Assembly: GCA_029261715.1 (NCBI GenBank)
Contig: JAJDAT010000016.1
Coordinates: 301,885 to 365,884 of the forward strand
DNA length: 64,000 nt
From: Nitrospinia bacterium
GTDB lineage: Bacteria; Nitrospinota; Nitrospinia; Nitrospinales; JAJDAT01
Direction of reading: 5' to 3'
The stretch's first letter is position 1, and each line of letters begins with the position of its first letter. The notes under the pieces are model-generated. The model searched no databases. It worked only from the letters and a program-made list of their open reading frames with translations, and was not told the DNA's origin. Shown here piece by piece: positions 1-64,000 of the stretch. The translations under genes were made by a program, and so were the position numbers.

Positions 1-376
1 AAACAGCCAAGGCAACATTAATATAAACACCAAATGTTAGCAAATAAAACAACGTGGCCTGTTCAACGGGAGAAATCATCCTTATAAAGAATCCACAAAT
101 GAGAGCCAAAACAATATTTGCCAAGGGTCCCGCTATGGAAACGTACATCAAGTCTTTTCTGGGATTCACAAAATTACGGGCATCTACCGGAACGGGCTTG
201 GCCCAACCAAATCCCATAAAATAAAAGAATAAAACCCCAATAGGATCTAAATGTTTTAGCGGGTTAAAACTTAATCTCCCCAGCATTTTTGCCGTCGGGT
301 CACCTAACATAAAAGCCACTCGACCATGCGAGTACTCGTGAATCGTTAGAGAGAACAAAATGATCGGCGTCATCAT
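1..376 (-). CDS. M50-family (site-2-protease-like) zinc metalloprotease; only the N-terminal part is in the window and the gene runs off the left edge
   Basis: Absent from the ORF track because there is no stop in the window. My reverse-strand translation from the ATG at 376 reads MMTPIILFSLTIHEYSHGRVAFMLGDPTAKMLGRLSFNPLKHLDPIGVLFFYFMGFGWAKPVPVD. This gives HExxH inside a hydrophobic helix followed by an NPxxHLDPxG-type segment, typical of M50 peptidases. TTG at 400 is an alternative start. Confidence 0.6.
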   Translation of the reverse strand, partial: MMTPIILFSLTIHEYSHGRVAFMLGDPTAKMLGRLSFNPLKHLDPIGVLFFYFMGFGWAKPVPVDARNFVNPRKDLMYVSIAGPLANIVLALICGFFIRMISPVEQATLFYLLTFGVYINVALAV

Positions 377-487
377 TACCAATAGCTGTGATTTAGTCAA
401 CAAAACCTCAACATAAGAAACGTATTAGCTGGTTTAAATAAAGGGGATTGTTTTATTGGGAAAGCGAGTTGCGCGGTACAAATCGAC

Positions 488-2431
488 TTAGCTACCGACT
501 TTTTGATCCAATAATGCAGACAAAAAATCCGGCAAAGTTTTACCCAAACTATAAGAAATTTTAGCGTACTTTCTGGCGTTTTCATAATCTTTTAATAAGT
601 AGAACGCAACGGCTAAATTTAAATTTGAATTGCCGTCTTTTGGAGCTACTTGGACCGCCATTTTTAGGGCTTCAACCGATTGATCGTACCGCCCTAGTTC
701 TCCATATAAAGCGCCAATGTTATTCCAGGGCTCGCTAAAATCAGGCCGAATTTCCGCTGCCCTTAGAAAAAACGCCAATCCAGATGGGAGTTTGCCAAGT
801 CGAACATTTAACAAACCGCTGGCAATATGGGCTTCTACCGCGAATGGTTCCACCTCAATGGAACGCGCTAATAATTCCTCAGCTTCTTTGTATTTATTTA
901 ATTCGATTTTAACGCTAGCGAGGTTAGTCAATGTGTCATGGTTTCGGGGATCTAACTTCAAAGCCTTGACTAATACGCTTTCGGCTTGTTTGAACTGTCT
1001 CTGTCCGTGATAAACCATGCCCAAATTGGAATGGGCTTTAACATTTTGGGAGTTGATCGCTATAGCTCTTTTAAACGTTAAAATCGCCTGTATCGGGTCT
1101 TTTTTATCCATATAGGAAATACCTAACCCATTCAAAGCCCGAGAACTCATAGGAAAAACTTTTGTTGCCTGTTCCCACAAAGCGCCAGAAGTTCTCCAAT
1201 CTAAATTACGGCGACTAACCATTAACGAAAATACGCATAAAATCAAAATCCCAATATAAATAGCTAAATTAGGAAAATTTTCATTCCATCTGACCAAAAT
1301 CAATCGAAAACACTCCGAAATTACGAGAACGCCTCCCACTAGAGGGAAATACAAATAACGCTCGGCAATCGGGTTAGCGATCGGATAAATATTCATTGTG
1401 GGCGCCAAAGCTATTAAAAACCAAAACCAACCGAATAAAAGCTTTTTATTATAACTACGCCAAATTCCAAAAGAGATTCCAGTAAATAATCCTAGAGAAA
1501 GAAGACTGCGCGCAATTTCCCATCCAACCGCTTTTGGAAATACATACGCCACTGTCAGAGGGAATGGGAAAAATAGCAATTTGAGATAATATCCAGCAAT
1601 AGAAATTCCCGTTAAAGAGCGTGTCCAAATATCGATAGGCTCAAGAGGATTTGGGTTTGGGTTTTTGAACCAAACAAACCGAAGAAAAACATACCCCAAA
1701 AAAGCAATCGTCAAAAACAAACCAAATCGAATTTCGCTTTTTCTGAGTTCAATTTTATTTGCACCACTCGCTAACAAAAAAGTTGCCGGAAAAAGCAAAA
1801 GCAATACCATGCCATTTTCTTTAGAAAGCATGGCTAAAACAAAAAATAAAATCGAAAGCCACTGATTTATCCAGTTTCTTTGGGAAAACTTAGAAGAAGC
1901 TTTTAGAGAATTCCAAAAAAAAAGCAGCGATCCTAAACCAAAAAATGTCGTTAAAAGTTCTTCCCGAAATCCTACCGCATTGACCGCTTCAGTCGTCACT
2001 GGATGGACGGCAAATAAAGCCGACGCAAATAAGGCCCAGAAAATATCATTAAAGATTCTTCTGAATAAAACGAAAATTAATATCGAAACGCTTAAGTGCA
2101 GAACTATATTTGTAAAGTGGAATCCTGCAGACGAAAATCCCCAAAGAAAAAAATCCGCAAAGTAAGTTAAAGTGACAATTGGTCGATAACTCGCTTCTCC
2201 AAACCTTGCAAAATAACTGAGATCAAATATAGAAGGAAGGTAGGAAAGGTTCTTTATATAATAATTTTCAACAACAACAGAGAAGTCGTCGTATGAAAAT
2301 TCGTTTAACAAAGAACTTTTATAAATTAGAAAACTAAAACAAACGAGAACTAATAGAAACGGCAATGAAGATTTAGATGAATCAACATTGGGGAAGTTCA
2401 AGTCTCCCTCAGATCTTTCGGGTTTTGGCAT
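488..2431 (-). CDS. TMTC/PMT_2-like polytopic membrane glycosyltransferase fused to C-terminal TPR repeats
   Basis: 647-aa ORF. The N-terminal ~430 aa contain many TM helices with YDD...N...YRP...FH..N..LH motifs like protein O-mannosyltransferase/TMTC proteins. The C-terminal ~200 aa are canonical 34-aa TPRs (A..NLG..Y...G....A...). Its 5' end overlaps the stop of the upstream GT2 gene by 23 nt. Confidence 0.65.
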   Translation of the reverse strand: MPKPERSEGDLNFPNVDSSKSSLPFLLVLVCFSFLIYKSSLLNEFSYDDFSVVVENYYIKNLSYLPSIFDLSYFARFGEASYRPIVTLTYFADFFLWGFSSAGFHFTNIVLHLSVSILIFVLFRRIFNDIFWALFASALFAVHPVTTEAVNAVGFREELLTTFFGLGSLLFFWNSLKASSKFSQRNWINQWLSILFFVLAMLSKENGMVLLLLFPATFLLASGANKIELRKSEIRFGLFLTIAFLGYVFLRFVWFKNPNPNPLEPIDIWTRSLTGISIAGYYLKLLFFPFPLTVAYVFPKAVGWEIARSLLSLGLFTGISFGIWRSYNKKLLFGWFWFLIALAPTMNIYPIANPIAERYLYFPLVGGVLVISECFRLILVRWNENFPNLAIYIGILILCVFSLMVSRRNLDWRTSGALWEQATKVFPMSSRALNGLGISYMDKKDPIQAILTFKRAIAINSQNVKAHSNLGMVYHGQRQFKQAESVLVKALKLDPRNHDTLTNLASVKIELNKYKEAEELLARSIEVEPFAVEAHIASGLLNVRLGKLPSGLAFFLRAAEIRPDFSEPWNNIGALYGELGRYDQSVEALKMAVQVAPKDGNSNLNLAVAFYLLKDYENARKYAKISYSLGKTLPDFLSALLDQKVGS

Positions 2432-3149
2432 ATTTTAGGAAGGTGTAATAACTGGCCGAAATTGCGAGAAAAAACCCAAGGAAACCTTCGCGAAATCCTT
2501 GTTTCAAAAAATACATCTTGAAAAAAGCTAGAGGAGGCCTCAAAACTAAATCCATACATGTAGCCTCATTTCCATTAGCGCTGCTTTGTTCCGCCGCTAA
2601 TGTAGAATAACGATTTTGCCTTTCCACATAATCAGCCATATCTCGATAAGAATAATGCTCCAAGGGCGATTTCAAAAAACCATATCGAGTATCGGGTTTT
2701 AGCCCCTCATGAACTAAGTTTTCTGAAAACGCTATCTGGGTTTTATCATACAATCGCGCTATATAGTCAGGATACCAACCTCCATGTTGCACCCACCGAG
2801 ATCCGAAATAATTTTTTCTCGGAACTTTATAAAGTGGAAACTCTAGCTCATTATCGAGGAGACTTCGGATTTCGTTTGCCAGTTCAGGACTGACCACTTC
2901 ATCTGAGTCAATATTTAGAACCCATTTATGGCTTGATTTTTCAGCACAGATATTCTTTTGCCGTCCGAAACCATTCCACTTAACTTGGAAAACACTATTC
3001 GTATACTCCCGACAAATCTCTTCTGTACGATCGTCGCTAAACCCGTCGATCACAACAATTTCATCGGCCCATTTAACGCTTTCGAGGCATCTTTGAATGT
3101 TTTTTTCCTCGTTATACGCAATTATAATAACGGAAATTTTCTCCGCCAC
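2409..3149 (-). CDS. Family 2 glycosyltransferase (small WaaE/KdtX-like type)
   Basis: ISVIIIAYNEEKNIQRCLESV...DEIVVIDGFSDDRT...NIDSDE gives the GT-A fold DxD signature. GTG start. Confidence 0.8.
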   Translation of the reverse strand: MAEKISVIIIAYNEEKNIQRCLESVKWADEIVVIDGFSDDRTEEICREYTNSVFQVKWNGFGRQKNICAEKSSHKWVLNIDSDEVVSPELANEIRSLLDNELEFPLYKVPRKNYFGSRWVQHGGWYPDYIARLYDKTQIAFSENLVHEGLKPDTRYGFLKSPLEHYSYRDMADYVERQNRYSTLAAEQSSANGNEATCMDLVLRPPLAFFKMYFLKQGFREGFLGFFLAISASYYTFLKYAKTRKI

Positions 3150-3543
3150 GATATCCTCCTAGATGAATTCGTTAAAACAGACTTTAACTTACAACAAAAA
3201 GCTTGCAACTTTTTGAATTATTTACTGATACCCAAATTTATTCCCTTGAAATTCAAATTATTGTGGTAATATGATCTAATCATTTATCTAGGAAAAGATA
3301 AATACCGCAAATTCAATACGTAACGTCAAAATTGAGCGCAAAAAACTATAATGATTTGGACGGTAAGAAAATATCCTTATAAAGGGAAATAATCCAACTT
3401 TAATTTAAGAGAGCTTCTAATAATTAGCATTTTTACTGGTTTGTTTTCGTCTAATCCTCTACTGCAGTGGCTAGGCTCCCGGAAAATTTGATTTTTTAGA
3501 GGTCCCCTTAAGGCAAATTTTTCTAGTAAACACGGTCGTTTTA

Positions 3544-5802
3544 ATGTCGAAAAATCACAAAGCGTGGAAAAAACTTTTACCGTGCTTAGCCCTGTCGGCC
3601 ATTCTTATATTTTGCGCCGCAATGCGCTTCCCTGCCGACGCAATTTCTCCAAAGCCAGCAACTATCCAAGCTTCTACTGGAGATTATTTTAACTTAGCTT
3701 ACGAAAAAACCCTTGAGTTTGTCCAACCTCTTTGGGAAAAAGTTAAATTATTTTCCGATCAGCCTAAAGATTGGAACGAAATTTCCCAAAATCTCATTCA
3801 ATACGCAAAAGAAAAACCTTTGATGGCTGCGGCGGTTGGAGGAGGGATCATTTGGATTCCTTTTGGTTTGTTTAGGGCTTTTCGTTCTAGAAATGAAGAA
3901 GAAGAAAATCCTGAATACGACGAATTCATGAGTAGTGAATTTGAAGAAGAGGAAGAGGACGAAGAAGACGAGTTTGAAGAAGATGATGAAGATGGAACTG
4001 ACGACGAAGAGGAATACCAAAAAAATCTACGCGAATTTAACGAAGACGATGAAGAAGAAACCGAAGAAGAGATTTTAGAAGAAGCCGCTCTGCTTGAAGA
4101 AGAAACCGAAGAAGAGGTTTTAGAAGAAGCCACCCTGCTTGAAAGTGAAACAGACGAAGAGACTTTAGAAGAAGCCGCTCTACTTGAAGATGAAACCGAA
4201 GAAGAAGTTTTTGAGGACTTCGAATCGGAATCTCTTGAAGATAACGATGACGACTTTGGGTTTCTTGAAGAAGACGAAAATGATGATTTACTCTTCGAAG
4301 ATGAAGAAGAAGACGAATTTGCGGCCCTTCGCGAAGAAGAAGACTTAAGCGAAGACGATGAATTCTCTGACATCTTTTCCGAATCTACCTCAGACGACGA
4401 AATCACAGATCCTGTACCAGCAAAGAGTTTTACCTCCGACACTGATAATAGCGACGATATTCTTAAAAAACTAGAAAATGAATTCGCTTCTTTAGAAAGC
4501 GAATTTAGCGAAGTCGACGATTTTATAGATCAAGAAAATAAGAAAAGCGATCCCATTAATATTTCAGATGATGTTGATTCTGGTTCTGAAAAAACGCTTA
4601 GCCACGAAGGAGAAGTCTCATCTGAAGTTGATCAATTACTAAGCGCTAGCGAATCGCTATCCAATTTGGATTCTACTTCCGCCAAAGACCTGACATCCGA
4701 TCCATTTGAGAGTAAAGAACTTCCCTCAAATATAATGGATATCATTAATAAAGAAGCGGTAATGTCGGATCCGGTTAGCTCAGATCATGTTGGCTCAGAT
4801 TCCACAGCGTCACCGTCCAAAAAATTTGAAATTGAAAGTTTAGAAGACGAAGAAGAACTGGATCAAACCTTAAAAGATCTACAAGCCGAAATGGAGCAAA
4901 CAATCCAAGAGATTTCGTCTCAGATCGGTTCAGAACCTCAATATCATAGCGACGAAGAAACTGAGGCTCACACCACTTCCGATACTTCTTCTATCGAGGA
5001 AGAAACTCTCGACGATTCACCTTTTCAAAGCGCTCCAAATTTGGCCGAAGAGGAAAACGATGAATCAGACTTAGAAGAAATACTTCAGAAAGCCGAAGAG
5101 GAAGCAGAGAAGGACTTAAAAGATCTACTCCCAGTAAGCAACGTTTTTCTTGAGGAAGAATCTAATGAACCGACAATTGTTGAGGATACCCTCTCCGAAA
5201 CCCAAACAATTCCCGACACCGTTGAAGAAACTTTTAAAGACGTATTTGCCGAAGCGTTGGACACCAACACTTTTCAAGAGATAGAGTCGGAAGAAGAAAT
5301 AGAAGACCATGATCTAACTACTACAGGATTGGAAGCGGCAAGTGTAGACGAAATTATTAGTTTTGTTGAAAATGAAAATCTGCAAGAAACCAATTTTACA
5401 GATCCGATTATAGCCGAAGAAAAACCCGTTGAGCTGCCAGATTTAATTGAAGAATCTCCCGAAGCATTTGATCCGTTATTACCCGCTTTGGACGCTGCAA
5501 CTCATGAAGAAAAAACACTAAAGCCGGAAGACAAACAAATTGATTCCGTTAAGGCTAATAGTTATATTAAAAGCTTGGGAGCTTTCCAAAGAAATTTGGA
5601 AAATCGGTTAAATACGCTTAAATATTTTCCTCCAATAGAAGAAGCAAAAACACCTACTCCTAAAGCTCAGGAATTTGAAGCTGAAGAACCTGTTTTAACA
5701 AACGAACCTGACATTGATTTTGATCATATAGGCGAAAGCCCTGAAAAAAAATATTCTCTAGAATTAATGGAATCATTCATTCTTCTTGATAATCAAAAAT
5801 AA
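3544..5802 (+). CDS. Membrane-anchored polyacidic (Asp/Glu-rich) low-complexity protein
   Basis: 752-aa ORF. It has a signal-like N-terminus (LLPCLALSAILIFCAAMRFPADA), a second TM helix (PLMAAAVGGGIIWIPFGLFRAF), then ~640 aa dominated by D/E/S/T with internal 15-aa tandem repeats. Antisense ORFs in the track are complement artefacts of GAA/GAG runs. Confidence 0.7.
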   Translation: MSKNHKAWKKLLPCLALSAILIFCAAMRFPADAISPKPATIQASTGDYFNLAYEKTLEFVQPLWEKVKLFSDQPKDWNEISQNLIQYAKEKPLMAAAVGGGIIWIPFGLFRAFRSRNEEEENPEYDEFMSSEFEEEEEDEEDEFEEDDEDGTDDEEEYQKNLREFNEDDEEETEEEILEEAALLEEETEEEVLEEATLLESETDEETLEEAALLEDETEEEVFEDFESESLEDNDDDFGFLEEDENDDLLFEDEEEDEFAALREEEDLSEDDEFSDIFSESTSDDEITDPVPAKSFTSDTDNSDDILKKLENEFASLESEFSEVDDFIDQENKKSDPINISDDVDSGSEKTLSHEGEVSSEVDQLLSASESLSNLDSTSAKDLTSDPFESKELPSNIMDIINKEAVMSDPVSSDHVGSDSTASPSKKFEIESLEDEEELDQTLKDLQAEMEQTIQEISSQIGSEPQYHSDEETEAHTTSDTSSIEEETLDDSPFQSAPNLAEEENDESDLEEILQKAEEEAEKDLKDLLPVSNVFLEEESNEPTIVEDTLSETQTIPDTVEETFKDVFAEALDTNTFQEIESEEEIEDHDLTTTGLEAASVDEIISFVENENLQETNFTDPIIAEEKPVELPDLIEESPEAFDPLLPALDAATHEEKTLKPEDKQIDSVKANSYIKSLGAFQRNLENRLNTLKYFPPIEEAKTPTPKAQEFEAEEPVLTNEPDIDFDHIGESPEKKYSLELMESFILLDNQK
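4060..4230 (+). repeat. 45-nt (15-aa) in-frame tandem repeat, about 3.5 copies, inside the polyacidic gene
   Basis: The units are TEEEILEEAALLEEE / TEEEVLEEATLLESE / TDEETLEEAALLEDE / TEEEVFEDFESE. Units start at 4060, 4105, 4150 and 4195. Confidence 0.85.
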
Positions 5803-5848
5803 GTAAGGATTATTTAATATTGAATACCAGAACTCAAGAGTTAGCCAA

Positions 5849-6826
5849 ATGACCGCGCCAAGTAACATAATTACAATTGGAGGCGGCAAAGGGGGGATTG
5901 GCAAAAGCGTAATGTGTACCAACTTAGCGGTAGGCATGGCGCTCAGCGGCCACAAAGTCGTGTTAATGGACACCGACTACGGCGCATCCAATCTCCATGC
6001 ACTATTAGGAATTGGAAACCCTAAACGCGGTTTCGTGGACTTTTTCAACCACGATTCTGACGACGTAAATTCTATTCTGTTAGACACGGGTATTGAAAAC
6101 CTTAAGTTTGTGAGCGGCGCTGGAGATAATCCCGGTAGCGCAAATTTGGATTCAAATCATAAAGAGAAAATTCAATCTTTTATTAACAAACTAAATGCTG
6201 ACACAGTGTTTATCGATCTCGGACCTGGCACAAACTTTAACGTGCTCGATTACTACAACATAGGAACCCAAGGCGTCGTGTTAACCGTTCCTGAAATGCC
6301 TTCGGTATTAAACGCATTTAGTTTTATTAAAGCCGCTCTATTTCGAAAACTTGATCAAGAGTTCATTGAATATCCGTTTTTTTCGGAATTGGTCAACGTG
6401 GTGCAAAACTCCGAAGAAGCCAATCAAATGTATTCGATTGAAAAACTAAAAGAACGCGTTGACGCACGTGAACCTTATATGATTCCACGTTTTGAAGAAG
6501 TTGTCGCATCTTTCCGTCCGAACCTTGTAATGAATCGAGTTCGTCGCCAACAAGATCTAATTTTGGGACAAAACTTGAAAAAGTTAGCGAAAAAATACCT
6601 AGACGTTGATATAGATTATTTAGGCTACGTGGTTGAAAGCGAACGAGTGAGAGATTCTGTCAACGACATGATCCCTTTTTTAATTAAAGACCCTCAAAGC
6701 AAACCTTCCGAAAACTTACAAAAAGTAATCGGTGGCCTCACTAATTCAGACATTCATCTGGTTAAAAAAGACGGCACGATATTCGTCTCCAAACAAGTCC
6801 GCCTATCCTCTGGTTGGGGTAAGTAA
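5849..6826 (+). CDS. ParA/MinD-family P-loop ATPase
   Basis: Deviant Walker A with signature lysine GGGKGGIGKS, then VVLMDTDYGASNLH (Walker A'/switch) and TVFIDLGPG (Walker B-like). It starts 47 nt after the polyacidic gene on the same strand. Confidence 0.8.
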   Translation: MTAPSNIITIGGGKGGIGKSVMCTNLAVGMALSGHKVVLMDTDYGASNLHALLGIGNPKRGFVDFFNHDSDDVNSILLDTGIENLKFVSGAGDNPGSANLDSNHKEKIQSFINKLNADTVFIDLGPGTNFNVLDYYNIGTQGVVLTVPEMPSVLNAFSFIKAALFRKLDQEFIEYPFFSELVNVVQNSEEANQMYSIEKLKERVDAREPYMIPRFEEVVASFRPNLVMNRVRRQQDLILGQNLKKLAKKYLDVDIDYLGYVVESERVRDSVNDMIPFLIKDPQSKPSENLQKVIGGLTNSDIHLVKKDGTIFVSKQVRLSSGWGK

Positions 6827-6940
6827 CTTTTCACTTACTATTACGTCCCATCGATTAACTGATCATTGAAATAGGCAACAAGCTGATCTTTCCCCCAGTC
6901 TATTTGGTATAGATTCACGAGAGTTGGATGGGTGTGTTGG

Positions 6941-8173
6941 TCAACATGGACGATCAGCGCCCGCGACTATCCCATCTTCTATTTTGCCTATTTCCGGTGT
7001 CGTGGTGAATTTACTTGCGGCGATGCGGAACAGAGACCGATGACCAAACCTCCTCCATAACAGACGCTGTACATACACTAGCTTGGGATTGTGTTCCTCC
7101 TTCTCAATAATAGCCCGAGCGATAATATCCTTCCAAGTCTCCCCCTCCTTCAAACCCTCATCATGATCAATGGCATCTTTATATTTTGAGTGCAAAGCTT
7201 CAAGCGTTGCTCGGGTTGGGACTTCATCATCAGAAAATACGACACCAAGCATGGCTGTCCAATAACATTTGATAGCATGTTTCTGTTGAAAGGCGGGAAT
7301 TCGGTTGGAAATCTGTTCCATACCATGCAGTGAAGTAATCAGGTGGAGGACCAGAAAGTCTCCCGGCTTAGCCAAGTAAAAAAGAGTTAAACCTTCATAA
7401 AGTTCGTTCCATATGGATGCCATGTCCAAATTATCTATCCAGGCTGGTGTTGTGTGAATCAGTGGATGTCCCTCTGCCAGTACCTTTGCGATATCATTTT
7501 GAAATCCAGTTATGGCGAGTTCCGGATGAAAGCCGGAAGATGCGCTGTATTTTTCATTGGTAAGAGTTGCTTCTCGCCAATTGTTGAGCGCTTCGCCATC
7601 TACTTCCCATGCTTCAGCAATATGAAGTAGCGAGCCAAGTACTGACTTGTCTGCATCCGAACCTAGGGCAGAGGAAAAAGTTTTTTCAGGTTGGCACGAA
7701 ACATACGAAAATGCCATATATGCCAAGCCCTCAATGATCATCCAACGATTGCCCGAATCTAATGCCCAACCCAGGTGTATGGTCCCGTGCATGAGCGAAC
7801 CCACGCATCCTGGCAAGAGACTTGGAACATATTCTTCCAGTAGTCGCCCCATTCCCAGTTCTTTTTCCTTTTGATCAAAAAACTGGCAATAAGATATGAA
7901 ACTGCAATGCTTTCCAAAGTAATCCTGCCAATTGTCTTGAGTGATTTCACGCTCTGAGGTTTTCGGAGGTTCCAAGCCAAAACCATAAGTCGTGTACTTT
8001 GCATAATGGTTGTAATATTCCTTGATTCTTTGCGCAGATGCCTCAAGGCCTTTAAGGGCAACAACTCCCTGCTTAACATGATTAGTTAAGAAGCCGTTAA
8101 ATTCTATATGGTAAGACTGGTCGTTGAGCAATGTCTCGATTATTTCCAAATCTTTCTTTATCTCTATGGACAT
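6941..8173 (-). CDS. Questin-oxidase-like (DUF4243-type) protein, putative oxidoreductase
   Basis: 410-aa ORF. The N-terminal pattern YHIEFNGFLTNHVKQGVVALKGLEAS...IKEYY resembles my recollection of the questin oxidase family start (H.FFN..GFHNH..H.L.AL..LGA). The gene is visibly more GC-rich (47-50% in sampled 60-80 nt stretches) than its flanks. Confidence 0.4.
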   Translation of the reverse strand: MSIEIKKDLEIIETLLNDQSYHIEFNGFLTNHVKQGVVALKGLEASAQRIKEYYNHYAKYTTYGFGLEPPKTSEREITQDNWQDYFGKHCSFISYCQFFDQKEKELGMGRLLEEYVPSLLPGCVGSLMHGTIHLGWALDSGNRWMIIEGLAYMAFSYVSCQPEKTFSSALGSDADKSVLGSLLHIAEAWEVDGEALNNWREATLTNEKYSASSGFHPELAITGFQNDIAKVLAEGHPLIHTTPAWIDNLDMASIWNELYEGLTLFYLAKPGDFLVLHLITSLHGMEQISNRIPAFQQKHAIKCYWTAMLGVVFSDDEVPTRATLEALHSKYKDAIDHDEGLKEGETWKDIIARAIIEKEEHNPKLVYVQRLLWRRFGHRSLFRIAASKFTTTPEIGKIEDGIVAGADRPC

Positions 8174-8342
8174 TATGATCTCCCTATTGATCGGTAAGCT
8201 AACTACTTAAACAAGTCTCCCTTCTAACTAACGCAGAGCAATAAAACTCATTCTAGAAGAAACCCCAAGACCAGATTATAAAATTTTAGGGTGAAGCAGG
8301 CAATGAACCATCGTCAAAAAGTTGCGAAAAGTCATCAACGTT

Positions 8343-9005
8343 CTACTTGAGTTCTTTATAAACCTTAAGAATGGAAATTAAAATTAGGATTGGGGACACT
8401 AATGAATAAAGAAGATAGAGCGGCTTTACAAAAGAAAACAAGGTGGCCAGCGAAACGGTAGTAACAACCATGCTGGTGAATCCAAAGTAAAACTTCTTTG
8501 AAAGGGCGTATTGAGGGTTTTTATTTAACGCTTCTGAAGACTGCTTAAGAGTCCAAGCTCTAGCGGACGTCAAAAACCCAACCAAAATAATTCCTACGGC
8601 CCCAGTTAATCCCAAAACAAAAAAATCTTCATCCATTTTGGAATAACCGATTACAACTCCAACGTGTACGACAGCGTAACAAACAGAGTCTAAAACACAA
8701 TCCATCCATGCTCCGAACTCACTGCTCATTTTTTTTGCTCGAGACAAATCGCCGTCCACTAAATCCAGCACAAAGGAAGCCTGAAGAAAAAGTACTCCAA
8801 TTAAAAAAGAGTTTGAAGTTCCAAGAGAGTATGAAAAACCCGATATAACGGCTAATAAAAAAGATACAAGAGTTACTTGGTTAGGCGTAGCGCGAGTTTC
8901 CGCAAGTACGGATACAATAGGCCATGAAAAAAGATTCCTATAGGAATAAATAATAATATCGTCTTTTCCTTTAGCGCACGCTTCTTTGACTTGTTTGTAC
9001 TTCAC
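8343..9005 (-). CDS. CDP-alcohol phosphatidyltransferase family protein (small, about 6 TM helices)
   Basis: The family signature D-x2-DG-x2-(A/S)R-x8-G-x3-D-x3-D is present as DLVDGDLSRAKKMSSEFGAWMDCVLD. The rest of the protein is hydrophobic. Confidence 0.8.
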   Translation of the reverse strand: MKYKQVKEACAKGKDDIIIYSYRNLFSWPIVSVLAETRATPNQVTLVSFLLAVISGFSYSLGTSNSFLIGVLFLQASFVLDLVDGDLSRAKKMSSEFGAWMDCVLDSVCYAVVHVGVVIGYSKMDEDFFVLGLTGAVGIILVGFLTSARAWTLKQSSEALNKNPQYALSKKFYFGFTSMVVTTVSLATLFSFVKPLYLLYSLVSPILILISILKVYKELK

Positions 9006-9057
9006 CGTTCTAAATCTCTTTCAATCAGGGGTTAAATTAATTTTTTCGTATTTTACT

Positions 9058-17194: not shown

Positions 17195-18021
17195 TGAATA
17201 ACCCAAACAATAATCCTTCAGAAAACGAATCACTGATATTAGAATCTAAAAACGTTTCTTTTCACTACACTCACGAAAAAGAAGAAGCCATTACAAACGT
17301 TTCTTTTAAAATCGAGCAGGGCGACTTTTTAGGAATAATAGGCCCAAACGGTTCTGGTAAATCCACTTTATTAAAATTGACCGCTGGAATTCTTGCCCCT
17401 TCTAAAGGAAAAGTATTTTATAAAAATCAACCTATTCCTGATTATAAGAAAAAAGATTTTGCGAAATTAGCAGCGTGGATTCCTCAAGAAGCTGGAATGG
17501 TCTTTCCTTTTAGAACTGAGGAAGTTGTATTAATGGGTAGGTATCCTTACAAATCGGGATTTTCTTTTGAAACGGAAGAAGATTTAAAAATTGCATCTGA
17601 AGTGATGGAACTGACAGGCACAAAGTTCCTCTTTGGTAAAAAGTTTACTGAAATTAGCGGAGGCGAAAAACAAAGGGTTTTGATCGCAAGCGCATTAGCT
17701 CAAAAACCGGAAACTCTAATCTTAGACGAACCGATTTCGTTCCTTGATATCAAGTATCAGATTGAAATTCTTGAAATTCTTCGAAAGCTCAATCAAAAAC
17801 ATTCCGTTACTGTAATCATCGCTCTTCACGATCTCAACTTAGCTTCAAAGTATTGCTCTCGGTTGCTTTTATTAAAAAATGGAAAAATGGTTCGCGAGGG
17901 ATCTCCAAACGCCATTTTAGAACAATCCATTATTGAATCGGTGTACGAAACACAAATTAAAACACTTATAGATGAAGAAGACGGTTCCTCAATAATCCTT
18001 CCTCGAACAAAAAATAATTGA
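17194..18021 (+). CDS. ABC transporter ATP-binding protein (BtuD/FepC type)
   Basis: Walker A GPNGSGKST, signature ISGGEKQR, Walker B LILDEP. Confidence 0.9.
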   Translation: MNNPNNNPSENESLILESKNVSFHYTHEKEEAITNVSFKIEQGDFLGIIGPNGSGKSTLLKLTAGILAPSKGKVFYKNQPIPDYKKKDFAKLAAWIPQEAGMVFPFRTEEVVLMGRYPYKSGFSFETEEDLKIASEVMELTGTKFLFGKKFTEISGGEKQRVLIASALAQKPETLILDEPISFLDIKYQIEILEILRKLNQKHSVTVIIALHDLNLASKYCSRLLLLKNGKMVREGSPNAILEQSIIESVYETQIKTLIDEEDGSSIILPRTKNN

Positions 18022-19028
18022 TGATTCTAGAATCTACAGGGAAGAAAATTTTTATTTCTTTAGGCTTATTTTTTGCGCTTTTTTTATCGACATTAGTCGT
18101 AGCTCCTATGATCGGGCCAGTCGATATTGACTTGAGCAATGCTTTATTTGGAGAAAACGTAGATTCGAGAAACGTAGATGCCGAAATTTTTTTCTTAGCC
18201 CGACTACCCCGTATCCTCCTCGCAGCTATTGCTGGAGCTGGGTTGGCCGTAGCCGGAGCAATTTTCCAGGCATTGCTGAGAAACGATTTAGCCGCTCCTT
18301 TCACCTTAGGAGTTTCGAGCGGCGCCTCCTTGGGAGCAGTTATCGCAATTCGTTTTTTAGGAGTCTCCCCACAAGGGTTCTCCTTAGTTCCTATTGCCGC
18401 ATTTTTGGGAAGTTTACTGGCTATTGGTCTTGTTTTTGGAATCGTACCTAATAGACGTGGCGAGCTTCCGGCCCCTGTTATGATTTTGGCCGGTGTCACC
18501 GTAAACTTTTTCTTCGCCGCTTTGGTTATGTTTATTCATTACATATCGGATATTTCACAATCATTCCAGATTGTTCGATGGTTAATGGGAGGACTAGACG
18601 TAACAGATTATTCAACTTTATTATGTATATCTCCTTTGGTTTTAATTGGAATCGCCTGTTTAATCTTCTTCAGCCGAGATCTAAACCTGCTGAGCGCTGG
18701 AATTGAATCCGCACAAAGTCGAGGAGTCGATATTATTCTTGTTCAAAGAGTCGGCTTTATCTGCGCCTCTTTAATTACCGGAGCTGTTGTCTCTGTTTGT
18801 GGCCCAATTACTTTTCTTGGTTTAATCGTTCCCCATATTGTTCGACTAATCGTTGGCCCAGATAATCGTATATTAATACCCGCTTCTATGTTTTTCGGGG
18901 CAGCATTTTTGATAATGTGCGATACCGTTGCAAGAACGATCATCGCTCCAGCAGAAATTCCTGTTGGTATTATTACCGCTATGTTGGGCGGACCATTTTT
19001 CGTTTGGCTACTTCGGAAAAAACTTTAA
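18021..19028 (+). CDS. FecCD/BtuC-family ABC permease
   Basis: Polytopic protein with RLPRILLAAIAGAGLAVAGAIFQ and GPITFLGLIVPHIVRLIVG motifs. The ATG overlaps the upstream TGA by one nt (TGATG). Confidence 0.9.
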   Translation: MILESTGKKIFISLGLFFALFLSTLVVAPMIGPVDIDLSNALFGENVDSRNVDAEIFFLARLPRILLAAIAGAGLAVAGAIFQALLRNDLAAPFTLGVSSGASLGAVIAIRFLGVSPQGFSLVPIAAFLGSLLAIGLVFGIVPNRRGELPAPVMILAGVTVNFFFAALVMFIHYISDISQSFQIVRWLMGGLDVTDYSTLLCISPLVLIGIACLIFFSRDLNLLSAGIESAQSRGVDIILVQRVGFICASLITGAVVSVCGPITFLGLIVPHIVRLIVGPDNRILIPASMFFGAAFLIMCDTVARTIIAPAEIPVGIITAMLGGPFFVWLLRKKL

Positions 19029-19302
19029 TCAATTCTCTTCTGTATATATAACTATTCTAATTATTAAAGCTAAAATAACGCAATAAATCCAACTATTCAC
19101 CATTGATAAAACTCTTTACTATACTTTCAGTATAGATATTTTGATCGCAAAGTTTCCAACGCTCTATTTTGTTTTTGAAAATATTAATCCAAATCCCTTG
19201 ATAACCAAAAGCTAGTAAGATATAAAAAAGAATCTAAATAATACGATATTGCTAAAAAATATTTAAAAAAGCATTTCTTTAATTCTTATACGAAAATATA
19301 CC

Positions 19303-20673
19303 ATGGATAACCAAAAAAATAACGAAAACATCAAAGTCTTTATAAGTTGTAAGTCTAATCATTATGACATCGCAGAAAAAATAATTAATAAACTTGATGC
19401 TTACGATGCCGCAGATAATTTAAGCTTTTTTCTGGCAAGAAAAATTGAAAAAGGGAAAAAATGGAAAGAGCAAATAGAAAACGAAATACAAAACTCTGAC
19501 TTCCTTCTAATGTTGCTGCTAGACAAAGACAAAGATTTGGATTGGTGTTTAAGGGAAGCTTATATGATGAATATTTTAAAGCGGCCTGTTATTTGTTTAC
19601 AAGCAGAGGACAATGAACAACATACAGAATTACCCGAGGACTTTAAGGAAATTCAAAAACTTAAATTAGAAATTAAAGATTTAACGGCTTTCCTAAAGGA
19701 TTTTTATGGAACCAATAAATACTACCCAGGGAAAAAAGCAATCAATCTGAAGCTTAGTAATAACGAAAATGAAACGGTTGAAATAGCTAACTCGATTTAT
19801 AATTGGTGTGTCATTCGCGAAAAAGAGCATCATAAATTTGGTAGAAATATAACTCTTCGTTTTAAATATAGTAAAAATATGGATACCTCGAAAATCCCCG
19901 ATGACGCCGAGATTATCGAAACGGATAGATTTTCTTTTAGAATATTCGGGGTACGCCCAACTCCCCCAGCAGGGAAAAACCATTGGCTATGGTCTGATTT
20001 ATTAGAAAAAGCTGGTATTTCTCCATATTCCCCTTGGATTTCGCAATTAACAAAATCAATTTTCAAAGCCTGTGAGAAAAAAACACACGATCCAATACAA
20101 GCAACCTTCGTCTCTTTAGATAGTACCGGAAGAACCTATTTACCTGTATTAGAAAGACACCGGAGTATTTCCAACGGAGAAATGGAAATTTCTATAATAT
20201 TCGTCGAACTTTTTCATAGAGAAATCGACAATATTCCTGAGGACCTAAAAAAACTAGGCGAAAGTATGAATATAGCCAAAAAGTTGCGCTGGGAAGTATT
20301 AGTAGATTATTTGGATAAAAGACTCCCCGCGTGGCAAGTTAATATTCCTTCTGAAAACGATTTTAGTGAACTTCAAAATGAATATTTATCTATTGTTGAA
20401 GAAGCAAAGGGTGTTTATTTAGGAGATTCTGAAGCTTTAATACCTATTTTTAAGCCTGGTGAAGAACGCAATCAATTCCTACGAATCTATTCTGAAATGA
20501 AAAATATTCAAGAACCAATTATTAATTCTCTGAAAGATCGACACATCGAAGACATAAGAAAAAACTTAGAAAAATTACGACAAATCAACAACGAATATCT
20601 AATCTTGGCAACAAAAAAAATGCTAGACACTTTTGAAAAAATTTTTAATGAAGAAAAAGAATACTTAGTTTAA
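19303..20673 (+). CDS. TIR-domain (TIR_2-like) protein with an unrecognised ~330-aa C-terminal region
   Basis: The N-terminus KVFISCKSNHYDIAEKIINKL...IEKGKKWKEQIENEIQNSDFLLMLL...DWCLREAYMM follows the bacterial TIR pattern, including the W-C-x-x-E segment that carries the catalytic Glu in TIR NADases. AT-rich spacers of about 250 bp flank it on both sides. Confidence 0.6.
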   Translation: MDNQKNNENIKVFISCKSNHYDIAEKIINKLDAYDAADNLSFFLARKIEKGKKWKEQIENEIQNSDFLLMLLLDKDKDLDWCLREAYMMNILKRPVICLQAEDNEQHTELPEDFKEIQKLKLEIKDLTAFLKDFYGTNKYYPGKKAINLKLSNNENETVEIANSIYNWCVIREKEHHKFGRNITLRFKYSKNMDTSKIPDDAEIIETDRFSFRIFGVRPTPPAGKNHWLWSDLLEKAGISPYSPWISQLTKSIFKACEKKTHDPIQATFVSLDSTGRTYLPVLERHRSISNGEMEISIIFVELFHREIDNIPEDLKKLGESMNIAKKLRWEVLVDYLDKRLPAWQVNIPSENDFSELQNEYLSIVEEAKGVYLGDSEALIPIFKPGEERNQFLRIYSEMKNIQEPIINSLKDRHIEDIRKNLEKLRQINNEYLILATKKMLDTFEKIFNEEKEYLV

Positions 20674-20865
20674 AAATATTTTGAAATTTTAAACTAAGAA
20701 CTCTCGGCAAACGATTTTTTTCTTTCCAATTTAAATTTAAGTAACCCCAAAAAAATCAAAAAATCTCTTTACCTCCTCTCTCTAATCAAATCTTAGCAAA
20801 CATCTTTAGCGACAATACTTAAAAATCAAAAAAATTATTCGTTAAGGATTTCACTACTCTTACAT

Positions 20866-20908
20866 TACAATTAAGATTTTATTTTTAGAAAATTAAACCT
20901 TAATTGTA
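20866..20908. promoter_or_regulatory. 10-bp inverted repeat immediately upstream of cobQ
   Basis: TACAATTAAG (20866-20875) and CTTAATTGTA (20899-20908) are separated by 23 nt. The repeat ends 11 nt before the start codon. Function unknown (operator or 5' hairpin). Confidence 0.3.
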
Positions 20909-20919
20909 TAAAGTAAAAA

Positions 20920-22428
20920 ATGTCCGCTAAAACACTGATGATACAGGGAACCGGTTCTGGCGTTGGAAAGAGCGTACTCGTAGCGGCGCTTTGCAGACGT
21001 TTTTTTAAAGACGGCTTACGAGTAGCTCCATTTAAAGCCCAAAACATGTCTCTAAACTCATTTGTGACTGAGGACGGCGGTGAAATGGGACGCGCCCAAG
21101 TGTTTCAAGCTGAAGCTTGCGGTTTAAAACCTTCCGTCGCTATGAATCCAATTCTGCTAAAACCTTCTTCCGACAATCATTCCCAAATAATCGTAATGGG
21201 CCGCCCTGTGGCTAATGCCGACGCAAAAAATTATTACCGAAATAAAGAAAGCTATTTTAAAGAAGCAATTTCCGCTTTTGAATCGCTGCAACAATCGTTC
21301 GACCTCATAGTGCTTGAAGGGGCTGGCAGTCCAGCGGAAATCAATCTCAAACAACACGATATCGTTAACATGCGTATGGCAAAATTAGCTAAGGCGCCTG
21401 TTCTAATAGTTGGAGACATTGATCGTGGAGGTGTTTTCGCTTGGATGAAAGGGACTTACGACTTATTAGATTCCTCAGAAAAAGATATTGTAAAAGGGTT
21501 CTTAATCAACAAATTTCGCGGAGATTTAGATTTATTAAAACCGGGCTTAATCCAATTCGAAGACTTGGTTCACAAACCTGTTTTAGGGGTAATTCCTTTT
21601 GATAGGGAATTATATGTCGACGAAGAAGATAGCGTTCCCTTGCCAAACATCTCGGGAGAAATAAACGGCATCCAGGACAAACTCAAAATTGACGTGATTC
21701 GACTTCCAAGAATCTCAAACTTTACCGACGTTTCTCCACTAATGTATAACCCAGGAATTCTACTACGCTATGTTTGGCGACCAGACCAAATTCAAAATCC
21801 AGACTTGATACTAATTCCGGGAAGTAAAAACGTTTTGGAAGATATGGAATTTTTAAAAAACCAGGGACTGGATAAAAAAATTCACCTCTGTCATAACAAA
21901 GGAACTTTAATTCTTGGAATCTGCGCAGGATTTCAAATGCTCGGAGACATATTAGAAGACCCTCATGGAATTGAAAGTTCAGCTAATAAAGTAAAAGGTT
22001 TGGGGTTGCTAAAAATGAAAACGGAAATTCAACCCGAAAAAATAACTCGGCAGACAAACCCATCTACCGGTGATAGTCCTGTTTTTAAGAGTGGGTTAAA
22101 CGCTTCTGGTTATGAAATTCATATGGGGACCTCACAAATTCAAGGCGATCATCCAGCTTTATTTGTCGACTCGAAGGGTAAAGGCAACCCGGAGCTTGGA
22201 ATATCTAATTCGGAGGGCACGGTTGTAGGGGCTTATATTCACGGTTTTCTAGATTCCAACTCTATTAGAGAAGCTTTTTTAAATCACATCTGCCAAAAAC
22301 GAAAGCTGCCAAAAAACTGCGCTTCTTTTGATTATAAAAAGTTCCGCGATGCCCAAATGGATCGTTTATGCGACTTGTTTTCTAATAACGTCGATATGGA
22401 AAAGATTTACGAAATCGTTCGATGCTAA
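20920..22428 (+). CDS. cobQ: Cobyric acid synthase
   Basis: LMIQGTGSGVGKS in the N-terminal ATPase domain and a C-terminal glutamine amidotransferase domain (GICAGFQMLG ... YIHG). Confidence 0.9.
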   Translation: MSAKTLMIQGTGSGVGKSVLVAALCRRFFKDGLRVAPFKAQNMSLNSFVTEDGGEMGRAQVFQAEACGLKPSVAMNPILLKPSSDNHSQIIVMGRPVANADAKNYYRNKESYFKEAISAFESLQQSFDLIVLEGAGSPAEINLKQHDIVNMRMAKLAKAPVLIVGDIDRGGVFAWMKGTYDLLDSSEKDIVKGFLINKFRGDLDLLKPGLIQFEDLVHKPVLGVIPFDRELYVDEEDSVPLPNISGEINGIQDKLKIDVIRLPRISNFTDVSPLMYNPGILLRYVWRPDQIQNPDLILIPGSKNVLEDMEFLKNQGLDKKIHLCHNKGTLILGICAGFQMLGDILEDPHGIESSANKVKGLGLLKMKTEIQPEKITRQTNPSTGDSPVFKSGLNASGYEIHMGTSQIQGDHPALFVDSKGKGNPELGISNSEGTVVGAYIHGFLDSNSIREAFLNHICQKRKLPKNCASFDYKKFRDAQMDRLCDLFSNNVDMEKIYEIVRC

Positions 22429-23162
22429 ATTTTTTTTCAGCTCTAGCTTTTTTAACTATTGTTCGAATTCCAAAGCTGGGGAATTGGGAAGACGGCCAAA
22501 AAGTTCTCTATTTTCCACTCGTTGGAATTTTAATTGGCCTTGGGCTGTGGGGTATCGATACTATTGGAAGTTTAGCGTTTAATCCTGAACTACGCTGCGC
22601 CTTTGATCTCATATTTTTAGCTATAATCACGGGAGGAATTCATCTCGATGGGCTGGCAGATTCAGCAGATGGAATCTTCGCGCATCGTGGCGGCGAAAAG
22701 GCTCTGGAAATAATGCGAGATTCGCGTATTGGCGTAATGGGAGCATTGGTTGTTTTCTTTTGCCTTTTAGTTAAGTTTACCGCTCTTCAAGGTCTTCCAG
22801 AAACCACCCGTTGGGTGTGGTTGATAGCGGCTCCAGCTCTGGCAAGAACTAGCCTGACCATAAGCCTAGTTTTTACGAATTACGCACGCAATGAAGGAGG
22901 TCTTGGAACGGTTTTTTTTCAAAAAAACCGATATAGTTTATTAAGTTTATCTCCTTTTGCCTTAGTAATTCCTCTTATGATAAGCCCTGTTTCCGGACTT
23001 ATAGCTTTAACCGGATTCTTTATTACCTTAGCCTTACTTTTTTCATTTTTTAATCGTACAATAGGCGGCATGACTGGAGACACTTTAGGAGCAACCGCTG
23101 AAATAGTAGAAGCGGTTATCATGATTGAAGGGGTAGTTTTAAGCCACTGGATTTCTCTTTAG
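22422..23162 (+). CDS. cobS: Adenosylcobinamide-GDP ribazoletransferase (cobalamin synthase)
   Basis: ALAFLTI...P, ITGGIHLDGLADSADG and GGMTGDTLGA motifs. Overlaps the cobQ stop. Confidence 0.9.
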   Translation: MLNFFSALAFLTIVRIPKLGNWEDGQKVLYFPLVGILIGLGLWGIDTIGSLAFNPELRCAFDLIFLAIITGGIHLDGLADSADGIFAHRGGEKALEIMRDSRIGVMGALVVFFCLLVKFTALQGLPETTRWVWLIAAPALARTSLTISLVFTNYARNEGGLGTVFFQKNRYSLLSLSPFALVIPLMISPVSGLIALTGFFITLALLFSFFNRTIGGMTGDTLGATAEIVEAVIMIEGVVLSHWISL

Positions 23163-23174
23163 AAAGGGCTGTTA

Positions 23175-24425
23175 ATGTCAAAAAGAACTTTTCTCGTTAC
23201 CGGAGGGTGCCGAAGCGGGAAATCCAAACACGCCCTGGCTTTAGGAAACCGGTTTCCGGGTAAAAAAATATATATTGCTACCGCAGAAGCTCTTGATTCT
23301 GAAATGAAAACGCGGATTGCCCTTCATAAAGAAGAACGAGATCCTTCTTGGACGACTATTGAAGAGCCACAAGATCCAGCTTCTGCAATAAAAAGTATCG
23401 ATTCTGACAATTCAATTATTTTACTGGATTGTCTTTCCATTTGGGTCGCTAATCTACTTCTTGCCGACCGAAAACGCGAAGATATTCTAGAACAAACCAA
23501 AATATTAGCTGAAATGTCCTTAAAATCTCAAGCTTCGGTTATTATCGTCACTAACGAAGTTGGGGCGGGAATAGTTCCCGACAATAAATTAGCTCGCGAA
23601 TACCGAGATATAATCGGCGAAGCAAACCAAATAATTGCATCACACTTTGACGAAGTAGCCCATTGTGTCTCAGGAATTCCAGTCACAATAAAATCAAAAG
23701 GCAAAGAAAATTTTCAAGAACAAACAAACGAAGGGTCGACCCACGAGTTTTCACCCGAGAAAAAACAAGGACTTTACGACGCCATCTATAAGAGAAGGGA
23801 CGTCCGGCATTTTAATTCTAAGCCTGTTCCTCCTTCCGTTTTAGGCAAAATACTGAATGCCGCACACCATGCAGGTTCGGTAGGTTTTATGCAGCCTTGG
23901 AATTTCATGATTATTGATGATGTTCAAGTAAAAGCAAAAGTTAAAGAAATTTTTGAAAGATGCAGTGAAATCGCAGCCAAAAAGTTTTCTGAAGACCGCG
24001 AAAAACTATACAGATCGCTTAAATTAGAAGGCATTATGGAGGCCCCTATTAATCTCTGCATTACTTGCAATAGAAATCGATTAGGCTCTAACGTCTTAGG
24101 TCGAGACACTATCCCCGAGATGGATTTAATGAGCGCAGCATGCGCGGTACAAAATCTCTGGTTAGCTGCAAGAGCTGAAGGGGTTGGGGTCGGTTGGGTT
24201 AGCATTCTTTCCCAAGAAGAATTAAAAACCGCTTTAGAAATTCCTGACGACGTTGTTCCCATCGCTTACCTTTGCATCGGATATACGGATAACTTTCTAA
24301 AAAAACCAATGCTACAAACCGTAGGCTGGGAAGACCGCTTATCTATCGAAAATTTGGTGTACTACAATAAATGGGAAGGAAAGCCAGGTGAAAAACCTAT
24401 TGAATTCCCTTCTGGCGATTTTTAA
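23175..24425 (+). CDS. cobU/bluB: Fusion protein: adenosylcobinamide kinase/guanylyltransferase (CobU) plus 5,6-dimethylbenzimidazole synthase (BluB)
   Basis: The N-terminal ~175 aa show FLVTGGCRSGKS and IIVTNEVGAGIVP (CobU/CobP). The C-terminal ~215 aa show YKRRDVRHF and AAHHAGSVGFMQPWNF (nitroreductase-fold BluB signature). Confidence 0.85.
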   Translation: MSKRTFLVTGGCRSGKSKHALALGNRFPGKKIYIATAEALDSEMKTRIALHKEERDPSWTTIEEPQDPASAIKSIDSDNSIILLDCLSIWVANLLLADRKREDILEQTKILAEMSLKSQASVIIVTNEVGAGIVPDNKLAREYRDIIGEANQIIASHFDEVAHCVSGIPVTIKSKGKENFQEQTNEGSTHEFSPEKKQGLYDAIYKRRDVRHFNSKPVPPSVLGKILNAAHHAGSVGFMQPWNFMIIDDVQVKAKVKEIFERCSEIAAKKFSEDREKLYRSLKLEGIMEAPINLCITCNRNRLGSNVLGRDTIPEMDLMSAACAVQNLWLAARAEGVGVGWVSILSQEELKTALEIPDDVVPIAYLCIGYTDNFLKKPMLQTVGWEDRLSIENLVYYNKWEGKPGEKPIEFPSGDF

Positions 24426-25594
24426 TGAACTCTTCAAGAAGATCTTCATCTTTATCCAAAAACCGCACCTCCCATTCGATCCAAACGGAAAAAACAGTTT
24501 ATCCAGATCATGGCGGAGACTGGCATTCTGCTCTTACTCTATCCAAATTACCCGCAGACGAATTGATCGATTTTAGCGTCAGTTTAAATCCACTAGGGCC
24601 GCCAGAAATAACCGCCGACTTAACTAATCAAATCATTAATGGACTAGAACGCTACCCAGAACCAAGGTCCGACAAATTAAAAGAATGTTTCGCTAAATTC
24701 CGCGACATCCCAAAATCTTCTATCTTGGCAGGTAATGGATCAAACGAATTAATACACTTAATTCCGCGCTTTCTCTCCCAAGAAAAAAAGTGTGTCATCG
24801 TCGAGCCAACATTCTCTGAGTACGGCTCTGCGATTCAATCGGCAAAGATTCCGCAAGCTCAATATCTATTAAAACCCGAAAATAATTTCAGAGAAAATAT
24901 TGAAGCGTTTCTTTTTTATCTACAAAGCGTAGAGAATTTGGGTTCGGTCATTTTAGGTCACCCCAACAGTCCAACGGGACATATCTGGGCAATGGAGAGC
25001 TTGTTTTCCCTGAAAAAGTTTTGCGAACGTAAGAACATTTTTCTAATAATTGATGAAGCTTTTATAGATTTTTGTGACAAACCGATTTCATTTATCCAAG
25101 AAGCTCATCAATCTAAAAACTTGATAGTCCTGCAATCTCTTACCAAGCTGTATTGCATTCCTGGAGCCAGGTTGGGTTTTTGCATAATGCATCCAGAAAA
25201 CGCTCGCCACATTGAGAATGCTATTCCTCCGTGGAACGTTAACTCTATTGCTCAAACATTAGGGCCTAAAATTTTAGAAGACACTCAGTATTTAGAGCAA
25301 ACAAGAAGTTTCTTATCTAAAGAAAGAAAAATTATTTTTTCAGCGTTGAACTCAATTAATGCAATAAAAATATTTCCATCCGAAACCAATTTTTTTCTCT
25401 TCAAACTAATCGACGACAATCCTGATTTATCCGATCGCTTTTTTAAGAGCCTACTTACTCAAGGCTTAATTATTAGAAATTGCGGGAATTTTTCGGGATT
25501 GGATAATTCGTTTTTTAGAATCGCCATTCAAACCGAAGAAAAAAACCAAAAGTTAGTTCAGGCTATTGAAAGTTCCTTTCAACACGGCAAATAG
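24425..25594 (+). CDS. cobD: L-threonine-O-3-phosphate decarboxylase (class I/II aminotransferase fold)
   Basis: DHGGD near the N-terminus, GNGSNELI, and the PLP-lysine context LQSLTKLYCIPGARLGF. ATGA overlap with the upstream gene. Salmonella nomenclature is used. Confidence 0.8.
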   Translation: MNSSRRSSSLSKNRTSHSIQTEKTVYPDHGGDWHSALTLSKLPADELIDFSVSLNPLGPPEITADLTNQIINGLERYPEPRSDKLKECFAKFRDIPKSSILAGNGSNELIHLIPRFLSQEKKCVIVEPTFSEYGSAIQSAKIPQAQYLLKPENNFRENIEAFLFYLQSVENLGSVILGHPNSPTGHIWAMESLFSLKKFCERKNIFLIIDEAFIDFCDKPISFIQEAHQSKNLIVLQSLTKLYCIPGARLGFCIMHPENARHIENAIPPWNVNSIAQTLGPKILEDTQYLEQTRSFLSKERKIIFSALNSINAIKIFPSETNFFLFKLIDDNPDLSDRFFKSLLTQGLIIRNCGNFSGLDNSFFRIAIQTEEKNQKLVQAIESSFQHGK

Positions 25595-25596
25595 TC

Positions 25597-26547
25597 ATGG
25601 GGCTCTCCGGGCAAATTTTAACCGCTTTTCTTCTAGACCTTGCTATAGGGGACCCCAAACAATGGCCCCACCCCGTACGTTTAATCGGAGTCGCCGCTAG
25701 CTGGCTTGAAGAGAAAACCCGAAAACATATATCGAATCTAAGTATAGCTGGAGCCATCACCACAGTACTGCTTGTGGGAAGCATATACGAATCGACCTAT
25801 TGGGTTCTTCATTCTATACATACCATTTCTCCTGACCTTTCCGCCTTCGTCTCTATTTTAATCTTATACACCTGTTTGGCCACTCGTTCGCTATTTGATG
25901 AAAGCGTACCGGTTTTACGTCATCTATTAAATAATGACGAAGAATCAGCAAGAAAAAGTCTTTCTATGATTGTAGGCCGAGACACAGATAGGTTAGATCG
26001 AAATGGAATTATAAGAGCAACTGTAGAAACCATTTCAGAGAATATTGTAGACGGTATAATTGCCCCTTTATTCTACGCTTTCCTCGGAGGAGCTCCGCTC
26101 GCCTTAGCCTATAAAACTATTAATACTCTTGACTCGATGTTCGGATACAAAAACGAACGATATATTAATTTTGGCTGGTTTCCGGCAAAACTAGACGATC
26201 TAGCAAACTGGGCTCCAGCGCGCTTATCAAGGTTTATTTTATCCGTTTCTAGCTTTCTTTTAGGATTTAATGGTTGGAAAGCATATAAAATTTCAATGCG
26301 GGATGGTCAAAACCATTCTAGCCCTAACGCGGGGATACCAGAAGCCGCCGTTGCTGGCGCTTTAGGACTTAAGCTGGGAGGACCAAATTATTATGGGGAT
26401 ATATTAGTTAAGAAACCTTATATAGGGGACGATAAAAACCATATACAATCAAGTGATATTTCAAAATGTCATAAAATAATGTTTGGCTCTTCTATTCTCG
26501 CATTGATAGTTTTTATGAGTATAATAGAAGCCTTTAGTTTTATATAA
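25597..26547 (+). CDS. cbiB: Adenosylcobinamide-phosphate synthase
   Basis: LLDLAIGDP..WPHPVRLIG, MIVGRDT and NAGIPEAAVAGALG motifs. Membrane protein. Confidence 0.9.
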   Translation: MGLSGQILTAFLLDLAIGDPKQWPHPVRLIGVAASWLEEKTRKHISNLSIAGAITTVLLVGSIYESTYWVLHSIHTISPDLSAFVSILILYTCLATRSLFDESVPVLRHLLNNDEESARKSLSMIVGRDTDRLDRNGIIRATVETISENIVDGIIAPLFYAFLGGAPLALAYKTINTLDSMFGYKNERYINFGWFPAKLDDLANWAPARLSRFILSVSSFLLGFNGWKAYKISMRDGQNHSSPNAGIPEAAVAGALGLKLGGPNYYGDILVKKPYIGDDKNHIQSSDISKCHKIMFGSSILALIVFMSIIEAFSFI

Positions 26548-26569
26548 TTACAGCTTTTAAATTTGATTT

Positions 26570-27343
26570 ATGACTTTATCAAAACTCAAAAAACTTTACT
26601 TTAGCGTTAATCTCCTTTTTTTCATCTTAGGCATTTCTGCCATCTGTCCTATCCAGTCATGGGCTCTTGTCCAAAAAATAGATACAAATTCGGATGGGAA
26701 AATAGATCAGTGGCGAACCTTTTCAGAAAACCGCAAACTAATAAAAATCGAGTACGACTCAGATTTTAACGGAGCAATAGATCAAAGAGATGTTTACAAC
26801 TCTCAAGTCTTCGTCAGAAAAATGGAGCGTGATCGAAATAGCGATGGAATTATCGACTACATTCAATATTACGATAGCCAAAGAAATCTTAGCCAAATTG
26901 ATGCGGACACCCAATTTGACGGGAAAATAGATCACAGAGAATTTTACAAGCAAGGAAAAGACTTAATAAAAATCGAAAAAGATTTAAACTCTGACGGAAA
27001 AACCGATCTTTGGCAGTATTTTGATTTATCCGGGAAACCAACTAGAGTTTCATTTGACATTGATTTCGACGGCGTGGCAGATAGATGGGATTTGTTGAAC
27101 GAAGAACAAGTTTTTCAAATCGCCGTGTTTGATTCCGACAAAGATCAAAAACCAGATCAATGGCAATTTTTCAACTCATTTTCCGAGCTTGAGAAAATTC
27201 ATTTTGATACAAACGCCGACGGTTCTCCCGACAGATGGGAATACTTTGATAAAAGTGGTGAAACCGTTCGCGCGCTAATAGACAACAATTTTGATGGTAT
27301 TGCAGATCAAGAAAAAATAAAGGGAGGACCGAGTGAAAACTAA
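26570..27343 (+). CDS. Secreted protein built from nine 25-aa DxDxDG-type (EF-hand/dockerin-like) putative Ca-binding repeats
   Basis: A signal peptide is followed by DTNSDGKIDQW, DSDFNGAIDQR, DRNSDGIIDYI, DTQFDGKIDHR, DLNSDGKTDLW, DIDFDGVADRW, DSDKDQKPDQW, DTNADGSPDRW and DNNFDGIADQE, at an exact 25-residue period. Confidence 0.65.
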   Translation: MTLSKLKKLYFSVNLLFFILGISAICPIQSWALVQKIDTNSDGKIDQWRTFSENRKLIKIEYDSDFNGAIDQRDVYNSQVFVRKMERDRNSDGIIDYIQYYDSQRNLSQIDADTQFDGKIDHREFYKQGKDLIKIEKDLNSDGKTDLWQYFDLSGKPTRVSFDIDFDGVADRWDLLNEEQVFQIAVFDSDKDQKPDQWQFFNSFSELEKIHFDTNADGSPDRWEYFDKSGETVRALIDNNFDGIADQEKIKGGPSEN

Positions 27344-27722
27344 ACATTATCCACTACTATTTGTCATTTTATTCTTCCTTTCTAGTTGCGGAGGCGCTCC
27401 TCCCCCGAAGTTACAAGTACCGCCTGAATATAAAGCCGGTCAAACACAGTTCCATACCATCTGCTCAAATTGCCACGGACCAGACGCGCTTTCTAAGGGC
27501 AGTTTTAAAGCTCCTAAATTAATTGACGCAGAATACCTGCCAGGAAACTTCTCCGATGATGATATTCGCGATACGATAAACAATGGCACCGATAAGATGC
27601 CATCCCAACGGGGTAAATTTAATAAAAAACAAATCGACGAAATCATTAAATATCTTCGATATTCACAAAAAGCCGCTGGGTTAAGCGAAGAATCAGAAGA
27701 AGACTCTGAAGAGGAAGAATAA
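27333..27722 (+). CDS. Monohaem c-type cytochrome lipoprotein with acidic C-terminal tail
   Basis: Lipobox FLSSCGG, haem motif CSNCHG, a distal MPSQ (candidate Met ligand), and the tail SEESEEDSEEEE. GTG start preceded by GGAGG. Confidence 0.75.
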   Translation: MKTKHYPLLFVILFFLSSCGGAPPPKLQVPPEYKAGQTQFHTICSNCHGPDALSKGSFKAPKLIDAEYLPGNFSDDDIRDTINNGTDKMPSQRGKFNKKQIDEIIKYLRYSQKAAGLSEESEEDSEEEE

Positions 27723-27794
27723 GCGAATAAGAAACATCTATTATTAAATCAACTAAAAATTGAAATACCGTTTCCTTATTTGAAAGCTAAAACT

Positions 27795-28847
27795 ATGTCC
27801 GAACTTCTATTTCCAAAACTCAAACCTGTTTTAGAGTCGGACTTACAAAAAGCTCAATCGCATTTAGATATTTTAACCAAACCTCCCGGGAGTCTTGGGA
27901 AACTCGAAAAATTAGCGCAGCGATATGTAGCAATTCGCAATGGAGATTCAACCCTAAATAAAAAATCTATTTTCGTCTTTGCCAGCGACCATGGCGTTAC
28001 AGAAGAAGGCGTTAGCGCATATCCAAAAGAAGTAACTCCGCAAATGGTATATAACTTCTTATCGGGTGGAGCGGCAATAAACGTTCTTGCTAGACATGTT
28101 CAAGCGGAAGTGATTATCGTCGACATGGGCGTTGACCATGACTTTGGAAATACTGAAGGAATTATTTCCAAAAAAATCGAAAATGGAACTCAAAATATGG
28201 CGAAAGTTCCAGCCATGACACGGAATCAAGCGATTCAGTCCTTACAAACAGGATTTGATTTAGCTTTGGAATGGTCGTCTAAAGGAACTGACGTTTTTGC
28301 TGCCGGTGAAATGGGTATCGGAAACTCAACTTCAGCAGCTGCCATCATGGCAACTTTTGACGGCGGCCCCATCGAACTAGCCGCAGGCTCAGGAACTGGA
28401 GTCGACGAAGCTGGGCTCAAAAAAAAAATCGAAGTTATTCGCAAAGCTCTCCAAACTAATAAACCAAACCCTAAAGACCCACTTGATGTGTTATCTAAAG
28501 TCGGCGGCTTTGAAATCGGAGGTATGGCAGGTTTAATTTTAGGAGCAGCCGAACGCAAAAGAGCAATTATAGTTGATGGACTTATTTCTGGGGCAGCAGC
28601 AACAATAGCGTTGAAAATAGACCCAGCAGTCGCAGATTATGTTTTCACATCACATCAATCTTCCGAACCAGGTCACGCCATGTTTTTTCAACTTTATAAC
28701 CAATCCCCTTTATTCGATTTCGAAATGAGACTTGGAGAAGGTACTGGAGCAGCATTAGGAATTAGCATTTTAGAAAGCGCCGTAAAGATTTATAACGAAA
28801 TGGCAACTTTTGAATCGGCCGGAATTTCCGACAAAAAACCTTCCTAA
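27795..28847 (+). CDS. cobT: Nicotinate-nucleotide:dimethylbenzimidazole phosphoribosyltransferase
   Basis: LTKPPGSLGKLE, DHGV, GEMGIGNST and EGTGAA motifs. The ATG at 27795 is preferred; the ORF track uses the TTG at 27780. Confidence 0.9.
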   Translation: MSELLFPKLKPVLESDLQKAQSHLDILTKPPGSLGKLEKLAQRYVAIRNGDSTLNKKSIFVFASDHGVTEEGVSAYPKEVTPQMVYNFLSGGAAINVLARHVQAEVIIVDMGVDHDFGNTEGIISKKIENGTQNMAKVPAMTRNQAIQSLQTGFDLALEWSSKGTDVFAAGEMGIGNSTSAAAIMATFDGGPIELAAGSGTGVDEAGLKKKIEVIRKALQTNKPNPKDPLDVLSKVGGFEIGGMAGLILGAAERKRAIIVDGLISGAAATIALKIDPAVADYVFTSHQSSEPGHAMFFQLYNQSPLFDFEMRLGEGTGAALGISILESAVKIYNEMATFESAGISDKKPS

Positions 28848-28985
28848 GCTTGGGTTAATTTGAATATATTGCAATTAGCGATATAAACTAAATATAATTA
28901 ATTCCCACAGTCAAAAACATATTTCATTATTTTTTTAAATTTCTCTTAGCCGCAAAATCTTTTCAAAAAACCCAAAAAATATTCC

Positions 28986-28999
28986 AATATTGCAATATT
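28986..28999. promoter_or_regulatory. Perfect 14-bp palindrome upstream of the SGNH-TPR gene
   Basis: AATATTGCAATATT is self-complementary and ends 27 nt before the start at 29026. A half-site-like ATATTGCAAT also occurs near 28866. The AT-rich background lowers its significance. Confidence 0.25.
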
Positions 29000-29025
29000 T
29001 TTCCATATGGCTTTAACTTAAAAAA

Positions 29026-30960
29026 ATGATCTCGTCGCTAAAAAGATACTTATTTCTTTTTATAGTTTCTTCTCTTTTAGTTTTAATAACTTTTGAAGTT
29101 TTCTTACAAACGAGAAAATCTAAAAAGCTAAATCCTACCCTCTCTGCCCCGGCATATGGAATCCCAGACTCATTAAAGTCTAATTTCCAAACCGAACTAA
29201 ACTACCACAATAAATTCAAATTCAGAATAATCACTAATGAAAAACGGCTTAGAGAATCTCGTTCTATATCTTATGCAAAACCGAGAAATACATTTCGAAT
29301 TCTTTGCCTTGGAGATTCAATTTTATTCGGCCCTGGAGTCAAGTATGAAGAATCCTTTTCTTATCAACTTGAAACACTTTTAAACAAACATTTTCCCACT
29401 AGAAATTTTGAAGTTATTAACGCTGCGGTATCAGGCTGGAGTCCTGTTGAATATTTAATCTATTTAAAAGAAGAGGGTTATAAGTTTTCTCCCGACTTAG
29501 TTTTAGTATCTAAATTCATCGACGATATCGATGGGTTAAGGTCGAGCCGTATTAAATTTGAAAAATTAGATTCTCGGCAAATTTCAGATAACGAAATACT
29601 CGTTGAAATAGGAAAACTTAAAATAAAAGAAGCAAACAATAACGGCTTAACATTACTCCTAGACTATCTTTTAAATAATCCATGGCTGGGACAACTTTCA
29701 GAGAATTATGTCGTGTTCCATAGAATCCGCCAAAGAATTCAAAGTATCCATTTGGAAATGAGCAAAATAAAATTCCCTAAAAACGATTCATTAGAAGAAT
29801 TTTTGCGCAAAATCGACCCTTCAAATAAAAAGAAGATAGTTTGGTCAATTAAAGATTCAAGTTTATCGAATCTCGAAATTCCTTCTCTACGTCAACTTCG
29901 ATATGATTTAGTCATAGCAGAATTAAAAAAACACATATTGAGCATTGGAAGTCGAATATTACTATTAGAATTCCCAACTTTTCAACAAGCCTATAAAATG
30001 ATCTATTACAACCACCAAGAATCCTCTTCCAGAAAAGACCCGGATCATTTTTCTCTTATAAATAGTATGACTGACTTTCAATCGACAAGAAATGTACCTT
30101 TATTTTTCCCAAAAGATTCTCACTGGACTCCAGCGGGCCATTTATTTGCCGCAACTGTAACTTTTAACCAAATTTCGAAAAACTTTCTAGAAGCAGTAAA
30201 TAAAAAACAAATTGATATCGACTCCTCAGCTACATTTGAGAATATTAAGAAGGCGAACAAAAGGTTGGAAAATCTTTTAAACAAATTTCCTCCACAAAGA
30301 TTTATTGAATCAGTCGTTCACGCCAATAATAATCGTTTTAATGAAGCCATCGAATCTCTAGAGCTATATATTCAAAGTAACCTCAACGATCCTGAAGCTC
30401 TTTTCTATCTTGGTAGCTTTTATCTTGAAATAAAAAAACCACAAAGAGCCGTCCAATACTTTGAAAGAGCGATTGAGCACCAAAGACCACCACTATCTCT
30501 AGCGCAAGCTCTGTTTTACACAGGAAGAGCTTATTTTCAACTTAAGAAATATGATAAAGCGGCTACCTTTTTTGAAAAGACCACTCAATTTGAAAATTTT
30601 GAACCTAGCGAAACATATAATTATTTAGCGCAAACTTATTTCTGGTCAAAAAAATATTCTTTAGCTGAACAAAACTGGTTAAAAGCAATTCAAAAAAGTC
30701 CGAACTCTATAAAATACTATAATGTTTTAGGCTCGTTTTATCTGGAAACAGGTCAAATGAAAAAAGCCTTGGCTCAATTTAAAACTGTACAAACAATCGC
30801 TCCTGAAAACCCAAAATCTTTTTTTCTTCAAGGTTTGACATATCTCAAGTTAAATCAACGCCAAAACGCGCAAAAAATGTTTTCAAAAGTTTTAGAGCTT
30901 GAACCGCAAAACCGCATCGCCTTAAGGTATCTAAAGGGTCTAAATAGTTATAAAAACTGA
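29026..30960 (+). CDS. Membrane-anchored SGNH/GDSL-type hydrolase or acyltransferase fused to C-terminal TPR repeats
   Basis: N-terminal TM helix, block I ILCLGDSILFGPG, block V-like DSHWTPAGH, then about 6 TPR units in the last ~230 aa. Confidence 0.65.
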   Translation: MISSLKRYLFLFIVSSLLVLITFEVFLQTRKSKKLNPTLSAPAYGIPDSLKSNFQTELNYHNKFKFRIITNEKRLRESRSISYAKPRNTFRILCLGDSILFGPGVKYEESFSYQLETLLNKHFPTRNFEVINAAVSGWSPVEYLIYLKEEGYKFSPDLVLVSKFIDDIDGLRSSRIKFEKLDSRQISDNEILVEIGKLKIKEANNNGLTLLLDYLLNNPWLGQLSENYVVFHRIRQRIQSIHLEMSKIKFPKNDSLEEFLRKIDPSNKKKIVWSIKDSSLSNLEIPSLRQLRYDLVIAELKKHILSIGSRILLLEFPTFQQAYKMIYYNHQESSSRKDPDHFSLINSMTDFQSTRNVPLFFPKDSHWTPAGHLFAATVTFNQISKNFLEAVNKKQIDIDSSATFENIKKANKRLENLLNKFPPQRFIESVVHANNNRFNEAIESLELYIQSNLNDPEALFYLGSFYLEIKKPQRAVQYFERAIEHQRPPLSLAQALFYTGRAYFQLKKYDKAATFFEKTTQFENFEPSETYNYLAQTYFWSKKYSLAEQNWLKAIQKSPNSIKYYNVLGSFYLETGQMKKALAQFKTVQTIAPENPKSFFLQGLTYLKLNQRQNAQKMFSKVLELEPQNRIALRYLKGLNSYKN

Positions 30961-31060
30961 GCTAAAATAATTTCCCAAAACATCTTCCATTAGCGGTTGA
31001 CAGGGGTTTCATTTTTGGCTAGATTCATGCTTTCCATCTAATTTTGGAGTTATCAATTTT

Positions 31061-32302
31061 ATGTCCGATCAAGAGAGTTATATTCAATCTTTATTTGCCG
31101 AGCGTATTGGAGGCGACCGGTTTGGTAAAGATACGACTATTTATAAATTTGAAAAAATTAAACGAGCCAAGCGCGCTGCTCTAGACGCAAACCCAGGTAA
31201 AGAACTGTTCGATATGGGCGTCGGCGAACCTGATGAAATGGCTTTTCCAGAAGTGATTAAAGCCCTCCAAATCGAAGCTGAAAAGCCAGAAAACCGCGGA
31301 TATACCGATAACGGTATTGATGAATTTAAAAAAGCCGCTATTGAATACATGGAAAATGTTTTTGGCGTAAAAGGTTTAGACGCTTCTAAACATGTGAATC
31401 ATACAATTGGAGCAAAACCAGGTTTAGCTCTTACGCCATTAGTCTTCATTAATCCTGGCGACGTTACTATTATGACAGCTCCAGGTTATCCAGTGATGGG
31501 AACTCATACGGAGTATTTGGGTGGGGAAACAGTAAATTTAAAATTAGAAGAATCTAATAATTTTTTACCCGACCTAAAGTCAATCGATGCAGATACTCGA
31601 AAACGAGCTAAAATCCTCTGCTTGAATTATCCAAATAATCCAACAGGCGCCAAAGCGACTCTGGACTTTTTCAAAGAAGTTGTCGAATTCGCTAAAGACA
31701 ACGAGATCATTGTTCTTCAAGACGCCGCTTATGCCGCCCTTGTATATGACGGAAAACCGTTAAGCTTTCTATCCGTTCCTGGCGCTATGGAAGTTGGCGC
31801 GGAAATGCATTCGTTGTCAAAATCTTATAACATGACGGGTTGGCGTATTGGTTTTATTGTAGGTAACGAACTCGTCGTTAAAGGGTTTGCCAATATGAAA
31901 GATAATATCGACTCAGGGCAGTTTGCGGCAATTCAAAAAGCCGCAGCCTATTGTTTAAGACACCCCGAAATCACTGAAAAAATTGGCAATAAATACAAAC
32001 GAAGATTATCAAAACTTGTAGAAACTTTAAACTCCGTTGGTTTTCAAGCTTCAATGCCAGGCGGAACATTCTTTCTTTATGTAAAAGCCCCTAAAGGCAT
32101 TAAAGGAGGAAGGACATTTGAATCGGGCGAAGACTTTTCGCAATATATGATCACCGAACATCTGATTTCAACTGTTCCATGGGATAACGTAGGAAACTTT
32201 GTTCGTTTTTCAGCAACCTTCGCGGCAAATGGAGAAGAGGAAGAAAATCGAATCATGGCGGAAATTAAAAACAGGTTATCGAAACAAACTTTTGAGTTTT
32301 AA
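31061..32302 (+). CDS. dapL: PLP aminotransferase class I, LL-diaminopimelate aminotransferase-like
   Basis: MGVGEPD, NYPNNPTG and the PLP-lysine motif SLSKSYNMTGWRIG. Length and N-terminal region fit DapL-type enzymes. Substrate not provable by eye. Confidence 0.6.
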   Translation: MSDQESYIQSLFAERIGGDRFGKDTTIYKFEKIKRAKRAALDANPGKELFDMGVGEPDEMAFPEVIKALQIEAEKPENRGYTDNGIDEFKKAAIEYMENVFGVKGLDASKHVNHTIGAKPGLALTPLVFINPGDVTIMTAPGYPVMGTHTEYLGGETVNLKLEESNNFLPDLKSIDADTRKRAKILCLNYPNNPTGAKATLDFFKEVVEFAKDNEIIVLQDAAYAALVYDGKPLSFLSVPGAMEVGAEMHSLSKSYNMTGWRIGFIVGNELVVKGFANMKDNIDSGQFAAIQKAAAYCLRHPEITEKIGNKYKRRLSKLVETLNSVGFQASMPGGTFFLYVKAPKGIKGGRTFESGEDFSQYMITEHLISTVPWDNVGNFVRFSATFAANGEEEENRIMAEIKNRLSKQTFEF

Positions 32303-32389
32303 ACATCCTTTAAGCAGTCTTATTTTTTATGTTTTGGCAATTCGTCTATCCTGTATCTTAATGGACGTAAGCAACTAAAGGCCTTCCTA

Positions 32390-32887
32390 ATGCAGAAAAC
32401 CGCTTTTATCGGTATTGGTTCCAATCAGGGGTTGGCTCGAGAAAATTGCGTACAAGCGGTTAAGGAACTGGATTCACTTGCAGAAGTTTGGACCGAGTTA
32501 AGCTCTTCGTTTTACGAAACCGCTCCTATAGGAATAGAAAATCAAGATTGGTTTATAAATTCCGTCATTAAAATCAAAACGACCTTACTTCCTCTCAATT
32601 TGCTAGACAATTTACTAGCAATAGAGGGGAAGATGGGGCGAGTAAGAAGAATTAAATGGGGCCCTCGTATAATAGATCTAGATTTACTTTTCTACGAAGA
32701 TTTAATCATTACAGAAACCAATCTTAAAGTCCCCCATCCGGAGTTACATAAGAGAAAGTTTGTCTTGGAACCTCTTAAAGAAATCGCTCCTAAGCTACTT
32801 CACCCTGTTCTAAAAAAAACCATAGAAGAACTAGCTAAAGAAGGCGATCCAACTCAAGTAGTCAACAAATTGGCTCCCGTTTTATAA
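32390..32887 (+). CDS. folK: 2-amino-4-hydroxy-6-hydroxymethyldihydropteridine pyrophosphokinase
   Basis: IGIGSNQG, WGPRIIDLDLLFY and VPHPELHKRKFVLEPL. Confidence 0.85.
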   Translation: MQKTAFIGIGSNQGLARENCVQAVKELDSLAEVWTELSSSFYETAPIGIENQDWFINSVIKIKTTLLPLNLLDNLLAIEGKMGRVRRIKWGPRIIDLDLLFYEDLIITETNLKVPHPELHKRKFVLEPLKEIAPKLLHPVLKKTIEELAKEGDPTQVVNKLAPVL

Positions 32888-34066
32888 TTTATCAAGTTCC
32901 ACCCACTCCATATTTTCCATCGCTGCCTGAGCCAAGCTTTGAAAAGGGAATTTCGTCTCATCGTCTTCTAATAGCCGAATTTTTGCTTTTGTCGCCGGGT
33001 TTGGAGGCATAAAAACCGAGCAACAGTCTTGATGAGGCTCTATACTGATTTCGTAAGTTCCAATTTCTTCAGCTTTTCGGATAATATCTAATTTATCCAT
33101 TCCTATAAGAGGTCTAAAAACGCTTGTTTCCACAACAGTGGATACAGCCGCTAAGTTCTCCAAAGTTTGAGACGCAACTTGCCCTAAGGATTCCCCAGTT
33201 ATCAAAGCCTTATAACCAAGCCGTTTAGCTACTTCTTCAGAGATTCTATACATCATTCTTCTATAAAGAACTACTCGGTTTTCAGGTCGACATTGATCTC
33301 TAATTGCCATTTGGATATCGCCAAAAGGAATAACGCATAATTTTCCTTTATCTTGAAAATGGTTCAGTTTTTTTGCTAACCGAAGAACTTTATCGTAACC
33401 ACCTTTTCCCAAAAAAGCTCGGTTTTCAAAGAAAATAAAGTGAACGCGGCATCCTCTGCGAATAATCATATGAGAAGCGACTGGGCTATCTATTCCTCCT
33501 GAAAGTAAACTTAAAGCCTCTCCTGCAACACCCACTGGCAAACCTCTCAGACCTATTTTTCTACCGCTATAGACCCAAGCATGATCGCGACCAATTTCAA
33601 CTTCGAGAACATAGTCAGCATTCTTTATATCCACAGTCAATCCACTGGGACTAAGTTTTTGCATAATGCGCGAGCCTATTTCAAAATCACATTCAGTAGA
33701 CGTTTTATAAAAAGATTTATCAGAACGTCTAGATCGGACGCAAAACTTCAAATTACTTCGATCTAATAGTAGAGGTTCAATCCATTCAATGCCCCGTTTT
33801 GCAATCTCGTCAAACTCTCTGGCCACTTCAATGCCAAAGCTAAAAGAAGAGATTCCAGGTATATCCTTCAATCGTGTATCACACAGCTCTACAGCTTCCG
33901 AATCTAATTGGACAACAACTCTACCGTGAGGAGAAAATACTTTTATATTTTCCAAATTCTGCAATTTCGCTCGGATATTTCTTGAAAGAGCGTCCACAAA
34001 AAACTTACGGTTTTTTCCTTTTAACCCAATTTCATCGTATCTTACAATAGCTATTCGTTTGGACAT
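32882..34066 (-). CDS. thiI: tRNA 4-thiouridine synthase (THUMP plus PP-loop, no rhodanese domain)
   Basis: PP-loop SGGIDSPVA, N-terminal THUMP-like region, and C-terminal DCCS. Confidence 0.85.
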   Translation of the reverse strand: MSKRIAIVRYDEIGLKGKNRKFFVDALSRNIRAKLQNLENIKVFSPHGRVVVQLDSEAVELCDTRLKDIPGISSFSFGIEVAREFDEIAKRGIEWIEPLLLDRSNLKFCVRSRRSDKSFYKTSTECDFEIGSRIMQKLSPSGLTVDIKNADYVLEVEIGRDHAWVYSGRKIGLRGLPVGVAGEALSLLSGGIDSPVASHMIIRRGCRVHFIFFENRAFLGKGGYDKVLRLAKKLNHFQDKGKLCVIPFGDIQMAIRDQCRPENRVVLYRRMMYRISEEVAKRLGYKALITGESLGQVASQTLENLAAVSTVVETSVFRPLIGMDKLDIIRKAEEIGTYEISIEPHQDCCSVFMPPNPATKAKIRLLEDDETKFPFQSLAQAAMENMEWVELDKL

Positions 34067-35250
34067 TAACGGCCTTTCTTATCACGAAACACAGGGTATA
34101 TGGCTTTATAAACTCGATCAAACTCTTTAATAAAGTAATCAACTTCTTCCAATCGATTTGACGGACCGAATGAAATACGGAGGCTACAACGAGCTTCATT
34201 TATGGATAATCCCAAACCTAATAAAATTTTTGACGGATCTTTTGAACGAGCGGAACAAGCGCTACCCAAACCAACAAAAATATCCGATTCTTCCAAATGA
34301 TGAAGAATCACTTCTCCTTCAACAGGAGAAAAACTGAAGTTAATAATCGATGGACACCAATCTCCATCGATCTCCGAATTAAATCGAATTTGCAAATTCT
34401 GATTTTTGTCAGATAATTCTTTTAGGCCATTAATTAGCCGTTGGCTTAATTTTTTATATAATTCTGCATTAGCGCCCAAATTCCGTAAAGCAATTTTAAT
34501 AGCTTCTGTAAATCCCAAAACCAAAGGTACTGGGATAGTTCCCGACCTAACTCCGGACTGTTGCTTTCCACCATGAATCATAGGCGTCAATGAAAGACGC
34601 GAATCGTAAATTAACGCCCCTACTCCTTTTGGTCCATTAATTTTGTGCGCAGATATCGAATAACCAGAAACATAATCCCAGGTTTCTTTATTGATTGGAA
34701 CCTTCCCAAGCGCTTGCACTCCATCGAAAAAAAGCTTAGTTCGTGGCGCGTCTGCTTTGACACTTTTTCCTATTTGCAATGGATCATTTAAGCTACCCAA
34801 CTCATTATTTATATGAGATAAGCAGAGCAATTTCACATCAGCATCCGATATATTTTTCATGCAAGAAGGATCCAATCTGCCGCCAATTCTACAATCCAAT
34901 AGCCTCAAATAGTCTCCTCCCTCCTGACTTAAAAATTCCGCTGTTTCCAATACGCTAGAATGCTCTAATCCTAAAGAAGCAATTCTCTTTTTTATTCCCC
35001 CATACCCTTTTATAAAAAGATTATTGGCTTCGCTACCACAACTAGTAAAAATAATCCGAAAATGAGCGGGCAACGATAGCAGTTGAGCTATTTCTTCTTC
35101 CGCATTTTCTAATTTTCGCTTGGCTTCTAATCCCAACCGGTAAACGGTTCCAGAGTTTGCAAAATCTTTCTCCATGGAATCGTTAAGTACAGAGGATACT
35201 TGCGGATCTACTTGAGTTGTAGCCGCGTTATCAAAATAAATCATGGGCAT
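34066..35250 (-). CDS. Cysteine desulfurase (NifS/IscS class V aminotransferase)
   Basis: PLP lysine in SISAHKINGPKGVG, and the active-site loop GSACSA. Stop/start is coupled to thiI. Confidence 0.85.
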   Translation of the reverse strand: MPMIYFDNAATTQVDPQVSSVLNDSMEKDFANSGTVYRLGLEAKRKLENAEEEIAQLLSLPAHFRIIFTSCGSEANNLFIKGYGGIKKRIASLGLEHSSVLETAEFLSQEGGDYLRLLDCRIGGRLDPSCMKNISDADVKLLCLSHINNELGSLNDPLQIGKSVKADAPRTKLFFDGVQALGKVPINKETWDYVSGYSISAHKINGPKGVGALIYDSRLSLTPMIHGGKQQSGVRSGTIPVPLVLGFTEAIKIALRNLGANAELYKKLSQRLINGLKELSDKNQNLQIRFNSEIDGDWCPSIINFSFSPVEGEVILHHLEESDIFVGLGSACSARSKDPSKILLGLGLSINEARCSLRISFGPSNRLEEVDYFIKEFDRVYKAIYPVFRDKKGR

Positions 35251-35267
35251 TTAAACCAAAAGAAAAA

Positions 35268-35843
35268 CTACTGAGGAGAATAAGGGGGCAACAACTCTTG
35301 ATCTATTTCCAAGTGCTTTAAAATTCTCGCCACAACGAAATCGATTAAGTCGTCGATAGATTTAGGATCATGATAAAACCCTGGGGAAGCTGGTAATATA
35401 ACCGCTCCCGCTTGATCTAAGGTCAACAAATTTTTCAGGTGAATCGCGTTAAAGGGAGTCTCTCTCGGAACAATAACAAGCTTAGATTTTTCTTTTAAAA
35501 ATACGTCTGCCGTTCGTTCAATAAGAGTGGAAGAAATTCCTGCAGCAATTCGGCCAACAGTTCCCATACTTGCCGGAACGATAACCATAGCAGAGCCTGG
35601 AAACGAACCGCTTGCAACAGAAACATTCATCTGATTATTTTTATAAAGAATCGCCCCTTCCTGTTGAAAATAGTCCTTCTTAATTCCCAACTCCAAACTA
35701 AGTAACTCCTGACCTCTCTCAGAAATTAAAATATGAACTTCAGCTTTTCCTCGTAAATAATCAAATAATCTTTTTGCGTAGCAAGCTCCACTCGCTCCTG
35801 TAATAGCAATAACAATTTTTTTCATTGAAGTTTCAGATTCCAT
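35268..35843 (-). CDS. ubiX: Flavin prenyltransferase UbiX
   Basis: IAITGASGA and VIVPASMGTVGRIAAG motifs of UbiX/Pad1 flavoproteins. Confidence 0.85.
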   Translation of the reverse strand: MESETSMKKIVIAITGASGACYAKRLFDYLRGKAEVHILISERGQELLSLELGIKKDYFQQEGAILYKNNQMNVSVASGSFPGSAMVIVPASMGTVGRIAAGISSTLIERTADVFLKEKSKLVIVPRETPFNAIHLKNLLTLDQAGAVILPASPGFYHDPKSIDDLIDFVVARILKHLEIDQELLPPYSPQ

Positions 35844-36456
35844 TCAAGTTGGGAAAAAATTCTTTTAATTCTTCCACTAATTTTGAAATCACCTGTTCGA
35901 ATGGATGCGAACTGTCAATTCGGCAAAAATGGTCGCCAGCGAATTGGTCAAAAACTGCTTGAACTTTAGAAAGGTAATCTTGTTTTTCAAATGCGTCCGG
36001 TCCTCCAGAACGATTTTTCCCTATTCTCTCTAAACAAAGTTCTATTGGAGCTTTAAATAAAAATACTCTATCTGGGCGGGGCGCAAATTTTTCATTATCT
36101 AAGCAAATCTTCTTAGGATCAAATCCCAAAGCCCCTTGGTAAGCCGCAGTAGAATAGTAGTATCTATCTATCAATACGATCTTTTTATCATTTAAGGCAG
36201 GAGAAATATTTTGTTCGACATTTTCTTTGCGATCATTAATAAAAAGGGCAAGTTCCTCTTCGGGGGAAACACCGTCTCTTCCTTGAGTTAAAATCTCTCT
36301 AATTCTTTTCCCATAGATTCCATTGGTAGGTTCTCGTAATAAAACCACTGGGTATCCCAGAGCAATTAATCGATCTCCTAATTCCTTTAGACAAGAGCTC
36401 TTTCCAGCGCCATCGATGCCTTCAAAAGCGAATAAATATCCACGATCAACTAACAA
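35833..36456 (-). CDS. tmk: Thymidylate kinase
   Basis: FEGIDGAGKS P-loop, REP..G, and DRY lid-region motifs. Confidence 0.9.
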   Translation of the reverse strand: MLVDRGYLFAFEGIDGAGKSSCLKELGDRLIALGYPVVLLREPTNGIYGKRIREILTQGRDGVSPEEELALFINDRKENVEQNISPALNDKKIVLIDRYYYSTAAYQGALGFDPKKICLDNEKFAPRPDRVFLFKAPIELCLERIGKNRSGGPDAFEKQDYLSKVQAVFDQFAGDHFCRIDSSHPFEQVISKLVEELKEFFPNLNGI

Positions 36457-36511
36457 AGTATTTCCTTTAACAACTTATCGCTAAAAAAAGCTTGTCTAAA
36501 AATAATTCCTC

Positions 36512-37321
36512 TTACTGCATATATAGGACAAAACTCACAGCCCCAGCCAACTCGCCTAATTTTCCGCCTTCTTTTTTTCCACCAGCAATATCAATCGATC
36601 CTTTTGGTTCGCCATGGCATTTAAGACACGATTTAGAATAATATTCAGGAATGATAAAACGAAAACCGGGCTTGCCTTTGTGTGAAGTTTCTTCGGTGTG
36701 CGGTTTATCTTTGGGATAATTGTCTTTTTTGAAAAAGTTTTCTATAACATTATTTTCCCAACTATCCGGTCGATTTGTTCTATTTCTAATGAAGTTTCTT
36801 GGAGCCGTTAATTTAATAAACGCCTTCCCTTTCATTATCCGATTAAAGCTATCCGCTACATGACGCGCAAATATTGCGGGTAAAAACCGTTTAAACTTTA
36901 AACCTCGTTTATTAATTAAAGGCTGAGCGTTAGTCATTACGTCACGTATTGCTTCTTCAAAAGATTTTATAATTTCGCCTTTATACGGATTTAAAGCTAC
37001 ATCCATCGATTTAGTATTCGACAATTTATTATAATTTTCCCATGCTTTTTTTATAACAACATCTCCTGTTAGCCCTTTATTTCCAGTATTTGGATCATTG
37101 ATTAACTTTTGATTCTGAGAAATCACAGCCCGCGTTGCCCGAAATAATTTCGTCACCGAACGCCCTATATCATCCTTTTCAGCTTCGGTTAAAGCGGCAG
37201 CGCAAATACCCGAGCCAAAAGTTAACATCCAAAGTAAAACCGCGCTACCAACGGAAAACCTGCGGTGGGACGCAAATTTATTCTTTAACATATTCCCCCA
37301 ATCTTTCCGAACATCATTCAC
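36512..37321 (-). CDS. Secreted stand-alone DUF3365/Tll0287-like c-type haem sensor-domain protein
   Basis: Signal/TM segment, then a single CLKCHG haem motif followed by G...GELAGAVSF near the C-terminus. The same domain type forms the periplasmic part of the adjacent chemoreceptor. Confidence 0.6.
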   Translation of the reverse strand: MNDVRKDWGNMLKNKFASHRRFSVGSAVLLWMLTFGSGICAAALTEAEKDDIGRSVTKLFRATRAVISQNQKLINDPNTGNKGLTGDVVIKKAWENYNKLSNTKSMDVALNPYKGEIIKSFEEAIRDVMTNAQPLINKRGLKFKRFLPAIFARHVADSFNRIMKGKAFIKLTAPRNFIRNRTNRPDSWENNVIENFFKKDNYPKDKPHTEETSHKGKPGFRFIIPEYYSKSCLKCHGEPKGSIDIAGGKKEGGKLGELAGAVSFVLYMQ

Positions 37322-37556
37322 GATTATATTGGATCAAACTCCAACTTTAATTAACAAACCCAAAAACACACATCTACCAAACTTTATTGACTATCTTAAA
37401 CATTATAACATTTGAAAAATACTTTATAAACGCACACCTTATTAAAGATTTCTAAAAACCTATTACCAGCTAACTAACAACAAGATCTTTATATTAGAGT
37501 TTTTTTGGGGCACAACCGCAAATTTAAGAACTTTCTTAAATTTTGACAAAAAAAAA

Positions 37557-37578
37557 CCAGGGAGGAAATCCTCCCTGG
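37557..37578 (-). terminator. Rho-independent (bidirectional) terminator after the chemoreceptor gene
   Basis: CCAGGGAGG-AAAT-CCTCCCTGG forms a 9-bp stem. It is flanked by an A9 run on the left and a T-rich run on the right. It lies 47 nt downstream of the stop at 37625. Confidence 0.75.
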
Positions 37579-37624
37579 TTTAATTTTTTTGAACGATACT
37601 AAAGAAATTCTCTAGGAGATTTCT

Positions 37625-40033
37625 TTAAAACTTAAAATAATTGACCAAAGTATTCTGGTCCGCCGCCATACGAGCAACCTCTTGTGCAGCGTTTAAAGTA
37701 TCATTAGCGTCGCCAGTGGTATTTTGCGCCGCTTGAGAAACTCCAGTAATATTTTGAGAAATCTCAATGGTTCCTTGAGCCGCCTCAGCTATAGTTCTAC
37801 CAATCTCAGAAGTCGTTGCAGTTTGTTCTTCAACGGCTCCAGCTATGGTAGTAGAAATATCGCTAATTTGGTTAATAACCATTGTAATGTCTCCAATAGC
37901 TTCAACAGCTCCTTGCGTATCGGTCTGAATCGCCTGAATTTTATTACTAATTTCTTCAGTCGCTTTAGAAGTTTCTTTAGCTAATTCTTTAACTTCGTTA
38001 GCTACCACGGCAAATCCCTTACCAGCTTCGCCAGCCCTAGCCGCTTCAATCGTTGCGTTCAAGGCTAACAAATTGGTTTGTTCCGCAATACTGTTGATCA
38101 CTTTAATTACTTGGCCAATTTCGGCGCTACTTTGACCCAATTTACTAACCGTTTCGTTAGTGGTCTCCGCAACTTTTACCGCTTCTCCTGCAACCCTAGC
38201 CGCTTCGGAAGAATTTTGAGCAATTTCTTTAATACTCACATTCATTTCCTCAGCTCCGGCGGCGACAGCTTCAACGTTCTTGGTAACTTGATCTGTCGCA
38301 GTCGCAACTAAACTAGCTTGAGTGGCAGTTTCTTGAATTGTTGAACTCATCTGCTGACCAACCGAAGTTAATTCCTCAGAAGATGCGGCCATAGTTTGAA
38401 CATTTTCCCCGATTCCCTTAAGTTTTTCTCTCAGGTCTAATACAAACTTGCTCAATCCTTCACCTAACTGACCAATGGCATCCTCACCAGATACAGTAAC
38501 TTCTTTGGTCAAATCACCCTGAGCCGCAGCGCTAACCACACTTAGGATTTGATCAACTTTAGTTTTCAATTCTTCAGCCTGTTCACGTTCTCGATCAGAA
38601 AACTCATGAGCCACTTTAGCTTGTTCAAGCATACTTTCTAAAGCAGACTTAAAATCTCCCTCCAGGGTAAAATTCTGGTTCTCTGTATTCCCTGCCAGGA
38701 TATCTTCTGAATGATGGATAAACTTTTGCAACCCTTCAGTTAATTGATTACACGATAAACTAAGAGTGCCTATTTCATCACCGGAAGAAACCTTTAACTT
38801 CTCTTGTTTCAAATTTCCATGCGAAGTATCTCTCAATACGTTAGAAATTCTTTGAACAGGTTTAATAACTACAGAAGTCAAAAAGAGAATAATACCAATC
38901 GCAATAATTATTCCTATGATCGTCGAAATTATTGTGACCGTTTGAATTCTTGCCTGGTTTTTATCAGCAATACCCGAGAAGATTTCAACTAAATCATTAC
39001 TAACGCCTCTAAGCTCGTTAGCTTTTGTTGAAATAGTCGCCTGAGCTTTTCTATAAGGCCCTGAACCAACTTCTGAGTTGAGCATGGTTTTTACGATGTT
39101 CTTAAATTCGCTAAACTTTCTTTCAACTTGAGTTGCTTTATTTTGAAATTCAGCATTTTCAACAGCTTTAATCGTCTTATGTTTTGTTCCCTTCAAATCT
39201 AACGATACTTTTCCACCTTTTTTTGCCGCAGCTAATGAAGCTGCAAATAAATCTTGTGCAGAATTATATTCATCAAGATTCGCGTTTAATTCAGACCTAC
39301 CAACGGAAATATCCGGCGAATAAACCAAGCGATAACTTCTTATTCCCAGCATATCTCCAACCTTAAAAGGTTTTCCCTTAATAGCTGTATGGCATGATGC
39401 ACAAACTGGCACTGTCGCTTTATCCGCAGTATATAACCCTATATATAATCTACCGTCCTCTTCAAATACTTTTGAAAAAACTTCTTCGGAGTTATCTTTT
39501 AGAAACGAAAATGCTTCTTTGTCCAAATCTGTTTTTAAAGTTTGAGAAGAATTAACTGGATCTTCGGCAATAATATCAATTTTAAAATCCTTACCCGCTC
39601 CAAATTTTTCGTTAACAACTCTAGCCAAAGTTGCTGGGTAAGGAACCGCCGGGTGGTCCTCGCTGGCGGGATCTATACTAATGGTAAGACCAGCCTTTTT
39701 AGCGGCTCCAATTACCATTTTTGTATATGTGCCTCGCATTTTGGTAATATAATTATCCAAAGAGGCAATATTATTTTTAATAGCTTGAACTCTACTTTTT
39801 GAAATGGCATATCCCAAGCTAGATTTAACCATCGCTTGAGTTAACATCCTCTGTCGCCCCAGGGCATTAGAGACTACTGAGTCATCAGCCGCGTTATGTA
39901 ATGCGTCGGTTATTAACCAACCAGAACAAACTTGAACAAATAGCAATACTGCCATTACGCCATAAACTTTTTGTTGAATGGACCAATTCTGCATCCTATA
40001 CCTCCTATAATTGTCCGCTATGATCAAAAACAT
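37625..40033 (-). CDS. Methyl-accepting chemotaxis protein with periplasmic haem-c (DUF3365-like) sensor domain
   Basis: It has two TM segments, and the periplasmic region carries CASCH. A HAMP domain follows. The highly conserved signalling hairpin is [35 protein letters not shown]. Confidence 0.9.
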
Positions 40034-40282
40034 TCGAATGAAAACTCAAAAGAGTTCGACCCAGTACATAAACACAGTTACTTTCTTAATGGAATTAAGC
40101 AATTTTACAACAGTTTTCGTTAAATCGAAAGTATTTTTAATATCTTTTAACTAATTTGTCACTCCACCGTAATAGAATTAATATAAAAGTGACGTTTTAC
40201 AACTTCCCTAATCTGTTTTTGTTGAGTTAGACAAAATTTTAAGTAACAATAAATACCTCCTAAACTATTAAAAAAAAAGGCT

Positions 40283-40813
40283 ATGAAAAAATTCTTTAAA
40301 ATATTTGGTTGGATCTGTTTGGGTATTTTTTTACAGTTTAAATTTAGCGTTCTTTACGGAATTGTCTTTTTAGAAAACCTAAACTTTCATGATCGAACCT
40401 ATTTTATTTCAATGAAATTAAGCCCTATTGCGAAATCCACACAAATATTAAACGTAAAAACTACTGTGCATCATTCGCTAGGACCAGACTACTTTGCAAA
40501 CATTTATATCCCGAAATCAATAAAAGTATATAACGCCAGCGCCTATAAAGGAGCAGAACCAATTAAAGGTTATGTCGCTTATCAAATGAACATGAAAAGA
40601 AAATATCGAGACGTTCTCGCTTCTCAAGATTTTATTATTTCCTCTACGACAAGCGAACAACTGCCTCCTACTCCTATCTTAGTACACTTCGAAAATATGA
40701 AACAAAGGCTGCATAGCGATAAAACTTACTTAATTTCTACAACAGCAGACCAAACAATCTTAAGGGGCCCCGAAAAAGTAGCTGTTAAGTACCCACAATC
40801 ATTTGGTATGTGA
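40283..40813 (+). CDS. Hypothetical secreted protein
   Basis: 176-aa ORF with an N-terminal hydrophobic signal-like segment. No recognisable motif. Confidence 0.45.
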   Translation: MKKFFKIFGWICLGIFLQFKFSVLYGIVFLENLNFHDRTYFISMKLSPIAKSTQILNVKTTVHHSLGPDYFANIYIPKSIKVYNASAYKGAEPIKGYVAYQMNMKRKYRDVLASQDFIISSTTSEQLPPTPILVHFENMKQRLHSDKTYLISTTADQTILRGPEKVAVKYPQSFGM

Positions 40814-40868
40814 AAGTTTCTGTAATTAAATAAGGAAAAGCTAGTTAGTGTCTATAGGGTAACCATAA

Positions 40869-41675
40869 ATGAACCGAAATTCAAAGGATTATTACAAAAT
40901 TTTAGAAATTTCTTCAAAAGCCACTCCTGAAGAAATTAAAAAGAGCTATCGAAAACTTGCGATTAAGTTCCACCCCGACCATAATTCTGGAGATTCAAAC
41001 TGCGAAAATAAGTTTAAGGAAATAACCGAAGCCTATGCAGTATTGATCGATCCCAAAAAAAGAGAACAATATGATCGATTTCGTTCCGGGTTTTCATCTG
41101 GCTCTAGTCAAGCAAATCAATCGGATTTCAACTATTCCCATGAAGACTTATTTGAAAATATGTTTCGGCAAACATTTTCCAGGCAAGTATTTGAGGAGTT
41201 GAACCGCGAGTTCAACAAATCTGGCTACCGATCTGGCCCGGACTTTTTTTCAAAGATCTTATTTAATAGCGCTTTAAGTGGACTTCCACGGTTAATTTCT
41301 TTCATACCCGGCCCTATTGGGAAAATTGGATCTATTTTGATGCTATTAACGACTGTTGGAAAAGTTATTTTTCCGAAGACAGATAACATACAAAATCCAC
41401 GCCCCTCAATATGGAATTCTATAAAAGGGCGCTTAAGCTTTGATAGTTCTCCGACAAACTTGGATGTAGAATTTAATCTAAAAATTTCAATTTCTGCCAT
41501 CAAAGAGGGAGGGAAAAAAGAAATCGCTTATAAAACGAATCGTCAATCGGAACATTTATTAATTAACATTCCCGCCGACATGAAACCTGGGCAAAAACTT
41601 AGAGTTAAAGAAAAAGGACACTGGGGGGAGAATGAGACTAGGGGCGATTTGATACTTTCTCTTCAGGAAGAGTAA
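40869..41675 (+). CDS. J-domain (DnaJ-like) protein without zinc-finger or canonical C-terminal DnaJ domains
   Basis: [33 protein letters not shown], with the HPD tripeptide. Confidence 0.85.
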
Positions 41676-41815
41676 ATTACCGTTATAAAAAATTTCAAAG
41701 CGATTTCTATCAATCAGGTTTGGTTAATAATCAACTTTAAAAACTAATATTACTTTACGGCTCCCCAAATGTTTTTCTCTTAAAATAAAATCATCAATAT
41801 AGGTTGTAAAACATC

Positions 41816-42514
41816 ATGGATAGACAGGCTCTTGTAGCTTATTGGAAAAAGTTTTTTACAGATTTATTTGTCGGATCTATTATCCGGCTTGCACTTTATA
41901 TAGGTTGCGGCTGTTTGGCTGGAGTTTTTTCGACGTTTTTACTTAAATCTACTTCGCTCGATTCTTTACAAATTAGCGTGTGGTTGGAATGGCTTTGTCT
42001 TGCCCTAGCGCTCGTTTGGAATATCGGCTTTGGCTTTTTTCATGGTTTTTTTGGAGCGGCAATACAAACTATCAATCAAAAATTAAGCGAGGTAACAGTT
42101 GGTTTGCAGGATCTCTTGGATATTCTAAGCAAAGAGGTATTGACTAAATTAAGCTCGTTAAACAAAACTTATCAAAAAGAGGAAGCGGCCCGTATTTTTA
42201 GCCAAATGGGCGATAATTTTTTAAAGAGCCTAGAGCTTAAAGGGGGCATTCAAGGAATATTGGGTTCTTTAATTTTTGGCTTTATTATTAAAGTTCTTCG
42301 GTTTCTGTTTTTAAACGAAATTTCCGACCGCTTACTTGCAAAACCTGGCAATGAAGCAACGACAGGAGACATTGAAAGCGCAGTCCGACGCGTTGGAGTA
42401 AATAAAATGCTTGAACCTATTAGCGATAATTTAGCCCTTGCTCAAGTTGCCAACGTCGTATTATTTTGTCTATCCTTTGGTCTTCCGTTTTTTCTTATCT
42501 GGTTTTTTACTTAA
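41816..42514 (+). CDS. Hypothetical membrane protein
   Basis: 232-aa ORF with several hydrophobic helices. No recognisable family. Confidence 0.45.
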   Translation: MDRQALVAYWKKFFTDLFVGSIIRLALYIGCGCLAGVFSTFLLKSTSLDSLQISVWLEWLCLALALVWNIGFGFFHGFFGAAIQTINQKLSEVTVGLQDLLDILSKEVLTKLSSLNKTYQKEEAARIFSQMGDNFLKSLELKGGIQGILGSLIFGFIIKVLRFLFLNEISDRLLAKPGNEATTGDIESAVRRVGVNKMLEPISDNLALAQVANVVLFCLSFGLPFFLIWFFT

Positions 42515-42544
42515 AACCTTTTTACTCCGATTGAAAAAACAATA

Positions 42545-42937
42545 CTACGCGTCTCGAAAATCTAAAGAAGCCGAATTAATACAATATCTCCGCCCAGTAG
42601 GCGCAGGCCCGTCTTCAAAAACATGACCCAAATGAGAATCGCATTTTGCGCACATAACTTCAGTTCTTTTCATAAAAAAAGAACTATCCTCTTCCTCAGC
42701 TATTCCGCCTTCTTCTAAAGGCTTAAAAAAGCTAGGCCATCCAGTTCCCGAATCAAACTTTGCTATCGAGTCAAAAAGAGGATTTTGACAACAGATGCAG
42801 TGATAGACTCCCGCCTCCTTTGTCTCCCAATATTTTCCGCTAAAAGCTTGTTCTGTTCCTTTATTTCTGCAAACTTTAAATTGTTCTTTGTTTAAAATTT
42901 CTTTCCACTCTTCCTCTGTTTTCGTAATCTTTTCCAT
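42545..42937 (-). CDS. msrB: Peptide-methionine (R)-S-oxide reductase
   Basis: Two CxxC zinc motifs (HCICC, CAKC), GWPSF, and the catalytic RYCINS. Confidence 0.9.
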
Positions 42938-42962
42938 ATCTTTATCCTTTTTCTCCTAGGAG

Positions 42963-43745
42963 TTAAGTTCCTTCATTGTGAGAACGGTTGCGGTTGTATA
43001 AAATCAACAAACCATCTAATGTTAAAAAAGGGTCTACTTCATCGATAACATCCAATTCTGATAAAAAAGAGTTCGATATTCCTCCTGTCGCAATAACCAT
43101 AGCTTTTTCACCCATCTCATCCCACATTTTAGAGACAATATGATTTACCATGCCAGCCACTCCATGAACCGCTCCTGACTGGATACTTTCCACGGTTGAC
43201 TTTCCTATTACCCGTTCTGGAACCGCTAAATCAACCCTAGGAAGCTTTGCCGTATTTTTAAATAAAGCTTCCATGGATATATTCACTCCAGGAAATATGG
43301 CTCCTCCCAAATACTCTCCATTTTTGGATACCGCATCAAATGTTGTAGCCGTCCCAAAATCTACAATAATCAAAGATCTCTTGTGCTTAGAAAATGCTGC
43401 AACAGCATTTACAATTCGATCCGCTCCTACTTCCGAAGGATTTTTATAGCTGATCGAAATTCCCGTCTTAATACCAGGACCAACTATAATAGGATCGCAA
43501 GAAAAATATTTCTGTCCCATCTCCCGTAATATAGGCACTAAAGAGGGTACAACACACGCGACTATAATATCGTCAATTGTCTCAGCCGCAACTTCGTTTA
43601 ACAAAATAAATTCTTTTATTAAAACCCAATATTCGTCGGCGGTTCGGTTGCATTCCGTTCGTATTCTCCAATGAGTAAGCAGTTTTTCCTTTGAAAATAA
43701 CCCGATTACATTATTTGAATTTCCTACATCAATAGCTAAAAGCAT
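42963..43745 (-). CDS. coaX: Type III pantothenate kinase
   Basis: MLLAIDVGNSN, DFGTATTFD and GGAI motifs. Confidence 0.9.
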   Translation of the reverse strand: MLLAIDVGNSNNVIGLFSKEKLLTHWRIRTECNRTADEYWVLIKEFILLNEVAAETIDDIIVACVVPSLVPILREMGQKYFSCDPIIVGPGIKTGISISYKNPSEVGADRIVNAVAAFSKHKRSLIIVDFGTATTFDAVSKNGEYLGGAIFPGVNISMEALFKNTAKLPRVDLAVPERVIGKSTVESIQSGAVHGVAGMVNHIVSKMWDEMGEKAMVIATGGISNSFLSELDVIDEVDPFLTLDGLLILYNRNRSHNEGT

Positions 43746-43897
43746 TTACACCTGTCTAAGTAATTTATAAAAAATAGCCAAAGTTCTCAGAATTCTTAAC
43801 AAACCAACTTTGATTTTAATTTAAGAGATCGATTAAAAGTTCTGATTTTGAAAGACAAATCGCGACTATTTTATTAGAATAAAATGGATGACCGTAC

Positions 43898-44386
43898 ATG
43901 ACAAAATATCAAACGGGCATAACCTTGACAAGTTCGAATTTTGAGAATCTCTTTTCAATTAACTTATATAGGAAAAAAATGATTTTTCATTTCAAATCTT
44001 CCGAGCTTCATTTCCTCAATTTCTTTCGTCTTCTGATCCTTTCATTAACATTATTAACTCTTTTACTTCCTGCAAACGCACTAGGTCAATACGTTTGCGA
44101 AAAGGGCGACTGTGTAAACGGGATTGGGAAAAAAATTGTTTCGAACACCCAAGCTTATATGGAGGGTAAATTTGTCGATGGAGTCCTACAAGAAGGTAAA
44201 GTCTTATTTCCAAATGGGGATGTTTTCCAAGGTAAATTTGAAAATAATAAGCTTCTGGTAGGGGAAAAAATATTTAAAGATGGCAGAAGGCTGGAGGGAG
44301 AATTTTTCGATGAAGTCTTAGTAAAGGGAAAAATTACTTATATGGATGGCACATCACGGTTTATTCAATTAAAACGAATCAATTAA
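43898..44386 (+). CDS. Small secreted protein with MORN-like G-x-(F/Y)-x-x-G repeats
   Basis: The segments GKFVDGVLQEGKVLFPNGDVFQGKFENNKLLVGEKIFKDGRRLEGEF are MORN-like. The real start is probably the ATG at 43979, ahead of the signal peptide LLILSLTLLTLLLPANA. Confidence 0.4.
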   Translation: MTKYQTGITLTSSNFENLFSINLYRKKMIFHFKSSELHFLNFFRLLILSLTLLTLLLPANALGQYVCEKGDCVNGIGKKIVSNTQAYMEGKFVDGVLQEGKVLFPNGDVFQGKFENNKLLVGEKIFKDGRRLEGEFFDEVLVKGKITYMDGTSRFIQLKRIN

Positions 44387-44868
44387 ATTCTTCGGTGATT
44401 CTTTTAATTTTACGATACCTCATCCTAAAAAGATTTTCTACAACGCCCGAATTAATACCAGCAATGTCTTGTTCTACTCATTTTGAGGACATTTAGCCAT
44501 TTCAAAAAGTTTTTTATCTGAAAATATTACCAAACGATAAAAACTAACTGAAAATAATATTAACTCAACGGGTTGTGAGACCGCTTCATTATGACTCATT
44601 TCAAAAAGATCTGAATAAGGGTCCGAGTCCATATTTTTCAATTAAAGGTTAACTTCATTTTGATTTAATAAAATTTAGAGCGTTTCTAATAGACTTTGTC
44701 TTTTCATTATAACCTAGAACCTGATTTTAAGGTCTAAGGCTTGCAACTATCAATTTTTGAAACTCCTATTTTCGTCTTTTTCAAACTCCTTCATTTTATT
44801 CTCTTCATTGAAATAAGTTAAACATTACTTCCACTTATCTTTCCAAATTAATTATCGGTAATTTTAAC

Positions 44869-47703
44869 ATGAAAAAAGAACGCCTCACTTTGGAACAAGC
44901 CTTAAAAAAGGCGGTAGAGTCCCACCAATCGGGCCTTTTAAAAGATGCAGAAACTTTATACAAACAAGTTTTAAAGGCTATGCCAGACAATGTAGACGCG
45001 CTGCACCTTTTAGGAGTGTTATCTTTTCAAAAAGGAGACTTTGACTCTGCAGAAAAACATATTGGCAAAGCAATTTCTCAAAACCCACAATTTGCGGAAG
45101 CCTATAATAACTTGGGTATTGCCTTAAGAGCGCAGGGTAAATTTGATAAGGCAATCGACTCATACAATGAAGCTATAAAACTGAAAGCTAACTATGCCGA
45201 CGCGCACAACAATTTGGGAATTGTTTTTAAAGATATGGGGCAATTGGATAAAGCGGCTACGTCATACAAAAAAGCTCTAGAAATAAATCCCCAGTTTGCA
45301 GACGCGCATAATAATTACGGAACTATTCAAGCCGCTATCGGCAATGCAACAGAAGCAATAGCAGCTTTTCAACAAGCAATATCCATACATTCAAAATTTT
45401 TCCAAGCATATTATAATCTTGGTAATGCTTATAGAACTACACGCGAATTTGCTAAAGCCCAAGACTCTTACCGCCAGGCAATTGAAGCAAATCCAAAGTT
45501 TATACCAGCTCACAATAGTATGGGGATTGCGCTTGAAGAACAGGGAAAGATAAACGAAGCAATAGATTGTTATCAAAAAGTTTTGGCTATCGATCCTTTC
45601 TACGCAGAAACCCACAATAATATGGGAAACGCCCTCAGGAGCTTAAACCGTTCAGAAGAAGCTCTTGCAAGTTATGATCGCGCTATTTCTGCCAACAAAA
45701 ATTACGCAGACGCTTATAACAACAAAGGTTCATTGCTAGGTGAAAAGGGCAATTGGGAAGAAGCTATAATAGCTTTTGAAAACTCCATGAAGACTCGTCC
45801 TAATAACATGGAAGCGTGCATTAACCTTGGGATCGCTTATAAATTACAAAAAAAATGGGAACAGGCCGAATCCTATTTCAGGAAGGCAACCCTTATGGCC
45901 CCTAGCGATCCTATGCCAATAAATCAGTTAGGTTTGACATTATTCTTCATGGGAAAACCAGACGAAGCAATTAAAAGCTTTCAAAAGGCATTGGATTTAA
46001 ATCCAAATAGCCCGGAAATCTTGAATAATCAAGCCATAGCATTTGATTCAATTGGAGACATCAAAAATGCCGAAGATGGTTTTAGAAAAGCTCTGAGCAT
46101 AAACCCAAAGTATCCTGAAGCTCAAAACAACCTAGGAAACACATTAAAAAAGAATGGTAAGCTCGCGGAAGCTATAGCTTGTTACCAAGAAGCTTTACGT
46201 GTTTCCCCGAAATATGCAGACGCTTATAACAATTTGGGAGTGGCGCTAAAAGAATTGCGCAAAATAGAAGAAGCCATTTCAAATTATAAAAAGGCATTAC
46301 AAATAAATCCCTCTTTACTTGACGCTCATATCAACTTGAGCGTGGCCTTAAATGATCTTGGCAAAACAGAAGAAGCCATTAGCGAATATAAAAAAATTAT
46401 AGAAACAAATCCTTCTTCAAAAGAAGCCTATTACAACATGGGAATCGCCTATCAGACTCAGAAAGACGACGTATCTGCCATCTCCTGCTATGAAAAAGCT
46501 TTAGGGTTTGATTGCAATTATTTAGACGCACTTAATAATTTAGGAATCTCTTTCAACCATTTAGGAGAATTTGAGGAAGCTATAGAAACCTATAAAAAGG
46601 CGTTAGACCTCGCTCCGAAAAAAGTGGAACTCCACAATAATCTAGGAAACTCTTTACGTGATTTAGGCTTACCTCTTAAAGCTCTTGAATCTTATAAAAA
46701 AGCCCTAGAAATAAATCCTAATTTTTTTTCAGCGCACAACAATATGGGTAACGCGCTCAAAGACCTTGATCAAATCGAAGAAGCGATAGAAGCTTATAAG
46801 CAAGCTATTGAACTAAATTCAAATTATCCAGAAGCTTACAATAACCTTGGAAATGTTTTTGCTTCGCAAGACAATTTGCACGCTGCTGTGGAAGCTTATC
46901 AAAAGGCGCTTGGCATTACTCCTGACTTCGCCGACGCTCAATACAACCTTGGTATAGCGTTAAACAATTTAGGAGATCGAGACGGGGCCATTAAATCTTA
47001 TGAAACCTGCGTCAATCTAGACCCTGAAAATCATTCGGCGAGACACATGCTTTCAGCCTTGAAGGGAGAAACAACTGACAGCGCTCCGCAAAAATATGTG
47101 ATGAGCCTTTTTGATCGTTTCTCCTCAAGTTTTGAGAAACACCTTATCGAAAAGCTAGACTATCGCACCCCGACCCTACTTCGGAAGGCTTTCGATAGCA
47201 TAACCAATAAAACTGTTCGCTTTAGTAAGATGGTAGATTTAGGTTGTGGCACTGGGCTAAGCGGAGAAGCTTTTAAAGATATAGTTGAGGAAATTGACGG
47301 GATTGACGTTTCTTCAAAAATGATTGCTTTAGCTAAACAAAAAAATATTTATAACCAGTTTTTAACTGGCGATATAACAACCAATCTTGCAGAATTACCG
47401 GGAGAGTATGACTTAATCGCCGCAGTCGACGTATTTGTTTATACCGGGAATTTAAACCCAATTTTTGAAGCCGTCAAAAAAAGCGGTAAGAAAGGATCTT
47501 ATTTCCTTTTTTCAACCGAACGGACCTTGAGTAATAAATTTATTTTATTACCTAGCGGACGTTATGGACATTCTGAAGACTACATCAAACAATTAGCCGA
47601 AGAAAATAACTTTAATGTCGAGTTCAAGGAAACCGCAAATATCCGAAAAGATAAAGGTATATGGATTGAAGGAGATCTATTTATTCTATCTTTAAAGTCT
47701 TAG
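44869..47703 (+). CDS. Long TPR array (about 20 repeats) fused to a C-terminal class I SAM-dependent methyltransferase
   Basis: Regular 34-aa units (A..YN.LG.....G....AI..Y..AL...P) run to about aa 700. Methyltransferase motif I, VDLGCGTGLSG, and downstream motifs follow. Confidence 0.85.
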   Translation: MKKERLTLEQALKKAVESHQSGLLKDAETLYKQVLKAMPDNVDALHLLGVLSFQKGDFDSAEKHIGKAISQNPQFAEAYNNLGIALRAQGKFDKAIDSYNEAIKLKANYADAHNNLGIVFKDMGQLDKAATSYKKALEINPQFADAHNNYGTIQAAIGNATEAIAAFQQAISIHSKFFQAYYNLGNAYRTTREFAKAQDSYRQAIEANPKFIPAHNSMGIALEEQGKINEAIDCYQKVLAIDPFYAETHNNMGNALRSLNRSEEALASYDRAISANKNYADAYNNKGSLLGEKGNWEEAIIAFENSMKTRPNNMEACINLGIAYKLQKKWEQAESYFRKATLMAPSDPMPINQLGLTLFFMGKPDEAIKSFQKALDLNPNSPEILNNQAIAFDSIGDIKNAEDGFRKALSINPKYPEAQNNLGNTLKKNGKLAEAIACYQEALRVSPKYADAYNNLGVALKELRKIEEAISNYKKALQINPSLLDAHINLSVALNDLGKTEEAISEYKKIIETNPSSKEAYYNMGIAYQTQKDDVSAISCYEKALGFDCNYLDALNNLGISFNHLGEFEEAIETYKKALDLAPKKVELHNNLGNSLRDLGLPLKALESYKKALEINPNFFSAHNNMGNALKDLDQIEEAIEAYKQAIELNSNYPEAYNNLGNVFASQDNLHAAVEAYQKALGITPDFADAQYNLGIALNNLGDRDGAIKSYETCVNLDPENHSARHMLSALKGETTDSAPQKYVMSLFDRFSSSFEKHLIEKLDYRTPTLLRKAFDSITNKTVRFSKMVDLGCGTGLSGEAFKDIVEEIDGIDVSSKMIALAKQKNIYNQFLTGDITTNLAELPGEYDLIAAVDVFVYTGNLNPIFEAVKKSGKKGSYFLFSTERTLSNKFILLPSGRYGHSEDYIKQLAEENNFNVEFKETANIRKDKGIWIEGDLFILSLKS

Positions 47704-47722
47704 CTAAAGAGCTTGGTTTAAA

Positions 47723-48466
47723 TCAAATAAAAACGACAAAAGATATTAAAAACTGAAAAAACGAAATAATGGGTGAGAAAATCTTTTCGGTAGGAGATTG
47801 AGGGGAAAATGCAAAATCCTCAGATTTATATTCATACTTTTCATAAAATTCTAAAAGCTTATCTTTCGCTTTGACCACATTTTTGTGGTCTCCACTCTCA
47901 AGGAAAGTTTGTTTTGCCTCACGAGTAAATATTATTGAGCTTCTTCCATCCTTCATTAAATCGGCGGTCTTTCCCATTTCTAAATAAGCATCCGCAGTCT
48001 TGATATGACCAGGGCTTATTCTTAAAAACTTTTGGTAGGCTTCGATTGACTCTTCATACTTCTTTAAATTAGATAATAATCTACCAAGATTAAAATTGGC
48101 CGTAGCACACTCAGGATCAAGGTGGATAGCTCCTTGATAGGCTTCTAAAGCTTTTTCATTATTTTGAAGATGATAATAAGCTGTTCCCAAATTATTGAAG
48201 GCTTTTGAGGAAACTTTGCTACCTTTCAACAATCGAATGACAGATTTAAAAGACTCAGCCGCTTTTTCATAACGTTTTGCCTTTAAATACTTAACTCCAA
48301 CATCAAACTGAGCTTCCGCTTGATTAAGTTCTTGTTTTGAGCTTTTACTTACATTAGCTACGCTAACACTAGCTGAATGGGAGTCATTAGCGGCAAAACC
48401 GAATTCAATTCCGAAGAAAATCGTAGCAAAAAACGGAATAATCCAAAAAATGGATTTTAGGCGCAT
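47723..48466 (-). CDS. Secreted TPR-repeat protein
   Basis: Signal peptide plus 3-4 TPR units (AFNNLGTAYYHLQNNEKALEAYQGAIHLDP and others). Confidence 0.7.
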   Translation of the reverse strand: MRLKSIFWIIPFFATIFFGIEFGFAANDSHSASVSVANVSKSSKQELNQAEAQFDVGVKYLKAKRYEKAAESFKSVIRLLKGSKVSSKAFNNLGTAYYHLQNNEKALEAYQGAIHLDPECATANFNLGRLLSNLKKYEESIEAYQKFLRISPGHIKTADAYLEMGKTADLMKDGRSSIIFTREAKQTFLESGDHKNVVKAKDKLLEFYEKYEYKSEDFAFSPQSPTEKIFSPIISFFQFLISFVVFI

Positions 48467-48608
48467 CGCAGGTAGTATCCTAACTATTTGAGAATAGGAT
48501 TATTATACTACTACCTACGAAAAAATAAAAGCTAGATAAAATATTGAAGGATATTTCTAAAGATCCAAAATCGCAAAACCACGACTAAACAAAAGATCGA
48601 ACATAACA

Positions 48609-50045
48609 TCACCAAAAAGGCGTTCGACCACGAATTGGTACGGCTCCTGAAGATACCGCAGCCTGTTTGACAGCCTGGGCTACATTCTCGGTTACCATTG
48701 GTTCGAAAACGCTTGGAACTATAAATTCCGGTCCCAAAAGGTCTTCACTAATACAATCGGCAATCGCTCGCGCGGCGGCAAGTTTCATTTCTTCGGTGAT
48801 TTTTGTAGCTCCACACTCTAATGCGCCCTTAAATATCCCCGGAAAACAAAGAACATTATTGATCTGGTTTGGATAATCGCTTCTACCCGTGGCCATTACT
48901 TTCACGTAAGGCGACGCTTCTTCAGGCATAATTTCTGGTATTGGATTAGCCATTGCAAATATAATTGGGTCTTTGCTCATTTTTTTTAAGTCTTCCACTT
49001 TCAACAAACCAGGTCCTGATAATCCAATGAATATATCCGCGCCAGAAATCACTTCCGAGAGCGATCCCGTTTCTATACCCGGGTTTGCATTCTCAGCAAA
49101 CCATTTTTTCGCGGAGCTTAAATCTCTTCTCCCTTTATGAATCGCGCCTTTTCTGTCACAAGCTATTAAGTTTTTCACTCCTAGATTCATGATCATTTTG
49201 GAGCATGCCGTACCAGCCGCTCCGGCGCCCAAAACAACAACCTTAAGGTTTTCGGGTTTTTTGTTAACAATTTTTAAGGCATTGATTAAAGCGGCAGTCA
49301 GGATTGCCGCAGTGCCATGTTGATCGTCGTGAAAAACAGGTATCGACAGTTCTTTAGTTAGTTTCTCTTCAATTTCAAAACATCGAGGAGCAGAGATATC
49401 CTCTAAATTAATTCCTCCAAATCCAGGGGCAATTGCTTTTACAATTTTTACAATTTCGTCGGGATCTTTCTCATCTAAACAAATTGGAAACGCGTCTACT
49501 CCCGCAAATTGTTTAAATAACATTGCCTTGCCTTCCATCACAGGTAAGGCCGCCTCAGGCCCAATATCTCCTAACCCTAAAACGGCAGTCCCGTCTGTCA
49601 CAACGGCTACAGTATTATTCTTTATTGTGTATTTTTTAACCGCTTCTGGGTCTTCCGCAATCGCCATGCAAACCCTACCGACTCCTGGAGTGTATGCCAT
49701 GGCTAGATCCTCTGCGTTTTCAATCGGCGTTCGGCTCTTTATTTCAATTTTACCTCCCTCATGTAAACGAAATGTACGATCTGAACACTGAACAACCTCA
49801 ACACCAGAAATACGTTTCAAACCTTCTATAATTTCATTGGCATTTTCTGTTCCAGACGTGAAAATACTTAAGTCGCGAATAGATCCTCCGTTCTTCAACG
49901 GTCTTAAAGTTTCTATCGAACCCAAAATCCCATTATATTCGGCAACTTCTTTGGTGACTTCCGCTAAAATCCCAATTTTCCCCTCTAATTTCAAACGAAT
50001 TAAAATACTATTTCCCGCATTGGGCGTTATAAGAGGTTTACTCAT
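48609..50045 (-). CDS. NAD(P)-dependent malic enzyme with N-terminal ACT-like domain
   Basis: LHEGGKIEI, AMAYTPGVGRVC, VVTDGTAVLGLGDIG and VVLGAGAAG motifs of the short-type malic enzyme. An ~85-aa ACT-like segment precedes them. Confidence 0.85.
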   Translation of the reverse strand: MSKPLITPNAGNSILIRLKLEGKIGILAEVTKEVAEYNGILGSIETLRPLKNGGSIRDLSIFTSGTENANEIIEGLKRISGVEVVQCSDRTFRLHEGGKIEIKSRTPIENAEDLAMAYTPGVGRVCMAIAEDPEAVKKYTIKNNTVAVVTDGTAVLGLGDIGPEAALPVMEGKAMLFKQFAGVDAFPICLDEKDPDEIVKIVKAIAPGFGGINLEDISAPRCFEIEEKLTKELSIPVFHDDQHGTAAILTAALINALKIVNKKPENLKVVVLGAGAAGTACSKMIMNLGVKNLIACDRKGAIHKGRRDLSSAKKWFAENANPGIETGSLSEVISGADIFIGLSGPGLLKVEDLKKMSKDPIIFAMANPIPEIMPEEASPYVKVMATGRSDYPNQINNVLCFPGIFKGALECGATKITEEMKLAAARAIADCISEDLLGPEFIVPSVFEPMVTENVAQAVKQAAVSSGAVPIRGRTPFW

Positions 50046-50259
50046 TTGATCTCCTTGAATATGAATTTCGAGAACTATTGGAGGGCGTAAATTTTGCTAT
50101 TCCTAAATTACTTAAGATAAAAGTATTAAATACTCTAAAAATCTAAAGTATGTTGAATTAGCACGCACGATAGCGGAATTAAGATTTTTCTCCAATATTC
50201 CGATACGATCTATTATACAGAATATTCTCGCGGTTTAAATATTATCCATACCATAAACA

Positions 50260-51558
50260 ATGATTTTTAAACGCTTTTCCCTAGCATTTTTATTTTTTCT
50301 CGCAACTTATTCAACGTTTTTCAACGTAATGGATTCTGCCGCGAAACCAATCAATAAAAACCAAAAGTTTATCGTCAACAAAATAAAATTGGATGGAAAT
50401 ATCATCCTCGACGACCGGTCATTGGCTAAACCGACAAAGTTGGGTAGCGGAATTCAAATGAACGGCCTCATGCGTGAGTTGTTGATCGCTGAAATGGAAG
50501 GATATTATTCTTCTCAGGGCTTTTATCTGGTGCAAGCTAAATTCCCCAAAATAAAACCCCAAAACAAGACGTTGACTCTATTTATTGACGAAGGCGAAGA
50601 AATAAAAAGGGGAAACAGCGAAAGAGAAAGAGCGGAGCAAGCCGTGACTCGACTCGTCTCCTATCGGGATCTACAGATACCCGAATTAAACCGCCAAGAT
50701 GCAATCAACAAACTAATGCAAGGGTACCAAACCAAACGTATTATAGAAGCTGAGCTCGAACGAAAACGATTAGAAAAACAAAAAGCAAACTTAATGGCAG
50801 AGTTAAAAAAACAAGCCGCTAAAGAGGAAGCTCAAAATAAAGCAAAACAAAAGGAATGGTCTTTAATTATGGAAAAGATGAAAAAATTCCTCAAAGATCC
50901 TAACTCTCAGTTTCAACCCATTCCATGGGAGAAAGATTTTCAACGAGCACAGGCTTCCGTAAATAGATTAATCGAAAACAATAAGTTTCCAGTGTCGCCT
51001 GAAATGAAACGCCTCGCAATTACAAAACTGACAAAAACATATAGATCGAAAAGACAAGAACGCTTAATAGCATTAAAAAAGCTGAGATCAAAATCGCAGA
51101 AGGCAGACGGTGATACAAAAACAGATCTAGTCAACTCAGAATTGTCTAAATTAAAACGATCTCTTATGAACTCTAAATCTCAATTAAAGTTCGTCCCGTG
51201 GGAAGAAGACTATCAAAAAGCTCAAGCTTCAGTTGATCAATTAATCGAGAAAAAACAATTAGAAGTTTCATCGGCAATGAAACAGCAAGTAATTGCAAAA
51301 TTAATAAAAGCATATAGAGAAAAAAGACTTGGGCAATTACTTGAATCAAAAAATTTGGATTTCGAATCTCAAGCTTCAGTCATAAAACCTGATTTAGATA
51401 AAGCTATGGATTTGGATAATTCCAAAGTGTCTAAAATGCGCCAACGAATGAAAACTATTATGGCAGATCAAAACTTCTCCAATAAACCCGACATAAAGAA
51501 TCAAAAAATGAAGAAAAGATTAATCGAAATCCAATCCAAACAAAACTTTGATTTGTGA
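50260..51558 (+). CDS. Secreted Lys-rich protein with POTRA-like N-terminal module and three ~60-aa internal repeats
   Basis: After the signal peptide, FIVNKIKLDGNIILDD...FYLVQAKF...LTLFIDEGE resembles a POTRA module. The repeats are PIPWEKDFQRAQASVNRLIENNKFPVSPEMKRLAITKLTKTYRSKRQERL, FVPWEEDYQKAQASVDQLIEKKQLEVSSAMKQQVIAKLIKAYREKRLGQL, and a degenerate earlier copy. Confidence 0.5.
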   Translation: MIFKRFSLAFLFFLATYSTFFNVMDSAAKPINKNQKFIVNKIKLDGNIILDDRSLAKPTKLGSGIQMNGLMRELLIAEMEGYYSSQGFYLVQAKFPKIKPQNKTLTLFIDEGEEIKRGNSERERAEQAVTRLVSYRDLQIPELNRQDAINKLMQGYQTKRIIEAELERKRLEKQKANLMAELKKQAAKEEAQNKAKQKEWSLIMEKMKKFLKDPNSQFQPIPWEKDFQRAQASVNRLIENNKFPVSPEMKRLAITKLTKTYRSKRQERLIALKKLRSKSQKADGDTKTDLVNSELSKLKRSLMNSKSQLKFVPWEEDYQKAQASVDQLIEKKQLEVSSAMKQQVIAKLIKAYREKRLGQLLESKNLDFESQASVIKPDLDKAMDLDNSKVSKMRQRMKTIMADQNFSNKPDIKNQKMKKRLIEIQSKQNFDL

Positions 51559-51742
51559 ACCGCTTCTAAAAATATGATTTATCACCTAAAATCATCGAAC
51601 AAACAATATCAAACCAACTAACACATAAAGTATTAAATATCTCTTAGACTTTCATCGTCGAAAAAAGTAAAAAAACCGAACAGATTTACTTCGAGCATTT
51701 TTTGATATATATTGGTCAAAATTTTTACTATCAAAGAATCTG

Positions 51743-51982
51743 ATGGAACAATCTAAGCCAAAATATTGTATCGGCCAATTAATTAATCATAAATTATTTA
51801 AATACCGAGGAATTATTCTTTGGGTTGACCCCTCTTTTAAGGGAACCGAAGAATGGTATCAAACAATGGCCCGCTCTAACCCTCCTAAAGATGAACCTTG
51901 GTATCACGTCAAAGGACATGATAATCGGAGAACTTATGTTGCCGAGTGCAACTTAGAACCAGATTTAACATATCTCAACTAA
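51743..51982 (+). CDS. YccV/HspQ-like hemimethylated-DNA-binding domain protein
   Basis: IGQLINHKLFKYRGIILWVDP...PWYHV matches the YccV-like domain pattern. At 79 aa it is short for the family. Confidence 0.6.
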   Translation: MEQSKPKYCIGQLINHKLFKYRGIILWVDPSFKGTEEWYQTMARSNPPKDEPWYHVKGHDNRRTYVAECNLEPDLTYLN

Positions 51983-52093
51983 AATATCCCCAGTCGAAAT
52001 CTTCTTTCCAGATAAAAACCTCACTTAGCTCTAGGTATATTTAAATTTTTCGATCTATTTATTGATTTAAAGATAATTTCCACTCATGTTAAA

Positions 52094-52711
52094 ATGAGGC
52101 CATTAACTTCCCCACTCATATTTTTTTGGCTGCTAATAATGGATAAAAATGAATTGCTCGATCTTGTTAAGGACTTGGATTTTTTCAAGGAATTTGAAGC
52201 AAACGAAATAAAAGAACTTGGACAGTTTAAAAATAATATTATCCATTACTCAACAGGAGAAAGAATTATTGCAGAAGGAGAAATTGGACAAGAGTTATAC
52301 ATTCTTCTCCGAGGCGAGATAGCCATAACAAAAAACTCCGCGCCTGATCAGGAATTAAATACTTTAAACCCTGGGGCTCTATTTGGGGAAGTCCCATTAG
52401 TTTCAGGTTCACCTAGATTAACTAACGCGATAGCAAAAAATAAAATTTTGGTTTTAAAAATGGATCATTTTATTTGTAACGCTTTGCCAACCGGGGTACT
52501 AAACCGTTTTTACAAAAACTTACTAGGTCTACTAATTAATAGACTAAATGAAATGAATACTTCCATGGCCGAAGCCAAAACTGAGTTCGACCAATTCATT
52601 ACTGCATACGACCATGTACGCGAAGGTATAGATAAAATTGTCTCCACATCCAAAAACCTTAAGCTGGTTCAAAATATGTCTTATGATTATTTTAATAAGC
52701 TAAGAAAATAA
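52094..52711 (+). CDS. Cyclic-nucleotide-binding domain protein (no DNA-binding domain recognised)
   Basis: GE.G.ELYILLRGEIAI and FGEVPLVSGSPRLTNAIA, the cNMP phosphate-binding cassette. A start at the ATG at 52139 (MDKNELLDL) is plausible. Confidence 0.7.
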   Translation: MRPLTSPLIFFWLLIMDKNELLDLVKDLDFFKEFEANEIKELGQFKNNIIHYSTGERIIAEGEIGQELYILLRGEIAITKNSAPDQELNTLNPGALFGEVPLVSGSPRLTNAIAKNKILVLKMDHFICNALPTGVLNRFYKNLLGLLINRLNEMNTSMAEAKTEFDQFITAYDHVREGIDKIVSTSKNLKLVQNMSYDYFNKLRK

Positions 52712-52904
52712 TATACAATTTGTCCTGTTTATTTTAAGAAACTATTTCTTCTCATCTTTTTAATTGCCATCCTTTGCAACGCTTCCTTAGTTCTCCGATA
52801 TTTATTCTGACCATTTTTAGTATATAATCCAAAATCACTATTAGTCGCCTATAATACGGCTAATGTATTTTTGATTTTTACGAATCACGCCAAAAGTCTT
52901 TTGA

Positions 52905-53432
52905 ATGGAATTTGAAGTGGAAGAAACAAATCAATCCCCATCGGGAAATTATAAAGAAATTGCGAAAGAAGAATTATCGAGCACTCTTGAATCTCATAAA
53001 CTTTGGGTCGAATCCAACGGGTCTCAAGGAAATCAAGCTAATTTATCCGAGGCTAATCTTAAAGGCGCCGCTATTGTTGGAGCTTCTCTTCAAAACGCTA
53101 TCCTTAACAAAGCTTATCTTTACGGAGCGTATTTAAAAAGATGTAATTTAAAAGACTCCAATCTGTCAGAAGCTAATTTAAGAGGGGCTAACTTACGTTG
53201 GTCGGATTTACAAAACGCGAATTTGACATCCGCGAATTTGACTCGAGCCGACATGATGAAAACAGATCTACGTAAAGCGGATTTAACAAACGTCCAAAAT
53301 CTGTCTTGCGAACAATTAAATTCCGCTTTCATTGATAAGTCGACCAAATTACCAGACTACATTGATATCTCCTGGATATCCGATACAGAATACGAATGCA
53401 AAAAAGTATCGCTTAGGCAAAACAAAGATTAG
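52905..53432 (+). CDS. Pentapeptide-repeat protein (175 aa)
   Basis: Runs of A(D/N)L..-type pentapeptides (ANLSEANLKGAAIVGASLQNAILNKAYLYGAYLKRCNLKDSNLSEANLRGANL and onward). Confidence 0.85.
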   Translation: MEFEVEETNQSPSGNYKEIAKEELSSTLESHKLWVESNGSQGNQANLSEANLKGAAIVGASLQNAILNKAYLYGAYLKRCNLKDSNLSEANLRGANLRWSDLQNANLTSANLTRADMMKTDLRKADLTNVQNLSCEQLNSAFIDKSTKLPDYIDISWISDTEYECKKVSLRQNKD

Positions 53433-53463
53433 TCACCGCCCATAGAATGATTAGGAACTAAAT

Positions 53464-54420
53464 TTGGAAGACTGGGAAAAAAACTTACGCGATAAAGTTA
53501 AATCTTATAGCATTCCACTACAAGAAAAAGATTATACTTTACGTCAGGCTCTACTTCTGAAAGTAGATATATCGACCGCTAATCTTCAGGGCGCCGATTT
53601 AAGGAAGGCGAGCATACCGGGAGCCAACTTTTCGGGAAAAGATTTAAGCGGGATCAACTTATTTCAAGCCTCTATGTTAGGAGCCAACTTGCGTAAAGCC
53701 AATTTACAAAATTCTAATTTAGAAGGGGCGAACTTTAAGGGAGCTTATCTAAAAGGTCGCAATTTATCGATTTCGGATCTTAGTTCCGCTAATCTCAGCG
53801 GCGCCAATTTAAAAAACGCTGACTTAACTAAAGCAACTCTTCAAAATGCTAATTTAAAAAATGCCGATTTAACGGAAGCTAAGTTAAAAAAAGTCGACTT
53901 TTCAGAAGCTGATTTAACCGGCGCCGACCTTTCTGGCGCAGAACTAAATCAAGCTGATTTTTCAAAAGCTACTTTAAAAGGCGCTAAGTTTCAAAATGCC
54001 GATCTGCGTGGAGCAATTTTTTCGGGCGTGGATCTTCGAGAAGTCGACCTATCTGGAGCAAATTTAAGGAAAATAGATTTTTCAGGAAAAGATTTAAGAA
54101 AAACAAATTTCAGCGAAACTGATTTAAGAAAAACAAATCTAAGGAACTGCGACCTCCGCGAAACTAATTTTTTTAAAGCCGATCTACGGGGAGCTTTTTT
54201 AAATGATTCAAACTTGGAGGAAGCGTACCTTTCCTCCGCCTTTTTACAAGGAACTGTTTTGGAAAGAGCAAATCTACAAAAAGCAGTCTTGAGATACGTT
54301 GTCAATTTAACAGGAGAACAAATTCAATCCGCTCGAATTGACAAACTCACTAAGGTGCCGTCCTACCTTGAGGTTCTTTGGACCTCGGAAGAAACCTTTG
54401 AATGTAAAGACCGAGATTGA
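53464..54420 (+). CDS. Pentapeptide-repeat protein (318 aa)
   Basis: About 50 consecutive pentapeptide units. TTG start with an AGGA Shine-Dalgarno sequence. The C-terminal non-repeat tail is homologous to that of the upstream paralogue. Confidence 0.85.
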   Translation: MEDWEKNLRDKVKSYSIPLQEKDYTLRQALLLKVDISTANLQGADLRKASIPGANFSGKDLSGINLFQASMLGANLRKANLQNSNLEGANFKGAYLKGRNLSISDLSSANLSGANLKNADLTKATLQNANLKNADLTEAKLKKVDFSEADLTGADLSGAELNQADFSKATLKGAKFQNADLRGAIFSGVDLREVDLSGANLRKIDFSGKDLRKTNFSETDLRKTNLRNCDLRETNFFKADLRGAFLNDSNLEEAYLSSAFLQGTVLERANLQKAVLRYVVNLTGEQIQSARIDKLTKVPSYLEVLWTSEETFECKDRD

Positions 54421-54426
54421 AGTTTC

Positions 54427-55116
54427 ATGGAAATCAAAATAGCCATTTTATCGATAGGAATGGCTCTATTAATTTGCTATTTAGTTTTCATTAATCGTCG
54501 CGAGAAATCCTCTTCTACAAATCATAAAACCAAACTACCACTGGAAGACTCACAAACTCTATTCCAGCCGTCCCACTCCAACACATCAGATTTGTCGATT
54601 AAGTTCCCCACTAAATCTAATCGAAAAGAATTTGACTCTTTCCTAGAAAAAAGAAAACTTGAAATTTTTCGAGAAATTTTAAGACGAGATCATATAGCTC
54701 AGCAAAAAAGACAAATAAATAAAGCAACCTGCCTGCGTGAAATTTTGGAGAAACTATTGGGCGTTCAAGGAGCCGCTGCAGTCTTTGAATACTATGGAAG
54801 CGTTGAGTTGTTTTCAGATGTATATAAAAACTATTTCGGGCATATACCCGATGAAGTCATTTTAAAATGTTTTGACGGTAACCAACTATGGGAAAAAAAA
54901 ATAGAAATTTATATAAAAATCAAACAAGCTATTTTAGACGGCAACTTAAAAACTGTTGAAGAGCCTAAAGCTCCTGATATTTGGATAGTCAGTATTTATC
55001 CCGATAGCTTTAGACAATGGCTTCAGAAAAACCAAGAAGACGTTAAGACTCTGCTTGAAAGAATAGGCCAAAAACTTCCTCCGATAGACCAACTTTGTAA
55101 TTTCCCTCAGAGCTAA
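54427..55116 (+). CDS. Hypothetical single-pass membrane protein
   Basis: N-terminal TM helix (ILSIGMALLICYLVFI). The rest is charged and helical. It starts 6 nt after the pentapeptide gene. Confidence 0.45.
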   Translation: MEIKIAILSIGMALLICYLVFINRREKSSSTNHKTKLPLEDSQTLFQPSHSNTSDLSIKFPTKSNRKEFDSFLEKRKLEIFREILRRDHIAQQKRQINKATCLREILEKLLGVQGAAAVFEYYGSVELFSDVYKNYFGHIPDEVILKCFDGNQLWEKKIEIYIKIKQAILDGNLKTVEEPKAPDIWIVSIYPDSFRQWLQKNQEDVKTLLERIGQKLPPIDQLCNFPQS

Positions 55117-55408
55117 TACCAACGGAATTAAAATTTTCTAAAGAAACCAAAAATAAAAAAACACGAAGCGACCGATATTATTGCAGTTTGTTTTACAGGG
55201 GATGTCGAAACAAGCTACAACAGCACCAAAAAAGACCACTTAGACCATGATCTTATGGATATGAAACAAAATATTTCCTATCAAATGTTGATAGAAAAAT
55301 TAAGCAAAGATTTTCCTTCGTATCAGGAGACAAGGTATTTTGATTTGGAGATTAAAAATAGGAACTACAAAAAAACAATACAATTCTTTGAAAAATAGCG
55401 GTCTAAAA

Positions 55409-55768
55409 TTACTCACGCTTATCAATTTTAGTTTTATCGCTTAATACAAAATGTTCTTTTTCGCAATGACTCACCCATTCTCTATAGGTCTTTCCCTTAT
55501 AGATTTTATAATAATTTAAAATCTCCTGGTCTTGCCTTTGAGCATTTCTTATTTTTTTTTGGAAGTTTATGAATTTATTTTCAAATAGTTTATAATTCGG
55601 TTTTTCTCTCTGTGCTTCTTCAATCATTTCATCACAAAAATAAACAGCAGCCTTAACATATTTTATCGCCTTTTTACTCAACCTAGTTTCACCCTGATTA
55701 GGAAGGCTTCTGAAACCAGTACAGCCAACAAAAAACATAAAAACCGAAATTAATATTATCTTGCCCAT
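55409..55768 (-). CDS. Small lipoprotein, unknown function
   Basis: Signal peptide with lipobox-like FFVGCTG. 119 aa. Confidence 0.5.
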   Translation of the reverse strand: MGKIILISVFMFFVGCTGFRSLPNQGETRLSKKAIKYVKAAVYFCDEMIEEAQREKPNYKLFENKFINFQKKIRNAQRQDQEILNYYKIYKGKTYREWVSHCEKEHFVLSDKTKIDKRE

Positions 55769-55928
55769 ATTTTAATTTCTAATATGATTTTCAAAAACTT
55801 TTTATAAAATGCAGATTGGCAAACCTTCAGCCACAGAATATTATTAAAACGATTATCGGAAAGAATCTAAAAAATAAATTATTTAAGGCTCTATGAGCCA
55901 TTTTTCTGATTGGTAACTTTAGATAAAG

Positions 55929-57743
55929 TTAGATCATTCCAACAGGACTTTGGTAGGATTCCCGCCGTTGGTCGGGCTTGAGATATAGTTGGGTGAGATT
56001 ATTGGTTTTAAATTTGTCTATATAAAGAAAGATATATTCTCGGACGCAAGTTCTAAGATCCCATTTTGAATCGTGATTACGTTCAAATTCTTCAAATACT
56101 TCTAGAGCTTCTGAGATTCCCAACCCACCTTCTGCCGTGAAGTAGTAATCTAATGCAAGATCCCATTCCGGTTTTTTATAGAAATTGACTTTATATTTCT
56201 CCGGCTCCATAGCCACCGGACTAAATCTCCCTAACACAAAAGTCATAAAACCAACTGAATGAATATTTTCCTTATTTTCATCTAAAAACTTTTTGCTGTC
56301 GTCCGCTTCTTGTAAAGTTTCTCCTGGAAACCCAAAAAATCCCATGCAGTGGTTCCAAATCCCAAATTTAGCCGACATTCGAAGGTTAGTTCGAATGGCG
56401 TCTAAATTTGTCGCTTTATCCATTAAGTTAAGAACCCTCTCGTTTCCAGACTCATAGCCAAAATGTAAATATCTACACCCAGATTCAGCAGCGTCTTTCC
56501 AAACTTCGTCATCTAAAAGAGTCTCTTCAAACCTCATATGAGTTGTCCAAGAAATATCTAATTTCTCTTCAATAAGCCTTTTGGATAACTTTCTAAATAA
56601 CGCGGGTGGATATGATTCATCTGTAAAATGGAAATGACGATTGCCGTATTTCTCTTTTAAGAAGCGGATTTCATCGATGGCCATCTCAACTTGTTTAGTT
56701 CGGAATCCTTCTACGTAACCTTGGAAATGATCACAGAACGTGCACCTTCCCCAGTAACAACCACGAGTAGCTAAGTATGGCAAAATTAATTCTGGTACAA
56801 AGTACTTGTCTAGCGGTAAACCGTCAAAGTCTGGAGGCGGCAGTTTCGCCATATCTTCAGCGCATACTTTTTTATTTGCTCTAATTTCTTTGCCATCCCT
56901 ATAAATTAAGTTTGGCAAAGAGGATAAATCTTTTTCGCCTTTTTCAATCGAGTTCACCAACTCTAAAAATGCGTTCTCTCCCTCATAGACAATGACAGAG
57001 TCATATAACTTAAATATTTCTTCATTTTTTACTAACTCATCCCTTAATCGAGTGACAATGTTACCGCCAATACAAATGTGAATATCAGGGAACTGTTCTT
57101 TAATCAATTTGCAAAAAGTGAATGTTGGAATCAGTTGTTTTTGTTGAACAATAGAAATCCCGACAACACCTGGGGTATTTGCTTTCAATTCAGGTTCAAT
57201 TAAAAAACGATATACATCTCGATATACATTTATTTGTTCGTCATCTAAAGCTTCTATAATCTCCGAAGACATAAATGGTTTATAAACGATATCGGTTTCA
57301 ATCGGCGGAAAGCAAATTTGAGCGGGATAATACCCAAGTGAAACCACGGACATGATTTCGTGAAGGGAATTGTTAGCCCATTCTAATTTATCGATTTCAT
57401 AAAAATCCTGACTTCTAAGAATTGCTTTTGCTTTATAAGCTTTTTGAATTAATTCCTGAAAGAACTCGTCCGTACAAGCAGAAAGTTGGGCCTTTAATTC
57501 GCTTTCTTCTTGGTCTAGGGTTTGAACTTCTTCCAGTCTTTGTAAGTGCCGAAGCTCAAAAGCGATCCTTGTCTGCACATGACGCAAAAACACTTCCCCA
57601 AACATCATGTCGTACATTTCGACATTAATATCCATTTGGGTTACATCGTGACCAGCTGGTCTTAACACGGATGTCAAAGCTGGCAAACTTAAATAAGGCT
57701 CCGATGGTAACCAATCTGGCGGAAATAAAAGCGTCACTTTCAT
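55929..57743 (-). CDS. B12-binding-domain radical SAM enzyme (paralogue 2), non-canonical CX4CX2C cluster motif
   Basis: The N-terminus MKVTLLFPPDWLPSEPYLSLPALTSVL is a cobalamin-binding-like Rossmann start. The radical SAM core has ATRGCYWGRCTFCDH. It resembles the RiPP-maturation/B12-rSAM class with a GC(W/Y)WG...CTFC context. Confidence 0.85.
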   Translation of the reverse strand: MKVTLLFPPDWLPSEPYLSLPALTSVLRPAGHDVTQMDINVEMYDMMFGEVFLRHVQTRIAFELRHLQRLEEVQTLDQEESELKAQLSACTDEFFQELIQKAYKAKAILRSQDFYEIDKLEWANNSLHEIMSVVSLGYYPAQICFPPIETDIVYKPFMSSEIIEALDDEQINVYRDVYRFLIEPELKANTPGVVGISIVQQKQLIPTFTFCKLIKEQFPDIHICIGGNIVTRLRDELVKNEEIFKLYDSVIVYEGENAFLELVNSIEKGEKDLSSLPNLIYRDGKEIRANKKVCAEDMAKLPPPDFDGLPLDKYFVPELILPYLATRGCYWGRCTFCDHFQGYVEGFRTKQVEMAIDEIRFLKEKYGNRHFHFTDESYPPALFRKLSKRLIEEKLDISWTTHMRFEETLLDDEVWKDAAESGCRYLHFGYESGNERVLNLMDKATNLDAIRTNLRMSAKFGIWNHCMGFFGFPGETLQEADDSKKFLDENKENIHSVGFMTFVLGRFSPVAMEPEKYKVNFYKKPEWDLALDYYFTAEGGLGISEALEVFEEFERNHDSKWDLRTCVREYIFLYIDKFKTNNLTQLYLKPDQRRESYQSPVGMI

Positions 57744-57777
57744 AATTAATTCCTCAATAAAAAGAGAACGTATGAGC

Positions 57778-64000: not shown

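Follow-up and report, generated by a model that had tools for sequence, protein, structure and literature searches.

We identified a gene encoding a TIR-domain protein among the cobalamin genes of a Nitrospinia bacterium (assembly GCA_029261715.1, contig JAJDAT010000016.1), in a 64,000-nucleotide stretch of DNA referred to here as the window. The gene is carried by an 1891-bp segment whose left edge directly follows the stop codon (TAA, positions 19026–19028) of a btuC-like permease gene and whose right edge abuts cobQ (Table 1). Downstream of cobQ are genes for CobS, a CobU-nitroreductase fusion, and an aminotransferase. On the plus strand, the TIR gene is the sole ORF of at least 60 amino acids between btuC and cobQ. 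The remaining ORFs in the segment are antisense overlaps of at most 96 amino acids inside the TIR gene and ORFs of 20–58 amino acids; we found no second credible ORF, no small ORF of interest, and no integrase or transposase gene.

Table 1. Genes and features at the btuC-cobQ locus (positions in the window)
Feature	Position	Strand	Description and basis
Peripla_BP_2 gene	16295–17194		Upstream of the insertion; Pfam
ABC_tran gene	17194–18021		Upstream of the insertion; Pfam
btuC-like permease gene (FecCD family)	18018–19028	+	Left boundary of the insertion; Pfam FecCD, 303 bits
Insertion	19029–20919		1891 bp, lineage-specific, one gene aboard
Left AT-rich spacer	19029–19302		274 bp, 23.7% GC; presumably contains the TIR-gene promoter
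Sigma-70-like site	19096–19125		Within the left spacer
TIR gene	19303–20673	+	456 aa; TIR, alpha/beta domain, helical domain
TIR domain	19330–19710	+	aa 10–136; Pfam TIR_2 and fold match
WxxxE motif (W81-C-L-R-E85)	19543–19557	+	In predicted helix 80–91 (helix C)
Linker helices and alpha/beta middle domain	19747–20211	+	aa 149–170 and aa 181–303; secondary structure of the model
C-terminal domain	20239–20667	+	aa 313–455, five long helices; model
Hairpin spanning the TIR-gene stop codon, then T-run	20658–20725	+	Possible terminator of the TIR gene
Right AT-rich spacer	20674–20919		246 bp, 23.2% GC
Near-perfect palindrome	20866–20908		43 nt; 11 nt separate its end from the cobQ start codon
cobQ (cobyric acid synthase)	20920–22428	+	Right boundary of the insertion; Pfam GATase_3 and CbiA

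The preliminary description of this DNA held that the TIR gene divides two linked blocks, btu and cob, and was acquired into the locus, and it proposed a comparison of synteny. The comparison bears this out. Nine relatives, four of them congeners, lack the segment, and in these genomes cobQ follows btuC within approximately 20 nucleotides (3–16 nt in the congeners). The flanking genes themselves are well conserved: the btuC orthologues in the four congeners are 89–96% identical, and the cobQ orthologues are 88–91% identical in the three congeners that have the whole gene, where cobQ begins 3–15 nt downstream of the btuC stop codon. The 5.33-Mb genome contains the segment only once, and no repeats of its flanks occur at other positions. 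Its GC content is 30.1%, compared with 37.8% for the window as a whole. As anticipated from sampled lines of the sequence, the TIR gene itself is poor in GC (32.7%), with the lowest value among the 50 ORFs of at least 150 amino acids in the window (mean 38.5%, standard deviation 2.6, z = -2.2); its third codon positions deviate less, with a modest z of -1.4. The two spacers, likewise noted earlier as AT-rich, compare with a mean of 31.2% GC across the window's intergenic stretches of more than 100 bp (n = 24). Acquisition of the gene into the locus is strongly supported by the vacant site in nine relatives, by the single copy and low GC content of the segment, and by the lack of a homologue in the 119 other genomes of the phylum searched with a profile of the C-terminal region. 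We read the segment as foreign DNA that entered the short btuC-cobQ spacer in this lineage only.

We did not detect terminal inverted or direct repeats of the insertion, or a target duplication, beyond matches of the size expected by chance. The locus is an unusually clean natural case of one immune-like gene landing in a housekeeping operon with translational coupling, the exact empty site being preserved in relatives. Two questions can therefore be put to it: how such genes travel in the absence of recognizable mobility genes, and what the host operon pays for the insertion.

The encoded protein opens with a domain that matches Pfam TIR_2 (PF13676) over amino acids 12–122 with 38.4 bits, above the gathering score of 28, in agreement with the assignment first made by eye. 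The motifs on which that assignment drew are all present (KVFISCKS at amino acids 11–18, SDFLLMLL at 65–72, and DWCLRE at 80–85). The last of these, which had been read as the segment bearing the catalytic glutamate, contains the WxxxE motif. In an alignment of 60 family members W81 is kept in all 54 sequences that have no gap at that column, and E85 in 52 of 56. The WxxxE motif contains the catalytic glutamate of TIR NADases (PMC10641520). A structural model of the protein displays the flavodoxin-like TIR fold, and Foldseek aligns it to crystal structures of the SARM1 TIR domain with target-normalised TM scores of 0.60–0.69 and an rmsd of approximately 4 Å. The fold also resembles nucleoside 2-deoxyribosyltransferases and N-glycosidases (DNPH1, BcmB and MilB; Foldseek E-values of 5e-3 to 3e-2). 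The family profile hits only TIR chains in the PDB; across the sequence and profile searches of the PDB as a whole, the only other matches were spurious helical ones. Taken together, the domain match and the model strongly support a TIR-fold protein with an intact catalytic glutamate, and NAD cleavage is the activity predicted from its sequence.

The approximately 330 amino acids that follow could not be assigned in the preliminary description, and they match no Pfam, PADLOC or NCBIfam family and no PDB sequence. The profile and defence-model searches proposed there recovered the TIR domain, while no PADLOC model covers the protein outside of it. Structure prediction, also proposed for this region, was more informative. 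AlphaFold2 run from the 60-sequence alignment gave a full-length model with a mean pLDDT of 91.4; run from the single sequence, it reached a pLDDT of only 42.6, and that model was unusable. The confident model divides the region into an alpha/beta middle domain, with a PAS-like order of strand-strand-helices-strands, and a C-terminal domain of five long helices. In the middle domain F215 and W230 are invariant within the family and W245 and P281 nearly so. In the helical domain this protein retains the family-conserved residues E331, E367, F383 and N429, and the position aligned to K327 is an arginine in 50 of the 60 family members. This conserved, confidently folded two-domain region, found only behind a TIR domain, is plausibly a sensor.

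An exhaustive HMMER search with the C-terminal region yielded 163 family representatives at E ≤ 1e-3. The family was recovered solely in this way; word-indexed searches with this protein, with a 12-sequence alignment, or with its closest homologue (P0002, 38% identity) gave almost nothing. It comprises approximately 160 clusters at 50% identity and extends to at least eight other named phyla. A census of architectures found 105 proteins with the order TIR-middle-helical, one with TIR-TIR-middle-helical, 20 with TIR-middle, and 21 short middle-helical proteins that start in or just before the middle domain. The helical domain is thus absent from 20 of 149 representatives (the TIR-middle forms of approximately 300 amino acids), and no effector domain other than TIR was found in the census. 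The C-terminal region defines a real family with a nearly fixed order of TIR, alpha/beta and five-helix domains. In a profile search of 120 genomes from the phylum the C-terminal domain was carried by this genome alone, with no copy in the other 119, and no homologue was found in 60 relatives. In five other hosts the GC content of the gene is 6–15 points below that of its surroundings. A patchy distribution and horizontal transfer of the kind expected of defence genes are therefore evident, with the family in one of 120 genomes of this phylum and in at least eight other phyla. No member was found among IMG/VR viral contigs, PLSDB plasmids or GenBank phages when these were searched with one sequence motif or one query sequence.

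We located 22 homologous loci using the 12-sequence alignment. No neighbouring gene is conserved among them, and the neighbours are mostly housekeeping genes. The closest homologue is likewise solitary between housekeeping genes, and another (P0016) adjoins a resolvase gene; the non-coding flanks of our insertion have nothing conserved in common with these two loci. Because the insertion contains no second credible ORF and the 22 loci have no conserved neighbour, a single-gene unit without a partner is strongly supported, in keeping with the single-gene module originally suggested. Approximately 7–8 of 108 neighbouring ORFs have defence-like matches, a number too small to establish enrichment and one obtained with crude ORF calling and no control set. 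These include two patatins, a TIR protein, MzaA and SduA.

The genomic context invites a different explanation, in which a TIR-fold enzyme functions in metabolism or regulation with no connection to phages, for example in NAD or nucleotide turnover under stress, or in a base exchange linked to the adjoining cobalamin nucleotide-loop genes. The gene sits within a cob/btu operon in which assembly of the lower ligand is encoded downstream, its fold resembles that of DNPH1, BcmB and MilB as noted above, and the neighbours of its homologues are largely housekeeping genes. However, the nine relatives all have this operon without the gene, neither cob nor btu genes recur beside the 22 homologues, the distribution among phyla is patchy, and the base composition is foreign. 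We regard such a role as unlikely.

A signal generator similar to that of Thoeris was also considered. On infection the TIR domain of such a protein would make cADPR or an ADPR-derived messenger, to which an effector encoded elsewhere in the genome would respond. TIR-based signalling is widespread and varied (bioRxiv 10.64898/2025.12.03.692087), and 32 of the 60 family members match PADLOC models of the ThsB TIR protein, the best with an E-value of 2.5e-8. However, these matches are limited to the TIR part, because the C-terminal region by itself matches nothing, and the NCBIfam model for Thoeris ThcB4 scores 12.4 bits (E = 0.05) against a cut-off of 220. In Thoeris, ThsB adjoins its effector (ThsA or another), whereas here the TIR gene arrived alone on a 1.9-kb insert and the loci of the family share no neighbour. 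On this evidence a signal generator of this kind is quite improbable.

It is about equally improbable that the gene is a recently landed passenger, silent or decaying, with no current function in its host. The insert is unique to one lineage and interrupts a tightly coupled operon. The TIR gene has no recognizable Shine-Dalgarno sequence, and although one sigma-70-like site lies in the left spacer, the number of such sites found in a promoter scan of the region is not above the expectation from shuffled sequence. Against decay, the 456-codon frame is intact and the residues conserved in the family are all kept, including W81, E85, F215 and W230. Four assembled contigs bear identical protein sequences, and cobQ is intact downstream of the insert.

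The known proteins that most resemble this one in overall layout are the TIR-APAZ subunits of SPARTA. In both there is an N-terminal TIR domain with a catalytic glutamate, a helical linker, and a non-catalytic region of approximately 280 amino acids (PMC10899771), for a total of approximately 450 amino acids. The eleven best fold matches in the PDB are SPARTA TIR-APAZ chains (including 8oz6_A, 8qlp and 8spo), with 365–406 aligned columns and Foldseek E-values of 7e-5 to 9e-4. A protein of this kind that has lost its short Argonaute, or that works with one in trans, would account for the resemblance. However, the TM scores of these matches are only 0.24–0.26, approximately the level given by the TIR domain alone, and the rmsd is 24–28 Å. 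In SPARTA the short Argonaute is adjacent or fused, whereas the neighbours here are btuC and cobQ, and no Piwi-domain protein (PF02171) was found in this genome, which is 96.9% complete, or in eight other genomes that carry the family; positive controls matched. Outside of the TIR domain there is no sequence or profile similarity, and the C-terminal third of our protein is a bundle of long helices. APAZ also partners several effector domains, whereas the region described here occurs only with TIR. We find a SPARTA-type protein that lost its Argonaute, or works with one in trans, very hard to credit. Homology to APAZ was rejected at the sequence level: the C-terminal regions of 15 members gave no match to the PADLOC Aga_TIR-PNTD models at E ≤ 10, and hhalign against two genuine TIR-APAZ proteins, whose template profile consists of just these two sequences, aligned 27 residues of the TIR domain with a probability of 3.8%.

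Several other TIR defence systems offer parallels. SpbK of Bacillus subtilis (PDB 9phb) unites NADase activity of a TIR domain and a non-catalytic part for sensing in one protein and needs no partner gene; its mechanism has been described (PMC12847820). The PADLOC spbK model matches 15 of the 60 family members, and the SpbK structure is among the PDB chains matched by the family profile; the TIR domain accounts for both. However, SpbK is approximately 290 amino acids long, its TIR domain is C-terminal where ours is N-terminal, its second domain has no relation to ours, and it is triggered by the phage protein YonE. Of 32 E. coli TIR systems tested, 12 conferred phage defence, and single proteins account for four of the nine new ones (TIR-I to TIR-IX; Wang et al. 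2024, PMC11350192). As TIR-dependent, one-gene, abortive-type defences, these four resemble what we propose for the present gene. By their description the nine are nevertheless distinct: four have extra TM, AAA, TPR or DUF4238 domains, the others have none, and no alpha/beta and helical region is reported. The TIR effectors of CBASS and Pycsar (TIR-SAVED, TIR-STING and PycTIR) similarly join a TIR NADase to a ligand-sensing domain and are activated by oligomerization. In contrast, Pfam and PADLOC detect no SAVED, STING or cNMP-binding domain in our protein, and the insert contains no cyclase gene. The PADLOC PycTIR model gives a weak match (24 bits) limited to its own TIR part (positions 147–266 of 288).

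On balance we favour the explanation that this gene encodes a horizontally acquired candidate TIR NADase, complete in a single protein that includes a region for sensing and assembly, which probably acts in abortive-infection defence. TIR activation requires oligomerization (PMC10899771), and we infer both activation of this kind and a role in phage defence for the present protein. It would be kept inactive as a monomer or small oligomer until the C-terminal region senses a cue of infection, which might be a phage protein, a nucleic acid or a small molecule. Sensing would drive higher-order assembly, and assembly would join TIR domains into composite active sites. NAD+ would then be cleaved, and so either depleted or turned into ADPR-type products, and the infected cell would stop growing or die, amounting to abortive infection by a single protein. 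The trigger and the mechanism of activation would in that case be directly testable, given that a confident structural model exists.

More tentatively, the alpha/beta and five-helix region may be a new module that serves sensing and assembly for TIR domains alone, and possibly a very distant derivative of the APAZ scaffold. One protein would then both detect infection and destroy NAD+ without an Argonaute, a cyclase or any other partner, and the approximately 160 clusters (50% identity) in at least nine phyla, outside Pfam and PADLOC beyond the TIR domain, would form a new single-gene anti-phage family. We advance this broader proposal as a possibility that is rather less likely than the explanation above. 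Should the family prove to act in phage defence, the known TIR systems would gain a compact one that works without a partner and senses through a region not described before, and if the weak resemblance to TIR-APAZ were real, it would bear on the origin of SPARTA-type systems.

Two structured elements were found towards the right side of the insertion. The right spacer was considered as a cobalamin riboswitch and rejected, as no Rfam family reaches its gathering score anywhere in the window, and none matches at E ≤ 1 between positions 15300 and 21100. The hairpin at the end of the TIR gene has 18-nt arms that are 89% complementary and a folding energy of -16.6 kcal/mol (z = -2.8 compared with shuffled sequences). 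It is AT-rich and was for that reason missed by a terminator scan based on G+C content. The palindrome preceding cobQ has no other copy in the genome. It consists of 20-nt arms that are 90% complementary and a 3-nt loop, and its fold has a z-score of -3.1.

The permease stop codon and the cobQ start codon are separated by 1891 bases, in which the ORF listing contains one credible gene, encoding the TIR protein (table). The permease gene is preceded by genes for a Peripla_BP_2 binding protein and an ABC ATPase, and cobQ, which is intact, is followed by cobS, a cobU-nitroreductase fusion and an aminotransferase gene. The precomputed annotation available for an identical contig assigns both a CobU (PF02283) and a Nitroreductase/BluB-like (PF00881) domain to the single 416-aa product at 23175-24425. 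At 32.7%, the GC content of the TIR gene is the lowest among the window's 50 ORFs of at least 150 aa (mean 38.5%, sd 2.6; window mean 37.8%), and its GC3 deviates less than its overall GC (z = -1.4). The spacers around it, of 274 bp and 246 bp, have 23.7% and 23.2% GC; intergenic stretches in the window average 31.2%. The identical protein is present on four assembled contigs, one of which comes from a Logan assembly and stops 41 nt short of the gene on its upstream side.

Features of the insert, the adjoining genes and the predicted TIR protein
Feature	Position	Strand	Details
FecCD-family permease gene, btuC-like	18018-19028		stop codon is left edge of insert
TIR gene	19303-20673	+	456 aa
Hairpin over TIR-gene stop codon	20658-20704		followed by T-run; fold z = -2.8
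Near-perfect palindrome	20866-20908		43 nt; 20-nt arms, 90% complementary; z = -3.1
cobQ	20920-22428		start codon is right edge of insert
TIR domain	aa 10-136		AlphaFold2 model
Linker helices	aa 149-170		AlphaFold2 model
Alpha/beta domain	aa 181-303		two strands, helices, more strands; PAS-like order; AlphaFold2 model
Five long helices	aa 313-455		AlphaFold2 model

The preliminary description proposed that the gene had been acquired into this locus and that relatives might show the btu and cob genes adjacent. We compared nine relatives: four congeners, one member of a second genus in the family, and four that belong to different families within the order. In all nine the last btuC codon lies 2-20 nt from the first cobQ codon, and this adjacency, together with the single copy of the segment in the 5.33-Mb assembly, bears out the proposal. 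The junction in the four congeners reads TAA, 3-16 nt, ATG; BtuC is 89-96% identical in these congeners, and CobQ is 88-91% identical in the three with a complete cobQ. A search of 60 relatives for the 456-aa protein gave no homologue, and a profile of its C-terminal region matched this genome alone among 120 genomes of the phylum. Neither flank of the segment is repeated elsewhere in the assembly, the insert contains no integrase or transposase and lacks terminal inverted repeats, and no target duplication at its ends was convincing. The evidence supports a recent, lineage-specific acquisition. The btuC-cobQ spacing in the relatives is short enough for coupled translation and, judging from the sequence, the insertion must have altered expression of cobQ and the genes downstream.

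The insert contains two potential structured elements, the hairpin and the palindrome, the latter unique in the genome and ending 11 nt before the cobQ ATG at the insert's right edge. Neither matched an Rfam family or occurs in the flanks of the nearest homologues, and promoter-like sites in the insert region are not above chance. No cobalamin riboswitch or other Rfam family was found in the window, nor any at E <= 1 in 15300-21100, which spans the btuFDC-cob operon. An enzymatic or regulatory role outside defence, including one linked to the cobalamin genes, is unlikely.

The N-terminus matches Pfam TIR_2 at aa 12-122 (38.4 bits against a gathering score of 28) and keeps the WxxxE motif of catalytic TIR domains as W81-C-L-R-E85. 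In AbTir, this Trp and Glu act in NAD+ hydrolysis (PMC10641520). Thus the TIR_2-like assignment made earlier holds, and the evidence supports a genuine TIR domain whose predicted catalytic motif is intact. PADLOC gave only weak matches, limited to the TIR part (PycTIR, 24 bits, model positions 147-266 of 288). An NCBIfam search with the 456-aa protein returned nothing significant. That the gene is a silent passenger seems to us quite improbable.

Word-indexed homology searches with the TIR protein returned only itself. When 1.84 billion cluster representatives were scanned exhaustively in HMMER with aa 120-456, 163 matched at E <= 1e-3; of these, 47 reach E <= 1e-10 and 3 reach E <= 1e-30. The closest homologue is 458 aa long and 38% identical. 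We classified 149 representatives with three HMMs, one per part, made from the family alignment. The TIR-middle-helical architecture accounts for 105, with one TIR-TIR-middle-helical protein, 20 TIR-middle proteins of about 300 aa and two fragments. The remaining 21, short middle-helical proteins whose start falls within the middle domain or slightly ahead of it, are probably truncations at contig ends. The short TIR-middle form is real, since at least one example (L027, 319 aa) is encoded by a complete chromosome. Pfam found TIR_2 in 53 of 60 and 53 of 86 members of two sets and no other recurrent domain in either; one family member bears an additional N-terminal AAA ATPase. From this census and the Pfam results, the C-terminal region is found only behind a TIR. 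By itself it matched nothing in Pfam, PADLOC or PDB sequences. F215 and W230 are invariant, W245, P281, F383 and N429 are conserved in at least 90% of members, and L249, R/K327, E331 and E367 are also conserved. These positions are mostly aromatic or hydrophobic, with a few charged ones located on the helices, and show no obvious catalytic set.

The AlphaFold2 model, built with a 60-sequence alignment, has a mean pLDDT of 91.4 and a pTM of 0.66. Its top Foldseek matches in the PDB are TIR-APAZ chains of SPARTA, the short Argonaute system (E 7e-5 to 9e-4, 365-406 aligned columns), which would suggest an Argonaute-dependent TIR-APAZ protein. However, these matches reach a TM of only 0.24-0.26 (rmsd 24-28 A), about the contribution of the TIR alone, and neither this genome, which is 96.9% complete, nor any of eight other family-carrying genomes yielded a Piwi-domain protein, although control genomes matched. 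In addition, PADLOC models of Argonaute-associated TIR proteins do not match the C-terminal region, and hhalign of the family profile against a two-sequence TIR-APAZ profile aligned only 27 TIR residues, with a probability of 3.8%. We therefore rejected SPARTA membership, and Argonaute dependence is very improbable. APAZ is combined with several effector domains (PMC10899771), whereas the C-terminal region of this family occurs with TIR alone; it may be a very distant APAZ relative. SARM1 TIR domains rank next in Foldseek (target-normalised TM 0.60-0.69). LOV-kinase and LOV-DARPin chimeras match weakly (E about 0.02-0.03, 258-284 columns). Matches in a viral structure library are limited to the TIR/nucleoside 2-deoxyribosyltransferase fold. 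The TIR-APAZ profile used in hhalign came from two genuine TIR-APAZ genes, recovered from 401 genomes, in SPARTA-type operons (L071, G355:C88:10545-11855; L072, G391:C1:1467398-1468708). Their products, of ~640 aa, have an extra ~200-aa N-terminal domain, and a 483-aa short-Argonaute-like ORF directly follows each gene.

We found 34 family loci in species-representative genomes. Full-length or TIR-middle matches occur in eight named phyla (Pseudomonadota, Planctomycetota, Nitrospirota, Desulfobacterota, Actinomycetota, Acidobacteriota, Binatia and Margulisiibacteriota), whereas searches of IMG/VR, PLSDB and GenBank phages with a single motif or query sequence gave no relatives. Clustering of neighbouring ORFs at 22 loci gave no family common to more than three which, with the one credible ORF of the insert, agrees with the single-gene unit proposed in the preliminary description. 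The evidence supports a family that is rare though widespread, keeps a fixed three-part architecture and lacks a partner gene. In our view there is little probability that the protein is a signal generator of the Thoeris kind whose effector lies far away. The majority of the 108 flanking ORFs have housekeeping Pfam families. One is a transposase, and the defence-like ones (two patatins, two TIR_2, CHAT-TPR, MzaA, SduA and a subtilase) are too few for a claim of defence-island enrichment. The closest homologue (L067:8001-9377, JGI 3300041080) is solitary, with spacers of 529 bp and 390 bp and housekeeping neighbours, an adh_short gene and a FlgT_C/FG-GAP protein. At 43% GC in a 57% GC contig, 13.7 GC points below it, this gene seems to be a second recent acquisition, independent of the first. 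In four other members GC is lower than in the surroundings by 6-15 points, and further members are fully ameliorated.

By analogy with single-protein TIR systems such as SpbK (PMC12847820) and those studied in E. coli (PMC11350192), we favour, with moderate confidence, abortive infection as the most likely mechanism. The C-terminal region would drive assembly upon infection, and the assembled TIR domains would then cleave NAD+, leading to abortive infection. TIR NADases generally require oligomerisation (PMC10899771). Of the 32 TIR systems tested in E. coli, 12 gave defence against phage, and each of these lost it when the TIR active site was mutated (PMC11350192).

Another family member, P0016 (L068:2089-4028, Logan ERR1857216), has lost the WxxxE Glu from its own TIR, and a separate TIR_2 gene of 173 aa precedes it at a distance of 20 nt. 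Genes for a resolvase and a MazE-like protein adjoin, and the locus may be a split version on a mobile element, pairing a catalytic TIR with a degenerate-TIR sensor.
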